A DNA stretch of 64,000 bases from Phaeosaccion multiseriatum. Lineage: Eukaryota > Protista > Ochrophyta, other classes. The stretch lies in NCBI GenBank assembly GCA_965112735.1, contig OZ218956.1:1364001-1428000 (forward strand), given 5' to 3'. The position numbers and the translations under genes were made by a program. The notes beneath the pieces were generated by a model. The model saw only the letters and a program-made list of their open reading frames with translations. It did not search any database and was not told the DNA's origin. Every line of letters starts with the position of its first letter. Within the stretch, counting starts at the first letter, position 1. Positions 1 to 64,000 of this stretch are shown here, in pieces.

Positions 1-1267
1 GGAGGAGGAGGAGGAGAAACAGTTGGAGATACAGGAGGGGCATGCAGCACTTGGAGATACAGTAATGAGAAAAGAGGAGGCATTGGGTGCCTGGCGAGTG
101 CGCTGCTGAGGATCGATCCCTACGTGAAAGCCCTATTTTGTTTGTCCAATCCAGTTAGGCACACACTGAAGTTTATCCCTCTCTCTCCCTCGTCCTTTCT
201 GTGTATCCCTCTGCACGCGATGTTTGGGCCTTCCTCCGCACCCACTCGTTCAATCCACTTGTCGCTGTCATTCGACCTCTCCCCCTTCCACTTCTCCTGA
301 CACTTCTCCCTCCACCCCCTCTCTTCTTCACCTCACAGTCCCCCATCCCCCCCCTCCCCCCCTCCCTCCGTCCCTGCTCACCTCTTCGTCCCCCCCCCCC
401 GCCTGCAGCGCGATCTCCATGTTCTGCATCATCAGGGCCAGCCTGGCGTCCTCCTTCTCCGCATCCGTCATGAATCCGACCTCGAGCGGCTCCATGGTCA
501 TGGCCATCGGATGCATGCTCCGAACAGCCTCGGCATGATGCCCGCTGGCTGGAGGGAGCACGTGGGCTCTACTGTGCAGGCCCTGACTCGAGCCATCACC
601 AGCATCCAACACGCTTCTGGTGCTGCTGGTGCTGCGATCATTTTCGCTGCTCAGGAGACCAGTGCTCTCCCCCGTCTCTCCATCCTCCTCCCCATCATCG
701 TCGCCGCCTCTGTCATCGTTCTCCCTTCCTCCACCAACACCACCAGTAGTTGTCCCGTTCCCGGTCCCTACCACGGCTGCTGCTGCCACTTGGTACTGCC
801 GCTGTCGCTGTTGTTCCTGCTGCTCCTGGCGCTGCTGCTGCTGGGCCACAAGAAGCTCTCGGATGAGCTCTTCCTGGACCTTCAGTTGCTGCCTCAGATC
901 GGCCTGCTCGTGTCAGTCAAGAGAGGCAGATGAAAGCCACAACAGGAGACCCTGGCTGAGAGCTGTTAACCTGCAAACCATTAATTCAGTTCCTTACTCT
1001 ACCCTCCTTTCAAAGTGGCCCCTGGCACTGTCGTACCACCTTCGAGATGCCCACTACTTCACCTCCTTGGTCAACCGTAAGAGCCCCCCATCCCACACCC
1101 ACCTCAATTTTGCCCTGCGAAGCCGCGCTAGCGTCAGTGGGAACGACGGCTGCATCATCAGCTCCATCGGCCGTTCCAGAAGCCGGAGCAGGAGCCGCAG
1201 TATTCTCAGGAGTCGCATCAGCGTCGGGCGAGGGGATCGAGGGCCCTCCTCCCTCGGCCTGAGCCAT
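1..1267 (-). CDS. Unknown spliced protein, 3'-partial (runs off the window start)
   Basis: ATG at 1267 (MAQAEGGG...QGKIE|gtgggt). Acceptor ctgacacgagcag| at 903 joins in frame (ADLRQQLKVQEELIRELLVAQQQ...EKEDARLALMMQNMEIALQ). Donor GTGAGC near 381. No recognisable domain. Confidence 0.5.
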
Positions 1268-1734
1268 GACGCTCTCACGGCTTTGTCTCCAGAGAAGAAA
1301 AACAAGAAGAAAGAGGAAGAAGAAACAAGGACTACACACAGACGTCAAGTGGGGGAGGAGAAGAAGATCAAGACGGGAAACCAGGATGTATAGTATGTGT
1401 TCTTTGTCTCCTTCTCCTCCGGGATAGAGAACAAATTGGCCGGGCCGGAGGGTTCTTCACTAACTTACGCGCTACAACATCGACGTCCACGCGCCCTTGG
1501 CAGGCCCTCACTGTACACAGCCTTGTGTGCCCACCCTGTACTCATTAAAGCACACTTGCACCAAGCAAGGCCCAGCCACCAAACGGCGAACGCACACACT
1601 CTCGTCCTGGACGTTGGCTCGGACTGCGTATATTCGTGGGCGTGTATAGTAAGATTAGGTACATATTCTCCAAGCCACTTGTGCACACCCTTGATGTTTC
1701 GCCCCCGCTGATGCTACTGCTGCGACTGCTGCTG

Positions 1735-2984
1735 CTACTGCTGTTGTTGTTGTTGTTGCTGCTGCTGGAACCAGGACCGGACCTCCCCCACATCTGGTAC
1801 ACCCGATAAGTTACTCCCCACGGCGGCGACGGTAGGGGGGCTCGCCATGAGTCGCCGTCCCACTCGCATAATGTCCTCCGCCGTGGTCTCCTCAATCTTG
1901 CGACATACGTCCTCCACCGGCTCTCGCTTCCCGTAGGCCAGAATCTGACGGCCAATGTCCTCAAACAGCACCACTCTGCTCTCCAGCTGCGTAAGAATGT
2001 TGCACTTGAGCATACTCTTGGCTCGCTCGAGCTGCGCGTGCTTCACTGGTTCCCTCGCCAGCTCGTCAAAGTGCTGCAGGAAGATGTGGAGCATTTCTCT
2101 CGCGCCGCCCATCATGCGCTGGCCTGGATGCTGCGGGTCGGGGTGACGTGAGGAGGCCGGAGTGTGGTGTGGTGTGGTGTGGTGTGGTGTGGTGTGGTTT
2201 GGAAACATGTAGGGCAGGGTGAAAGCTTTGAGTACGTCCGTGCGGGCGTGAGGATGCTTTCTATGATCGTAAGAAGAGCCGGCGCACGAGGTAGTGACCC
2301 CTGCTTCCGGCAAGCACATCGAGTAGCCGACCCCCTTGTTCCTTCCCTCCCGGCCCTCCTCCCACCCCCCCCTCCTTCCCTCCCTCCACCACCCTTACGC
2401 CTCTCCTCCCCTCCCCATGCCAGGCGGCCATAGAGCCAGCCTCCGCGCAGCTCCCTCACCACTCCCTCACTGACTCACGCACTCACTGGCAGCCACTCAC
2501 TGGCAGCCACTCACTGACTCACACACTCACACACTCACGCACTCACCCCAATGGCCGGCGTGGGGACGATGCCACTCATGCCGAACAGCCCTTTGTCGAC
2601 ATTGATGCACGTGAAGGCCTCGGCGGCCTCTACCCAGTTGTATTTGTTGAGAACGTCGGTGTAGAGGCGGGAGTACATGCCTTTACCCGGCCCTCCCGCG
2701 GAGAAGGCGTCGCCTCCACCGAGCAGCACCTGCAGGTTTCGTTGTGTTGGTTGTTTGGGTGTTTGGTTTGTTGGTTGGTTGTTAGCCATTTAGTTGTTTC
2801 ATGAAGAAGATGAGACTACAAATCCATAAAAAAGGAGAAAACAAGACACACCCACAGCCAGACGCACAAGATAAAGGGGGGGGGCGAGAAGAGGAGAGAG
2901 TAGAAAGAAGGCGAAAACCAAAGAATGCCACAAGACATGAGGTCCAAAGAAGAGCATGTCCGTCAGTAAGAAGTCATGCGCCAA

Positions 2985-3039
<55 letters not shown>

Positions 3040-5837
3040 TACCCACGCACACACACACACACACACTCAAAATGGGGAATGGGTGGGGGACAAGCTGGAC
3101 ACAAAGCCCTCGTTTCTCTGCGCGGCCACACATCTTGCCTTCCTGGTTGCTTCTTCCTTCCTTTCTTCCTCACTTAATTACATACTTCCTGCCTTACTTA
3201 CCTGTAGCACACACGTTGGCACCAAATCCTCGTGCGTCCACCCCCCACACTCGAAGGCAAGCGCCACGCGGACAAAGTGCTGGTCCTCCATGTCTTTGTC
3301 GGGATTGCCTCTCTCCACCATCTTCTGGCCCCCCACGTAGCTGAGCAACAAGGTCGACAAGGCAAGGGGGGGGGGGGGGGGGCGTAAGATTTATTTGATG
3401 TTTGAATCGATTGGAACATGTGACAAGACCTAAAGAGGAAATGTGCGTGTAGAGGCGAGCGAAAGAAGGGGCGGAGAGGACGGGATGGGGGGGGGTGGGG
3501 GGCTTTTTGGCTTGGAGGTGATAGGTCGGGGGGGGGGGGGAGAAGCCGCAGAGTTGTGCGGCTGAGGCTGATAAGTAATACCCTGTTCGCTGCTGCTACT
3601 ACCTGTACCAGACTGAGCGAACAAGCAAAATGCCTTCACTCACGTTGACTCCGGAATGATGAGCTTGTCTCCCATCCTTCCTCGCGGCGGTAGTGCTGAC
3701 AAGTACTTGTCTGTGGCGTAGAGACGGTGACAACAGAGCACCGCAGAGCATAGCACAGGCCAAGGATGCCGCATGAGGACGGGCACGCACGCACGCACAC
3801 ACACAGGTTCCACACTACCACGAAAGAGACAGAGAGGCGGACAGACAGACAGACAGACAGAGAGCCAATGCCATCTCCATCCTACTCACCACAGACACAA
3901 AACCACCTGAAATTTCCGATCCACCACCTCAGCTACCCCTACTCACTGCCCTCACCGCGACTTCCAGCACTACCAGCCCCTGACGTCCGCTACCATCCAC
4001 TGCCATCTCCTCCTACCATCCATTACCATCTCCTCCTACCATGCAGTGACCATGCACAAGCGTAAATTTCAACTACCATCAACTACCATCCACTCATTAC
4101 CTGCGAGGCTCATGAACTCGTCATGCTGCACCCCTGCTGCGGCAAGCACCATGTTGGGAGCAAAGAAGAAGTCGGATCGGTACTCGTGTAAGTGAGATAC
4201 CTGCAGGTCAGCGAGCCGCTCGGGAGGGCACAGGTGGGGTCGACCCAGGGGCTGGTTGGGGTATGCTGCCGCCATGATAGCCTCGCGGAGTATGGCGTCG
4301 CCGCCAATGTCTCCGGAGTACGCCATGATGTTGCTCTTCTGCTCTGCCAACTGTTGATATTGTGTTGGGGAGTTCGTGGGTGTGAGTATGGGTGGGGTGC
4401 AGTATGTGTGGGAATGACTCACATACTCAATCACTTACTCCCTCATTTACGTACTCGCTTACTCACTCACACAATCACTCACTCACTCACTCGCTCACCA
4501 CTCACATCCATACTCCCTCCCTCCCTCCCTCCCTCTCTCTCTACTTCCGTCCATCCCTCCTTCCCTCCCTCCCTCCCTCCCTCCCTCCCTCCACCCCTCC
4601 CTCACCTCCTCCTCCGACAGCACGGGGCACAGCACCGACTCTGCGAGAAGCTCCATGGCCGGTTCCAAGTTCTCTCTGAGGACGTCCACGCAGAGAAGCA
4701 GCTCATCTCTACTGCCCGAGGCCGACACAAAGCCTCCAAGTCGCTCGACTTCAGTCATGAGGTCTGCGGCAGAGCGGCTTCGTGTACTCTTAAAGGCCAT
4801 AGCCTCCATCATGTGACTCACCCTGATTGTCAGGGGGGTACGATGGAGGGAGGGAGTTGGTGAGAGGGGCAGGGAGGAGTGAGGATGGAGGGGAGAGAGA
4901 AGGAGGAGGAGGAGGAGGAGGAGGAGGAGGAGGAGGAGGAGGGGGAGGAGGAGGGGGAGGAGGAGGGGTTCGCTAGATGACACCCGCTGTTTCACCCAAC
5001 CCTCTCTCACAAATCTTACCCCGTGTTCTCGTCGGTTTCGAACTTGCTGCCGGCGTGCATTAGCACACCAAAGCTGCACAATTGGCCATACGTCTCGTGA
5101 CTGGCCACGCGGAGACCGTTTGATAGGGTGGACAGGTGCGTCTCTGGTTCCTGTGAGACACAAAGCACAAGAGAGAAGGAGGAATTTAGATTTAAGGGTA
5201 GGGGCGAGTACTTTCTGAGGCCAAGCCCGTGAGTTCATTCGAGTGACACAAGTGCCTGTCCCGCATCATTGGAGGAACAGGTGTCCAGATAAGGCGTCAC
5301 TCCTCCAAGTAAGCCAGCTAAAGCACCCCCGCTTCCCCCTACCTCGAGCTCGCTGAGAGGCTTCGGTGGAGGCACGCCCGCCAGCGGCGCGTGCATATTG
5401 AAGCGACCCATCCTCGCAAAGTCGAAATGGCTCTTGTCCACGGTCTTGGGAACAGAGTTCCGCGAGAAGCTGACGTTCGGGTTGGCTTCGCTCTCTCTTC
5501 TTTGCCGCTCCTCCTCTGATACCTCCGGCACGTGCATACACCCCGCGCCCTCCCCTCCCCCCGCCGCTGCCTCTGCTGCTGCTCCCCCCTTCTCATCCCC
5601 CACCATAGTACGAAGAGGAGGAGCGTGCTGCGGGTGGTCCCATTTGACGGAGCTACCGCTGATGTGCCTTCGTATTGACGGCAGTGGTTGTTGCTCCTGT
5701 CCACATCTGATCCTCCCTCGGCCGGCCCTACCGCATCGGCTGCTGCTGCCACTGCTGCTGCTACTGCTGCAACTTCGACACCACAAGGTCCGCCGCCTTA
5801 TACGAAGCAGCGACGCTCCAGCCTGGCGCATCATCAT
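1735..5837 (-). CDS. MPPA: Mitochondrial processing peptidase alpha subunit (peptidase M16, non-catalytic), about 8 exons
   Basis: Arg-rich presequence [16 protein letters not shown]. Spliced exons give [17 protein letters not shown], degenerate HxxEH ([14 protein letters not shown]), AAYPNQPLG, the glycine-rich loop [22 protein letters not shown] and [20 protein letters not shown] junctions are in phase where checked. Confidence 0.93.
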
Positions 5838-6329
5838 TCGACGCTTTGCCTCTGCTCCCCGAGAAGAAAATGAAACACACCCACGATACTGTAAACACCG
5901 CTCAAGCCTGCTGCACAAATGGCAGGTGTGGGACCAACATGCACAGCCGAGAGTTTGGAAGCATACGGGCTGAAACGTTTCTGGGTCGCCTTCCTCTTCT
6001 TCTTCCCCTTCCCATTGGCCTCTGACTTGCTCTGGGTCTTTCCTTCAGGTTCTGTTTGCTTGTGTTGCGATCGATCGGCCTTGATCGAGAAGCAAGGAGC
6101 AGCAGCGCAATAGGAGGAGTAGCAAGAGCGGCAGCAAGCGGTCGGGGGAAAAGAGAAAACAAGACGCCACGGAAGCTCTGGTTACGTGTACATCGAGAGC
6201 GGAGACTGACAAGACGAGGAAAGGCGCCAGGGGAGAGGCCATGTGATGGGACGCGCTGCATCAGGGTTCCTTGCTCAGGCCGTCTTCTATGGACTTGCGG
6301 TGAACCGAGTAGCCGCAGTTGGCGCGGAC

Positions 6330-8497
6330 ATGATGCAGAGAAGTCAGAGTACGCCGCCAGCAGTGGTCACATGGGGGGATAAGTACGCATACTCGCAGAG
6401 GCTAGCGGTGGAGAAGAGCGAGGTTCAGCGATGTAGAAAGAAGGTGCGTTCGGTGCTGGTGGAGTCTTCGTCTGGGTTGGGGGGCGAGGAGGGGAAGAAA
6501 CACCGAGCGACGGGTAGCGAGCCAGAAAGATGCCTATGCCGCGGCTTTCCGTGCTCTGCCGGGCGACCCAAGGACGTGGTCTGTCCCCTTTGGCTGGCCT
6601 GGCTGGCGGACGGCATGAGGCATTAGGCAGAGCTCCTCCCCCGTCTCGTGCTTTGCGTGCATCTCTCTCACACCCCTGCTGTTGCCTTGCCTTCCCTCTG
6701 TGTGTGGTGATAATACTTGTTTCGTTCTCGCGGTCCCACAAGCAGCAACAGCAGGGTGAGTTGGAGTGGCAAAAACAAAGAAGAAAGGTGAAGGAAAAGT
6801 TGCTTCCATCCGGGCTGCCAATCTTTCAGGTGACCTTTACGAATGGCCAGCGCGAGTCCAAGCAGGATATGCTGGCCAGGGACGCGCGACTGAGGAGGGA
6901 GACCTCCACGGTGGTTGCAGGAGTCGGCGGTGGTGTGGGCAGGGCTGGTAGAAAATCATCGAGGAGGGAGAAGAAGCAGGGAAAGGGTAGACATCGGGAA
7001 CTGTTCGGAGCTACCGTACGGCTCGGTGGTGGCGGCGGCGAAAGTAGAGGCACGAGAAGGTCTAGAAGAGAAATTGGTAGACGAGGGTCTGGAAGAGGGC
7101 AGGAGGGGGAGGGGGAGGACGGGGGTATAGACATGGACGGCACCACCGGCCAAGGAGGAGGAGGCACTGGAAGGAGCGATGAGGAAGAGGAGACTGATGA
7201 CACTGAGGAGGCAGGGGAGAGCGCCACGACCCCAGCGATCACAGCGACCACTGACGTACTGGCTGATCCGTACACTGGCTCAAAGGGGCATCGCAGATCG
7301 GACGACAGCGACGGCCGAGGGAAGAGGCTGCATCGGAAGGAGATGAATACGCTTCTTCGTAAAGAGACGCACGTTGCCATGGAAGCGAGGATGGCCAGAG
7401 AGCAAGCCAGTATGCGCGACATACGGCAGGAGCACATCCCACTCACCAGCCTGGACATGTTCGCGTTACGAAGATGGGGAGGGGAGCACCTCGCCAGTGG
7501 GGGCTTTGCGCTACAGGAGAAGGGGTGGAGCAAGTCGTGCGGACACACAAACTCCAAATGGGCCAATTATGAGATGAGAATCACCGCTGCCACTGACGAG
7601 AAGGAGATGCGCATGGAGCCTCCCTATGGCACGGTGGATGCGCTCACAGGGCTGACTACGAAACCGCCGCCCCCTCGCAATGGTGGTGGTGGTGGTGGTG
7701 GTGGTGGCCGTGCTAGTGCTATGAAGAGCAGCTCCTCCGAAACTTGCCTGTCTGCGTACATGCATTCGCACGAGCGGGGCAGGAGGCTACCCGAGCATGA
7801 GGGCAAGCCATTTGTGCGGTACCACCACCAGACCCACAAGAACGAGGAGATGGGAGGAAAGGGACGTAAGATCACCCTCTTGGATCACATTTCTGACGAG
7901 GAGTGGACGCGCGTGAGGGAAGAGAAGAGAGCGCACAAGGCGTTTGTGAATAGCATTCTGAGCAAATCTAAGTCGATGGGGTCGATGGGGCAGCTGCCTC
8001 CGCGGCGGCGACCAGCGACAGGGATTGTGGGGAGTGGAGGTGGAGGGGGAGGAGGAGGAGGAGGAGGAGGAGGAGGAGGAGGAGGAGGAGGAGGAGGAGG
8101 AGGAGGAGGAGGAGGAGGAGGAGGAGGAGGAGGAGGAGGAGGAGGAGGAGGAGGAGGAAAAGGGGGAGGGGGAGAAGGAAGAGGTGATGTTGCTGTCGGT
8201 GGGCAATGCCAGACCGCCCACCATCTACTCGCGGCTCGAAGCGGCAATGAGGACTCATACGCCTACGCCAACAAATTAAGTGCCCAGGGGCATCCGCAGC
8301 AGTTGGCGATACAGCAGCAGCAGCAGCAGGGGCGAACATCAGAACGAAGACCAGGAAAAGAGAAGGAGCAAGAGCCTTCTTCTGTCCACCCTGGTGTGTG
8401 TGGTGGTGTGGGGCCGCAGAAAAGTGTGCAAAGCGTCGCCAGTGTAACTTCCACCACCGTGCGGGTGACAGAGGTGGCTCTCAGTCTCGTGCCGTAA
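6330..8497 (+). CDS. Unknown protein, 2 exons (about 6330-6443 and 6743-8497), with a poly-Gly tract
   Basis: Long open frame with protein-like composition. Donor AAG|GTGCGT at 6443 and a pyrimidine-rich acceptor near 6742. (GGA)n at about 8040-8158 is read as Gly. Confidence 0.6.
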
Positions 8498-9549
8498 CAT
8501 TCTTGAGAGAGATTAAGGTAATACTTCGTAGTAGTAGAGAAGAGAATCGATTCGATGGGAAGATTCCTTCACGTGCCCTCCAAGTACATCTTCGGACACA
8601 CTCCCTCCCTCCACCCCACCCTCCCTTCCCTTGTTCAAGTCCAATAACAGACTCACTTTCAGTCCTTCAGTCTCTCTACTCGCCCCGTCCCGCTCCCCCC
8701 TCCCGCCGTCGGAGTCGAGGCCTCCTACCGCCCTATCGATGCCCTCTCCAGTCCTCTGCCTGGTGGGAGTGATGTCACTCCTCCTCTGTGGGAAGAGCTC
8801 ATGCGTGACTAGGCGAGTGCCAGTGAGCCATCCGGATAGAACAGGCTGTACCTGTTCAGCACTTGAACGGTGAGGAGCGATGAGCGAGCGACGCCAGCTC
8901 CGTCTTGCCCGTCCCCCCTCATCTTCCCTCTCTCCTTTGGGAGACTCGAACGAACGCGGTCCCAGCCCATTGTTTATGTGGGCCAAAGGAATAGAGCCGC
9001 ACAGAGCTCCTGTTGTGCATCATGGGGCGATGGTGGGTGTGGATCGCTGAGCTCCTTCCCTAGCTTGCTTGCCTTGGGCCGCTCTGGGCCGCTCAGAAGC
9101 AGCAGCAGCAGCAGCCGCAGCTGCTGCACCAGCTGCACTACCACCACCAGCAGCAGCAGCAGCAGGGGCTGTAGCAACAGCGGTGGCAGCGACGGCCGAA
9201 GACAGAAGAGAAACGCTTTCTGCGCGTCTCTGCCTCTTTCGGCCCCTGTCCTTCGCTGCCCTTCCCAGCTCTGCCCCCACCGCCGTCCCCCCCCCACCAC
9301 TGCGCATCGCAAAGGCCCATGGAAGAAGGAAGGGCCAAGCCCCCCCCCTCCTTTTGCTCTCCCCGAACGGCGGCAAAACGTCTCTCTCCATGGGGTGTGG
9401 CGGTCTCCATGTCGAGCTGGCGGGTGGCTCCGAGGCACAGTTTCAGTTTTCAGTTTCCAATTTTGCCTTCCCTTGGAGAACCCCTCGAGATGCTCGAAAC
9501 CCGCCACCCCCCTTCCCCTTCCCCTCCCCTTCCCTTCCCCTTTGCCCAT

Positions 9550-12500
9550 TCACGTGTCGACAGGGTCGTAGTTGAAGTCCAGTCCGTCGCCAAAGGAGCC
9601 CAACCTACCCCCCGGGGTCCCCGAGCGCGACATCGAGTAGCCCGACATTTCGGCCAAACGGAGCAGCCTGTGGTAGATGAGGGGGTATCCGTTGGCAATG
9701 GCGTCTGGATAGCGCACGAAGCATACGTACACGGCCGACACCGCGGCCTTGAAGAGCTCTACGGCCAGAGACATGGCTGCGTGGATCTCCAGGAAGAGGA
9801 TGAGGGAGAACACCGCCCAGCTCTCGCCTGTTATAAGGCGTTGTGTGTGTGTGTTGTGTGTGTATGTGCGTGTGTGTTGTGTTGTGTGTGGTGTGAAGTG
9901 TGTGGCAGGTGTTAGGTGTTTCGTGTTTTGCGTTTCCCATACGCATCCGCGGGAGGAGTGTTTGGGGTACAATACAAAGGGCAGATAAATACTTGTGACA
10001 GGATAATAGAGTGAAGCATCGCATGAGCATCGGTTGGTCGTGAGAGTCCTTTGTACAGTGGTGGTGGTGGTCGTGGTGGTGTGATGGTCAATAGAGGTAA
10101 GGTACAACTCTTCTGAAAAGCTCTGGAAGGAATGCCTCCAATGGCACGGCTCCTCGTTACCTGTGTGCTCTACGGCGGAGACAGACAGAGCTCCTGTGAT
10201 GGGTATGGCCACTGCCACCACTACCCACTGCATGGCGGCGAGCAGCACATCGTCTCTGGGGTGGTGGGGAGGGGAGGGGAGGGGAGGGAAGGGAAGGGAA
10301 GGTAAAGTAAGGGGAGGGGAGGGGAGGAATGAGAAGGGAAAGGAAAGGAAAGGAAGGGGAGGGGAGAGAAGGGGAGGGAAGGGGAGGGGAGGGGAGGGAA
10401 GGGAAGAGAAGAGAACGAAAGAGAAGAGAAGAGAAGGGAAGGGAAGGGAAAGGAAGGGGGGGGAAGGGAAGGGAAGGGAAGGGAAGGGAAGGCAAGGGAA
10501 GGGGAGCGAAGGGAAGGAGAACACATCCGGGGCAAGGGCCGTGACAAGAGAGAGGAGAGAGGAGCAGACGCCAAGAAGGAGCTCTCGCCCGGCGCAGTCT
10601 TGGGGACAGAGGCACAGGTAATAGGCAATACGCCATAGGCACACACACACGCACAAACATACACACACACACATACACACATACATACACACACACACAC
10701 TCTCTCTCTCTCTCTCCAGTCTTCCTGCCCCCTCTCACCTCAAAATGGCCGCCAATCCTGGCCCTGACACGTCATTCTCAATGAGACTGTGTATGTCGAG
10801 GGAGGCCTGCCTGAATGAGCTGCTGAAGGCCGCCACGTGCACAAAGGCAAGCTCGTTGAGGCGGTAGGAAAGCGAGTGGCAGCCGTCACTAGCACAAGTG
10901 GGGAAGCGGCACACTCTCCGGACGCAGAGGAAGAAGATGGAGGTCACGTGCCCCAGCGGCGCCAGGAGGGCACCTTTACACACGCTGCCGAACGAAGAGG
11001 TGAGCGCCTTGCGAGCGAAGGCGAAGGGCGTGTCGGCGCCAAGGGGTTCGGAGTTCTCTTGCTGATTGCACCACGCTGACATGCACCCGCTCGCCACCAC
11101 CGTCACCATGCGGAGGAATACCTGCGTGTGTTTGTGTGTGTGGGAGAGAGAGTGTGTGTGTGGGTATGTGTGTGTGCGTGTTTGTGTGTGTGTGGGAGAG
11201 AGAGAATGGGTACGTGTGTGGGGGGGTATGAGAGAGGCCCATGCAAGCGTGAGAAGAGAGGCGACGCTGAAGATGGTAGGAAGAAGCTGAGGAGAGATGA
11301 GAGGAGAGAGAGGAAAGCCTGATTGGGCGGTGGGGAGGGGGGGGGGGGGCGGGCTGCCCGTCCGGAGATGGATTGAAATGAAAGGCTCAGGGTCTTTGCG
11401 TTGACACAGCGCAAAGAGGAAAGTAAACATCACAGCACCTGCCAGGAGTATCTAAAGGCCAAGTATCAGCCTTGAGGTCAAGCAAGCAGCATTTGGGTGG
11501 GGTTGGCCACCCCCACCACACACACTGCACACCACAGCAGTTGGTGATACACACCTGGGTAGTCCATGCTAAGCTGACGAGCATGACGATGATGAGGATA
11601 GACCCCTGCTCTCTCCCCGCGCCCTTTAAGCTGGCCACGAGAGCGGTGCTCCACCACAGGAGGAAGCAGCTTTGGAACACGAGGAAGCCAATGGACACCA
11701 TCAGCACCGCCGGAAAGGAGGTGAAGACTTCGACCACCATGTCCATCAGCACCCCGCTGAAGCTGGCGCGCTTGCGGAAGCGAGTGAACCATCGCAGGTC
11801 GTTGACCGCCACGCCGCCCAGGAGGAGGGACACAAACCAGTGCTGCGAGAGGAAGGCGTGTGTTGATGTGCACAGGGTGACGGCAACAGGAGAGACCAGG
11901 TGAGAATACACAACGGGGAGGGGGATAGCGTACCATCAGGTGGGAGGTAGATGAGAGAGAAAGAGACGTGGGCTCGATTCTCTCTTTGCAGCGGTAAATA
12001 TTGCACCTGAGGGGAGTAGACGAGCAGCAGCACAGCCATGAGGCTTTCCATTGCCACCGCCACAGGAAGGGCCTTTTGCAAAGCCTTGGCTCGGTTTGAT
12101 GACACGACGAAAACCAACAAGATAAAGGACACCCCGGCAAAGCAGCCGAGAAGCGTGGCCACCATCATCAAACTGGCCCAGATTCCCCCCTTCTTGCCCG
12201 GTATCCATGCACTCAGAGAGGCTGACTGCCCTTTTCCACTCCCGTCGGTCAGAAAGGCCGTAATGGCCACGACTACGAGATGCAGCGCGAAGGCGATACC
12301 GTAGCGAGAGTCTCTCCACACCGTGGGCCCGTGCAGGACGATGGGGCGGACACCACTGAGCTGGAACGAGCCTATCCGACCGCCCATCGACCTGGGGCCA
12401 GGAGAACCACTGTCATCATAGTAGTCAGCTCCGTTGGAGCTCACTCCTCTCCCATCCCCCGAGAGCGCAGCCATTTCGATACCATCCACACTCGACTCAT

Positions 12501-12582
12501 CCTCTTTGGTGTCCTTCTTGCCCCCACCCCGGAGCATGTCGGCGAGGTGCCGCTCATCCTCTAATTCATCCATGTCGCTCAT
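9550..12582 (-). CDS. Choline transporter-like (CTL/SLC44/PNS1 family) multi-pass membrane protein, about 5 exons
   Basis: Family-like motifs WRDSRYGIAF, LTSSFGSVCKGALL, NELAFVHVAAFSSSFRQAS, RDDVL and AAVSAVYVCF, with many TM segments. The frame is closed upstream by TGA, so the start is taken at MSDMDELED (12582). Confidence 0.82.
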
Positions 12583-12996
12583 GCTTCGTCGCTGGATCCC
12601 TCTGAAACCGGCCTCTTGAGCATGCAAATGATTTTGGAGTCTCTTCCTCGCAAGTTGTGCTGCTGCTACTGCTGCTGTTGCTGCTTCTCACCCCTAATCC
12701 ATCTTCTTCCTCCCCCATGTATGTACTCGTGTTGGAATCCAGAGGCTTTGGCCCTGTGAGAACACACACACACACACACACACACACAGCCAGCCAGCCA
12801 GCCACTTTCTTAAGATTCCTATTAAGTCAATAAATTTGCCTGTCACCCGAAGCAGTTGGGATTTGGGGCCCGAAAATCGAGCGCAGAGTTGCAGTGGCAA
12901 ATTTTTTCGCAGCCAACTGCTGCGGCGCTCTCGCTTAGGCCACCTACAACGCCAAGCTGCCACAACTTCTTGCTTCCTCTCCTCTGAGCAGCCGCT

Positions 12997-15900
12997 ATGC
13001 CGAGCCACGTGACTGAAAGCGAGGCCAAGGCGGGTGAGGAGCAGGACGGCACCCCAAGATTTGCGCCCCCTCATAAGAAAGGCAAGACCGTCGAAATGGA
13101 CTTTCCGTCACGCATCCCTCCTCCTGTCCTCACGGGACTTTCTTACATGGAGGGCGGTGTGATGGACAAGCTCGGGCATGCCACCGACAGGGCGAAGGTG
13201 AGTGAGGGGTGAGGAGCAAACCCAGACACCCTCTGAGAATCTTGAGCTGAGCCCGTCCTGCCGCTGGTCTCCCTATCCCTCCCCTCGGCGCGCGCCCTCT
13301 CTCTTTCTTTGCATCTCTCTCCCATCGCGAAAACGCCGCTTCGTATTCCGTAGAAGCTCTTTGGAGCCACAGCCGTGGGGACGCCGTTGGACCACTTCAA
13401 GAGCAAGCTCATGAAAGAGCTCAACCCACCGGCCGACAAGGGTGAGTCTTTGGGGGGGGTGAAGCGCACTGCTTTGTCCCAATTTGGGGATATCCCTCCT
13501 CTGCCCTGCCACGCTCCCCGGATCTTGTCCCAACACTCTACAAGAGAGAGATGATATGGAAAGCTTTCGTCGTGTGTGGTCCCCGTGTGCCTTTCTTTCC
13601 TCGCAGGGATGGACATGTTCGACCTCCTGGCCCACGTCGGCGGCTTCCAACAAGACAACGTGCGGAACCAGAGGGACAGTGCCGTGAGCGTCTTGGTCAG
13701 CAGACAGATGAGCTCGAAAGGGTCTCATGACGTGGGTGCGTGCGTGTGTGCCTGGGACGAGTCAATGAAAATGGGGGTAGGAAGGGGGCAGAGATTTGCG
13801 GACGGACAAGGGGGGGATGAGGAGAGGGTGAATTTCCCCTCATATAGGGGCACGAAGACATACATGTCAACCCGAGTTTCGCTTCTGTCGGTGGCTGCAC
13901 TCTCTCCTGATCGTGCCGAATTTTGGAATCCACACAGGCCCCGCCCTTCTCAGATACCGAACCGAGCTGCTGTGGAACTACCGCAGATGGTGCAAGCACG
14001 TCGGGGCCAAACCGGCCGAGTTCCACAGGATATGCAAGGAGGACGACACCACGAGCCGAGGCGGCGACGACCAGAAGCGACACACGGCGCGAGCCGCGCT
14101 GGAAACCGCCCTGTGTCTCCTCCTGTGGGGAGAAGCCGCCAATCTGCGCTTCTGCCCCGAGTTCCTCTGTTTTCTCTTCCATAAGTCCTCCATCGCCGTC
14201 ATCAACAGCGTGCTCCAGAACGACACTACTCTCCGCGTCTTGGGCGGTGGGTTGGACAAGGAAGGCGAGCCACGCCCTGCCCCGCCAACCTACCTGGACG
14301 GTATCATCCGCCCTGCCTACGAACTCATCGAGGCGGAGCTCACTCGCGCTGCCAGCGGGCACGGCGACACCATGGACCATGTGGATATCAAGAACTACGA
14401 CGACGTGAGTGCCGCAGCAGCAGGAGGAGGGGAGCAGTAGGAGCAGAACAGACGCTTGCCTACCTACCTACCTACCTGTCTGCCCATATGCCTGCCTATA
14501 TACCTGCCTTCCTGCCTGCCTGCCTGTCTGCCTGCCTGCCTGTCTGTCTGCGTACTTGCCTGTCTGTCTGCCTGCGGCTTGGTACTCTTGACCTCCTACT
14601 TGTCATTCCATCTCCTCCTCCCTCCCTTTCCCGTCCCATCTCACCGTCACTATCCTTTTTTGTATTCTTCCCTTCTTCTTTGTTATGCCTACCCCACCGC
14701 ACCTCCCAAACAAAACAAAACAAAAACAAACACCATCATCCACTCATCCGCTCCATTGTGGCGTCGTGTGTGTCAGTTCAACGAGATCTTTTGGCGCAAG
14801 GAATGCCTGCTGCTCAGCATCAAGACCATGTTCACGTTCGACCGTAAGGGCATGTCCGAGCGTAAGGGGCCCAAACACCGCCACCAAGTGTCCAAAATGT
14901 TCGAAAAGACGTTCACTGAGCGGCAGAGTTGGGCCCTCTGCATCTTCAACTTCTGGAGGATACATACCATGCTCATTGTATCGCTCCACTGGCTCATTGT
15001 CTTCAATGTGTGCTACCGCAAGGACTACTGCAACGTCAAGTGGGTGCTGTCCCCTGTCACCACTCTGTATCTGTGCTCGCTCATCAAGGATGCGTACGAC
15101 TTGATCTTCGCCGTGCATACGGCGTCGAGGGGTGGGGGCAGCTACCTGCACATGGCCCTGGTGGGGCTCCGGGCCGGGGTCAAGGGTGGCGTGCTCTACT
15201 TCCTCGTTCAGGGGTTGCTGGTGAGTGAAAGTGTGGGGCGGGTGGGCGGTAGGTAGAGGCATATGGGCAGGGTATGGCATGGGAAAGAGCACCTGCGTTC
15301 TGCCTTGTGCTTGCTGGTCTTTTGCTTACCCGCTTTCTGCTCCTGCTCCCGCTGCTGCTGCTTGGGTTGCGGCTTTGGAGGCCCACACACGTACACCCCC
15401 CCCCCCGTTGTTGTTCTTTCGTTACTCATTCTTCTTCTTCTTCTTCTTCTTCTTCTTCTTCTTCTTCTTCTTCTTCTTCTTCTTCCCTCTCCACCCAGGA
15501 TGCACGCGACGACCTCATCTCCTTCGTAAGCCTCGTGGCCCTCGCCTGGAGCATCGGCTCCGAAGTGCTCATCTGGCTCGGCCTCTCCCTCTACCTTCCT
15601 CCCTACCTCACCTTCCTCCTCGGCGTCGACGTCGTAAATCTCTACACCCGGGTCCATCGCCTCACTCCACTGTGGTCGCGCTTCCGCTACACTCTCTTTT
15701 GGGCCATGGTCATGGGTACCAAGCTCGCCTTCTCCTTCTTTGTGGTGCTCTCCGGCCTGATTGACAGCACGTTTCGCATCTACAAGAACGACGTCGGCAG
15801 TGAGTACGACTTCTCGGCCTATCGCGTCCCAGGTGAGACACCGCTTCTGTTGCGCACGCACACACGCACGCACGCACACACGCACACACGCACGCATGCG

Positions 15901-17795
15901 CGCACCCCTCCTGAACCCCAATCCCGCCGGGTGGGCCCCTTCCCTTCAAGAGACGGAAACTCTGAAGCAAAGAAAAAGCCTTGATCTCTGCCTCGCGCCG
16001 CCGCCTGACGCCTGTCATGGCCATGACCACCTGCCTGTGTGGGTGTGCTTGTGTGTGTGTGTGTACGTACGTATGTGTGTGTGTGTGTGCATGTGTGTGC
16101 GTGTGTGTACCCCTCCCATCGCCCCTTACCTCTCTGACGCCTCGTGCTTCCTTCATCCCTCATTTCACCCCCACCCCTCCCCCGCAATCCAATCCCCAAC
16201 AACCAACCAACCAACCAACCAACCAACCAACCAACCAACCAACCCACCCACCCACCCAACCAACACCCCCAAACCAGACAAGCACAACCTCACAATCATC
16301 GCCGCTCTCTGGCTCGGAGGCGTAACCGTCTACTTTGTCGACACCCTCGTTTGGTTCGTGGTGTGGTCCAATGTCCTGGCGGCCTTCGAGGGACTGCGCC
16401 GTCGGGTAGGAGAGGTGAATGATTCTGCCTCCATCATTGGCGTCTTTCTCACTCTTCCGAAGCGCTTCTGGCCACATACAAACGAGCCTCGACTCCGGGC
16501 GTCGCTTCGAAACATTGTCAGGGGCAGCGGCAAGGGTAGGGGCAGCAGCATGAGGGCTCCAAGGGGGAGGGAGGAGGTGCGGGAGGAGAGGCCGGATCGG
16601 CGGGTTGTGGATAGGGAGTTTGCACATGTGTGGAACGAGGTCGCCACGAGCTGGAGGGGGGAGGACATCATCTGCGATGAGGGTGCGTGGTGAGGGAGGA
16701 GGAGAAGGAGGAGGAGGAGGAGGAGGAGAGTGAGAGAGTCCGCAAGGGAGAGAAGTGTACAATGCTTCACGCTTCTCGCGGGCGATTGCACCACCTCTTA
16801 CCTCCCTCTCCACTCTCTCCATGTGTGTCTCTCCCCCTCCACATCTCTCTCGTTGACTGATGCCCCCATGCTGTGCCCCCACCCCCCCTCCCTCCCCCCT
16901 CCGTGTGCAGATCTGCTCAAGTTGCGGTACTTCGCCATTTCCACTCGTCGCTGGAAGCCCGTGGAGCAGGAAGGGAAGAAGACACCCATCATGAAGGAGT
17001 CGGTCTCGTACACGAAGGTAGATTAATGCGAAACTCAAACTACTACCTTTAGTAGGATTACCCCCGATGAAACCCGTTAGAACCGACGAGAAGAAGAAGA
17101 ACGGAGGGAAGGAACACAGAGGGGTCATGCGCACGTCCTGAGAGGGTCGCGTCACTTCCCCTTTTGCCCCGTACCACTTGCCCATCTCTTTCCTCATTCC
17201 ATTCGATTCGATTCGTTATGTTGTGTTATGATTTTAATGGTTTGAAGACGCATGCCCCTCCCCCCTCCCGCAAGGTAGTGGGTGAACAACCAACGTGTGT
17301 ACCATTGCATGCACTTGGTACTCACTGTGCTCTTGTTCTGTGGCGTTTTCATCGCTTTTGCTTTTGTAAGTCTTTTTCATTCCTATGCTTTTCGCTTTAC
17401 GTTCCCTGCCCTCCCCTGTCCCGGTTGGTTTGTATGCACACACGCAACAACACACGCACACACACGCACGCACACACACACACACAATTACGTAACTTGA
17501 AACAGGTGCTTACCCCCGAGTTCCTGTTCTCCGGCGCCCTCCAGCGCTTCGAAAAGGCGGCTGCAGACTTCTCCAAATCAAGCCCCCTCGTGGTGCAGGC
17601 CATCGCTTACTTCACCAGGCTAGAGCGCCACGCAGGCCACATCGACAAGATACTGGCAAGGGCCGCGGCGGCGCAGGAGGCAGGCCAAGACCCCGGCAAG
17701 GATGTGCTCAAGGCCGAGAAAAACACCGCGGACATGAGGAAGAGAGCGCGCAAGGCCAAGGAAGACGTGGCAGGTGCGTGCGTGCGTGTGTGTGC

Positions 17796-17858
<63 letters not shown>

Positions 17859-18940
17859 TGCGTGTGTGTGTGTGTGTGTGCCCGTGTGTGTATACGTGCG
17901 CGTGTTCGTGGGGTGCGTGTGTGCGTCCGTGGAGTGAGAGTGTGGGTGCGGGGTGGGGGGGTTGGTCGAATTAGAAGTATCTTGGAGGGCAGTGACTGCC
18001 CCTCTCCGTCCCCCCCTCCCTCTCCACCCCGCCCCGCTCCTCGCAACCAACAAGCCCCTTGACTGCCGACAACAAGATCCGAGTTGCTGATTGAGCTGCT
18101 GGATCGGATCAGGCTGTGTTTTGGTCTTGTTGCGTCCCTATCCAATAACGCAAACCCCGCAGGAGAAAAAGCAACTGACTTACTTCCTACCTTACGTACT
18201 TGTAACTTCCGCCAACCCACACCCACTTACGAATGAAAGCCAACCTTCCCCCCCACGGAACCCTGACTCCCTTCCACAGTGGAGCAGTACAAGTTCCTGC
18301 GGGATGAGGGAGCGACCAACCGGATGACCAACTTGGCACTGGAGCAGCTCGCCACCACGCTCGCAGTCATGCTCGACTCGCTGTGCAGGTGAGAGGCGTA
18401 TGGGTAGAGAAGGGCATAGCAGGGTAGACAAATCACTGACCATCCCCTGCCATCCTCCCATATCTTCCCTTGCCATCCCCTGCCATCCCCTGTTATCCCC
18501 TGCTGACCACCCCCTGCCATCCTCCTCCCCTTTATCAAATATCGTCCCTTGTCGTGTGTATGCTGTACGCATATGGCACGGGTCGGATGCCTGCTGACCG
18601 CTGCCCTGTCTTGCTGCTGCTCTGTGTTGTGCTCGCAGAGACGTGCGCTTGTCCGACGCTCTGTGGGGAGTGCAGAGGGGGCTCAGGGAGGGCAACGAGA
18701 GTCGCAGCCTCACACTCCGGGCCATCGCCACTGCCGTCAAGAAAAACCTCCTCATTAAAGTGTGGGAGATGCCCAAGGTGGTGCAGGTGGGTGGGTAGTA
18801 AGTCAATGGGTGGGTGTGTAGTAAGTCTATGGGTAGGGGGAGAAATTTAGTGCGTGAGTGGGTAGGTTGGGTGGTTAGGTAGGTAGGCCGGTCGGTGGGG
18901 TGCGTGCGTGGGTGGTTTGTTTAGGTGTATGGGTGTGCGC

Positions 18941-18971
<31 letters not shown>

Positions 18972-20616
18972 TGTGCATGTATGCTTGCGTGTGAGCGAGA
19001 GAGAGAGGGAAGCATGAGGGGGAGGAAGACAGAAGAGGAGGGGAAGGAGAGAGAGGGACGGATGGAGAGAGAGAAAGGAGGAGAAGAGGAGAGAAGAGGA
19101 GGGGAGAGAGAGGGACGGATGGAGGGAGGGAGAGGGAGGAGGATAGGAAGGGCGGAGGGAGAAAGCTGGAGAGGTAGAGAGGGGGAGTACAAGAAGGGCG
19201 CGGGGTGGGGGAGAGAGAGGAGGAGGGGATTTGATCATACCCCCCTGCCCGCCCCGCAACCCGCGACGTCCCGTCTACTGCCATCCCCCCCCCCCCTTCT
19301 CTTTCTCAGGCTCTGACGGACTTGACCAAGGCTCTGAACAAGCTCGATTGGGGCGTGTGTGCGTCGCTGCTGGACAGGCTGTTGGAGAGCCTTACGACTG
19401 TCATAGACGGGCATATCGATCCCGAGGACTGCCGTAGGTAAGTCAAGCAACATTCTCTCTCACTCACTCTCTCTCTCTCTTGGTCTGTGTGTGAGAGTGG
19501 GCACCTCTCTCTTTCTCCCCTCTCGTTCCTGCCCCCCCCCCACAGCTTGGGACCCGTTTAGGGCCCCGGGCTGTGCTTGTGTACGTGAAGCTCAAATCTC
19601 TCTCGAAAGACTCTTTGCGCTCTCTGTCACAAGTTCAGCACCCGTACAGGCCGAGCTCCACTGACCGCTAATGAACCATAACCAAACCCTCCCCCCCCCC
19701 CTTCCTCCTCCTTTCCTAAAGAACCAAACCCTTATCCTAACTCTTAACCTCCCCCTTCCTCCTCCTTTCCCCCTTTCTTCTTTCGCTTTGCTGTGGACGC
19801 GGGCCTTCTGTCTCGTATTTCTCCGTGTACTGCCCCTTTCGCTACGGCAAATATTATTTATTACGCCATGCCTTGTGACCTCCTTCTCTTGAAACTGAAA
19901 CCGACAACTGAAACCGACAACTGAAACTGATACTGAAACAGTCGAGAGGGCAAGGTGCTGGGCACCGCTCTGCGACACCTGTTCCGCACCATCACTGACA
20001 TCCGCCGCAGCCCTCCTTGGGGAAAGGAGGGCGTGTTTGACACATTTCAGGCGTTTCAGAAGGACAATGCCGTGTTTTTGGAGCGCACCCAGGTGTTCCT
20101 GCAGGTACGAGTATGTCAGTGATTGGTCGGTTGGGCCAGATTGGTATGTGTATACCCTACTCCACCTAACGCATATGCTCTCTCTGCCTCTCTCTGCCTA
20201 ATTTTATTTCACGCTCTGCCTCTCTCTTTGCTCTCTCTTCCCGGCTGCACATAGGCGAGCATCTCCAGCCAACCCGGGCACCTGCAGAACGACGAGGCCC
20301 TCCGCAGAATGCGCTTCTTCGTGAACAGCATGTTCGTGGAACAACCCCAGGGCACGGGCATTGTGGAAGCCATGCCCGCCTTCAGCACCCTCACCCCTTA
20401 CTATAAGGAAGATGTGCTGTCCAGGGTGGAGGACCTCAGGGAGATCACAGAGGATGGCGTCACCGTCATCGAGTGAGTGTATCTCTACGTTAGGGGTGTT
20501 TTGTTTGTCTTTTTTCTTCTCGTTGGCCTGTACGGTAGGGGCGTGAGTGTGAGTGCGTGTGTGTTGATTAAGGGTCTCAGGAAGATCACAGGGGACGGGA
20601 CACGGCCATCGAGTGG

Positions 20617-20654
<38 letters not shown>

Positions 20655-23600
20655 GGGCGTGTGTGCGTGCGTATGTGTGTGCGTGTGTGCGTGTGTAAGC
20701 GTGTGAGTGTGTTGTGTGCGTGTGTGTGTGCATGTGTGTGTGCGAGTCCCTTGAAGAAGGGAGGCCATGTCTTTTGTCGTGGGGTAAGGGTTAGGGACGG
20801 AATCTTTTGAGTTGTCCTGCATCTATTACTGTATCTGACCTTGCCTGTCCTGCATCTATTACTGTATCTGACCTTGCCTGTCCTGCATCTATTACTGTAT
20901 CTGACCTTGCCTGTCCTGCATCTATTACTGTATCTGACCTTGCCTGTCCTGCATCTATTACTGTATCTGACCTTGCCTGTCCTGCATCTATTACTGTATC
21001 TGACCTTGCCTCTCTTCTCTTGCCCACCGCTCAGCTCTACTCTGACCATATGCCTCTACTCTGCCCATACTTTGCTCTGCCGTTCCAAAGGTACCTCCGA
21101 ACCATCTACCAGCACGAGTGGAACGCCTTTGTGGAGCGAATGTGCCGTGAGTACTCCCTCCCCAAGGAGGAGCTGAATGGCAGGGAAGGCGGGGGAGAAG
21201 AGGAGGGAGAGGAGGAGGAGGGCGACACGCTAGGCATCTCCACTCGAGAGGTGATTCTCAGAGTGCTGGAGAAGATCTTGTTCGAGGAGGATGCCTCAAA
21301 AAAGAAGCAGCACAGTGAGTACTATGCCTTTGGCGAGGGTGCTAGCACCACCGGAGGAGGAGGAGGAGGAGGAGGAGGAGGAGGAGAAGTCGGAGACCAA
21401 CACGGCGAGCTTGACCACCTTGATCTCTTCCTGGCCAGTGCTGTAGAGCGGCAGGAGCAGGAGCACCAGGAGGAGGAGGGCTTGCTCCTGCCCCACCACA
21501 GCACCCCGACCGACGATCGTGATGGCGAGAGAAGTCGCTCTCGCTCTCGCTCTCCAGCCACTGCCATTCGTTACAGTTTGGACAAGTCTGGTCCCGTGGA
21601 GTCGGACGTGCGAAGACTGAGCAACACTTTGGCCGAGACGCTGGCCCGCAGCAAGAAGAAGCAGCAGCTCAGACGGCTGGAGGAGAGGCTGGAGGTGGAT
21701 ATTGAGGTGGCAGTTCAGCGTTGGGCCTCCTTTCGAGCACAGACCCTGGCCAGGACCGTTCGTGGGTTTATGATGTTTGGGAGAGCGATCCGTCTGCTGG
21801 CAGCGGTGGAGGTGAGGCACGAGTTTCAGCCGGAGGAGGAGGATGTTGATATTCGCTGTCCGAGCGACCTGGACGCTGCTGGAGGGGACGAGTGGACGCC
21901 ATCGATGGTGCTGAGCAACGCAACGCTCAAGACGGACAAGTGCGAGGAGTACGACAACAGCCTGGGGTTGGCCCTGCACGCCCACAGGTTGGTTGGTCGG
22001 TCGGTTGGTCAGTCAGAGGGGCCTCACACACTCTCGATGACTCACTCACTTACCTCACTCATTCACTCACTCACTCACTCACTCATTCGGTCGCTCACTC
22101 TCGCACGCACCTACTCCCTCACTCACTCATTCACTCACGCACGCACGCACTCACTCAAAGGAGGAGGAGGAGGAGGTGGAGGGATGGATGGGCGGGGTTG
22201 CCAAAGACATGTACCCTTCCCTCCTTCTAGCGTGTGCCTTGTTCCCCTGTCCCCTTGTGGTATCGGCTGCCATCTGCCTTATCACTTTTCTCCTTATGTG
22301 TGTGTTTTTCAGTTTTCAGTTGATGTAACCCTAGCAAGTATCGAACACCATAAATGGGATCGATGTACGTGTTGGCCCTGTGTTGACTATCCGCTGCCAC
22401 CTGCCTGGTCGCGTGTCTCCTTGTGTGTGTTCGCCTTGTGTTTACCTCGTCCTCGTGCGGCTTTGGTGTGTGCGTTGTTTGTGCCTCACCCCCGTGTGGT
22501 GCCCCCTGCGATTGATATGCCTTGTGTGTGGTATCTGCTGCCATCTGCATTTGTACATACCTTTGTTGCTGCAGGTATGTAGTGGCGGCGCAAGTGTACA
22601 AGGCTATGAAGGAGGGAAACGCCGCCGACAAGCAGAAGGCCAAGGCCATCGAGGACCTTGCCAAGGAGTACCCGGGACTGCACATTGCCTACGCGGATGA
22701 ACACGAGAATAAGCACTACTCGGTGAGGCAGGCAGGCAGGCAGACAGGCAGGGAGGGGGGGAGGGAGGGAGAGGGGGGGAGGGGGGGAGGGAGGGAGGCA
22801 GACAGGCAGGCATCGCAGTGAGACAGGCGGGCGGAGTCTCATGTATTGATACTCCCTTTCTTATCCTCCTCCTCCTCCTCCTCCTCCTCCTCCTCCTCCT
22901 CCTCCTCCTCCTCCTCCTCCTCCTCCTCCTCCTCCTCCTCCCCCTCCTCCTCCTACCCCTCCTTCTCCTCCTCCTCCTCCTCCTCTCGCTCCCGCTCCTC
23001 CCCACCCTCCTCCTCCTCCTCCTCCTCCTCCTCTACCTCCCCAGGTCCTGGAGAAGTGGGACCACACCTTGGGCCGTATGGTGGAGGAGTACCGTGTGGA
23101 ACTGCCCGGCAAGATCCTGCTTGGGGAGGGCAAACCCAACAATCAGAACCACGCCCTCATCTTCACCAGAGGGGAGGCGGTGCAGGCCGTGGACATGAAT
23201 CAAGACAAGGGCTTGGAGAATGCCCTTCGGTGCAAGCAGGTCGGGTTGGATGGGGAGTAGGGTGGGTGGGTGAGTTGTGCTTGAATTTGAAGGATACATT
23301 CTTCTTTCTTCGTGTGCTACGTATTATATTATTATTACGTGTCATTTTGAAGTCTTCTTTGTTTGCACATGCCCTTCTCTCTCCTACACCACCCCCTCCT
23401 CAACCACACCCCCACCGCAGCTGCTGGAAGAGTTCCAGTTTGGTGACAACTCGCACCCCAAGCGGAAGCCTCCCAACATTGGCCGCATCGTGGGCTATCG
23501 AGGTAAGGGGGGGCCGCGAGGAGGGCGGTGAGGGGGCGAGGAAGGGGCAGGGTTCGTGGGAAGGTGGGAATTACTTCATTGCCTTCCCTGCTGCTCCCTC

Positions 23601-24104
23601 TCGATACTTGCTGCACCAGCCGCTGCTCTCTCTCTCTCCTTTCTGCCTCTGTTGTCTCTCTCTCTCCCTCTCACACACTCTCTCTCTTCCCCTCTTCCTC
23701 CCTCGTCCTCCCTCCCTCCCTCCCTCCCTCTCTCTCTCTCTTTTGCGCCTCCCGTGGTGGCGTCACACATCAGAACACGTCTTTACGCACAACGTGTCGA
23801 GCCCTGCCTACTTCTTCTCGCTCCAGGTACGGGGCCTTCACCATTGCAATACTATTCCCACGCCATACCCGACCACACCACACCACACCACCACACCACA
23901 CACGTTTGCACACACATTCATTGACATAACACACCACACCACACTCCATGGCAAGATTCTGTCCCTTCTCTGTGTATCGAGTATTACGCTATCTTCCCCA
24001 GAGCCGCCCATAAACAAACCATCTCCCAACACTCGACTCTTCCCTCTGCCGCTTCCGCTGCCACTTGCCCCATAACCGCGCACACACACACAAACACACG
24101 CACG

Positions 24105-24179
<75 letters not shown>

Positions 24180-26648
24180 GCACGCACGCACGCACGCACG
24201 CACACATACACACATACACACACTCACCCCGCAGGAGCTGAACTTTGTAACGGCCACTCAGCGCGTAGTGAGTAACCCCCTCGAGGTGCGCTTCCACTAC
24301 GGCCACCCCGATCTCTTCGACAAGGTGAGTTTCAGTTTCGATTTGTTGTGGTCGGCTGTTGGCCTTGGGCCTGGGCAAGAAAAGTCAACGAATTGATCGG
24401 TCCGTGAACATATGAAAGACCCTTTTGTCCGCATGTTTGTAGAGTCAGAGGGGTCCAATGCCAACCCCGGTACTTTAAAGGAGGGAAGGAAGGAAGGAAG
24501 GAATGGAGGATTGAAGGAAGGAAAGAAAGGAAGAGAGGAAGGAAGGAATGGCGGGAGGGGGGGAGGAAGGGAGGGAGAGAGGAAGATATGTAGGAAGGAA
24601 GAGAGGAAGGGAGGGAGGAAGGGAGTGAGTGGGAAGATTGCCTTTCCTTGCACAGACTCTGGCACCCTTTCTCCCCTTCCTGATTGTACATGTCACACAG
24701 TTTCCCCCCCGGCGTCCTCATCTTTCTCCGCTTGTCTACTTTCCTCCCTGCCCATGCGTCCATATACCTCTATGCCCATATGCGTGTACCCATCCTCCCT
24801 CCTCACAGGTGACGACGATGACGATGGGGGGAATGTCCAAGTCCAGCAAGGGCGTCAACCTCTCGGAGGACATCTTCGCAGGCTTCAATTGGGTGCTGAG
24901 AGGGGGCGTGTCTACCCAAGCTGACTACATTGAGTGCGGCAAGGGGAGGGACACGGGCGTGAGTCAAATCACGGGCTTCACGGCCAAGATCAGCATGGGC
25001 AACGGTATGCAGGCGCGTTCAAGAGAGATTCATCGCCTGGCCTCTCAGTTCGACTTCCCCCGGCTCATGAGCTTCTACTACTCCACGGTGGGCGGCTTCA
25101 TGAACCAAGTCTTTCTCATCCTCAGTATCACCACCTTCATGTATTCGCGTGTGTACCTTTCCTTCGACCCCAACACTGCTGAGCTGGTGGACGAGCTGGG
25201 CAATCTGGATGGAGTGTCTGCCCAATACGCTCTTCAAGTGGGCTTCTTGCTCATCATTCCCATCCCTCTCGTCGTGGCCGTCGAGCGGGGCTTTGTAAAG
25301 GCGGCAAGTACATTTACGAGTATCCTTCTCCGCCTGGCCCCGCTCTTCTTCATCTTCTCCACCGGCACCAATGCCCACTACACCCACACGGCCATTACCA
25401 ACGGACAGGCCATCTACAAGGCCACCGGGCGCGGGTTTGCCATCAGCCACGAGCCCTTCTTGCAATCGTTCCAGGCGTACTTTTTGTCCCACTTCCAGCC
25501 CGCGTTCGAGCTGCTGGTGCTGTTGGTGATTTACGCCGCGTACACGCCGCTGCCAGCCTACAGTCTGGAGACGTACTCTGTGTACCTGGTTGTGATTGGG
25601 TGGATGTTTGTGCCCATCATCTTCAACCCCAAGGGGCTCGACATTACGTACGTGCAGGCGGGGGCGTCGCAGTACTGGAACTGGATGGTTTCCGAGGCGG
25701 CAGATGCACGCAGCTCGTGGAACGCCTGGTTCGACGAAATACTCCGAGACGAGTACCGCATGATGACGCACAAGAAGGTGGCTGCTACCGTACGGAGACT
25801 GCGCTTTGGCCTGCTGTCGTGGGGCTTTTTGAAGGCGTTCAATGACGATGTGAACTCCAAATGGTTCAATCTGGCCTGGGTCAGCGTCATTTCGGTGGGG
25901 GTGGTGGTGGTGATGCTACTCTTTTCGCTGCGTCGGACGGACCGGAAGCGCCGCGAGAGCAACATTGCCTTTGCGTACGAGAGCCGCATGTGCAAGCGTA
26001 TGGGCATCCTCCTCCTTATTCCGGCGGTGGTGCTGGCCGGTGTGCTGCTCGTCCTCACCACAGCCTCGCTGGGGCAGCTGCTCTCTCTCCTCGCGGGCTT
26101 CTTGTCCACCTTCTTTTTGATCACCAATATTCTCACCCTGTGGGTTAAGGACGCCGCCGTGACCATTGGCGCCGTGCGAACCGTCTTCTTCACCCTTCAC
26201 GTGGCCATTGGGGCTGTGATCCAGCTGCCGGTTCTCCTCCTCTCTCTGCTGCCCTTCCTTGCGGGCGTGCAGACGAGGCTGCTCTTCAATGCCGAGTTCG
26301 CGGACCGCTATGAGATCGCCAGGATCGTACAAGGCGAGAGGGAGCGACTCAAGGTTGGTGTTGGTTGATTGGTTGATTGGTTGGTTGCCTTGCTTGCTTC
26401 AAGACAGCACCATTTTCTTTTTGCTTTACTTCCAGTTCTCAGACTTCAGAAGTCCCGTTTCTCTTTTTTTTTCTTCAGTCATCAATCCCCGAGACATGTG
26501 CTGTGCCCCCCCTCGCTGGACGCTGATGCACAGCCCCCCTTCTCCCCCCCTTCTCCCCCCCCCCTCTTCCCTCCCCCCTCTCCCCTGTCCCTCCTCCCCT
26601 CCTCTGTCCCCTCCCGCCTCTGTACAGGTCGAGCTCAAGAAGGAATAG
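12997..26648 (+). CDS. 1,3-beta-glucan synthase (GT48, FKS/callose-synthase family), more than 15 exons
   Basis: Motifs in order: [31 protein letters not shown]|[151 protein letters not shown], then a multi-TM C-terminus. The terminal exon is probably 26628-26648. Confidence 0.96.
20813..21010. repeat. Perfect minisatellite, 6 x 33 bp (TGTCCTGCATCTATTACTGTATCTGACCTTGCC), intronic
   Basis: Six identical adjacent units with no spacers, read directly from the sequence. Confidence 0.95.
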
Positions 26649-26850
26649 ACAGACGCGATGTGATATCTTATTGGCATACTATGTATCCGCCTCTTTACAG
26701 GTCGAACTCAAGGAGGAGTGAAGTACAAGACGTGATGTGTTATTTCATTGGCACACTTTGTAACCGTCTCTTTACACGTCGGGCTCAAGAAGGAGGAGGA
26801 GAGTACAAGACGCGATATGTTATTTTACTGGCACATTTTTGTAACCGTAA
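26615..26850 (+). repeat. Three diverged tandem units of about 73-80 bp, each containing the acceptor and terminal micro-exon of the glucan synthase
   Basis: tgtacag|GTCGAGCTCAAGAAGGAATAG, tttacag|GTCGAACTCAAGGAGGAGTGA and tttacac|GTCGGGCTCAAGAAGGAG. Each is followed by a similar agacgcgat...tggcaca...tgta tail. Confidence 0.85.
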
Positions 26851-26992
26851 TTCCGTAACGCTTCCTCAATTCCCGTCGTCAGAGCGCGCACTAAAAGGCT
26901 GGCACTTGCCCCGTCCGAGAGACCGTATGCAAACACTCTCCCGCAGGAAGAAAACCCCGCAACCCGCTCACCATCTGTCTGTCTTTCCCTTT

Positions 26993-27329
26993 CTATTTGG
27001 GCTTGGCCCCCGGGGGCGGCTCCCAGGACGTTTGGTTGTTGTTGGTGTCGAAGAAGTAGACCCGATTGGTGCGCGAAGAGCGGCACAGCTGCCACCCCGC
27101 CGGGAGGATCCAATCCTCCGTTGCAGCACCTCCTTTAGGCGGCTGCTGCTGCTGTGCCTGCTGCTGCTTTTGCTGCTTGGCCTGCTGTTGTCGTTGCTGC
27201 TGGACCTGCTGCTGCTGCTGCTGCTGCTGCTGCTTCTTCTGCGCCTCCTCCTGCTTCTGCTGTTGCAGCTCGTGACTCTTGTCCTGCTGCTGCTGCTGCT
27301 GCTGCTGCGGCTGTTTCTGCTGCTGCTTC

Positions 27330-27363
<34 letters not shown>

Positions 27364-30300
27364 TCATCCTCAGCTTTTGTCGCTCCTGGAGCTTTTGTCT
27401 CTGCTCCTCTCGCTTCTTCTTCTGCAGCAGCAGCATCTGCCTCTGCTGCTCAGAGGGAGACTGCTGCGGCCCACCACCGCTGCCTCCTCCCTTCGCCGGA
27501 GAGGAAGGAGAGCTCTGAGAGGAAGGAGAGGTCGGAGAGAGGGATGGATGCGGCGGGGCGGCCTTGAGCTTCGCCGGAGAAGTGTTCGCAGAGCGGGGCG
27601 GAGGAGGGGGAGGGCGAGAAGACGGGCTGCCGCCAGCCCTCTGCATCGGAGACCCGGGAGGGGTCGAGGTGGGCGTGTGTGGCGCGAACCCTTTCTCTTC
27701 CTCCCCGGAGGGCGCGGCAGACGCAGGCAGTCGGCCTCCCCTTGATGACGCCTGTGCCAGGGCCTTTTCGAAGGGATCGTGCACCACCACTGCTGCTGTA
27801 TCACCAACTGGTGCTGCTGTTGCTCCTTTTGCTGTTACTGCTCCTGCTGCTGCTGCTGCTGCTGCCGCCGCCGCTGCCGCCACCGCTCCTCCCCCCATCC
27901 CGCTCTTTTCCGCAAGTGGAGTGGAGCCAAAGGCCGAAGAGAACGGCTCAATTCCTCCCGTCCCTGATGCAATGGACGGCCCTCCTCCCCCGCCCCCTGC
28001 TGCGGCTGCTGCTGCTGCATCTGCAATGGCACCTGCCAGCCCCCCCGCCCCTCCAGCAGCACCTCCAGCAGTTGGTGATACAGTGGCGCCTTTCCCAGCC
28101 GCAGCGCCTCCCCCAGTCCCTGCTGCTTCATCCTCTCGGGAGGAAGGCCGCCTGCGCTTTCTGCCCCCCGCAGCTCTCGATAGCTCAAGCTTCGGCAGCC
28201 TCTTCCTGTCCTCCTCCGTCAGGGCCTTGCCACTCCATCGGCCTGACACGGCCGACACCGCCACTGCTGCTGAAGGAGAAGAAGAAGAAGAAGTCGATGA
28301 AGACTCATCGCCATTCAGCCGCAGCGTTGGCGGTGGAAGAGGAGAGTCTGGCCGGGGAGAGTCGGGCGGAAGGAGGGAGGAGGAGCTATCCGAGTCAGGG
28401 TCCGAGTCCGAGTCCGATTCCGATTCGGATTCCGAGTCCGACAAGGATGACGACGTGGAAGCCGGTTTGAGAAGCGCCGCAGCTTCGTTGGCGGCTTCGT
28501 CATTGAGCCCCACCACCATGGACATGGCATCGGAGCCATTGCCCACCGGGGAAGAAGGCGCCATACCCACTCCCATGGCACGTCCTCGGGCGGCCCTGGA
28601 GCCCCTGCCGAACGGGTTGCCGAAGTTGACGGTGAGCTTCCGTCGCATGATGCCCTTGTGGGGGAGGGTAAGAGAGAATGGAGAAGAGGATAACAGGACA
28701 GATTAAGATAGCGGAAGAGGAAAGAGAGCATACTCACCCACCCACTCACTCACCCACTCACCCACTCACGCACCCACGCACCCACGCACCCACCCATCCA
28801 CTCACCCAGCCACCCAGCCACCCAGCCACCCAGCCACCCAGCCACCCACCCACTCACCCACCCACACTCCCACCCTCCCACCCACCCACCCCCCCCCCCC
28901 TCTCCTCCGCCCTACCTGCGGGGTGTCCTCGTCCGGTTCAGCCTCGCTGAAGGGGTCTCTCAGGAGGTCTTGTCTCTTGAGAACCTCGGTGTAGTTACTC
29001 ATGTCAGAAGGCTTCTTGACAGGGGCCAGAGACCTTGCACACTCGCTGAGCATGTGCAGCCCCACTACAGCGGAGTGCTGCTGTATCACCAACTGCTGCT
29101 GCTGCTGCCGCCGCTGCTGCTGCAGCTGTGCCGCCCTGCCGCTCCCGTCTCCTCCTCCCCCGGACGATGACGATGGCCTAATACCCGCTCCTCTCTCCCC
29201 TCCCCCGCCCCCCTGTCCGCCAAACAGCCCGCTCACAGTCAGTCCTCCACCGCAGCCAAACACCTGCTTCCGCATATCCTCCCATGTTTGCAGCAAGCTC
29301 CCCACGGGAATGTCAAACACGCTCTTGTATTGGGATGGTGGTCCGCTCTCCATCGCTGCCTGGTGCTGCTGCTGTGACTGGCTGAGGGCAGTCCCTGCCG
29401 CCAGGCCACCTTTCGAGCGATCAGAGCCACTGCCACTGCCGCCACCGCCGCCGCTTTTCTTATTACTGGTGCTGCGTGATGCCTTGTTCCGTGGGGAGAG
29501 AAGGAAGAACCGGGGAGAAAAGAAGGGGGGGTGGGAACGGGTACTAACCAAACTTCAACTATCACCAAAATGAAGAGAGGCCCACAAGCTAACGCCCCTC
29601 ACTGGTGTCATATCATCTTTTTCTCTCTTCCTGTCTCTCCCCTGTGCAGCTATCTCTCTGTCGCTTGGATTGGATTTGGCCCCAACCTCCTCTCCCTCTC
29701 TCTTCTCTTCTCCCCTCCTCTTCCCCTCCCTCTCCCTCCCCCCCCCCCTCTCCTTCCATCCTCCCCCCCTCCCTTTTCCTCCCCTCCTCTTAAAGCTGTG
29801 TCTCACCTTCATCTGCTCCAGTGTTGAGTGCTCCGCCTTTGCCTGCTCTCTCAACCGTTGGATCTGAAAGCATCACAACACACACGTAACAGGGGAGAGG
29901 GGAGGGGGAGGGGAAAGGGGTGAAGCAAAAAGACATGATGCGCAGTTCTAATCTCACGGTATGAAGCCTCACAAGGCCGACTCTACTGTGGACTACCAAT
30001 TTGTCTGCCAACATTGTCGGAGCCATTCCCTCTCTGCCCGTCGCTAAATCATTCTTCCCTCAAGAGAACAAGCCCCAGCAACGCATCGCAGCCCCACCCA
30101 CACACACACACACACACCCACCACCCCTCCCCTCACTCACGCACTCACTCACTCACTCGCTCACTTACTCAGTCACCCAAGCAGTCAGTCACCCACTCCC
30201 TCACTCACTCACTCTATCACCCACTCACTCCCCCACCCACTCACTCCCCCACTCACTCACTCTCACTCCCCCACTCACTCACTCTCACTCCCCCACTTAC

Positions 30301-33300
30301 TCACTCTCACTCACTCACTCACTCACTCACTCTCACACACTCACTCACTCACTCTCACTCACACACTCACTCACTCAGTCTTATTCACTCACACACTCAC
30401 TCACTCACTCTCACTCACTCACCCACTTTACTCACCTTGCTCCCCACTTTCTTGCTCTGAAGGTGCTCCGTTCTGTCCGGCACAAGGCTGGAGAGGCCAC
30501 CTATCCTCCCCAACACCTTCCGCAGCCCGACATTGTAGTAGGAGGGCGTGTAGCTGAGGTATTGAGAGAATTCACTGCGCCACTGCTGCGGCAGCATGGA
30601 CAGAGCTTGGTGCTGCTGCTGGCCGGAGGAGGAGGAGGTGGCGAACTCAACTTGCTTCAAGAGCTGCAGGAGTCTGTGAATCAGTGAGTGAGAAAGTCAG
30701 TCAGTAGGACAGTCAAGGCAGTCAGTAGGACAGTGGAGAGAACACTAGTAGCCCCCCCCCACAGAACATAGGTCGGGCGGGCTCGACACAGTCCACACGG
30801 AAGCAAAGCACGTCGAAACCGCTCGCTCCCTCGGCGTCCCTCCAGACAGTTGGCAGCCCACGCCCCCCCACCCAAGCCCTCTCAGATGGCAACTCATGCA
30901 CATCACCACTCACTTCGGGTAGTTGTAGGGAAGCACCACGAGCATGGCCCTGCCCGCTGCGGTGGAGCTGGGCTTGAGAAAGCCGAACGGCTCCCCCCCC
31001 CCCGGGGGCCCTTCAAGGTTCCTCCCGCTGCCAGGCACGTACACCGGCCAACGAGCGCCACGTGGTAGACACGGTTCTTGTTGTTGCTCTCCTCGCTCTG
31101 CTCGAGGCCTCCCTTCCTCTCCCTCTTGGCCCCCCCCTGCTGCTGACCCTACAGCTCCTGTTCCTGCTCCTCCTTCTCCCCCTCTCCCTCCTCCTGCTAC
31201 TGCTGCTGCTGCTGCTGCAGCTGCCGCCGCGGCAGCTGCGGCCTCCTGTGCGTCCTCGTCTCCTCCCTCGAGCCACTCGATCTCGTACCAGTCCAAGGGG
31301 AGCCCCAGGCGGTCCGCCGCGTCGGCGAACTGCAGGGCGGGGTCTGTGTCTCCTGCCTTGAGCTCACGGTACAGGAGGTCCTGGGTGGGACCGAGGCAGG
31401 GTGGCGGGGACAGGGTGGCACAGTTAGTGGGAGTACGAGCAGTCGTAGAGACGTAGTAGTAGTATTCGGAATAGTAGGAGTAGGTAGAGGGAGTGGAAAT
31501 AGTAGTAGTAGTAGAAGTGGTAAAAGTAATAGTAGAAGTAGGAGTAGTAGTAGTAGAGTAGTAGTAGAAGTAGTAGTAGTAGCAGTGGCACCCCATAGAA
31601 AAAAAGGCAGTCTGTCCGTGCGTCCGTCCGTCTACCCGCTCCTCCTCACTCACCGGTTGGGCCTCCGCTCGATTGGGTAACACGTCCGTGTTCCGGTCCA
31701 CCCAAAAGCCCTCAGGTATGGGCCAGTTGCCCGCGTTGGCCCGCACCACCAGCATGGCACGCTTCCTCTCCACTTTCTCTGGAGCTGAGCTGGCCTCTGC
31801 CGGCGGCCCCTGCTCGCCGCTCGGCCCCACAGACTGCTGCTGTATCACCACCTGCTCCATCCCACTGCTGCTGCCTGGGGTACCTGCCGTTCCCTCGATC
31901 CCGCCTTCTTCCATCGCCACGACGCTCCTCAAGCCGTCGTCGCCATCACTGAGAGGAGGCACCCCTGCAGAAGGTCGAGGAGGGAGCAGCACATGGGCGT
32001 GAGAGGGGGGAAGGATACAAATCCACTTGACATCTACGCACCGCCTTTGATGATAATAGAAGGGCATGGTATTGCATACCACATACAAAGAGTCTTCTCT
32101 TCTCTTCTCTTCTCTTCTCTTCTCTTCTCTTCCTGTCCTTCTTCCTTCTTCTTGCCTGCATCGCCCGGGTGGAACGCCCGGAGCGCCACGACAGGCCCAT
32201 GGCGTTTCATGAGGTGAAGAATGGTGTCCAACTGCTGCACTTGGCCTCCAATGTTGAGGCTCACACCCGCCCAACCGCCCTGTCGCCGAGGACAAGAAGG
32301 AAGGACAGTTCCACAGTCCACACGAGAGAAACAGAACAAAGGGGCCAAAGAAATGAGCAAGGAGTAGACGCCCTAGCACAAAAACCACACGCACACACGC
32401 ACCCACACACACACATGGGGTCGGTACACGCGCACATGAAACTCAGTTCGTGAGTCTGTGCGCTTCTCCCTCCATTGCCTCCATCCCTCCCTCCCTCCCT
32501 CTCCCCATACACCCCCCTCCTCCTCTCTCACCGTTTCCTTACTCAGCGCTCGGAGGCAAGCCGGGACCTCCTGGCCAGCCTTGGATGCGAGCACCAGCGT
32601 GAAGAGTCGCTGGTCCCAGCGATAGGGCACGTCGATGAGCTCCGCCGCAGGCCCCTGCGAGTATGCCGCCTGCAGGCTCTTCCAGGACTGCAGCGCCGAT
32701 AGCTCGGCGCCGATGGCGGACACTTGTGCTGCTGTATCACCAACTACTCCTGCCGTTTCTGAGGTGGCAGCGGTCTTCTCGCCTCTCCCGCCTCCTCGTC
32801 CTCTTTTCCTGCCCTTCCCTCTTGTTGTTCCTTGTGCTGCTGTTGCTGCTGCCCCTTCTCCAGATGTTTCGGTTTCCAGCCCCGCCCTTGCGGCGCGTCC
32901 TGGCCCCTCTTGCTCTTGGACTGCTTCGTCCTCTTCTTCAGAATAGTAGTCGTCGTCGTCATCGTCTTCCTCATTCTCTTCATCGACCCCTTGCCCGTCT
33001 TTCCCCGTGTCCAGTAGTCGCATCTGCTGAGCAAATGCATCGCGAGGGCGCCCGCTTTCCTCGTTGACAGCTCCGGCATCGCCTTGTGCGTCACCCTTCA
33101 CTCTCGAGCCAAGGGGTGCAGCAGCAGCAGCCCCCGCCGCTGATCGAACAGAGGCAAACGGGTTGCTGGCGCTGCTGCTGCTGCTGCTGCTGCTGCTGCC
33201 GTCAAAGCTGGCCAAGCGCTTCCCGTCAGTAATGACTATACAAGTGCCCAGCTCAAGACTCCACGGCGTATGCCCCCGTGCCCAATTGTCCGCATGGGTC

Positions 33301-34101
33301 TGCAGACGGTTCTGGCTCATCAAACGGAAGGCCTGGGCGAGAGCGTGTGCTGGAGGAAGAGGATGGGAGGGAGAGGGTGAGGGTGAGGGTGAGGGTGAAC
33401 TTGGGAGGGGAGCAGGGTGTACTCATCGTTGTCCAGCCTTCAGAGCAAGATGTGCATTCACCCATTCCTCCACTCCCACATCCACTCACTCATTGACTAC
33501 TTCGCCACTCAGTGATTCACCAATCCCCCACCTCCCTCTTGTCTTCTGTTCACCTCTCACTCACTAACCGACCCACGTATTTTTTTCCATCCCACTACCT
33601 CATCGACTCGCCCCCTCCCTCGACCCCTTAGGCACCCACCCACGTTCATTCACTCATTCGCCCCCCCATTCACTTACTCCCTTTTCTTCCCCCCCCCACA
33701 TTCACTCTACTCACCCAAGTTGCCTGTGCCCCTAGCAACGAGATTCCTCAGCTGCTCTTGGAATTGCTCGTATCCGTCCCCCCAACACGTCTTGAGGCAG
33801 TCCGCGCCCCCCTCGGTGGTCAGCAGGAGGAAGTGCTCCCCCCCTCGTGCCTTGGCGATCTGCTTGGGCGTAGCATTGACAAGGGAAGGATAAGGAGCGC
33901 CAGGAGAGATGTTAGAGGGCGGACATGCCGTGTGGGTGGGATGAGACATGTGAGGATTATCCCCCCTACCTGCTCCACGGCGCCCTTGGCCAGGTCCAGC
34001 ATGGTGAGGCCATTGCACGTCTTGGTGTTCATTGTGTCACTCGTATCCACGACGAAAACAAGCGGCTTCTTGGGGCCCGAGGGTGGGGCGTAGGCGAACA
34101 T
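26993..34101 (-). CDS. INTS6: Integrator complex subunit 6 homologue (vWA domain) with a C-terminal WW domain
   Basis: LVFVVDTSDTMNTKTCNGLTMLDLAKGAVE, NRLQTHADNWARGHTPW, IVITDG, PYRWDQRLFTLVL, GNWPIPEGFW, EPFGFLKP..LVVLPYNYP, MSNYTEVLK and NFGNPF match INTS6/DDX26 blocks in order. The last exon ends in LPAGWQLCRSSRTNRVYFFDTNNNQTSWEPP. Confidence 0.88.
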
Positions 34102-34265
34102 ACTGATACTGCTTCTGCCGCCGCTGCTGCTGCAACCCTTCTCTGCTCTCCCCCCTCCTCCCCGGTTCCCTCCCACCAAAATTAAGCAAGGTTTGTGGGG
34201 GTGTTGGTTCTTTTCACAGATGGCGAGAGGAGATGATTTTGATTTCTCGAACGGAAAAAAAAAGG

Positions 34266-35985
34266 ATGAGGTTCGCTGTGGTGAGCTTCAACGCCAATAA
34301 TGCCCCTGTGACGCCAGAGGCCTGCGAAAAGCTCTTCGCTGGCATCGCTGGGGATGATGAGGAAGGGGGATTCGACGCCGTAGCCGTGGGTCTTCAAGAG
34401 TGTGGCGAGCGACCTCGAAGACTCATCCCGCCCATGCCCAGGGAGTACTTTGAGAAGGAGGAGCAGGAGCGACGCCGAGTGAATGCAACACATGAGAAGG
34501 TTGGCGGTGATGAGGGCGACGGCATTAATTATGGGGGTTTTTTGAGGGGCGACGAAGCGGGCTGCGAGGATCTTCTCAGCGCGGTCCAGGACCGGCTCGG
34601 GTGGTGCGACCTGGCGGCTGATGTGGCTATGGGGGAGCCCAAGTCCAAGGATGTGGAGGAACCGGCAGCAGGGGTCGGGTGGTACGGCTTCATCCGACTC
34701 TTGGTCTTCCTGAGGAAAGGTGAGGGGGAGTCACGTGGCACGGGTGGGTGTGGGAGAGTATTTTTTCTTGTACATGGAACAAGTCTGCCCTTTTTCTCTG
34801 CGCATGACAGATTTGTGCCTCCCTGCCTCCCTCTCCATCACGACTGTCTGCTCCCTTCTTTCCTCCTGCCTCCTCGTCTCAGGGAAGTATCCAAATCCCG
34901 ACATCACCACAATGGTCCTACCTCAGGGGGACAAGGAGAGTCACTTGTGTGACAAGTACGGGGGTGTTGGTTATCCCCCCAACAGGGCGCCTGACAAGGG
35001 AGTGGTAGCCGTGCTTCTGGGCTGTGAGGGCTTGCTCTTGGTCAACGGACATCTCTGTGGCACCAACAAATACTGCGTGTCGGAGGCTGTGTTTGATGAG
35101 GTGAGACTGCAGCAGCTCAAGGGGGTGCAAGCAGGCTTGGAGCAGTGCTTGCCTCCTCTACCACCAGCAGCAGAAGCAGCAGCAGAAGCAGCAGGAGAAG
35201 CAGCAGCAGCAGTTGGTGATGCAGCAGCAGGCGGAGCTGTGGGCCGGTGTCGACTGGTGCTCCTGGGGGATCTGAATTTCCGCGTCGAGGTGTTTTCACA
35301 GCCTGACGCCAAGGAGAAGGGCGGGCAGGATTTCCAAGCCGTCGTACGTCTACTCGAAGGTGCAGGAGAAGGAGGGGGGCAAGGTGGGGGTGAGGAGGAG
35401 GGCCAGCAAGCAGCGATTGGCTCCCGGGCTGCCGCACAGACAGAGAGTGCAACCGCCAAGACACTGAGACAGCTGTACCTCGAGAATGACCGGCTTCGGG
35501 CCCTCATGTCCGAAGGAGGGCCTCAGTGCCCGGAGCTGCTACGGGGATGCATAGACTGCCTGGGCGAGGCCTTGATGAAGGCCGCTCCGGGACAAGAGCA
35601 ACAACAACAACAACAACAACAACAAGGTGCAGACAGCAGCAGCACGAAGACGGGCAAAACCAACGGCAACCCCAATGCCCATGCCCCTGCCCATCCTACG
35701 GACCATGCCCCGGCTCTGATATTCCCCACCTTCACCTTCCGGCCCAACGCTCCGTGTCCGCGGCGTTACAACAGCAAACGCACCCCCTCCTGGACCGATC
35801 GTATCTTGCTTCGCGGTTTCCGCCCCCGCGCCTGCGAGTTCCGTTCGGTGAAGGACCTTTTGATTAGCGACCATGAGGCCGTAACATGCACATTCGGACT
35901 GGACTCTTGGGGACCCACCGACCCCGAGGAGCAGTTGGTGATACAGCAGCAGGAGCAGCAGCAGCAGCCTGAGCAACAGCGGTAG
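34266..35985 (+). CDS. Inositol polyphosphate 5-phosphatase (EEP fold), exons 34266-34719 and 34883-35985
   Basis: VVSFNAN, VAVGLQE, DKGVVAV, LLVNGHL, LLGDLNFRV, FPTFTF, KRTPSWTDRIL and ISDHEAV. Phase-1 GT-AG intron. Confidence 0.9.
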
Positions 35986-36118
35986 GCAAGCAAGCGCCTG
36001 ACTGGACTGAACAGACAACCTTGAGATGTTGCTGAATCCGGAAATCCGTACTTCTGATCTTTAAAATAAAGTGTTGTGTGTTGGAGCAAAATTCGGGACC
36101 TCGACGTACACAATGCCC

Positions 36119-36377
36119 CTCCTCCGAAACAGCCACGCGAGCGCTTTAACAACCCAATTTAACCACCCAAGAAGAGAAGCAGAGCGATCGATGCCTTGGC
36201 TCCAGCAGAGGGGACCCTTTGGAGGACGGGAAAGCCTGTGCTTTTGCGCTTCATGTATTCATAACAAAGCACACGGGTTTCTCATCTCCGAAGACATCCC
36301 TCTGCGGGAGCCAATAGGTACAACTCGGCGTCTCGTGTTGGGTGGCTGGGGTGACTCGCGCGGCTGTCTCGGAGGGG
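36119..36377 (+). ncRNA. Long imperfect fold-back hairpin 1 (candidate pre-miRNA)
   Basis: Core stem 36196-36244 pairs with 36266-36314. Further stems are 36161-36184/36324-36347 and 36119-36141/36355-36377. Confidence 0.5.
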
Positions 36378-36390
36378 TGTGGGGGGATGG

Positions 36391-36547
36391 AGGAGAAGCA
36401 GTTTCCCCTTGGCTCCTGTAGAGGGGCGCTTTGGGGGTTTGTAAAGCCTTGCTTTCACTTGATATTATATTCATAGCAAAGCACGGGTTTACCGATGGTC
36501 TCGAGGGTACCCCTTTGCTGGAGCCACAGTACTAATTGCCTTCTCTT
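36391..36547 (+). ncRNA. Hairpin 2, paralogue of hairpin 1 (candidate pre-miRNA)
   Basis: Core 36410-36455 pairs with 36478-36526 using about 9 G:U pairs. Basal stem GGAGAAGCAGTT/AATTGCCTTCTCT. Confidence 0.55.
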
Positions 36548-36647
36548 TTAAAGCTCTCTTTCCTACCTGGTATGGCTAATGAGCTTCTCTATTTCTAATA
36601 AGCTTCTCTAGTTGGAGCTCTCTTCCATGAAAAGATAAAAGGAAAAT

Positions 36648-36860
36648 ATGTGTGGATGTATGTATATATGTATGTGTGTATGTATGTATGTATGTATGTA
36701 TGTATGTATGTATGTATGTATGTCTATATGTGTGTGTATGTATGTGTATGCGTATATGTGTGTATGTATGTATGTATGTATGTATGTGTGTATGTATGTA
36801 TGGATGTATGTATGCATATATGTATGTATTGTGTATGTATGTCTAGATGTGTGCATGTAG
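36648..36860. repeat. (TATG)n/(TG)n compound microsatellite, intergenic
   Basis: Directly visible. Confidence 0.9.
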
Positions 36861-36908
36861 CTATGTAAATACATGTATACAACATGTGCGTGTGCGACTT
36901 GCTTGTGC

Positions 36909-39733
36909 TCAGTCATCATCCTCAAAGACCTCCACCCCCTGCGAGTAAAGCAAGGCCGGCAGGAGGAAAGTAGACACCACGCCCTGGAGACTGAGCGAGA
37001 GCGCTTGCACCCACCCCAAGGGCCCCCCAGCCACCGATTGGAACGCATCTGAATCGTTGCAGTCGGGCACGGAGGCGGGGAAGTACCAGCCCCAGGGAGG
37101 AGCCACTCCGAAGTGCTTGTAGCAGAGTTGCAGGGCGGAGAGCGCTTGGATCTCGGAGGCCTTGTTGGTGGCGGAAAGAGTGTGGCCTGAGAGGGGTTGG
37201 GGGGGAGGGAGGGAGGAGAGGGAGGAAGGGAGAGAGGGAGGAAGGGAGAGAGGGAGGGAGGGAGGGAGAGAGGGAGAGAGGGAGGGAGAGAGGGAGAGAG
37301 GGAGGGAGAGAGAGAGGGAGGGAGGGAGGGGGTGTAATGTGAGGAGGGGTGCGCTACTGGCCGCAGGAGATGTGCGGGGCTTGGCTGCTACTGCTGTGCT
37401 CCTTGCCCATGCCCCTTGCTTCTCACCGCAGTAGTGGATGCCGCTCTTCCCATTGAGACCTCGTCCTCCTCCTCCTTCTGTCTTGTCAATCATCATCGCT
37501 TCCCTCACTCTCCGATAGGCGGGGGTTGCTCTGACCCAGGGATAGCTGGTAGAGGCAACAATGCCGGCCCCTTCCCCTTCCCCTTCCCCTTCCCCTTCTT
37601 CGCCTGCTCCTTGCTGCTCCATCCCTTCTCCAACTTCAAGCCCAAGGCCGCCTTCTGTCCTGCTTTGTGGTGGTCTATCTCCGTCCCCGCCTCGACCTGA
37701 ACCTTTTGCTACGCCTCGTTGCCGCATGTCGCCTCCTGCTGCTGCTGCTGTATCACCAACGGCTGTATCACCAACTCTCGCACCGTCGCGCCCTCCCTTT
37801 CCTTCTTGCCCTCCCAAGGCCCTCCCCAGCAAGATTCCGTGGTGCGGTGTGCCCCTCGGATAGGACACGGACAGAACGGGCACCCCAGCCCCAGACAATC
37901 CCTCCGGGGCCGGAGGGGAGATCTCCGAAACATCGAACAATCCGAAGACGGCTGCGGCAGTCGAAGTGGCGGTGAGGGGGAGGACCAGTGGAGACACAAG
38001 AGTTCATAGTACAGTCGGAGTCGCGGCGAGGGGGAGGACACGTGGACGCACAAGAGCACAAAGTACACACACAAGCACACAGTGCGTAAGCACACAAGGA
38101 GAAAAAAGAAGAGAGGGGGAGGATAGAGGGAGAGGAGAGAGAGAGAGGTCCAGGAGAGAGAGAGAGGTCCACTGATTACGTCAGCGAGAGTGTCATGATG
38201 TCTATTGGGGTGATGAAGACAAATAGTGACGCGGGGTTGCCTTCAAGGAAGAGAGGCCGTCAGGAGAGGAGAGGAGCAAGAAAGGACAAACGCGCAGGGT
38301 GGAGAGGCGTCAGGAGAGGAGAGGAGCAAGAAAGGACAAATGCGCAGGGTGGAGAGCGTCTCACGTTCGTGTCGGTTGTCCCACTTCACCTCCTTCGCAT
38401 CTCCTTCGCTGACGGGGGGGGAGGGGAAGGCGGGCCATCGAGAAGAAGAAGGACGGAGGATAGTCACTGACAACATTGGGGGGAAGGGGGGGGGGAGGGG
38501 GGCACGATGGTAGAGGGAGAGGAAGAGGCAGCGGAGGAGGAGGAGGAGGAGGAGGAGGAGGAGGAGGAGGAGGAGGAGGAGGAGGAGGAGGAGGAGGAGG
38601 AAGGAAGGGCAGGAGTAAGAGCAGAGTGCGAGACGATAGAGACGCAGGGCGAGGAGAGAGAGTGATGAGGAAGATCAGACTCTCGACGATATAAAGTGAG
38701 TTAAGGCCGAGATTCTAGATGATATGCGTGGATAACTACCTGCCATCGGGGGGCAGAGGGGTAGGGGGGAAGGTGCAGGGCGGAAGTGGTACGCGTGAGG
38801 GAGGAGGTAGAGCAGCGGTGAGGGAAGAAGGCAGAGCAGCAGTGGTATGCCCAGTCACACACCACTCAACAAAATGCAGCAAGCAGACGTACCAGTGACC
38901 GCATCGCTTTGGATCTCCCCCAGGACCCGTCTGTGCTCTTCAAACGCCGCCTCCTCCGGCGAGAGAAGAGACCGCGCAATGTGGGGATGAATGGACAAGA
39001 TGACGTCATCGAAGTGTTCCTCTTCGGCCGTAACAGTGACCCCGCTGCTACTTGAGGGGGTGGAGTAGTGGACAGTAAGACAGCTACCATTTCCTCCTCC
39101 TCCTCCTCCTCCTCCTCCTCCAGCTGCTCCGGAAGCCCCTCCTCCTCCCCTGGTGATGCCCCCTACCTCCGCCCCGAGTCGCACCTCTCCGCCACGCTCC
39201 TCACACCCCTCCTTGAGGCCATCGGCAAGCTTGGTGTAGTCCGTGACATAGTACGCCGCCAGGGGGTCTCCGGTCTTGTCTTTCAGGCCCTGTAGGGGGG
39301 TGGGCCGGGGGGGGAGGGGAGGGTTCGGACGGGCTTGGCTGGGAGGAAGAGAGGCCCAGCTCAGGGGGGCAATGCATCAATACATTGACATATATGTGTG
39401 GACAGTGATCACATTCAAACTGCTCCCATCCCCCTCGCCCGCCTCAGCTGTACGCTCACCTGCTCCAAGCCATCGATATGCGCCAGCACCAACGGCAGGA
39501 CCTTGGGAGGCGCCCTCTCCATGGCCAGCCTGCGGTACAGACTGAAGGGGGAGGCAAGGGAGAGTGAGAGGCCGACATGTCAGTCTTCGCTTGATGAGGG
39601 CCTCCGAGTTGGGGCATGGATGTACATGTGACACTTACTCACCCGAGGATGCCCGCGTCGATTTTGGAGGGTAGACGGCCCTCACACAAATCAAGCACCA
39701 GATAGCGGAAGAACACCTGTGTTTGGCCTCATC

Positions 39734-39766
<33 letters not shown>

Positions 39767-41029
39767 GGGGGGGGGGGGAGCGTGCGTGTGTTGGTGTGCG
39801 TGTGTATATGTAAGTGTGTTTTTTTGTATTCGACAATGACAATTCATCACGTCAACGGTCACTCACTCACTCACTCACTCACTCACTCACTCACGCACTC
39901 CTACCCACTCACTCACTCACTCCTTCACTTTCTCACTCACTCACTCACTCACTCACTCACTCACTGATCTAACTGCCGGGCAAGCTTGCTCTACAATACA
40001 CTCACTCACTCACTCACTCACGCACGCACTCACTCCCTCTCTCCCCCTCTCCCTTCTTCAACCGAGCCCACCTGTGTGATGAGCAGGGAGCGGCATACCC
40101 CAATGTCGAGGGACAGTAGCATCTCCTCGCTCTTGTCAAATTCGAACGTCTTGACAGCCCATGCCACCAACGCTACGAACTGCGGCGAAAACTTGTTGCC
40201 CCCTCTCCTTCGATGTCCGCTGCTGCTGCTGCTGCTGCTACCGCCCTCACGGAAGAAGCTTCCAAAGGAGGCACCGGCTTGGACGTAAGAGAGAAAGAAG
40301 AATCGGAGACCCTCCATCCAGATGGACGGGGAGAGGATGACCGACAGCGGAGGCTGAAAGGCCCTGCCATCTGTTGATAGTGCAAGACTTGTCGTTAGCA
40401 AGAGCGATTACGAGTGAGGCTTGGCGGAACTACGAACACACAAATACCACCACAACATTCGATTGAGCTTGAGTAAGACGTATCCTCACAGCAGCACAAC
40501 CGTTAAAATGAACTTAGACCCAAGTCTCCCGCGTGGATGGTGCAGCTACTCAGACCTCAGGCCCCACCTCGTGTGGAGCTAAACATGCGGAATATGCCCT
40601 TTTCAGTGTTCGGGCCGAGGCCCACCGGCACTTGCTCCAGACCGAGGTGCTGGATGAGTTGTCGCATGTTGAGAAACAGCCCTGAGTGAGTGAGTGAGGG
40701 AGTGGGTGAGTGAGCGAGCGAGTGAGTGAGTGCTTATGACCATCAAATGACTGTTCCTAGTGCTTTAGTGCATACCATGGTATTGAGTATAGGACTAAAA
40801 GTGCCATCAGCAGTGAGAGAGGAGGGAATGAGGGAGGAGTGAGCGAGTGAGTGAGTGAGTGAGTGAGTTAGGGAAGCACTCACCCATATGAGTGGCGTGG
40901 CCGACGCTAAGAAGGCGGCCTTCGTCCTCGATATGGTGAATCATCCCTCCATGTCGAGTGCTCGCTTCAAATACCGTAACATCGTGCCTCTTTGATCGGA
41001 GGGGAGAAGGAAGGAAGGCAGGGAGGAAA

Positions 41030-41065
<36 letters not shown>

Positions 41066-41334
41066 GAGAAAAGGGCGAAAGAATTGGGTGGATGACTTTA
41101 GTTGGAACGGGGGGCAGGTGGTTTGACCTTGGGCCCTGTCCTTCTCATTCTTTTACCACGCCTTGACTAGTACAGCACCTGCGAAAGCACGTATCCGCAC
41201 AGCAGCCCAGAAAGACCGCCCCCAACGATGGCTATCTTGCGCTTTGCCTCCTTGTTCAAGGTGCTCGCAACGCCCTCGGCGGGAGATGCAGCAGCAACAA
41301 CGGCGGCAGTCCGAACAGGAGGCCTCGCTCTCAT
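36909..41334 (-). CDS. FAD-dependent oxidoreductase (amine-oxidase/NAD(P)-FAD-binding family), multi-exon, start uncertain
   Basis: Rossmann motif KIAIVGGGLSGLLCGYVLSQ spliced to RHDVTVFEASTRHGG, then LFLNMRQLIQHLGL, EEHFDDVILSIHP and a C-terminal GKSGIHYCG. Confidence 0.78.
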
Positions 41335-41718
41335 AAGCCTTCTCTCTCTTAGGGCCTGTAAATTGAAAGAAGAGCCGTGCCAAAGGAGGAGAGGGAAACA
41401 AAATAGGACAGGCCAGTGTTGCTGCTGCCGCTGCTTACGATGGAGTGCCTTCATGACACCCGAACATGTAGAAGAATGTAACAAAGTGTAAAAGTAAAAG
41501 GGAGGAAAGATGGCACCAGACGCGGCTCCCCTCAATCCGATGCCGTCCATCCCCTGAACCCTCTTCTCTCCTTTGCAACAGACTGACTCTACTCGGAGGC
41601 TTCAGATCTTCCTCAGCCTCCCTTCTTCCTTGGCGCGTGCTGCTGGGGGGCGTGGCCCGACTAGCGAGCACCGCACCAGCAGCAGCAAGGTGAAGGTGGA
41701 TATCATAGGGCGGCCTCT

Positions 41719-42424
41719 ATGAAGTTCACTCGGACGCAGGCAATCCACTACTTCAAGTACGTGAAGAAGGTCCATGTGCTCTTCATGCCATTCGACGGAG
41801 GCGCTTGCTCAAGTACCCGAGAGTTCTGGCTACAGGCAAGAGAGAGAGCGGGAGAAGAGAGAGGGGAACAGAGAAAGAGTGAGAGGGAGGAAGGAAGGAG
41901 GAGCAGGAGCAGGACCGGGTGCTCCATCACGGTCTCTAACAGGACACAGACCATGGCAGAGGCGGCTGGGAGGCATGATGGAGTACAGGGAGGGGGGATT
42001 ATCGCGATACAGGGCCACGGGCGGGCCACGGGCGGGCCACGGGCGCGACAGTGCAAGGGATGGGGAAGGGATGGGGGGGCGAACAAAGAGACTACACTTT
42101 CCGTTGGTTTTTGTTGACCGACGTCTTACTCTCCAACGCGCATTATCTGGCTCTACTTCCCGCGCAGGTGAACTCCTCGCGACTGCTGAAGGTAAATCCC
42201 AAGTGCGAACTGAAGATGACCGTCGCCAACTGGCCAACTTGGCCCAAGGTGAGAGAGCTTGGCGGGGCTTCGGGATTCGCTTTGTGGCTTGAGTGGGATC
42301 AGTCAGTCTTGCGAGGGGGTAGCGTGGGGGTAGCGTGCTGCCGTTGCTGTTTTACTCTTGCAGCCACACGCATAGACGGCCGCGTCAATAGGCCTTACGG
42401 GTTTTTTGTCAGGTGAAGGCAGTG

Positions 42425-42459
<35 letters not shown>

Positions 42460-42547
42460 GCTGCTGCTGCAGCTGCTGCTTTCCTGTCCGTCTGAGATCT
42501 CAGAAACCACTCGGGGATAGTACAGCAGGACAGAACAGCAAGGACGG

Positions 42548-42580
<33 letters not shown>

Positions 42581-42874
42581 GCACGCACGCACACCAACAC
42601 ACACACACACACACGCACGCACGCACACCAACACACACACCGGCACGCCTCCTGCCTCTCTGCGCTCCTTGTCTGCCCCACCCCTCTGCATACACATATC
42701 GAATCTCTTTGTCTCTCTCTGCAGGTGGACGTGAAGTTTGTGGACGGGCAGGAGATCAACTTCAACGCGCGGCATTACAAGGTTGAGGACATGTTCGAAC
42801 AGATACACCTCAAGGCCGAAACCATCGACACCAAGTACGTGCTGGCCAACAAGAGCATCGAGGACGAGATATAG
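41719..42874 (+). CDS. Mitochondrial ribosomal protein mL53-like (yeast Mrpl44 family), exons 41719-41835, 42168-42248 and 42725-42874
   Basis: 115-aa product: MKFTRTQAIHYFKYVKKVHVLFMPFDGGACSSTREFWLQ|VNSSRLLKVNPKCELKMTVANWPTWPK|VDVKFVDGQEINFNARHYKVEDMFEQI... All exons are phase 0 and the first intron is GC-AG. Confidence 0.78.
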
Positions 42875-43327
42875 TGAAGATACCGATAGAAGAAAGGGGT
42901 GAACATCGAGGACGAGATGTCGTGATGATACCGTATGATGACAGCATACGAGTACGTGCATGGCGCCGCTGTTTTTCCTTGTGGGTGGGCCTCTGTCAGA
43001 GGGAAGAAGAGAAGACAGACGGAAGTAAGACAGAGTGTGGGAGGGAGGTAAGGCGGAGCGAGGAAGCGAACGAGAGGCACAAATGGTGCATGTGAAGGTG
43101 AGAGAGAGGCCGTCGCTTGTGCCACTCCTCAGCCCTCAGCCGGTCGGGCGTCGGGCATCCAACACCACCGTTGTACATAAAATGAAAAGGTGCGAACTAC
43201 ACTGCGAAGACTAAGCGTTTCAGGGTATGCATAACAATGGCACAGCATTGAATCGATGTTGTGGAAGGTAAGTGTTCATTCCTTGTCCGAGAAGGAGGCG
43301 ACGGGCTGCACAGAGAGAGAGAGAGTG

Positions 43328-43766
43328 TCAGCCCCATGCACGCCTAGCGGTTTTGCTCTAGGCCGCTAGGCCGCTCGGCCTTCGCCGATCTAGGCCTAGG
43401 CCGGCGGCCTCCGGCCGCTCTAGGCCGCTCACTTTTCAGACCTAGGCGGCCTCTAGCCCGCCTCTAGGCAGCCTCCCAGTGACCGTGGGCGCGTGCGTGG
43501 TGCCGCCCAGCCAGTGGGTAGCAGCACACCTGTAGGCCTGCACTCATCGTAGGGCCAGCGAGGCGGAAAGAAGACAACACGAAACAATCCTATGCAATAC
43601 ATTTGCTTAAAACTGATTCCTCTTTGCACTCTGGGCACTCCCACCGTCCGCCTAGTTTGCGTCTGCCCTAGGCCGCGGCATATAAATAGGCCGAGGGCCT
43701 ACGGCCCTCGCTAGGCCGGGCAATTTTCCCAAATAGGCCTAGGCCGCTAGGCGTGCATGAGGCTGA
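43328..43766. mobile_element. MITE/non-autonomous TIR element (439 bp)
   Basis: 23-bp TIRs TCAGCCCCATGCACGCCTAGCGG / CCGCTAGGCGTGCATGAGGCTGA with 1 mismatch. Dense subterminal CTAGGCC/GGCCTAG motifs. A second copy of the left end lies at 47647. No TSD visible. Confidence 0.82.
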
Positions 43767-43896
43767 TCTTTTTTCACCCTACTCCTCACTCGGATCGCCT
43801 TGGGGTCTGAACAGACCCCCTTCAGATAGAAAACAGGGCAGACAGCTTATTGCTCCATTGCGCGCAAACATGTGCGGGGCCGCCTAGTTCGGGCCA

Positions 43897-43999
43897 GCTG
43901 GCTGGTGGATGGCACTGGATGGCTGGCTGGTGGATGGCACTGGATGGTTGGCCTGGTGGATGGCACTGGATGGCTGGCCTGGTGGATGGCACTGGATGG
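43897..43999. repeat. Minisatellite, about 4 x 25-26 bp (GCTGGTGGATGGCACTGGATGGCTG)
   Basis: Directly visible tandem units. Confidence 0.9.
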
Positions 44000-44553
44000 T
44001 CAGTCAGTCCAACAGTGATCGTAATAACAACGTCTTACACATTTTGCGTTTATCGATGTAACCTAGCTACACGCGGCAATAGCCGCCACGACTTTTCTAC
44101 TTGTAATACAGAGACAAATTGTATCCTCCGAAAGGCAGGTGTCCTCTTCCATAACAGCCCGCCCCCCCCCTCCTCCTCAAGTACCCGAGACGGGCGCCAT
44201 GGCGTGGCATGACATGATGCACAGGGCGACTCAACTGACGTGCTCCTCCCCCCGAGCCCCACAGGCAGACCGTACAACACTCGCCCCCTCTCGCACCACC
44301 GCCCTTGCTTGTACCAATCGCTCCGTCCGACACCTTTCCTACCCAAAATGGACGTGTGTGCTCGCGTTTACGTTAAAAATGAAGTTTTGTCTCAGCAACA
44401 TGGCGTTGACCCTGCTGCACCCTCTTGCCCCTTCTTAAAGCAGACGCCAGAATCAGCCCCGAGACCCGCCCCAACGCCCTGAAACCGAAAAGTAACCCCC
44501 CCACCCCCCCCCCCTCTTGTCCTTGACTTGCTTCTCGCAAACAACTTCCCCAC

Positions 44554-47431
44554 TTAGGAGGAACCACGCGCGGGGAAGGCAGTTCCCCAAGGCCCGTCCA
44601 CAATGTAATCCTCGTCGTGCGGGGAGCTGAGGATGGCGTCGCGCCCCTTGACCGCCTGGCCGGTGGCGCTGTCGAGCTTGAGGGTCTGCGTCTCGCCGAG
44701 GACACCGCTCCACTCCTCCACGCCCTGGTCATCAGGAGAGAGCAGGATGGTGGCGTCGACAACGTGGGCGTGGCAGCGCTCAGTCTCTTGGCGGTAGTCG
44801 ATCTGGAAGGCGTAGGCGGAGGTGTTGATGTACACTGAGGCCCAACTGACGGGGGAGTCGAAGAGGTCACGGGTAGTACGCTTCTCGGCGATCCAGGCCG
44901 AGCACGCTTCGCGGTCCTCCATCGTGTACAGACGAGCCTCAAGCACATCCAGGGCACGAAGGTCGGCGGTGGATGCCGGGTCTTCCTCGACGAGCACAAG
45001 ACGACGCTGCGTCGCCAAACGGAGCTGCTCCTCCTCCTCCTCGAGACGGTGCATCATGTGCCTGTCTCTCTTGATCTGGCAGGCCCCGACATTGTTGAAC
45101 GCCCGGACTGACGCGCCGTTCTCGAGCTCGTATTCACCGGGAGACGTAACCGTTTCCCCATTGATGATCATCTCCAGGGAGCCTTGGCCGAGGCACGCGT
45201 CGCCCTCGCCCGCCGGGCATCCTGGGTTGTACTTGGACACGTCCTTCACGCCGACATCAATCTCGTACTCCGCCAAGCCGTCCTCAGAAAACAAGGTGAT
45301 ACCGTGCCGAGTCACATAGGTCTGTGAAAGAGAAAAGAGGGGCAGGGGAAAGGCAGGGACCAAGCCGCCCAGAGCCAGCCAGAGGGAGTACACGCACTGT
45401 CAAGCAAGAGCCACCATCGACTGGCAGGCAACGAGTTGCATGAAATGAGCGAGAAGAGCCGAGACACCTACCGGCAGGAGCCCATTCTCGCACTCTTCGA
45501 AGATATGGAGCAGCCAGTTCCACTGCAAGTGGTGCTCGGCGAGTGCGGCGAACCATTTGGCGTGGAGGCCCTTGAACAGGAAGGCTTGACCCTTAAGACC
45601 GATCACGACGGGGTCGTCATTGACACCCGCCGTCGAACACTCGAGGACACCGGCCGGGCTGAGGAAAAAGGATGGAGGGAGAGCGACGTGTGGATGGGCG
45701 TAAGAGAACTAGGTTACATATTGCAGCGTGTGAGAATGAGCGATGGCAACGAAAGAGCTTCCATCTTCAGGTTAGCTATAGCTAGCCCATGAGAGCGAAC
45801 AAGCAAGAGGAGGGCCGGAGATCGGAATACACGTGGCTGGCTTGGTGTGTGGCAGCCACGTGCGTGAACAGGCGCAAAGAAGGTGTGATCTCTCCCATGC
45901 CTTGCCAATACTTCGTACCAAAACCCTTTGACCTTTGAAAGCTTACCAATCAGCGATACAGCAGGAGCTGCCCGTAAGATCCGGCAGCCCAGAAACAAAG
46001 TTATTCTACTTTGATGAGGAGCAGCCAGGCAGTGCGGTGAGCAAGAGGGAGATGATGCCGGCCGGGGCAGGTCGGTCGAGCGTAGCTATGAGCGAGGCGT
46101 GTGATGATATCATGGAGGGAATTGCTTTAAACAGCTCAAACATAGTTAGTAGCTAGCTAGGGGCGGGGAGGGCGGGGGACAGATGAGGCAGAAAAGAAGA
46201 AGAGACAGGCAGGGACAGGCCGGTGGCGCAGACAGACACACTTGGTAACAATGTGTCCATCCATTGGCATAGCTACCATCGCTTACCTCCCCACACCTAG
46301 GTCCATCCGGAGCCTCACCACCCGTCGTGCTGCAGTCAATGACACAGTTCTGGTGGGCGCACGGCCGGTCCATCAGTGAAGAGCGAAGAGTGAGGGAGAG
46401 TACAGTCGACAAGAGGAGCAGAGAGGGAGCGAGGCAAGGGGCGGGCGGGATGCGGGACAGAGGGGGGGGGGGAAGAAGGAAGGGGAGGGGAAGTAAGCAA
46501 AACGCAATGAAGTGGGGGGGGGACAAGCAAGACAGCCACCCAAGGAGTCTGAAAAACAACCGAGCGAATTCAGCAGCTAGCCAAGTTCTAGCATGAGCGA
46601 TGAGCCTTGATCAAGCATGCTCCGCGCCCCATCCAGCCATGCCTGCTGGTCCAACGCCACCGAACATCATGAGAACGTACGTTTAGAGTGTATCCCTTGT
46701 TTTAACCAGACGAACAAGCCAGGAGCCAGGAAGGGCAGGGAATCGGACCGACCGGCCGGGGCACAAAGAAGAGTGAGCAAAGAAGAGGGGGGAGGGAGGA
46801 GCAGAGGCAGTGGGGGCTGGCTGGGTTAGGCCAAGCAACGTCAAGAGAAAAGAGCCTCACCAATCGAGTCCACCACCAAGCAACTAGTAGTAGTACGGCA
46901 AAACAAAAAACACTTCATTCCGGTAACAACAACAAGGCAGGCAGGGAGGAGGGGAAGAAAGAAGAGGCTGACGAAGAAAAGGTTCAAGTCAAGAGGAGGA
47001 CGAGCGGGTCGGAGTTGGGGCGGCGAGGGGGGGAGCTCGGTAGGGAGGGGAAACTAAGATCCTCACAGGCTCAACAAGATCCATCAAGATCCTCACCAGC
47101 CACCAGCAGGCAGGCAGCAGCTAGCCAAGTAAGCACCATATGCAGCGAGAGGGGGCCGGGGCAGCCAGGGCGGCCCAGGCAGAGCAGCCCGTTGTACAGC
47201 AGCAGCAGCAGCGAGTCCCAAACTTACCGCGCAGCCAAAGGCACCGCAGAGGATGGGACTGGCCTGTGTTCCAAAACCCGCATTATTAAATGGGGGGGGA
47301 AGTGGTACTGGGTCGTTAGGATTAAAAACAACCAAACTCCCTCTAGGGCGCAGGGCAGTACATAATGATGTCGCCCACGCAGAAGGCGCCAAGCACCCCA
47401 ACAGAACGACCAAGACAGCCCACCCGTGCAT
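44554..47431 (-). CDS. Secreted Cys-rich protein with a VWD/root-cap-like C-terminal domain, at least 5 exons
   Basis: Signal peptide MHGWAVLVVLLGCLAPSAWA. Spliced exons NCVIDC...CGE|NNFVSG..CCIADC|PAGVLECSTAGVNDDPVVIGLKGQAFLFKG...LQWN and WSGVLGETQ...EDYIVDGPWGTAF resemble the GDPH...F.F.G...LQ.N...HGVLGQT...DY.V pattern. Confidence 0.65.
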
Positions 47432-47646
47432 ATTCTCGTGTGCTACTGCGACGACTCGGTGTGTGTTGTGTTCACCTGGTTGTGTTAATGGCCCGCCTCC
47501 TCAAAAGGGGTACTAAAAATAAGCAACCAATAGCCAGACCCCATTTCGGGCTCCGGGCTTCCTGTGGTGGGTGGGCCATAGATAGTCGCTCCGGCGGGCT
47601 TCTGGCCACAGGCCAGCGGTCTGGGCTTCAGGCTTCTCAGCCAGGG

Positions 47647-48256
47647 TCAGCCCCATGCACGCCTACGGGTTTTGCTCTAGGCCGCTAGCTAGGCCGCTCG
47701 GCCGGCCTTCGGCCGACCTAAGCCTAGATAGGCCGGCGGCCTCCGGCCGCTCGAGGCCGCTCACTTTTCAGTTTTAGTGTAGGCGGCCTCTAAAAAACTA
47801 AAAATTGGGGGGAGCCACGCGCGCACAGCCAGGCCCACCTTGATGCAGCTTAAGCTAGGAGATGACCTGACCCGCCTTGATGCTAGCTTTAGGCAGATGA
47901 CCAGACCAACTTGAGTGAAGAAAGAAGCTGTCTGATTTAATTTCAAAACAATTATCACCAGCCAGCCATCTGCGCGCCACTTCGCTCCCGGGTGGGCTGG
48001 GCTGCTTCGCTCCCGGGTGGGCTGGGCTGGCCTTCAGCCGGCTTCATGCTGAGAGAGCATCGGGAACAAAATCAGGGTTCGCTCTCGGGTGGAAGGCTAG
48101 GCAGTGGTGGCCACTGGATCAAGGCACTGAAAATGGCATCGCTCGCGGCACTTCGGACCATCGCACTTGGGAATGAAGTGCCTCCTGTTCGGCCCCAGAC
48201 TGGCCTAGAAGCCTAGGCCTATTTTTGGCGCAGCCCCCCTGGCCTAGCTAGGCCTA
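47647..48256. mobile_element. Second, decayed copy of the TIR family with coding remnants, plus a third degenerate terminus at 48189
   Basis: 47647-47791 aligns with 43328-43455. 48189-48224 matches the reverse complement of the copy-1 right end at 28/36. Minus-strand remnants resemble a PHD finger and possibly a hAT dimerisation domain. Confidence 0.65.
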
Positions 48257-48404
48257 TCGACCTGGGACAAGATTACGGTGCTGCGCCGGCCGTAATCAGT
48301 AATCAGAAAATCTTGTCCAGGGTCGACTCCCTCCCTCCCTCCCTCCCTCCCCTCCCCTGGCTGCCCCGCCTCGGCACCCTCTCGGCCTCGGCCCTCTCTC
48401 ACTC

Positions 48405-49492
48405 ACCTGGGCAGAGTTCACAAGCAATGCGTCACAAAGTCGCTCATAGGCCGCCGTCTCCGCCCCTCTCTCCCCCGTCCCGGCCCCTCCCTCCCCCTCC
48501 CCGCCCCCCTGCCCCTGCCCCTGTCCATGGTAAGGTGTCATCATCAGCTCCGGTACCACACGACCGAGGCTGCCGAAGGGAATCGCTGAGCCGAGGAGCA
48601 GGCTCAGCATCGGCACCAGCCACGTCAATCTGGGCAACCTTCCGTCTCTGCCAGGCTGCTGCTGACCCCTCGCGTGTCTCCTCCAAAGGAGAGAGGAGGG
48701 GCCTTCCTTTGCTGTAGACGAGCAGGGCCGCACCTGTCTCTTCCTGAGACGCCCCGCCGTGCTGGCACTGCCCGGCCGCCCGCCCTAGCTACTCTCAGCG
48801 TATTGAGTGTGAGAGAGGGGATGGATGGATGGATGGATGGGGGGAGGGAGGGAGGGAGGGAGAGAGGGATGGAATGGATGGATGGAGGGAGGCAGGGAGG
48901 GAGGGAGGGAGGGAGAAAGGGAGGGAAGGAGGAAGGGAGAGAGGGAGGGAGGGAGGTAGGGAGGGAGCGAGGTAGGGAGAGAGAGAGAGGGAGGAACGGA
49001 GGGAGGGAGGGAGCGATGGATGGAGGGAGGGAGGGGGGGAAGGACGCTTCTGAAAAATCTCTCTCATACACACACGCCATCGCACGTGGGCGCACACACA
49101 TACACACGCACGCACACACACACGCACCTCTGTCATTCCGTGGTCTCCCATGACTAAGACCAGGGTGTCATCTCCTATGGCGCGAAACAGCCATAAAAGA
49201 ATCAAGTCAGGCGACAAATCAGTCTCGACTCGATGGGGAAGAGGAGACTCCATGCCCCTTGTCGCCTAACCCACGCTCGTCCTCCTCCCCCTTTGCCCCT
49301 CCCTCCCTTGACCTTTGCCTCTTGCCCCAAGCCCCATGTGCCCCACCCCACCTGCCAGCCTGAAGATGGTAGCCAACGCCTCGTCCATCTCGCCGAGCTT
49401 GCGGGCCATTGCCGGAGAGCCGGGGCCGAACGTATGACCTGTCAATCGGGGCAGGGGGGAGAGAGAAGGAGAGAGAGAGAGAGAGAGAGAGA

Positions 49493-49567
<75 letters not shown>

Positions 49568-49840
49568 ACAGACAGACAGACGGGCAGAAAGGCAGGCGAG
49601 CAAAGAGACGCAGACGGAGAGATTGAGACAACGCAGCAGGCAGAGAGACAGACAGATGCAGATGCAGACACATGCCAAGACAGACGGCCAACCTACCCCC
49701 CTCACTGCCCCTCCTCACTGCTTCACTCCATGTATCACCAATGCCTCATTGCCTGACCCACCGACATGGTCCACTCCTAGGAAGTGAGCAACGAGCACGT
49801 CCCAGCCAATCCTCCCTCATAAGCTCCTCCTCGAGGTGGA
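48405..49840 (-). pseudogene. Internal fragment of GPI ethanolamine-phosphate transferase (PIG-O/GPI13-like), frameshifted, introns retained
   Basis: WDVLVAHFLGVDHVG|HTFGPGSPAMARKLGEMDEAL, DDTLVLVMGDHGMTE, HGGASQEETGAALLVYS, VAQID-(GTGG insertion at 48620-48623)-LVPMLSLLLGSAIPFGSLG and ALLVNSAQV. A second frameshift lies near 49808. No N-terminus or TM region is visible. Confidence 0.82.
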
Positions 49841-49890
49841 GTTGGAGACAGTTGGAGACAGTTGGAGACAGTTGGAGACAGTTGGAGACA
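49841..49890. repeat. (GTTGGAGACA) x5 tandem repeat
   Basis: Five perfect 10-bp units abutting the 5' edge of the PIG-O fragment. Confidence 0.95.
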
Positions 49891-50370
49891 CTGCGCTGGC
49901 TACGCGCAGATGCTTGTCACCTATGCCGTTGGGGCAGTACTGCTTGTGACTTCGCTGTACAGAGTGCTAAAAGCCTGGTCGTGCTGCAGTGACTGCGATC
50001 CGAGAGCGTCACGTGTGGATGGGACGAGTACTCATGCCCCGAGGTGCTGCTCAACGAGGGCAAGTAGAATGCGGGGAGGAATGAGACGTTTGAGGATATC
50101 AAGCAATGGGTACACGCCAACGGCTATCCCTACAGAGCCTTGACTTTTGTGGAAGCAATCAACTGAAACTAACAAGATGGAAGATCATCGTGGATGCACG
50201 GGGTTGAGATTAGGATGGAGTTGAATGTATTGGAGGCGGGCGGGAAGCCCTCCTCTTTAGCGTTAGCCCTTGAGAGGGGCCCTGCTGCTGGCGCCGTCCA
50301 TCTTTGCCCCCGGTGGTGCAGTAGGAAAGTAGGGCAGAGCTCCCATCCGAGGGAGGGGTGAAGCGACGCG

Positions 50371-52292
50371 TCAGAGCACCGCCACACCGCTGCCCGCTGC
50401 CGCCGCTTGCAGCAAGTGAGGCGGAGGAGGGGTGCTGGGGGGACCGGGGAGGAGGAGATGCGCCATCTGTGAAGATGACGTCAGCGGAGGCTCATCACCA
50501 CCGTCAGCAGCAGCAGCGTGGTTGGGCTGACGCGGGGCGGGAGTTCTCCCCCCCCCATCCTCGCCATCGCTGCTGCTGCGTCTACTCCTGCGGCTGCCAC
50601 CACCCTTCATGCTGCCGATGCTGCCGCTGTCCCTACTACTACGGACGTACCCCCCGCTACTTCTTGGGCGAGGCTTGTTACCCTTACCGCCGCCGCTGCT
50701 GCTGCTTCTGCTTCTGCTGTTGGTGCTGCCTCTTGGTTCCACTGCGTTCCCTCTCTTCTTTGTGCTCTTGCTGCTGCTACTGTTGCCTTGTTGAACACCT
50801 TCGGATCCGTCGCGCCCACCTCCTTCCCCCCCTCTTCTGCGGCCCCCTCTCGCCACGACAAACCTGTCTCGGCAGGCCTGCTCCGCCTCTTCCTCCTCAT
50901 CCTCCTCCTCCTCCTCCTCCTCCTCCTCCTCCTCCTCCTCCTCCTCCTCCTCCTCCTCCTCCTCCTCCTCCTCCTCCTCCTCCTCCTCCTCCTCCTCCTC
51001 CTCCTCCTCCTCCTCCTCCTCCTCCTCCTCCTCCTCCTCCTCGCCTCTGTCCTCTGAGCTTGTGAAAGCTGATTGGGTGGTGAGTGACGTGTGTCCGCTG
51101 CTGGTGGAGCTCCCCGGGGCCCTGAGGCTGCTTCGCCCCCCCGCCGCAAAGTCGGAGGAAGAGAAGCTGTGTGTACTGCCGCTGTTCCCCCTCTGCTTGT
51201 CACGCCGTCCACCTCTGCTGCCTCGGTTTCCTCTCGCTCGATGTAGGTCCGGCGGAAGCGTGTAGTGCTGTGAAGGGCAGGCAAAGACAGCAGTAGGATA
51301 GAGCAGCCGAGGACAAGGAGGAATGGGGCGCGAAGTAAGGAGGCAAATGCGTTGAGTCCTTGCGTGTGCTGTCTTCCGCATTGAGTGTAAAGCACAAGTT
51401 CACAAATCTCACCTCATCGTCATCCTCATCCGCCTTGTCGCCATCGTCCGCGTCACTGTCGCTACTAACCAAGCGCGACGCGTCTCCCTTCCCGCGGTAC
51501 ATCGACTCGGCAAGCATGCGCTCGCCCATCGCCGAGGGAGAAGAGGCAAACGACCCCTGCTGTTGCGTCGCCATACTGTGGTGCTTAGGGCTGGGCTTAC
51601 GGCTGCTGCTGGCTCTACTGCTGCTGCTACTGTTGCTGTTCCTCCTCCTGCTATCCCCCTCATTATACGAGTAAGACCGTTGCATTTCTCCGCCTTCCCA
51701 TCCGCCCACGCCCGGCATGCTGCTGCTACTGCTGCGGCTACTTCTTCTTCTCACACTGCTGCTTCCGACAGAGGCCAAGCTTCGCCGAAGGCTTCCTTGT
51801 TGGTGCGTCGACAAGTACTGCTGCATTTGAGGCGCCTGCTGATCTTGTGCCTCATGGTGGTGACCCCTCACTTCGCTGCCACCTACGGAGTAAGAACCGA
51901 CTCCGTACATGCCGGTGCTGCTGCTGCTGCTGTAGCCGCTACTCCCGCTGCTGCTAATACTGCCCTCGCCATCGCTATTGTCGCTACTGGACGTGGGTCT
52001 CCTCTCTCGCCGAAAGTTGAGCCCGTCGTCCCCCCGGGAAAAGAGTGTGCCTCGCTTCGGACTATACGCGAGGTCTGTGTGGGTACTGCTCGTATACACA
52101 AGGTGCTCGTCCTCGATGTGGAGGTGCGGCTCTGCTCCCTGCTGGTACTGCTGCTGCTGCTGCTGCTGCTCCTGGTGGTGATACTGATGCGTGGCAGTGT
52201 CCCCCTGTTGGCGTAACGGCCCTGCGAAGCCCTGATGATCGTAGTCATAAACATGCTGCTCTACTGCCTGCACGACCCCCTGCTGCAGGTGT

Positions 52293-52342
<50 letters not shown>

Positions 52343-52603
52343 TACCATCACCTCGCGTGCCCCAATGAGACTGTCATGGTAGCTGGTGCCCGAGCTCGGC
52401 GCAACCGCGTTTTCGCTATACATTGCATCGTTGGATAGTCCCAACGGATCTGGTGTATCACATAGTTGTTGCTGCTGCTGCTGCTGCTCATCTTGATGAT
52501 AGTGATGCTGCGGGGACATTTGGGTGGCGTGTTGCTGTCTAATCTGGCTGCGGGGGGGGGAGAGCATTGCTTGCGGGGGCAGTTGCAAGTACTCCGACTG
52601 CTC

Positions 52604-52648
<45 letters not shown>

Positions 52649-53645
52649 GGTGTAGTAAGGCTGCGGGTGAGGCTGGTGCTGGTGATACACGCCGCCGATG
52701 GGCTGCTGATGGTCGTACATATGCGGGGAGGGGACCGCATTGCTACTTCCCTCATTTCCGGTGTTGCTACTCATCGAGCCGCTGTGCTCACTCCCACGGA
52801 AGCCCGGGGGAAGAATCTGGAGCCCTTCCGCCTCCACGAGGATCGCGTACAGCCACACACTAAAGCAGCTGGCAATCACCACGGCAGCCATGAGAGGGGG
52901 ACAGCACACCACCTTTGCTAGGTATCCTCCTCCCTGGGGATGAATGACACTACCGCCGATCACGGCGTTGAGGCGAAGGCTAATGCATCCGAGGACAAAG
53001 ACAAAGGACCCCAGAAAGACAGGCCCGTAGTAGTGCAGGCGGTTCAGTTTGCAGGCGTAGTGGAGAGGAGCGAGCTCGCCCACCATGCAATCAAACCGCT
53101 GCTGCTTCTGCTGTTGCTGTTGCCGCCACCTTGTTCCCTCCTCATGGCATTGCCAGAAGCGCCACACCAGCAACAAGAAGGCCAGTAAGGAGGCGGAAGA
53201 GCTACTCCAGAAGTAAGGGGGGGGGTGATGGGGACGAGGACGGAGCAAGGAAGCCACCCCGTCCACGCCGACACAGTGCTGCTCCGCGTAGTGCCCCAGG
53301 GTGGTGACCAGGCAGATCATGGCCAGCGCGTGGGCCAGGCTACTCACAGTCACATCTCCCCTCCGCACGTAATATAGAGCGGTTCCTAGTCCCACCAACA
53401 GGCTGATATCGATTACGCTGGTGAGATCCTCCAGCAGCACCTGATGTGAGAGAAGGGACAACAGGGTTTGGGAATGGGGGTCGTAAGCTGTCTTCGATGA
53501 TATGTGAAAAGCGCGTTCAATAACACGCCCGCTGCAGCTGTGGCCTTGGGCTGAACATGAGGTCTATCAACAGAAATAGCTGCCGGTTTCTTCCCCTTTC
53601 ACCCGCCTTCTCTCTTACCCGCGGCTGCTGATCCATGATCTCCAT
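50371..53645 (-). CDS. Unknown protein: N-terminal multi-TM region with a long Gln/Ser/Glu-rich tail, about 3 exons
   Basis: Micro-exon MEIMDQQPR|gtaaga (53645-53619), acceptor catcag| near 53440, 753-codon open frame with about 5 hydrophobic helices, donor GAG|GTGAGA near 51411, and a last exon with poly-Glu. Confidence 0.6.
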
Positions 53646-53978
53646 AATTATCCCAGATCCCTTCTATACAAGGAAGGAAGTCCCCATTATAGCGAAGATC
53701 ACTACAGCTCTATGTTTGCAAGCCCAGCATAAGGAACCATTTCGTCGCGCCGGTCCTCCTGTGCTTCTCTCCTCTTCTCCTCTCCTCTTCTCCCTCTTCT
53801 GCTTGTCTCCTTCTGCTACTGCTTCTGCTTCTGCTGCTCCTGCTGCTTCTGCTGCTTCTTCTGCTGCTGGGCGGTCCGTGTTACTTAATGCTGCTACTGG
53901 TGTGCTGTGTGAGGAGCAGGATTTCTGTAACGATTTTTCAGTAAGATAACGGAAGGGAGTTTATGTAGACGGCGGACT

Positions 53979-55642
53979 ATGGAAAGTATGGAGCAGCAGC
54001 AACAGCCGCAGCAACCACATGAGGATGAATACCCTTATGAGGAGGAACAGCAGCGCTTGGGTACGTCGGGGCCTAGCGGGGTAACAAGAGGCACCATGGA
54101 GACCCACAAGACTCAGGAGTCGCAGCAGGGGGAGGCATCCCAGCTCTCGGCGCACATTGGCTTTCCTCAAATAGATACACCGCTACGCCTGCAGCCTCCC
54201 TCAACGATTAATGCGCCGGAGAGGACCGATGTAATGTCAAGAGACGCCCAAATAAGAGCCTCTGCGTTTTCTCCTTCCTCTTTTTCGCTTCGGGCGGTCG
54301 AGTTGGCGGCACTGGCTTCGGAGCAAGATGAGCAGGGAGCAATAGGGGACTCTCTTGAGGGTGGAAGACGTCCAGGTCCAACCCCGGCTGCCGTGGCCAA
54401 GCTGCGCCGCATGCGAACACTCCGACAGCAGGAGATTTCCGTTTTCAAGTCCCACTCGGAGCACCAAGCGCCGTCTCGGACAGCCATGAGCGACTTTAAC
54501 ATGCTCGCGTTCAGCAGTCAGAGAGCAGGGCGGGACCAAATGGAGGGGCTGGCCCACTTATCCATGGGAGTAGTACTGGACAATGTCGGTCAGTACCCCA
54601 AGGCCCTCGAGAGCTACCGCAAGTTTCTAGCAGTGTGCCGGCGCACAAACGACGTCACCGCCGAGGCGCTGTGCCTCAACTGCATGGGGGTGGATTGTAT
54701 GTTCATCGCTTGGCCGCCGGGATCAGCCAGCCTGACGTATGACGCCGACCCCGCTGCGACGGGCCCATCATCATCGTCCTCACCACAGTCCAACGAGCAC
54801 CAGCAGGAGGAGGACGGTGGGGCCGGCAATAGCAACGTCAAGGCGTTGCTCAGGGCTGTCGACTACCACGAGGCCCACCTGCAGCTGGCCGACGACGGGG
54901 GGCAGTGCGTGGCCCACTGCAACCTCGGGCTGTGCTTCAGCCTGCTCAAGGACTACGACTCCTCTGCGGCGCACTACCAAAACGCCCTCAAGATCGCTCT
55001 CGATATGCAGGTATGTATGACATCTATGCCCAGGTGGTGGAGAGGGAGAGGGAGAGGGAGAGCGCGGGCCACGTGATGAGATGGGTGGGTTTGGCTTGCT
55101 TGCCTTCCTATCTGTGCGCAGGTGGTGAAGAGGGACTGGGAGAGGAGGGAGCGTGTGTGTGTGAGAGAAAGAGCGGTTCTGATGTGCTGGGTGTCATCCT
55201 AACACGAAGGCGACCAGCGTCTTCTCCCTCCTTACGAATTTGACCATCTGTCCATCAATGTGTATTCATTCTATTCTACAACCAGAGCATCGGTGGGCAG
55301 AGCCTCGCAGTGGGCAACCTCGGGCTCCTCGCCAAGAAGCAGGGCGACTCGCGAACGGCCAAAGCCTGTTTCGAACAGCACCTCCAGCTGGTACAGACGC
55401 TGAAGAACAAAGACGCAGAGGGAAACGCCCTGACGGAGCTGGGCCTGCTGGCGGACTTGGAGCATGACTACGAGGCAAGCCTGGGCTACTACCAGAGCGC
55501 AGCTGCCATTGCCAAGGACGCCGGCCAGAGCTCCACACTCAAGCGGCTGCTGGCCAACATGGGCCGCGCGAAGGGCAAGCTGGGCATGGAGCAGCACTTC
55601 AAGGGCCTCGCTGAGGAAGCAGCAGCGCGGGCAGGAGGGTAA
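53979..55642 (+). CDS. TPR-repeat protein, exons 53979-55010 and 55286-55642
   Basis: TPR motifs: AHLSMGVVLDNVGQYPKALESY, AHCNLGLCFSLLKDYDSSAAHY, AVGNLGLLAKKQGD and ALTELGLLADLEHDYEASLGYY. Phase-0 intron. Confidence 0.85.
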
Positions 55643-55892
55643 AAAAAATAAAAAGTTCCTGAAAAGTTCCCACTTAAATCGCTGACTTACTAGGCCCTGA
55701 GGTGTTTGGGCTTTTGACACGTACCCTCCTCTGATATCCTCCTCTCCCTACCGTCCACACGCTTAGCGTAGCTCAACAGCAAGTAGCATAGCCAGAAATA
55801 GTAGCTGTAGCAGCAGTACCGCCACCAGTGCGAGCGCATCTCCAGCTAAGCGATAGTTTGAAAGAGTTGGCGGGTGGTGAATCAGAGGAGCG

Positions 55893-58036
55893 ATGAAGGC
55901 CGGTCACTCCCCAACCGTGCACTTGCTGCTCCTTGCCCTCCTGCACGGAAGCCTCACCCAATTAGCAGACGCCTCCACCATCTTCCCGGCGTCAGTTCTG
56001 AGGACGTGTGTCCACAAGATGCACAGTAGAGGCATGCCTTCGAGCACGCCAAGCGAGAGCAGCAGCCGCGGTAGCAGCAGAGACGAGAGCTTGTATTGGC
56101 TTCTGAACTCTGCCGACGATGATGATATTGATGGTGTGGAGGCGAGCTGGGAGGAGGGGCACATCGACGACGACGAGGCTGCTGCTGGCCCATGGAGCCG
56201 CGAAGTAAGTGCGGTGTGAGAAGGAAGAGCGCCTGTCAATGCAATGGAGGGAGGAGGCCGTGTGTATGGGCACTTTTCTGCTGTTCTGATACGCAAAGCC
56301 GCTGCAGGGGTGCGAAAACAGGCGCGGCAATTGCTGCAGCATCCCTGTTTCTTTCGGCTCTCCCCACCCTCAACCGATGTATCTTCCTCCCCTGGTCTCC
56401 CCCGTCCAGGCGACCGAGCTGGTCTACCGCCGACGGAAAGGAGAGAAGAGCGACCCCACGCTCCGTCTCACGCAGGTCAGACTAAGGCGATGAACACGAT
56501 TTCTCTCTCTCTCTCTCTCTCTCTCTCGTTCTCTGTCTGTCTGCTTGTCCTTCGGTTCTCTCATGTCATCGCTCTCTCTCCCATATCATCTCGACAACAA
56601 CAGGGCATGAGCATGCGGGGCCTGCGACAAAGGGTCGACCGAAGTCCCGCCGCTGCCGCCGCCGCTGCCGCTCGTGCTGGCGTCGTTGCCCCCCCCAGGG
56701 ACAGGCACATGGAGGAGGTGGACATGGCCAACGAAGCTGCGCTGGAGCATGTCATGGAAGTCGTAGGATCGGACGGGTGGGAGCCGGTGGCCAAGACTGA
56801 TGGCGTCACCGTGGTCAAGAAAAGGGCCAAGCGAGGAGGTGCGTGTGTGCGTTTGTTGTTGTCGCTGCGGGCGAAGCCTGGGGGGGAGAGGCAGGCCGAG
56901 CAGCTCTCGTCGTTCTCTTTTTGTCTATCTCTCCCCCACTCTCTCTTTTTTACAATGTCTTCCTATCTCACGACTCCATTCTCGCTTCTGCCACTGCAAT
57001 ACAAATCGCACCCCCACCCTACGACCATGACCATGACCAGGGAGGGGAGGAGGCGATGAGGAAAAGGCCCTCGAGCTCATGGTTAGAGGAGGTGGGAGCG
57101 GCGACGCCCTTGACGGAGGCATGGCAATTGGTGGTACGGATTACAGCGGCTTGGACAGCGGAATTGTCGCCAACGGTGATGAAGGCAGTAGCACCTCAGT
57201 AGGAGGAGCAAGTCGCGGTGTGGTGGACCCTGCCAAGGCCGCCAAATTCGACATTATCATGGCCTATGGCACGCTCAACGCGAGGGCGGAGGACCTGTTC
57301 GAGCTCTTCAAGGGCAACGACCGCGTACAGGAGTACAACGACAACTGTAAGGAAGTCAGGGATCTTCATGTGTATGATGAGAAAACCAAGGTGGGTGAGA
57401 GGCGTATGATGAGAGAGAGGCTTTGAGAAACGGGGGATGGGGGGAGGGGAGGGGAGGTGTGAGAGAGGGGAAGAGGGGAGAGAGACATGGGAGAACGAGA
57501 AGGGAAGAGGTGAAGAGGATGATAAGGTGATGCGTATATATATATATATGCACGTTGTATATATTGGTCCTCCTCTCCGCGAGGTGTTCCCTCTGCGCCT
57601 TTGTTGCTCCCATTTGGCTCTCACCTCGAAGGCTTCTTGTTGTTGTTCTTGTTTTACGCAGATATCATGGGCATGCACCCCTCGCTACGGCCCCTTTAAG
57701 GCCAGAGACTTTGTGACAGTCGTCAACTATCAGCGACTCGAAGACGGCACGCTCGTCGTCGTCAACAGACCTGTTGACCACCCCGCGGCGCCACGAGGGA
57801 GCAAAAAGTACCAAAGGGCCGAGATCCTCATCGCCTCCAACATTATGCGACCGAACCCCCACGACAGCTCAAAGACCGACTTTACGGTCATCTCCCACAT
57901 CAACCCAGGAGGAATCGTGGACAATAAGCTGGGGGCGAAGATTGCCAACAAGCTGTCTGCCTCCGCCCCAGTGGCCCTGCTCAAGGCTCTGGAGGCAGCA
58001 GCCAACAGAGCCCCGCCGTCAACGCCCCAGCCATGA
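55893..58036 (+). CDS. START-domain (lipid-binding) protein with a hydrophobic N-terminal leader, about 4 exons
   Basis: DGWEPVAKTDGVTVVKK, RVQEYNDNC and GPFKARDFVTVV...GTLVVVNRPVDHPAAP...YQRAEI...SKTDFTVISHINPGG. The leader VHLLLLALLHGSL resembles a signal peptide. Confidence 0.85.
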
Positions 58037-59417
58037 AGGGGAAGAACAAGGGCAAGGGCAAGGGCAAGATCAACATGATGAGGTGAAGGCGTGAGGGTGT
58101 CAAGTCGAGAACGGAAGGAGGGGGAGGGGGGGGGGCGTACTTTGGTCTCCCACCCACCTACCCACCCTCCCCCCCCCCTTGAGGAGGGAGGAGCTGCTGT
58201 TGATGCTAACCAATGGGTTTTGGCGAGACGAAAGTTTGGCCTGGGTCAACTCTCTGTACCTACTATGGGCACACCGAAAGAACCGACGAGAGAGGGAGGG
58301 GATGGGCCGTTGCGGAACCTGTCTCTTTCAGTCCTTGTCTGTTTCAGCCGGCGTAGACGGGACCGACTGTCGCACAGGCATAATTTGGCTGCCAAGAGGA
58401 TAAAACACTCGTCCCTCTCTATCTGCAAGCTGTGGGAGCTTATCATTCTCCCCGGCACTGCGCGAAAAGGGAAAGCGGGAAGGGGCAGCGGCAGGAGCAG
58501 CACGAGCAGCAGGAAGAGGATGACGAGGAGTGGAAGCAGTAGAGGAGGAGAGGAGGGAGCTCAGCGGTACTGCAATGAGGCGGCGGTAGAGCCTTGGTCT
58601 TGGCCTTGGCAACCCCCCTCCACCACCACCACGGAAGGATGACACGTGAGACAGCAGCAGGCTCCCCTTGCCCCCTGAGCGAAGAAAGGAGGAGACGGGA
58701 GGGACTCAACCAGTCTCAGCCGGGCGGGATGGGAGAGGGTTGAGGCTCCGATTCCGTCTACCCCTCCCACCTTACTCCGTCCGCCTCATGCCATGGAGGC
58801 ATCTCATCTCTCGCCCTCCCTCCAGCGCTGTGGTGTGCAAGGTCTGCCGTTTACGTGTGTATGGAGCACAGCACAGACAAGGGGAGTGTGGGGGAGGTGT
58901 GCTGTCCTCCCTTCAAAGAGTCGTCTGCGCCCCTTCGCAAGGGAGGGAGGGAGGCCCACTACCTCTCAGTCAGACCTTTTGCTGCTAGCGAGCTGTTCGG
59001 AGGGACGCGCAAGGGGAAGTGGAAAGTAGCATCTTTTCCAAGAAGCTTTTTTAATATATAAAAAGGCGCTGTATATATATTTATATATGTATATGGAAAT
59101 GTATAGGGTTGTACGGCCTTGTGTGTCTCCGAGTGTCTTCGTTGAGGCATGAGAGCACTGTAGGCGTGATTTCCCTGACACCCGTAAAACACCTCTACCT
59201 TACGTTTCCTGGTGATGGAAGGGATTCAGCCCTCCGCATTCTCGACTTGGAGAGCAGAAGGAATGGCGGCCTTGCCGGTCGGATCCGAGGCTGCCGGCGA
59301 AACTCCATTACCTTCCTTTCCATGCCGCTCAACGTTGACGACAGCCTTTTCGTGCAAGCCATCAACAAAGTACCTTGGAGGCAGACTGGGGGGCCCGGTC
59401 CGGCACGGGTCTTTTAT

Positions 59418-61769
59418 CTATTCCTCTCCAGCAAGACAAGTGCCCTTCTTGTGCTCTCCTGCATTGCCACAAGCACCAATCGCAGAGCTGTACGTGATGA
59501 CATTGGGTTGAAGCCCTTCCCTCCTCATCTCCTTCAGCAAGTCAAGCGCCTTCTCGTGCTCTCCTGCGTTGCCAAAAGCAGAAATTGCAGAGCTGTATGT
59601 GATGACATTGGGCTGAAGCCCTTCCCTCCTCATCTCCTCCAACAAGTCAAGCGCCTGCTCGTGCTCTCCTGCCTTGCCACAAGCAGAAATCGCAGAGCTG
59701 TACGTGATGACATTGGGTTCAAGACATTCCCTCCGCATCTCCTTCAGCAAGTCAAGCGCCTTCTCGTGCTCTGCTGCCTTGGCGCAAGCAGAAATCGCAG
59801 AATTGTATGAGACTTCATTGGGTCGAAGCCCTTCCCTCCGCATTTCCTGTAGCAAGTCTAGCGCCTTCTCGTGCTCTCCTGCGTTGCCACAAGCAGACAT
59901 CGCAGAGCTGTACGTGATGACATTGGGTTGAAGCTCTTTCTTCCGCATCTCCTTCAGCAAGTCAAGTGCCTTCTCGTGCTCTCCTGCCTTGGCGCAAGCA
60001 GAAATCGCAGAATTGTATGAGACTTCATCGGGTTGAAGCCCTTCCCTCCGCATCTCCTTCAGCAATTCAAGCGCCTTTCCGTGCTCTCCGGCATTGCCAC
60101 AAGCAGAAATTGCAGAGCTGTACGTGATAACATCGGGTTGAAGGCCTTCCCTCCTCATCTCCTTCAGCACTTCAAGCGCCTTTTCGTGCTCTCCTGCCTT
60201 GGCGCAACCAGAAATAGCAGAGCTGTACGTGATGACGTCGGCCTGAAGCCCTTCCCTCTGCATCTCCTCCAGCAAGTCAAGTGCCTTCTCGTGATCTCCT
60301 GCCTTGCCACAAGCACCAATCGCAGAGTTATACGTGATGACATTAGGTTGAACACCCTCTTTCTGCATCTCCTCCAGCAAGTTCAGCGCCTTCGCGTGCT
60401 CTCCTGCACTGCCACAAGCAGCAATCGCAGAATTGTACGAGACGTCGTTGGGTTGAAACCCTTCCCTCTGCATCTCCTCCAGCAAGTCAAGCGCCTTCTC
60501 ATGCTCTCCTGCCTTCCCACAAGCACAAATCGCAGAGTTGTACGTGATGCCATCGGGTTGTATGCCTTCTTCTCTCATCTCCTCCAGCAAGTCAGGCGCC
60601 TTCTCGTGCACTCCTGCCTTGGCGCAAGCAGATATCGCAGAATTGTACGAGACGACATCAGGTTGAAGGCCTTCCCTCCGCATCTCCTCCAACAAGTCAA
60701 GCGCCTTCTCGTGCTCTCCTACATTGCCACAAGCAGAAATCGCGGAGCTGTACGCAAAGATATTGGGTTGAAGCCCTTCTCTCCGCATCTCCTTCAGCAA
60801 GTCAAGCGCCTTCTCATGCTCTCCTGCTTTGCCACAAGCAGAAATTGCAGAGCTGTACGAAACTTCATTGGGTTGAAGCCCTTCCCTCCGCATCTCCTCA
60901 AGCAAGGCAATCGCCTTCTCGTGCTCTCCGGCATTGCTGCAACCATCAATCGCAGAGCTGTACGAGAATCCGTCAGGTTGAAGGCCCTCCCTGCGCATCT
61001 CCTCCAGCAAGCCAAGGGCCTTCACGAGCTCTCCTTCCTTGGCACATGCATCAATTGCAGAATTATACGAGAATTCATTGGGTTTAAGCCCTTCCTTGCT
61101 CATTTCCTTCAGCAAGTCAAGCGCCTTCTCGTGCTCTCCCGCATTTCCACAAGCAGATATCGCAGAACTGTACGAGATGACATTGGGCTGAAGCTCTTCC
61201 CTGCGCATCTCCTCCAGCAAGGCAAGCGCTTTCTCGTGCTCTCCTGCCTTACCACAAGCAGAAATCGCAGAGTTGTACGTGATGACATTGGGTTTGAGGC
61301 CGCTTGCTTTCGTCTCATCGAGCAGAGCAAGCGCACCCTTCCATCTCCCTGCCTTACCCACCGCAGTAATGGCCGCGCTAAAGATGATGACGTTCATTTG
61401 AACCCCCTCTGCGTTCGCCCCTTCAAGCGCTCTGGCCACCCCTCTCCAGTCCCGCATATTTCCAAGTCTCTGGATCTCTTTGGTCAATGCTATTTGCTTC
61501 TGTCGTTCTGTGCTTGTACCATCTCGTCGCTGCCGCGTCTTCATCAGATTACCCCGGGTTCCAAGGAGGCGGGGCGAGTGAGTCGCCGATCGCCGCCCAG
61601 CATGCACATGCTGGGCGGTGAGGCCAGGGTGCGCAGGTGAAGAGGTGGAGGGAGCAGAGGCCCATCCTCCCCACGAGTGTGCGAAAGCAGAAGCAGCAGG
61701 AGGAGCACCGTCTCCACCAGCAACTCCTCCTGCTGGGGAAATGAAGCCCGCCACGGTTTTGTCCGTCAT
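59418..61769 (-). CDS. Intronless P-type pentatricopeptide-repeat protein, 18 complete near-identical repeats plus a truncated 19th
   Basis: 35-aa repeats with consensus VITYSSAISACGKAGEHEKALDLLEEMRREGLQPN. First in-frame ATG at 61769. Confidence 0.95.
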   Translation of the reverse strand: MTDKTVAGFISPAGGVAGGDGAPPAASAFAHSWGGWASAPSTSSPAHPGLTAQHVHAGRRSATHSPRLLGTRGNLMKTRQRRDGTSTERQKQIALTKEIQRLGNMRDWRGVARALEGANAEGVQMNVIIFSAAITAVGKAGRWKGALALLDETKASGLKPNVITYNSAISACGKAGEHEKALALLEEMRREELQPNVISYSSAISACGNAGEHEKALDLLKEMSKEGLKPNEFSYNSAIDACAKEGELVKALGLLEEMRREGLQPDGFSYSSAIDGCSNAGEHEKAIALLEEMRREGLQPNEVSYSSAISACGKAGEHEKALDLLKEMRREGLQPNIFAYSSAISACGNVGEHEKALDLLEEMRREGLQPDVVSYNSAISACAKAGVHEKAPDLLEEMREEGIQPDGITYNSAICACGKAGEHEKALDLLEEMQREGFQPNDVSYNSAIAACGSAGEHAKALNLLEEMQKEGVQPNVITYNSAIGACGKAGDHEKALDLLEEMQREGLQADVITYSSAISGCAKAGEHEKALEVLKEMRREGLQPDVITYSSAISACGNAGEHGKALELLKEMRREGLQPDEVSYNSAISACAKAGEHEKALDLLKEMRKKELQPNVITYSSAMSACGNAGEHEKALDLLQEMRREGLRPNEVSYNSAISACAKAAEHEKALDLLKEMRRECLEPNVITYSSAISACGKAGEHEQALDLLEEMRREGLQPNVITYSSAISAFGNAGEHEKALDLLKEMRREGLQPNVITYSSAIGACGNAGEHKKGTCLAGEE

Positions 61770-62024
61770 GCGATTATATTCCTTCCTGCGCAGGACTCCA
61801 CCTGAAGCCGGGGAGAGAGATGAGGGGACGAACGTGCTACTGCTGTCGAGTTCAGCCACGTTCTGGTGCTGTCGACCTCAGCACGATAGATCCTTTACTA
61901 CGTCGGGGACACACATGTAAGGGAGAAGGAGGAGAGAGAGAGGGGATTCCCCGCGTGTTGGTGCTCTCGAAACAGATTCACAGAGGGCGGAACTGGAAGC
62001 TTTTTTTATTATTAAGACACACAC

Positions 62025-62702
62025 ATACTTCCAGTGTCCAACGGTGATCGGGGCGTTCCAGATAAAAATGCTCACGTTCGCAGTGGAAACCCTTGCAGAG
62101 GCTGATTGGCCATCGGCCTTTTGCTCCGGTACGACGAGGTCTGGCATCTTCTAGATGCGGTTGCCAAGTGGTTGGTCCCAGTTCTGGGCGAAGACTGCTG
62201 GATCGAGCCCGATACAAACGTATCGTATGGGCTCTTTGGCTCGACACGCTGCGTGCTGCCAATGTTGTTGCCTCACCGTCGGCGGACTTGATGCGCACAG
62301 ACACGAAATGTCACCACCGCACCAACATTAGACTTAGAAGGTGGCTCGGTCCCGAGGTACAGTGGCAAGAACTTTGGCCACTCGCACCGCGATAGGCGTT
62401 ACGACCAATGCCATATTGCCGACACAGAGGAGTTTCGCTTTTGCAATGCCTGGATCCCCATCATCCCGTCCGGGGCAGCACTGGACAGCGTTGACCTTGG
62501 TTGCTACCGCTGGAGACGTGTGCGCGTGGGTACCATTAGCGATCCACTGGGGGAATCCTTGCCATAGGGTCTCGTTGAGGAGCCTCGCATGTCAATCGCT
62601 GCCACGTTTCGTCGTCAAGAGGCGCACCGATCTGCGTGACATCAGCGACATCACACCAACAAGCAACCACAGCACCGCTACAGTAGGCACCGACTCCGCC
62701 AT
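62025..62702 (-). pseudogene. Possible decayed type-II membrane glycosyltransferase-like gene
   Basis: Signal-anchor-like MAESVPTVAVLWLLVGVMSLM, then broken frames with LCRQYG, WPKFLPL, IGLDPAVFAQNWDQPL, PDLVV and NVSIFIWN. The order loosely resembles GT34 proteins. Several stops and frameshifts. Confidence 0.25.
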
Positions 62703-62969
62703 TGTAGCAGCGGGCCGAGTGCGATGTCGTGTAGTGAGATTGGCGAGGTGGCGCTCTCTCGCAGACTCAGTTTTGTAGCAAAAGGCCCTTCCCGGCTTCA
62801 GCCATTGGTACCCTGGGGGTTTCCGGGTTGGTCTGTGCAGCGACTCGAGCAGGGATCTTCCGAGCTGCAAACTGCGAGGCTCGGCCTGAGACAGCTCCGC
62901 ATATTTTTTGTAATTAAAAAATTTAATTTGATTTTAAAGAGTAACTTTTAACGAGGACCCGTTTGCTCC

Positions 62970-64000
62970 TCACCGCCTCCCGCCCACCCAAACCCTTCCT
63001 GTGGGGTCCTCTTGCTCTGCGAAGTGGCGCAGATCGTATTGGCCCGGGCCGGGTGACGTCACTGCATCGACCTCTCGCTTGGCCCAATGCAGTTGCTCGT
63101 TGGTGAGCAGCAACGGCCTCTTAGTGCTGCTGTTGTCACCTCCACCGCTGGTGCTGCTGCCGCGCCGCCCCCTAGCCCCCCTCCTCCCCCTCCTCCCCCT
63201 ACTTGTAGCACCCGCTGCCGTATCACCAACTGCTGCTGCTGCTGCTGCTGCTGCCGCCTCACCAGCGGCTCCAAGCCCAGCTCCGCCGGTCCCTCCCGCC
63301 CTTGCCGCGGCGAGGAGGATGCTGTGCGAGAGAGAACCGTTCCCACCACCACGGCCACCACCACTACCCCCCTTCTTCGTTCCTCCCACCGCCTCGATAG
63401 ACCCGTACGTCGGGCCGGGTCTGAGCCTCCCCTGCTGAGTCTCAAGAGTGTGCCTCCCGCCCCGCCCCGCCGAGATTCGCCGGAGCGCCTCCTCGTCTCT
63501 CTGGAACTTGAGCAGTCGAATTACTTCGCGCCGTACCTCGTTCTTCTCCTCTGCGGCCTTTTGCAGAATGGCCCGACGGGCCCTCTTCTCGAGCTCTGCG
63601 TCTCCCTGCAAAGTGCATCAGTTTGAAGTTTTGAATTGAAGTTCGTGGGTTCAAGTTCGGTTCAGGTCAGGACGGGGGAGGGGGGTGGTTTAAAGCAAAT
63701 AAAAGGAGGCCCACAACCAAAACAAGAAAGTGACAAACACACACTCATCGAGGCTGCCCATACATATAAGGACTGGTCGCAGCAAGGCACTGTTTCAGCG
63801 GCAGTCTCGGTTGTCAGCTCAACTCACCATTTGCTGCGCGTGAGCGAGCGCCTCCTTGGGCGATATGATGCATTTGATGAGGTAGTTGCGCAAGTTGTCC
63901 TCGATCTCGTGCTGCAAGCTCTTGACGGCGTTTCTAGTAGGGGGAAAGGGGTCAAGAGGGAGGCGCGGGTGGGCGGGTTGGGGTGTGAATATATGCTGCA
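62970..64000 (-). CDS. 5'-partial coiled-coil protein with a PGPGQY (STPG/SHIPPO-like) motif
   Basis: Exon at about 63828-63933 (NAVKSLQHEIEDNLRNYL...AQQM|gtgagt) joins in phase to GDAELEKRARR...VTSPGPGQYD. The 3' end is uncertain. Confidence 0.55.

Follow-up and report, generated by a model that had tools for sequence, protein, structure and literature searches.

A tandem pair of paralogous fold-backs between two convergent genes of an ochrophyte alga: a candidate plus-strand hairpin-RNA or proto-miRNA locus

Genomic setting and copy number

In the present study, we analysed a pair of fold-backs that occupies, at 36116-36552, a 923-bp gap with two convergent genes on either side (Table 1); all positions refer to the window, which is the whole 64-kb stretch of DNA that was analysed. 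The hairpins begin 131 bp past the stop codon of the plus-strand gene and end 357 bp short of that of the minus-strand gene, and an AATAAA motif at 36065-36070 lies between the former stop codon and the first fold-back (unit 1). The last exon of the plus-strand gene has a Pfam match to PF22669 (5-phosphatase type; C-terminal part), and the 163-nt intron of this gene (34718-34880, GT..AG) is confirmed by a spliced contig of the run X5, which is described below. A search with the protein of the 5-phosphatase exon returned a Pylaiella protein at 32% identity as its sole match. On the opposite side, a Pfam search with the minus-strand exon at 36909-37186 gave no match, and the gene to which it belongs is for this reason given as inferred.

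Table 1. Positions of the two fold-backs, their best-conserved blocks and the neighbouring features
Feature	Position	Strand	Remarks
Upstream gene, inositol polyphosphate 5-phosphatase type	CDS 34233-34717 + 34881-35985	+	Stop codon 35983-35985
Unit 1, full fold-back	36116-36382	+	Core enclosed by an outer stem (36116-36170 with 36336-36382); about 100 pairs
Unit 1 core	36171-36335	+	Homologous to unit 2; basal stem GAGAAGCAG... to ...GTCTC; loop near 36244-36263
Unit 1, best-conserved 5' arm block, CCTTGGCTCCAGCAGAGGGG	36194-36213	+	Pairs with 36297-36316; duplex of about 20 bp
Contig of run X5 (341 nt, depth 9.6)	36327-36640		Spans unit 2 completely and extends into the microsatellite
Unit 2 fold-back	36390-36552	+	61 pairs including 12 G:U; good fold on the plus strand only
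Unit 2, counterpart of the conserved 5' arm block, CCTTGGCTCCTGTAGAGGGG	36407-36426	+	Pairs with 36510-36529
Microsatellite (ATGT)n/(GT)n	36650-36850		Between unit 2 and the minus-strand gene
Last coding exon of the convergent gene (inferred)	36909-37186	-	A long polypyrimidine tract with AG precedes it; last residues ...FEDDD, then stop

Judging from the proteins encoded in the window, the source alga is an ochrophyte (stramenopile) related to brown algae. These proteins are 32-53% identical to brown-algal ones, and the label "brown alga" is thus not established. Elsewhere in the window, large plus-strand ORFs of the GT48 type at 20807-26365 carry the Pfam domain PF02364 (1,3-beta-glucan/callose synthase); they share 38-53% identity with brown-algal GT48 proteins, and a Phaeothamnion fragment is 85% identical to the GT48 of the window over a short stretch only.

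The locus looks single-copy. In the DNA run X1, an unbroken 722-nt unitig spans 35981-36640 at a depth of 93, with single-copy flanks at 98 and 113, and no other X1 DNA contig matched the locus at a likeness of at least 80%, the range that this copy-number test covers and below which more diverged copies would fall. Within the 64-kb window, a pattern search allowing up to three mismatches, blastn and tblastx all returned the four arms of the two units and no further copies. The ends of the units (36116/36382 and 36390/36552) showed no convincing target-site duplication, with a possible ATG at those of unit 1. An active MITE is therefore unlikely, and the many copies with target-site duplications by which the first-pass annotation would have recognised a MITE did not emerge.

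Regarding described families, neither hairpin could be assigned by sequence or structure to any miRNA family at the level of Rfam 15, and they differ in this respect from Rfam miRNA families, with which they share no sequence similarity; the "bicistronic miRNA" reading of the first-pass annotation is that of a candidate. A gathering-level scan of the whole window gave no matches, and an E-value scan of 35000-38000 (E up to 10) gave no family for the hairpins. The match to MIR6019 was set aside as chance (17.6 bits, with the gathering score at 100), and sub-threshold matches to mir-297, mir-466, mir-3149 and mir-1277 fall on the microsatellite at 36650-36850 and were discarded as composition artefacts. 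A metagenome scan with the conserved 5' arm CCTTGGCTCCNGNAGAGGGG yielded 17 matches, which is approximately the number expected by chance, and the complementary 3' arm was found near none of them. In a relative from the same study (run X6), no match was obtained at 80% likeness, even to the coding exons.

We also looked for genes from which the arms may have been derived or which they may target. Comparisons of the locus with the rest of the window by blastn and tblastx gave low-complexity or chance matches only, and no target-like sites for the arms were found within the window. A stretch of the unit 1 5' arm (36192-36209) matches three repeat units of a PPR array at 59775-60632 at 16 of 18 positions and would be antisense to the PPR mRNA. 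The Smith-Waterman scores of all four arms lie within the range of shuffled sequences, so that this match was attributed to chance and the PPR array was rejected as the origin or target of the arms.

Folding and duplication of the two units

Both units are strong folders, and they differ in their dependence on the strand. Unit 1 (36110-36385) has a minimum free energy (MFE) of -143.7 kcal/mol on the plus strand (z -10.1) and -144.7 kcal/mol on the minus strand (z -10.6), with none of 200 shuffled sequences folding as well. Unit 2 (36386-36560) reaches -73.3 kcal/mol on the plus strand (z -4.8; 0/200 shuffles as good) versus -49.2 kcal/mol on the minus strand (z -1.6; 11/200). The plus-strand folding advantage on which the first-pass annotation made its reading depend is thus borne out for unit 2, in which it amounts to 24 kcal/mol, and is absent from unit 1, which has no strand preference. 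When folded together on the plus strand, the 471-nt stretch gives two independent hairpins with no cross-pairing (-220.2 kcal/mol versus -198.1 kcal/mol on the minus strand). A sliding RNAfold scan of the window placed both units among the best folders of normal complexity, and the stretches that scored above them were low-complexity repeats. A second strand-biased fold near 59000 was weak (z -2.5) and was dropped.

The relationship between the units is evident from two direct repeats, CCTTGGCTCC.G.AGAGGGG and GA(A/G)GAGAAGCAG, each of which is present in two copies at spacings of 213 and 219 bp, respectively. The cores (36171-36335 and 36390-36552) are approximately 76% identical from end to end, with the basal stem and some of the loop positions also aligned. 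The description from which this study started, namely two related fold-back units about 213 bp apart between convergent genes, holds with this spacing of 213-219 bp and with the convergent orientation of the flanks, and the arm pairings that it quoted for both units were recovered in the MFE structures. The same applies to the differences that it regarded as preserving pairing: the change from G-C to T-A beside the AAA/TTT helix is located at 36230:36281 versus 36442:36495, and that from GCAGAG/CTCTGC to GTAGAG/CTTTGC through G:U pairs was seen at 36206:36304 and 36208:36302.

In order to compare all four arms, the 3' arms were reverse-complemented and aligned with the 5' arms. Several arm-to-arm differences are common to both units, namely, AAAGCC versus AAACCC (a G.G mismatch), CCT versus CCG, and a mismatch just after TGGCTCC; this alignment agrees with the earlier observation that A.G versus U.U (T.T) and G.G mismatches are situated at equal positions in both units. 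Since mismatches common to both units are older than the duplication, an existing hairpin was copied in tandem, and the four-arm comparison shows that the whole hairpin, not plain sequence, was duplicated. An indel (TGTG versus TG) distinguishes the units and occurs correspondingly in the 5' and the 3' arm. Furthermore, only unit 1 has an outer stem, the 3' arm of which (36336-36382) repeats in reverse complement the sequence at 36116-36170, directly upstream of the core.

The blocks that are best conserved between the units (Table 1) pair with each other to form a duplex of approximately 20 bp, which is the size of a miRNA/miRNA* duplex. In this lower-stem duplex, after TTGGCTCC..., 16 of 17 positions are paired in both units, with one mismatch in common. 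Both units are single hairpins in which at least 15 nt of the candidate miRNA are paired with the opposite arm with no large bulges, as is expected of a miRNA precursor under the stringent criteria applied to Ectocarpus and Saccharina.

Strand asymmetry and transcript coverage

The changes that keep pairing were counted in two ways, both in a comparison of two paralogues only, which has almost no statistical power for covariation. RNAalifold applied to the two cores gave 24 lower-stem pairs, 17 of which were unchanged, six changed on one side, one altered at both positions (from A:U to G:C) and none lost; all six one-sided changes go to or from G:U. When the fold of unit 1 was projected on unit 2, 36 of 60 pairs were the same, seven one-sided and two two-sided changes kept pairing, the latter including the G:C to U:A change at 36230:36281 versus 36442:36495, and the remainder were broken or shifted (five pairs) or fell in gaps (10 pairs), which leaves about 50 pairs that can be compared. 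Divergence between the units was 15% at stem positions versus 40% at non-stem positions (p 0.003), a test given little weight because positions mutated in unit 1 are scored as unpaired and bias it.

A comparison of arm against arm is more informative about the strand. Unit 1 is symmetric, with five G:U and six A.C, and unit 2 has 12 G:U versus two A.C, besides nine transversion mismatches and seven gap positions; a two-sided binomial test of the 12:2 split gives p 0.013. The G:U excess in unit 2 that had been noted at first pass is thus present, at counts that differ from the roughly nine G:U and one A.C given for its core: 12 and two in the whole unit, and eight G:U in the core fold. A plus-strand-specific tolerance of, or bias to, wobble-compatible transitions is a real signal in unit 2. 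When polarised against the other arms, the changes in unit 2 are mostly C>T on the plus strand, with one or two A>G.

The total arm mismatch of unit 2 is about that expected from neutral decay since the duplication, so that the asymmetry of G:U versus A.C alone argues for selection. Considering this asymmetry, the 24 kcal/mol advantage of the plus strand and the two changes on both sides of a pair, selection on a plus-strand RNA structure is suggested, and template switching, arm conversion or strand-biased mutation could yield the same pattern. The first-pass annotation had called the pair a duplicated, selected RNA structure; the duplication is upheld by the old mismatches in all four arms, and the selection is suggested rather than shown.

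Transcript coverage was taken from the run X5, which is recorded as "DNA?" and comes from a sample that differs from that of the assembly. One X5 contig, with a depth of 264, joins the 5-phosphatase exons directly, the 163-nt intron being skipped; the exons have depths of 130-300, and no contig covers the intron. X5 splices the intron and covers exons only, and it therefore behaves as RNA. A further X5 contig covers unit 2 (Table 1); it starts at 36327, at the foot of the core hairpin of unit 1 and immediately on its 3' side. There was no X5 coverage over 35981-36326, a stretch that includes the stop codon, the AATAAA motif and all of unit 1 up to that position, and the share of sampled words in X5 (0.58) is consistent with a real gap here. 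Either the 3' UTR of the 5-phosphatase gene is very short, or it is different in the X5 strain, or it was lost to filtering.

The contig over unit 2 carries an A>G difference at 36528, which is probably a strain allele and by which the U36409:A36528 pair of the plus-strand fold of unit 2 becomes U:G. Contigs of this type are built from 31-letter words and give neither the strand nor the true ends of an RNA, and they cannot hold 21-nt reads. The contig could represent a plus-strand transcript, the part that remains once unit 1 has been cropped, or 3' UTR sequence of the minus-strand gene; in the last case, unit 2 would be read in its poorly folding sense.

A candidate hairpin-RNA pair and its alternatives

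The reading that we favour, tentatively and as a candidate whose probability falls somewhat short of even, is that of a plus-strand hairpin-RNA or proto-miRNA locus that a local duplication has expanded. According to this proposal, an inverted repeat that already had a few mismatches and formed a fold-back of approximately 165 nt would have been copied once in tandem. After the duplication, unit 1 would have gained or kept its long outer stem, and unit 2 would have drifted almost wholly by changes that preserve the pairing of the plus-strand RNA. Low-level plus-strand transcription from the gap between the convergent genes may deliver both hairpins, each of which a Dicer-type RNase III would then cleave. 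Unit 1, the near-perfect stem of which exceeds 100 bp, would give hpRNA/siRNA-like products, and unit 2, with a bulged, G:U-rich stem of approximately 60 bp, may be closer to a miRNA precursor in its behaviour. The candidate small-RNA duplex is the best-conserved lower stem of approximately 20 bp, UUGGCUCC.../...GGAGCCA, and the candidate product starts with U. A stronger version of this proposal, in which the units form one two-member miRNA family that is truly processed, and the host is a stramenopile that branches either outside the brown-algal lineage or deep inside it, appears rather unlikely.

The locus may be compared with the miRNA systems of brown algae. In Ectocarpus and Saccharina japonica, miRNAs are mostly 21 nt in length with a 5' U, and derive mainly from genomic hairpins with unusually long foldbacks of 170 and 183 nt on average, respectively; clusters are rare, and the few that exist are mostly pairs of related loci that local duplication has produced, with 76% identity in one Ectocarpus pair (PMC4513859, PMC5381526). 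The present units are similar in the length of each core (approximately 165 nt against averages of 170-183 nt), in an origin in genomic hairpins rather than transposons or genes, in forming a related pair that is also 76% identical, and in a candidate product beginning with U. Long-term conservation of the sequence is not expected in either case: miRNAs are not conserved between Ectocarpus and Saccharina, and none have been found in other stramenopiles (PMC4513859, PMC5381526). The differences are that 75% of Ectocarpus miRNA loci are inside genes (PMC4513859, PMC5381526), whereas the present locus is intergenic and is known from its sequence and predicted folds, and that its host, with proteins only 32-53% identical to their brown-algal counterparts, may fall outside brown algae, where miRNAs have yet to be validated; the validated ones reported to date come from Ectocarpus and Saccharina.

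A further comparison is with hpRNA or long inverted-repeat siRNA loci and the "proto-miRNAs" of plants. Unit 1, with its near-perfect stem of more than 100 bp and an equal fold on both strands, has a form typical of such inverted-repeat small-RNA loci when young, and unit 2 resembles a subsequent, degenerate stage that is closer to a miRNA. In the plant proto-miRNA model, the arms are an inverted duplication of the target gene, whereas the arms of the present hairpins match no gene in the window.

The alternative that survives best, and which we regard as a serious possibility somewhat below our favoured reading, is that the units are neutral DNA palindromes, produced by template switching or inverted duplication, copied in tandem, and kept alike in their arms by further switches or arm conversion; the G:U excess in unit 2 would then reflect strand-asymmetric mutation, such as C>T on a non-template strand or a lagging-strand template. 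Template switching is documented as a source of perfect stems and of multibase changes that look "compensatory" but require no selection (Monttinen and Loytynoja 2022, PMC8794818), and the present locus resembles the hairpins of that work in three respects: a reverse-complement copy of adjacent sequence lengthens the stem, the "compensatory" differences between arms are multibase and include an indel, and the maintenance of pairing can be accounted for at the DNA level. The outer 3' arm of unit 1 simply reverse-complements its upstream flank, and the matching TGTG/TG indel is more easily obtained by one template switch than by two independent deletions. The lack of a strand preference in unit 1, in energy as well as in its five G:U and six A.C, the neutral-decay level of arm mismatch in unit 2 and the preponderance of C>T among its polarised changes all fit this alternative. 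However, the mechanism alone predicts no strand preference, and unit 2 has a marked one: the 12:2 asymmetry still requires a strand-specific process, the simplest of which is plus-strand transcription. Arm conversion also leaves unexplained why the paired lower-stem blocks are the best conserved between the units, and unit 2 is covered by an RNA-like contig. A template-switch origin is, moreover, compatible with a later RNA function and does not exclude it.

A different role for transcribed hairpins would be that of a structured mRNA element that belongs to the long 3' UTR, or to the read-through tail, of either convergent gene and affects stability or termination; it may serve as a fail-safe cleavage site of the RNase III type or keep the convergent transcripts from overlapping. 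Long 3' UTRs are typical of brown-algal-type genomes, the hairpins are situated exactly between the convergent genes (131 bp and 357 bp from their stops), and the X5 contig is continuous with the microsatellite toward the minus-strand gene and stops at 36327, the foot of the unit 1 core. The first-pass annotation had raised the possibility that the 5-phosphatase 3' UTR spans the region; the absence of X5 coverage past the stop codon, together with the AATAAA motif before unit 1, indicates instead that this UTR probably ends short of the hairpins. A 3' UTR of the minus-strand gene would carry the poorly folding strand, against the plus-strand G:U bias, and contig ends do not map RNA ends. We consider this explanation distinctly improbable.

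Least credible, and in our estimation very unlikely, is the decayed relic of a fold-back transposon or MITE, left by one or two insertions into this intergenic gap: unit 1 is nearly all palindromic over 267 bp, in the manner of fold-back elements, the site is intergenic and adjoins a microsatellite, and miRNA-like hairpins are known to originate from MITEs (cited in PMC4513859), but the window holds no second copy (up to three mismatches; blastn), the unitig is unbroken at single-copy depth with no other DNA contig at 80% likeness or above, neither unit has a convincing target-site duplication at its ends, and the units are tandem paralogues with internal mismatches in common rather than independent insertions.

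Returning to the favoured plus-strand hairpin-RNA or proto-miRNA locus, its significance depends on whether small RNAs arise from the two units. If they do not, the locus would illustrate that DNA-level processes can create and maintain strong hairpins, even "compensated" ones, which is a useful caution. If they do, it would be a clean case of the birth of a miRNA from a genomic hairpin followed by local duplication, in which unit 1 with its near-perfect stem and unit 2 with its degenerate one, a young and an aged copy side by side, would represent two stages in the maturation of a hairpin to a miRNA at one locus and bear on the proposed link of miRNAs to complex multicellularity (PMC4513859). 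Were the units a genuine miRNA pair, a miRNA system of the brown-algal type, with long foldbacks and a 5' U, would predate or parallel the multicellularity of brown algae.
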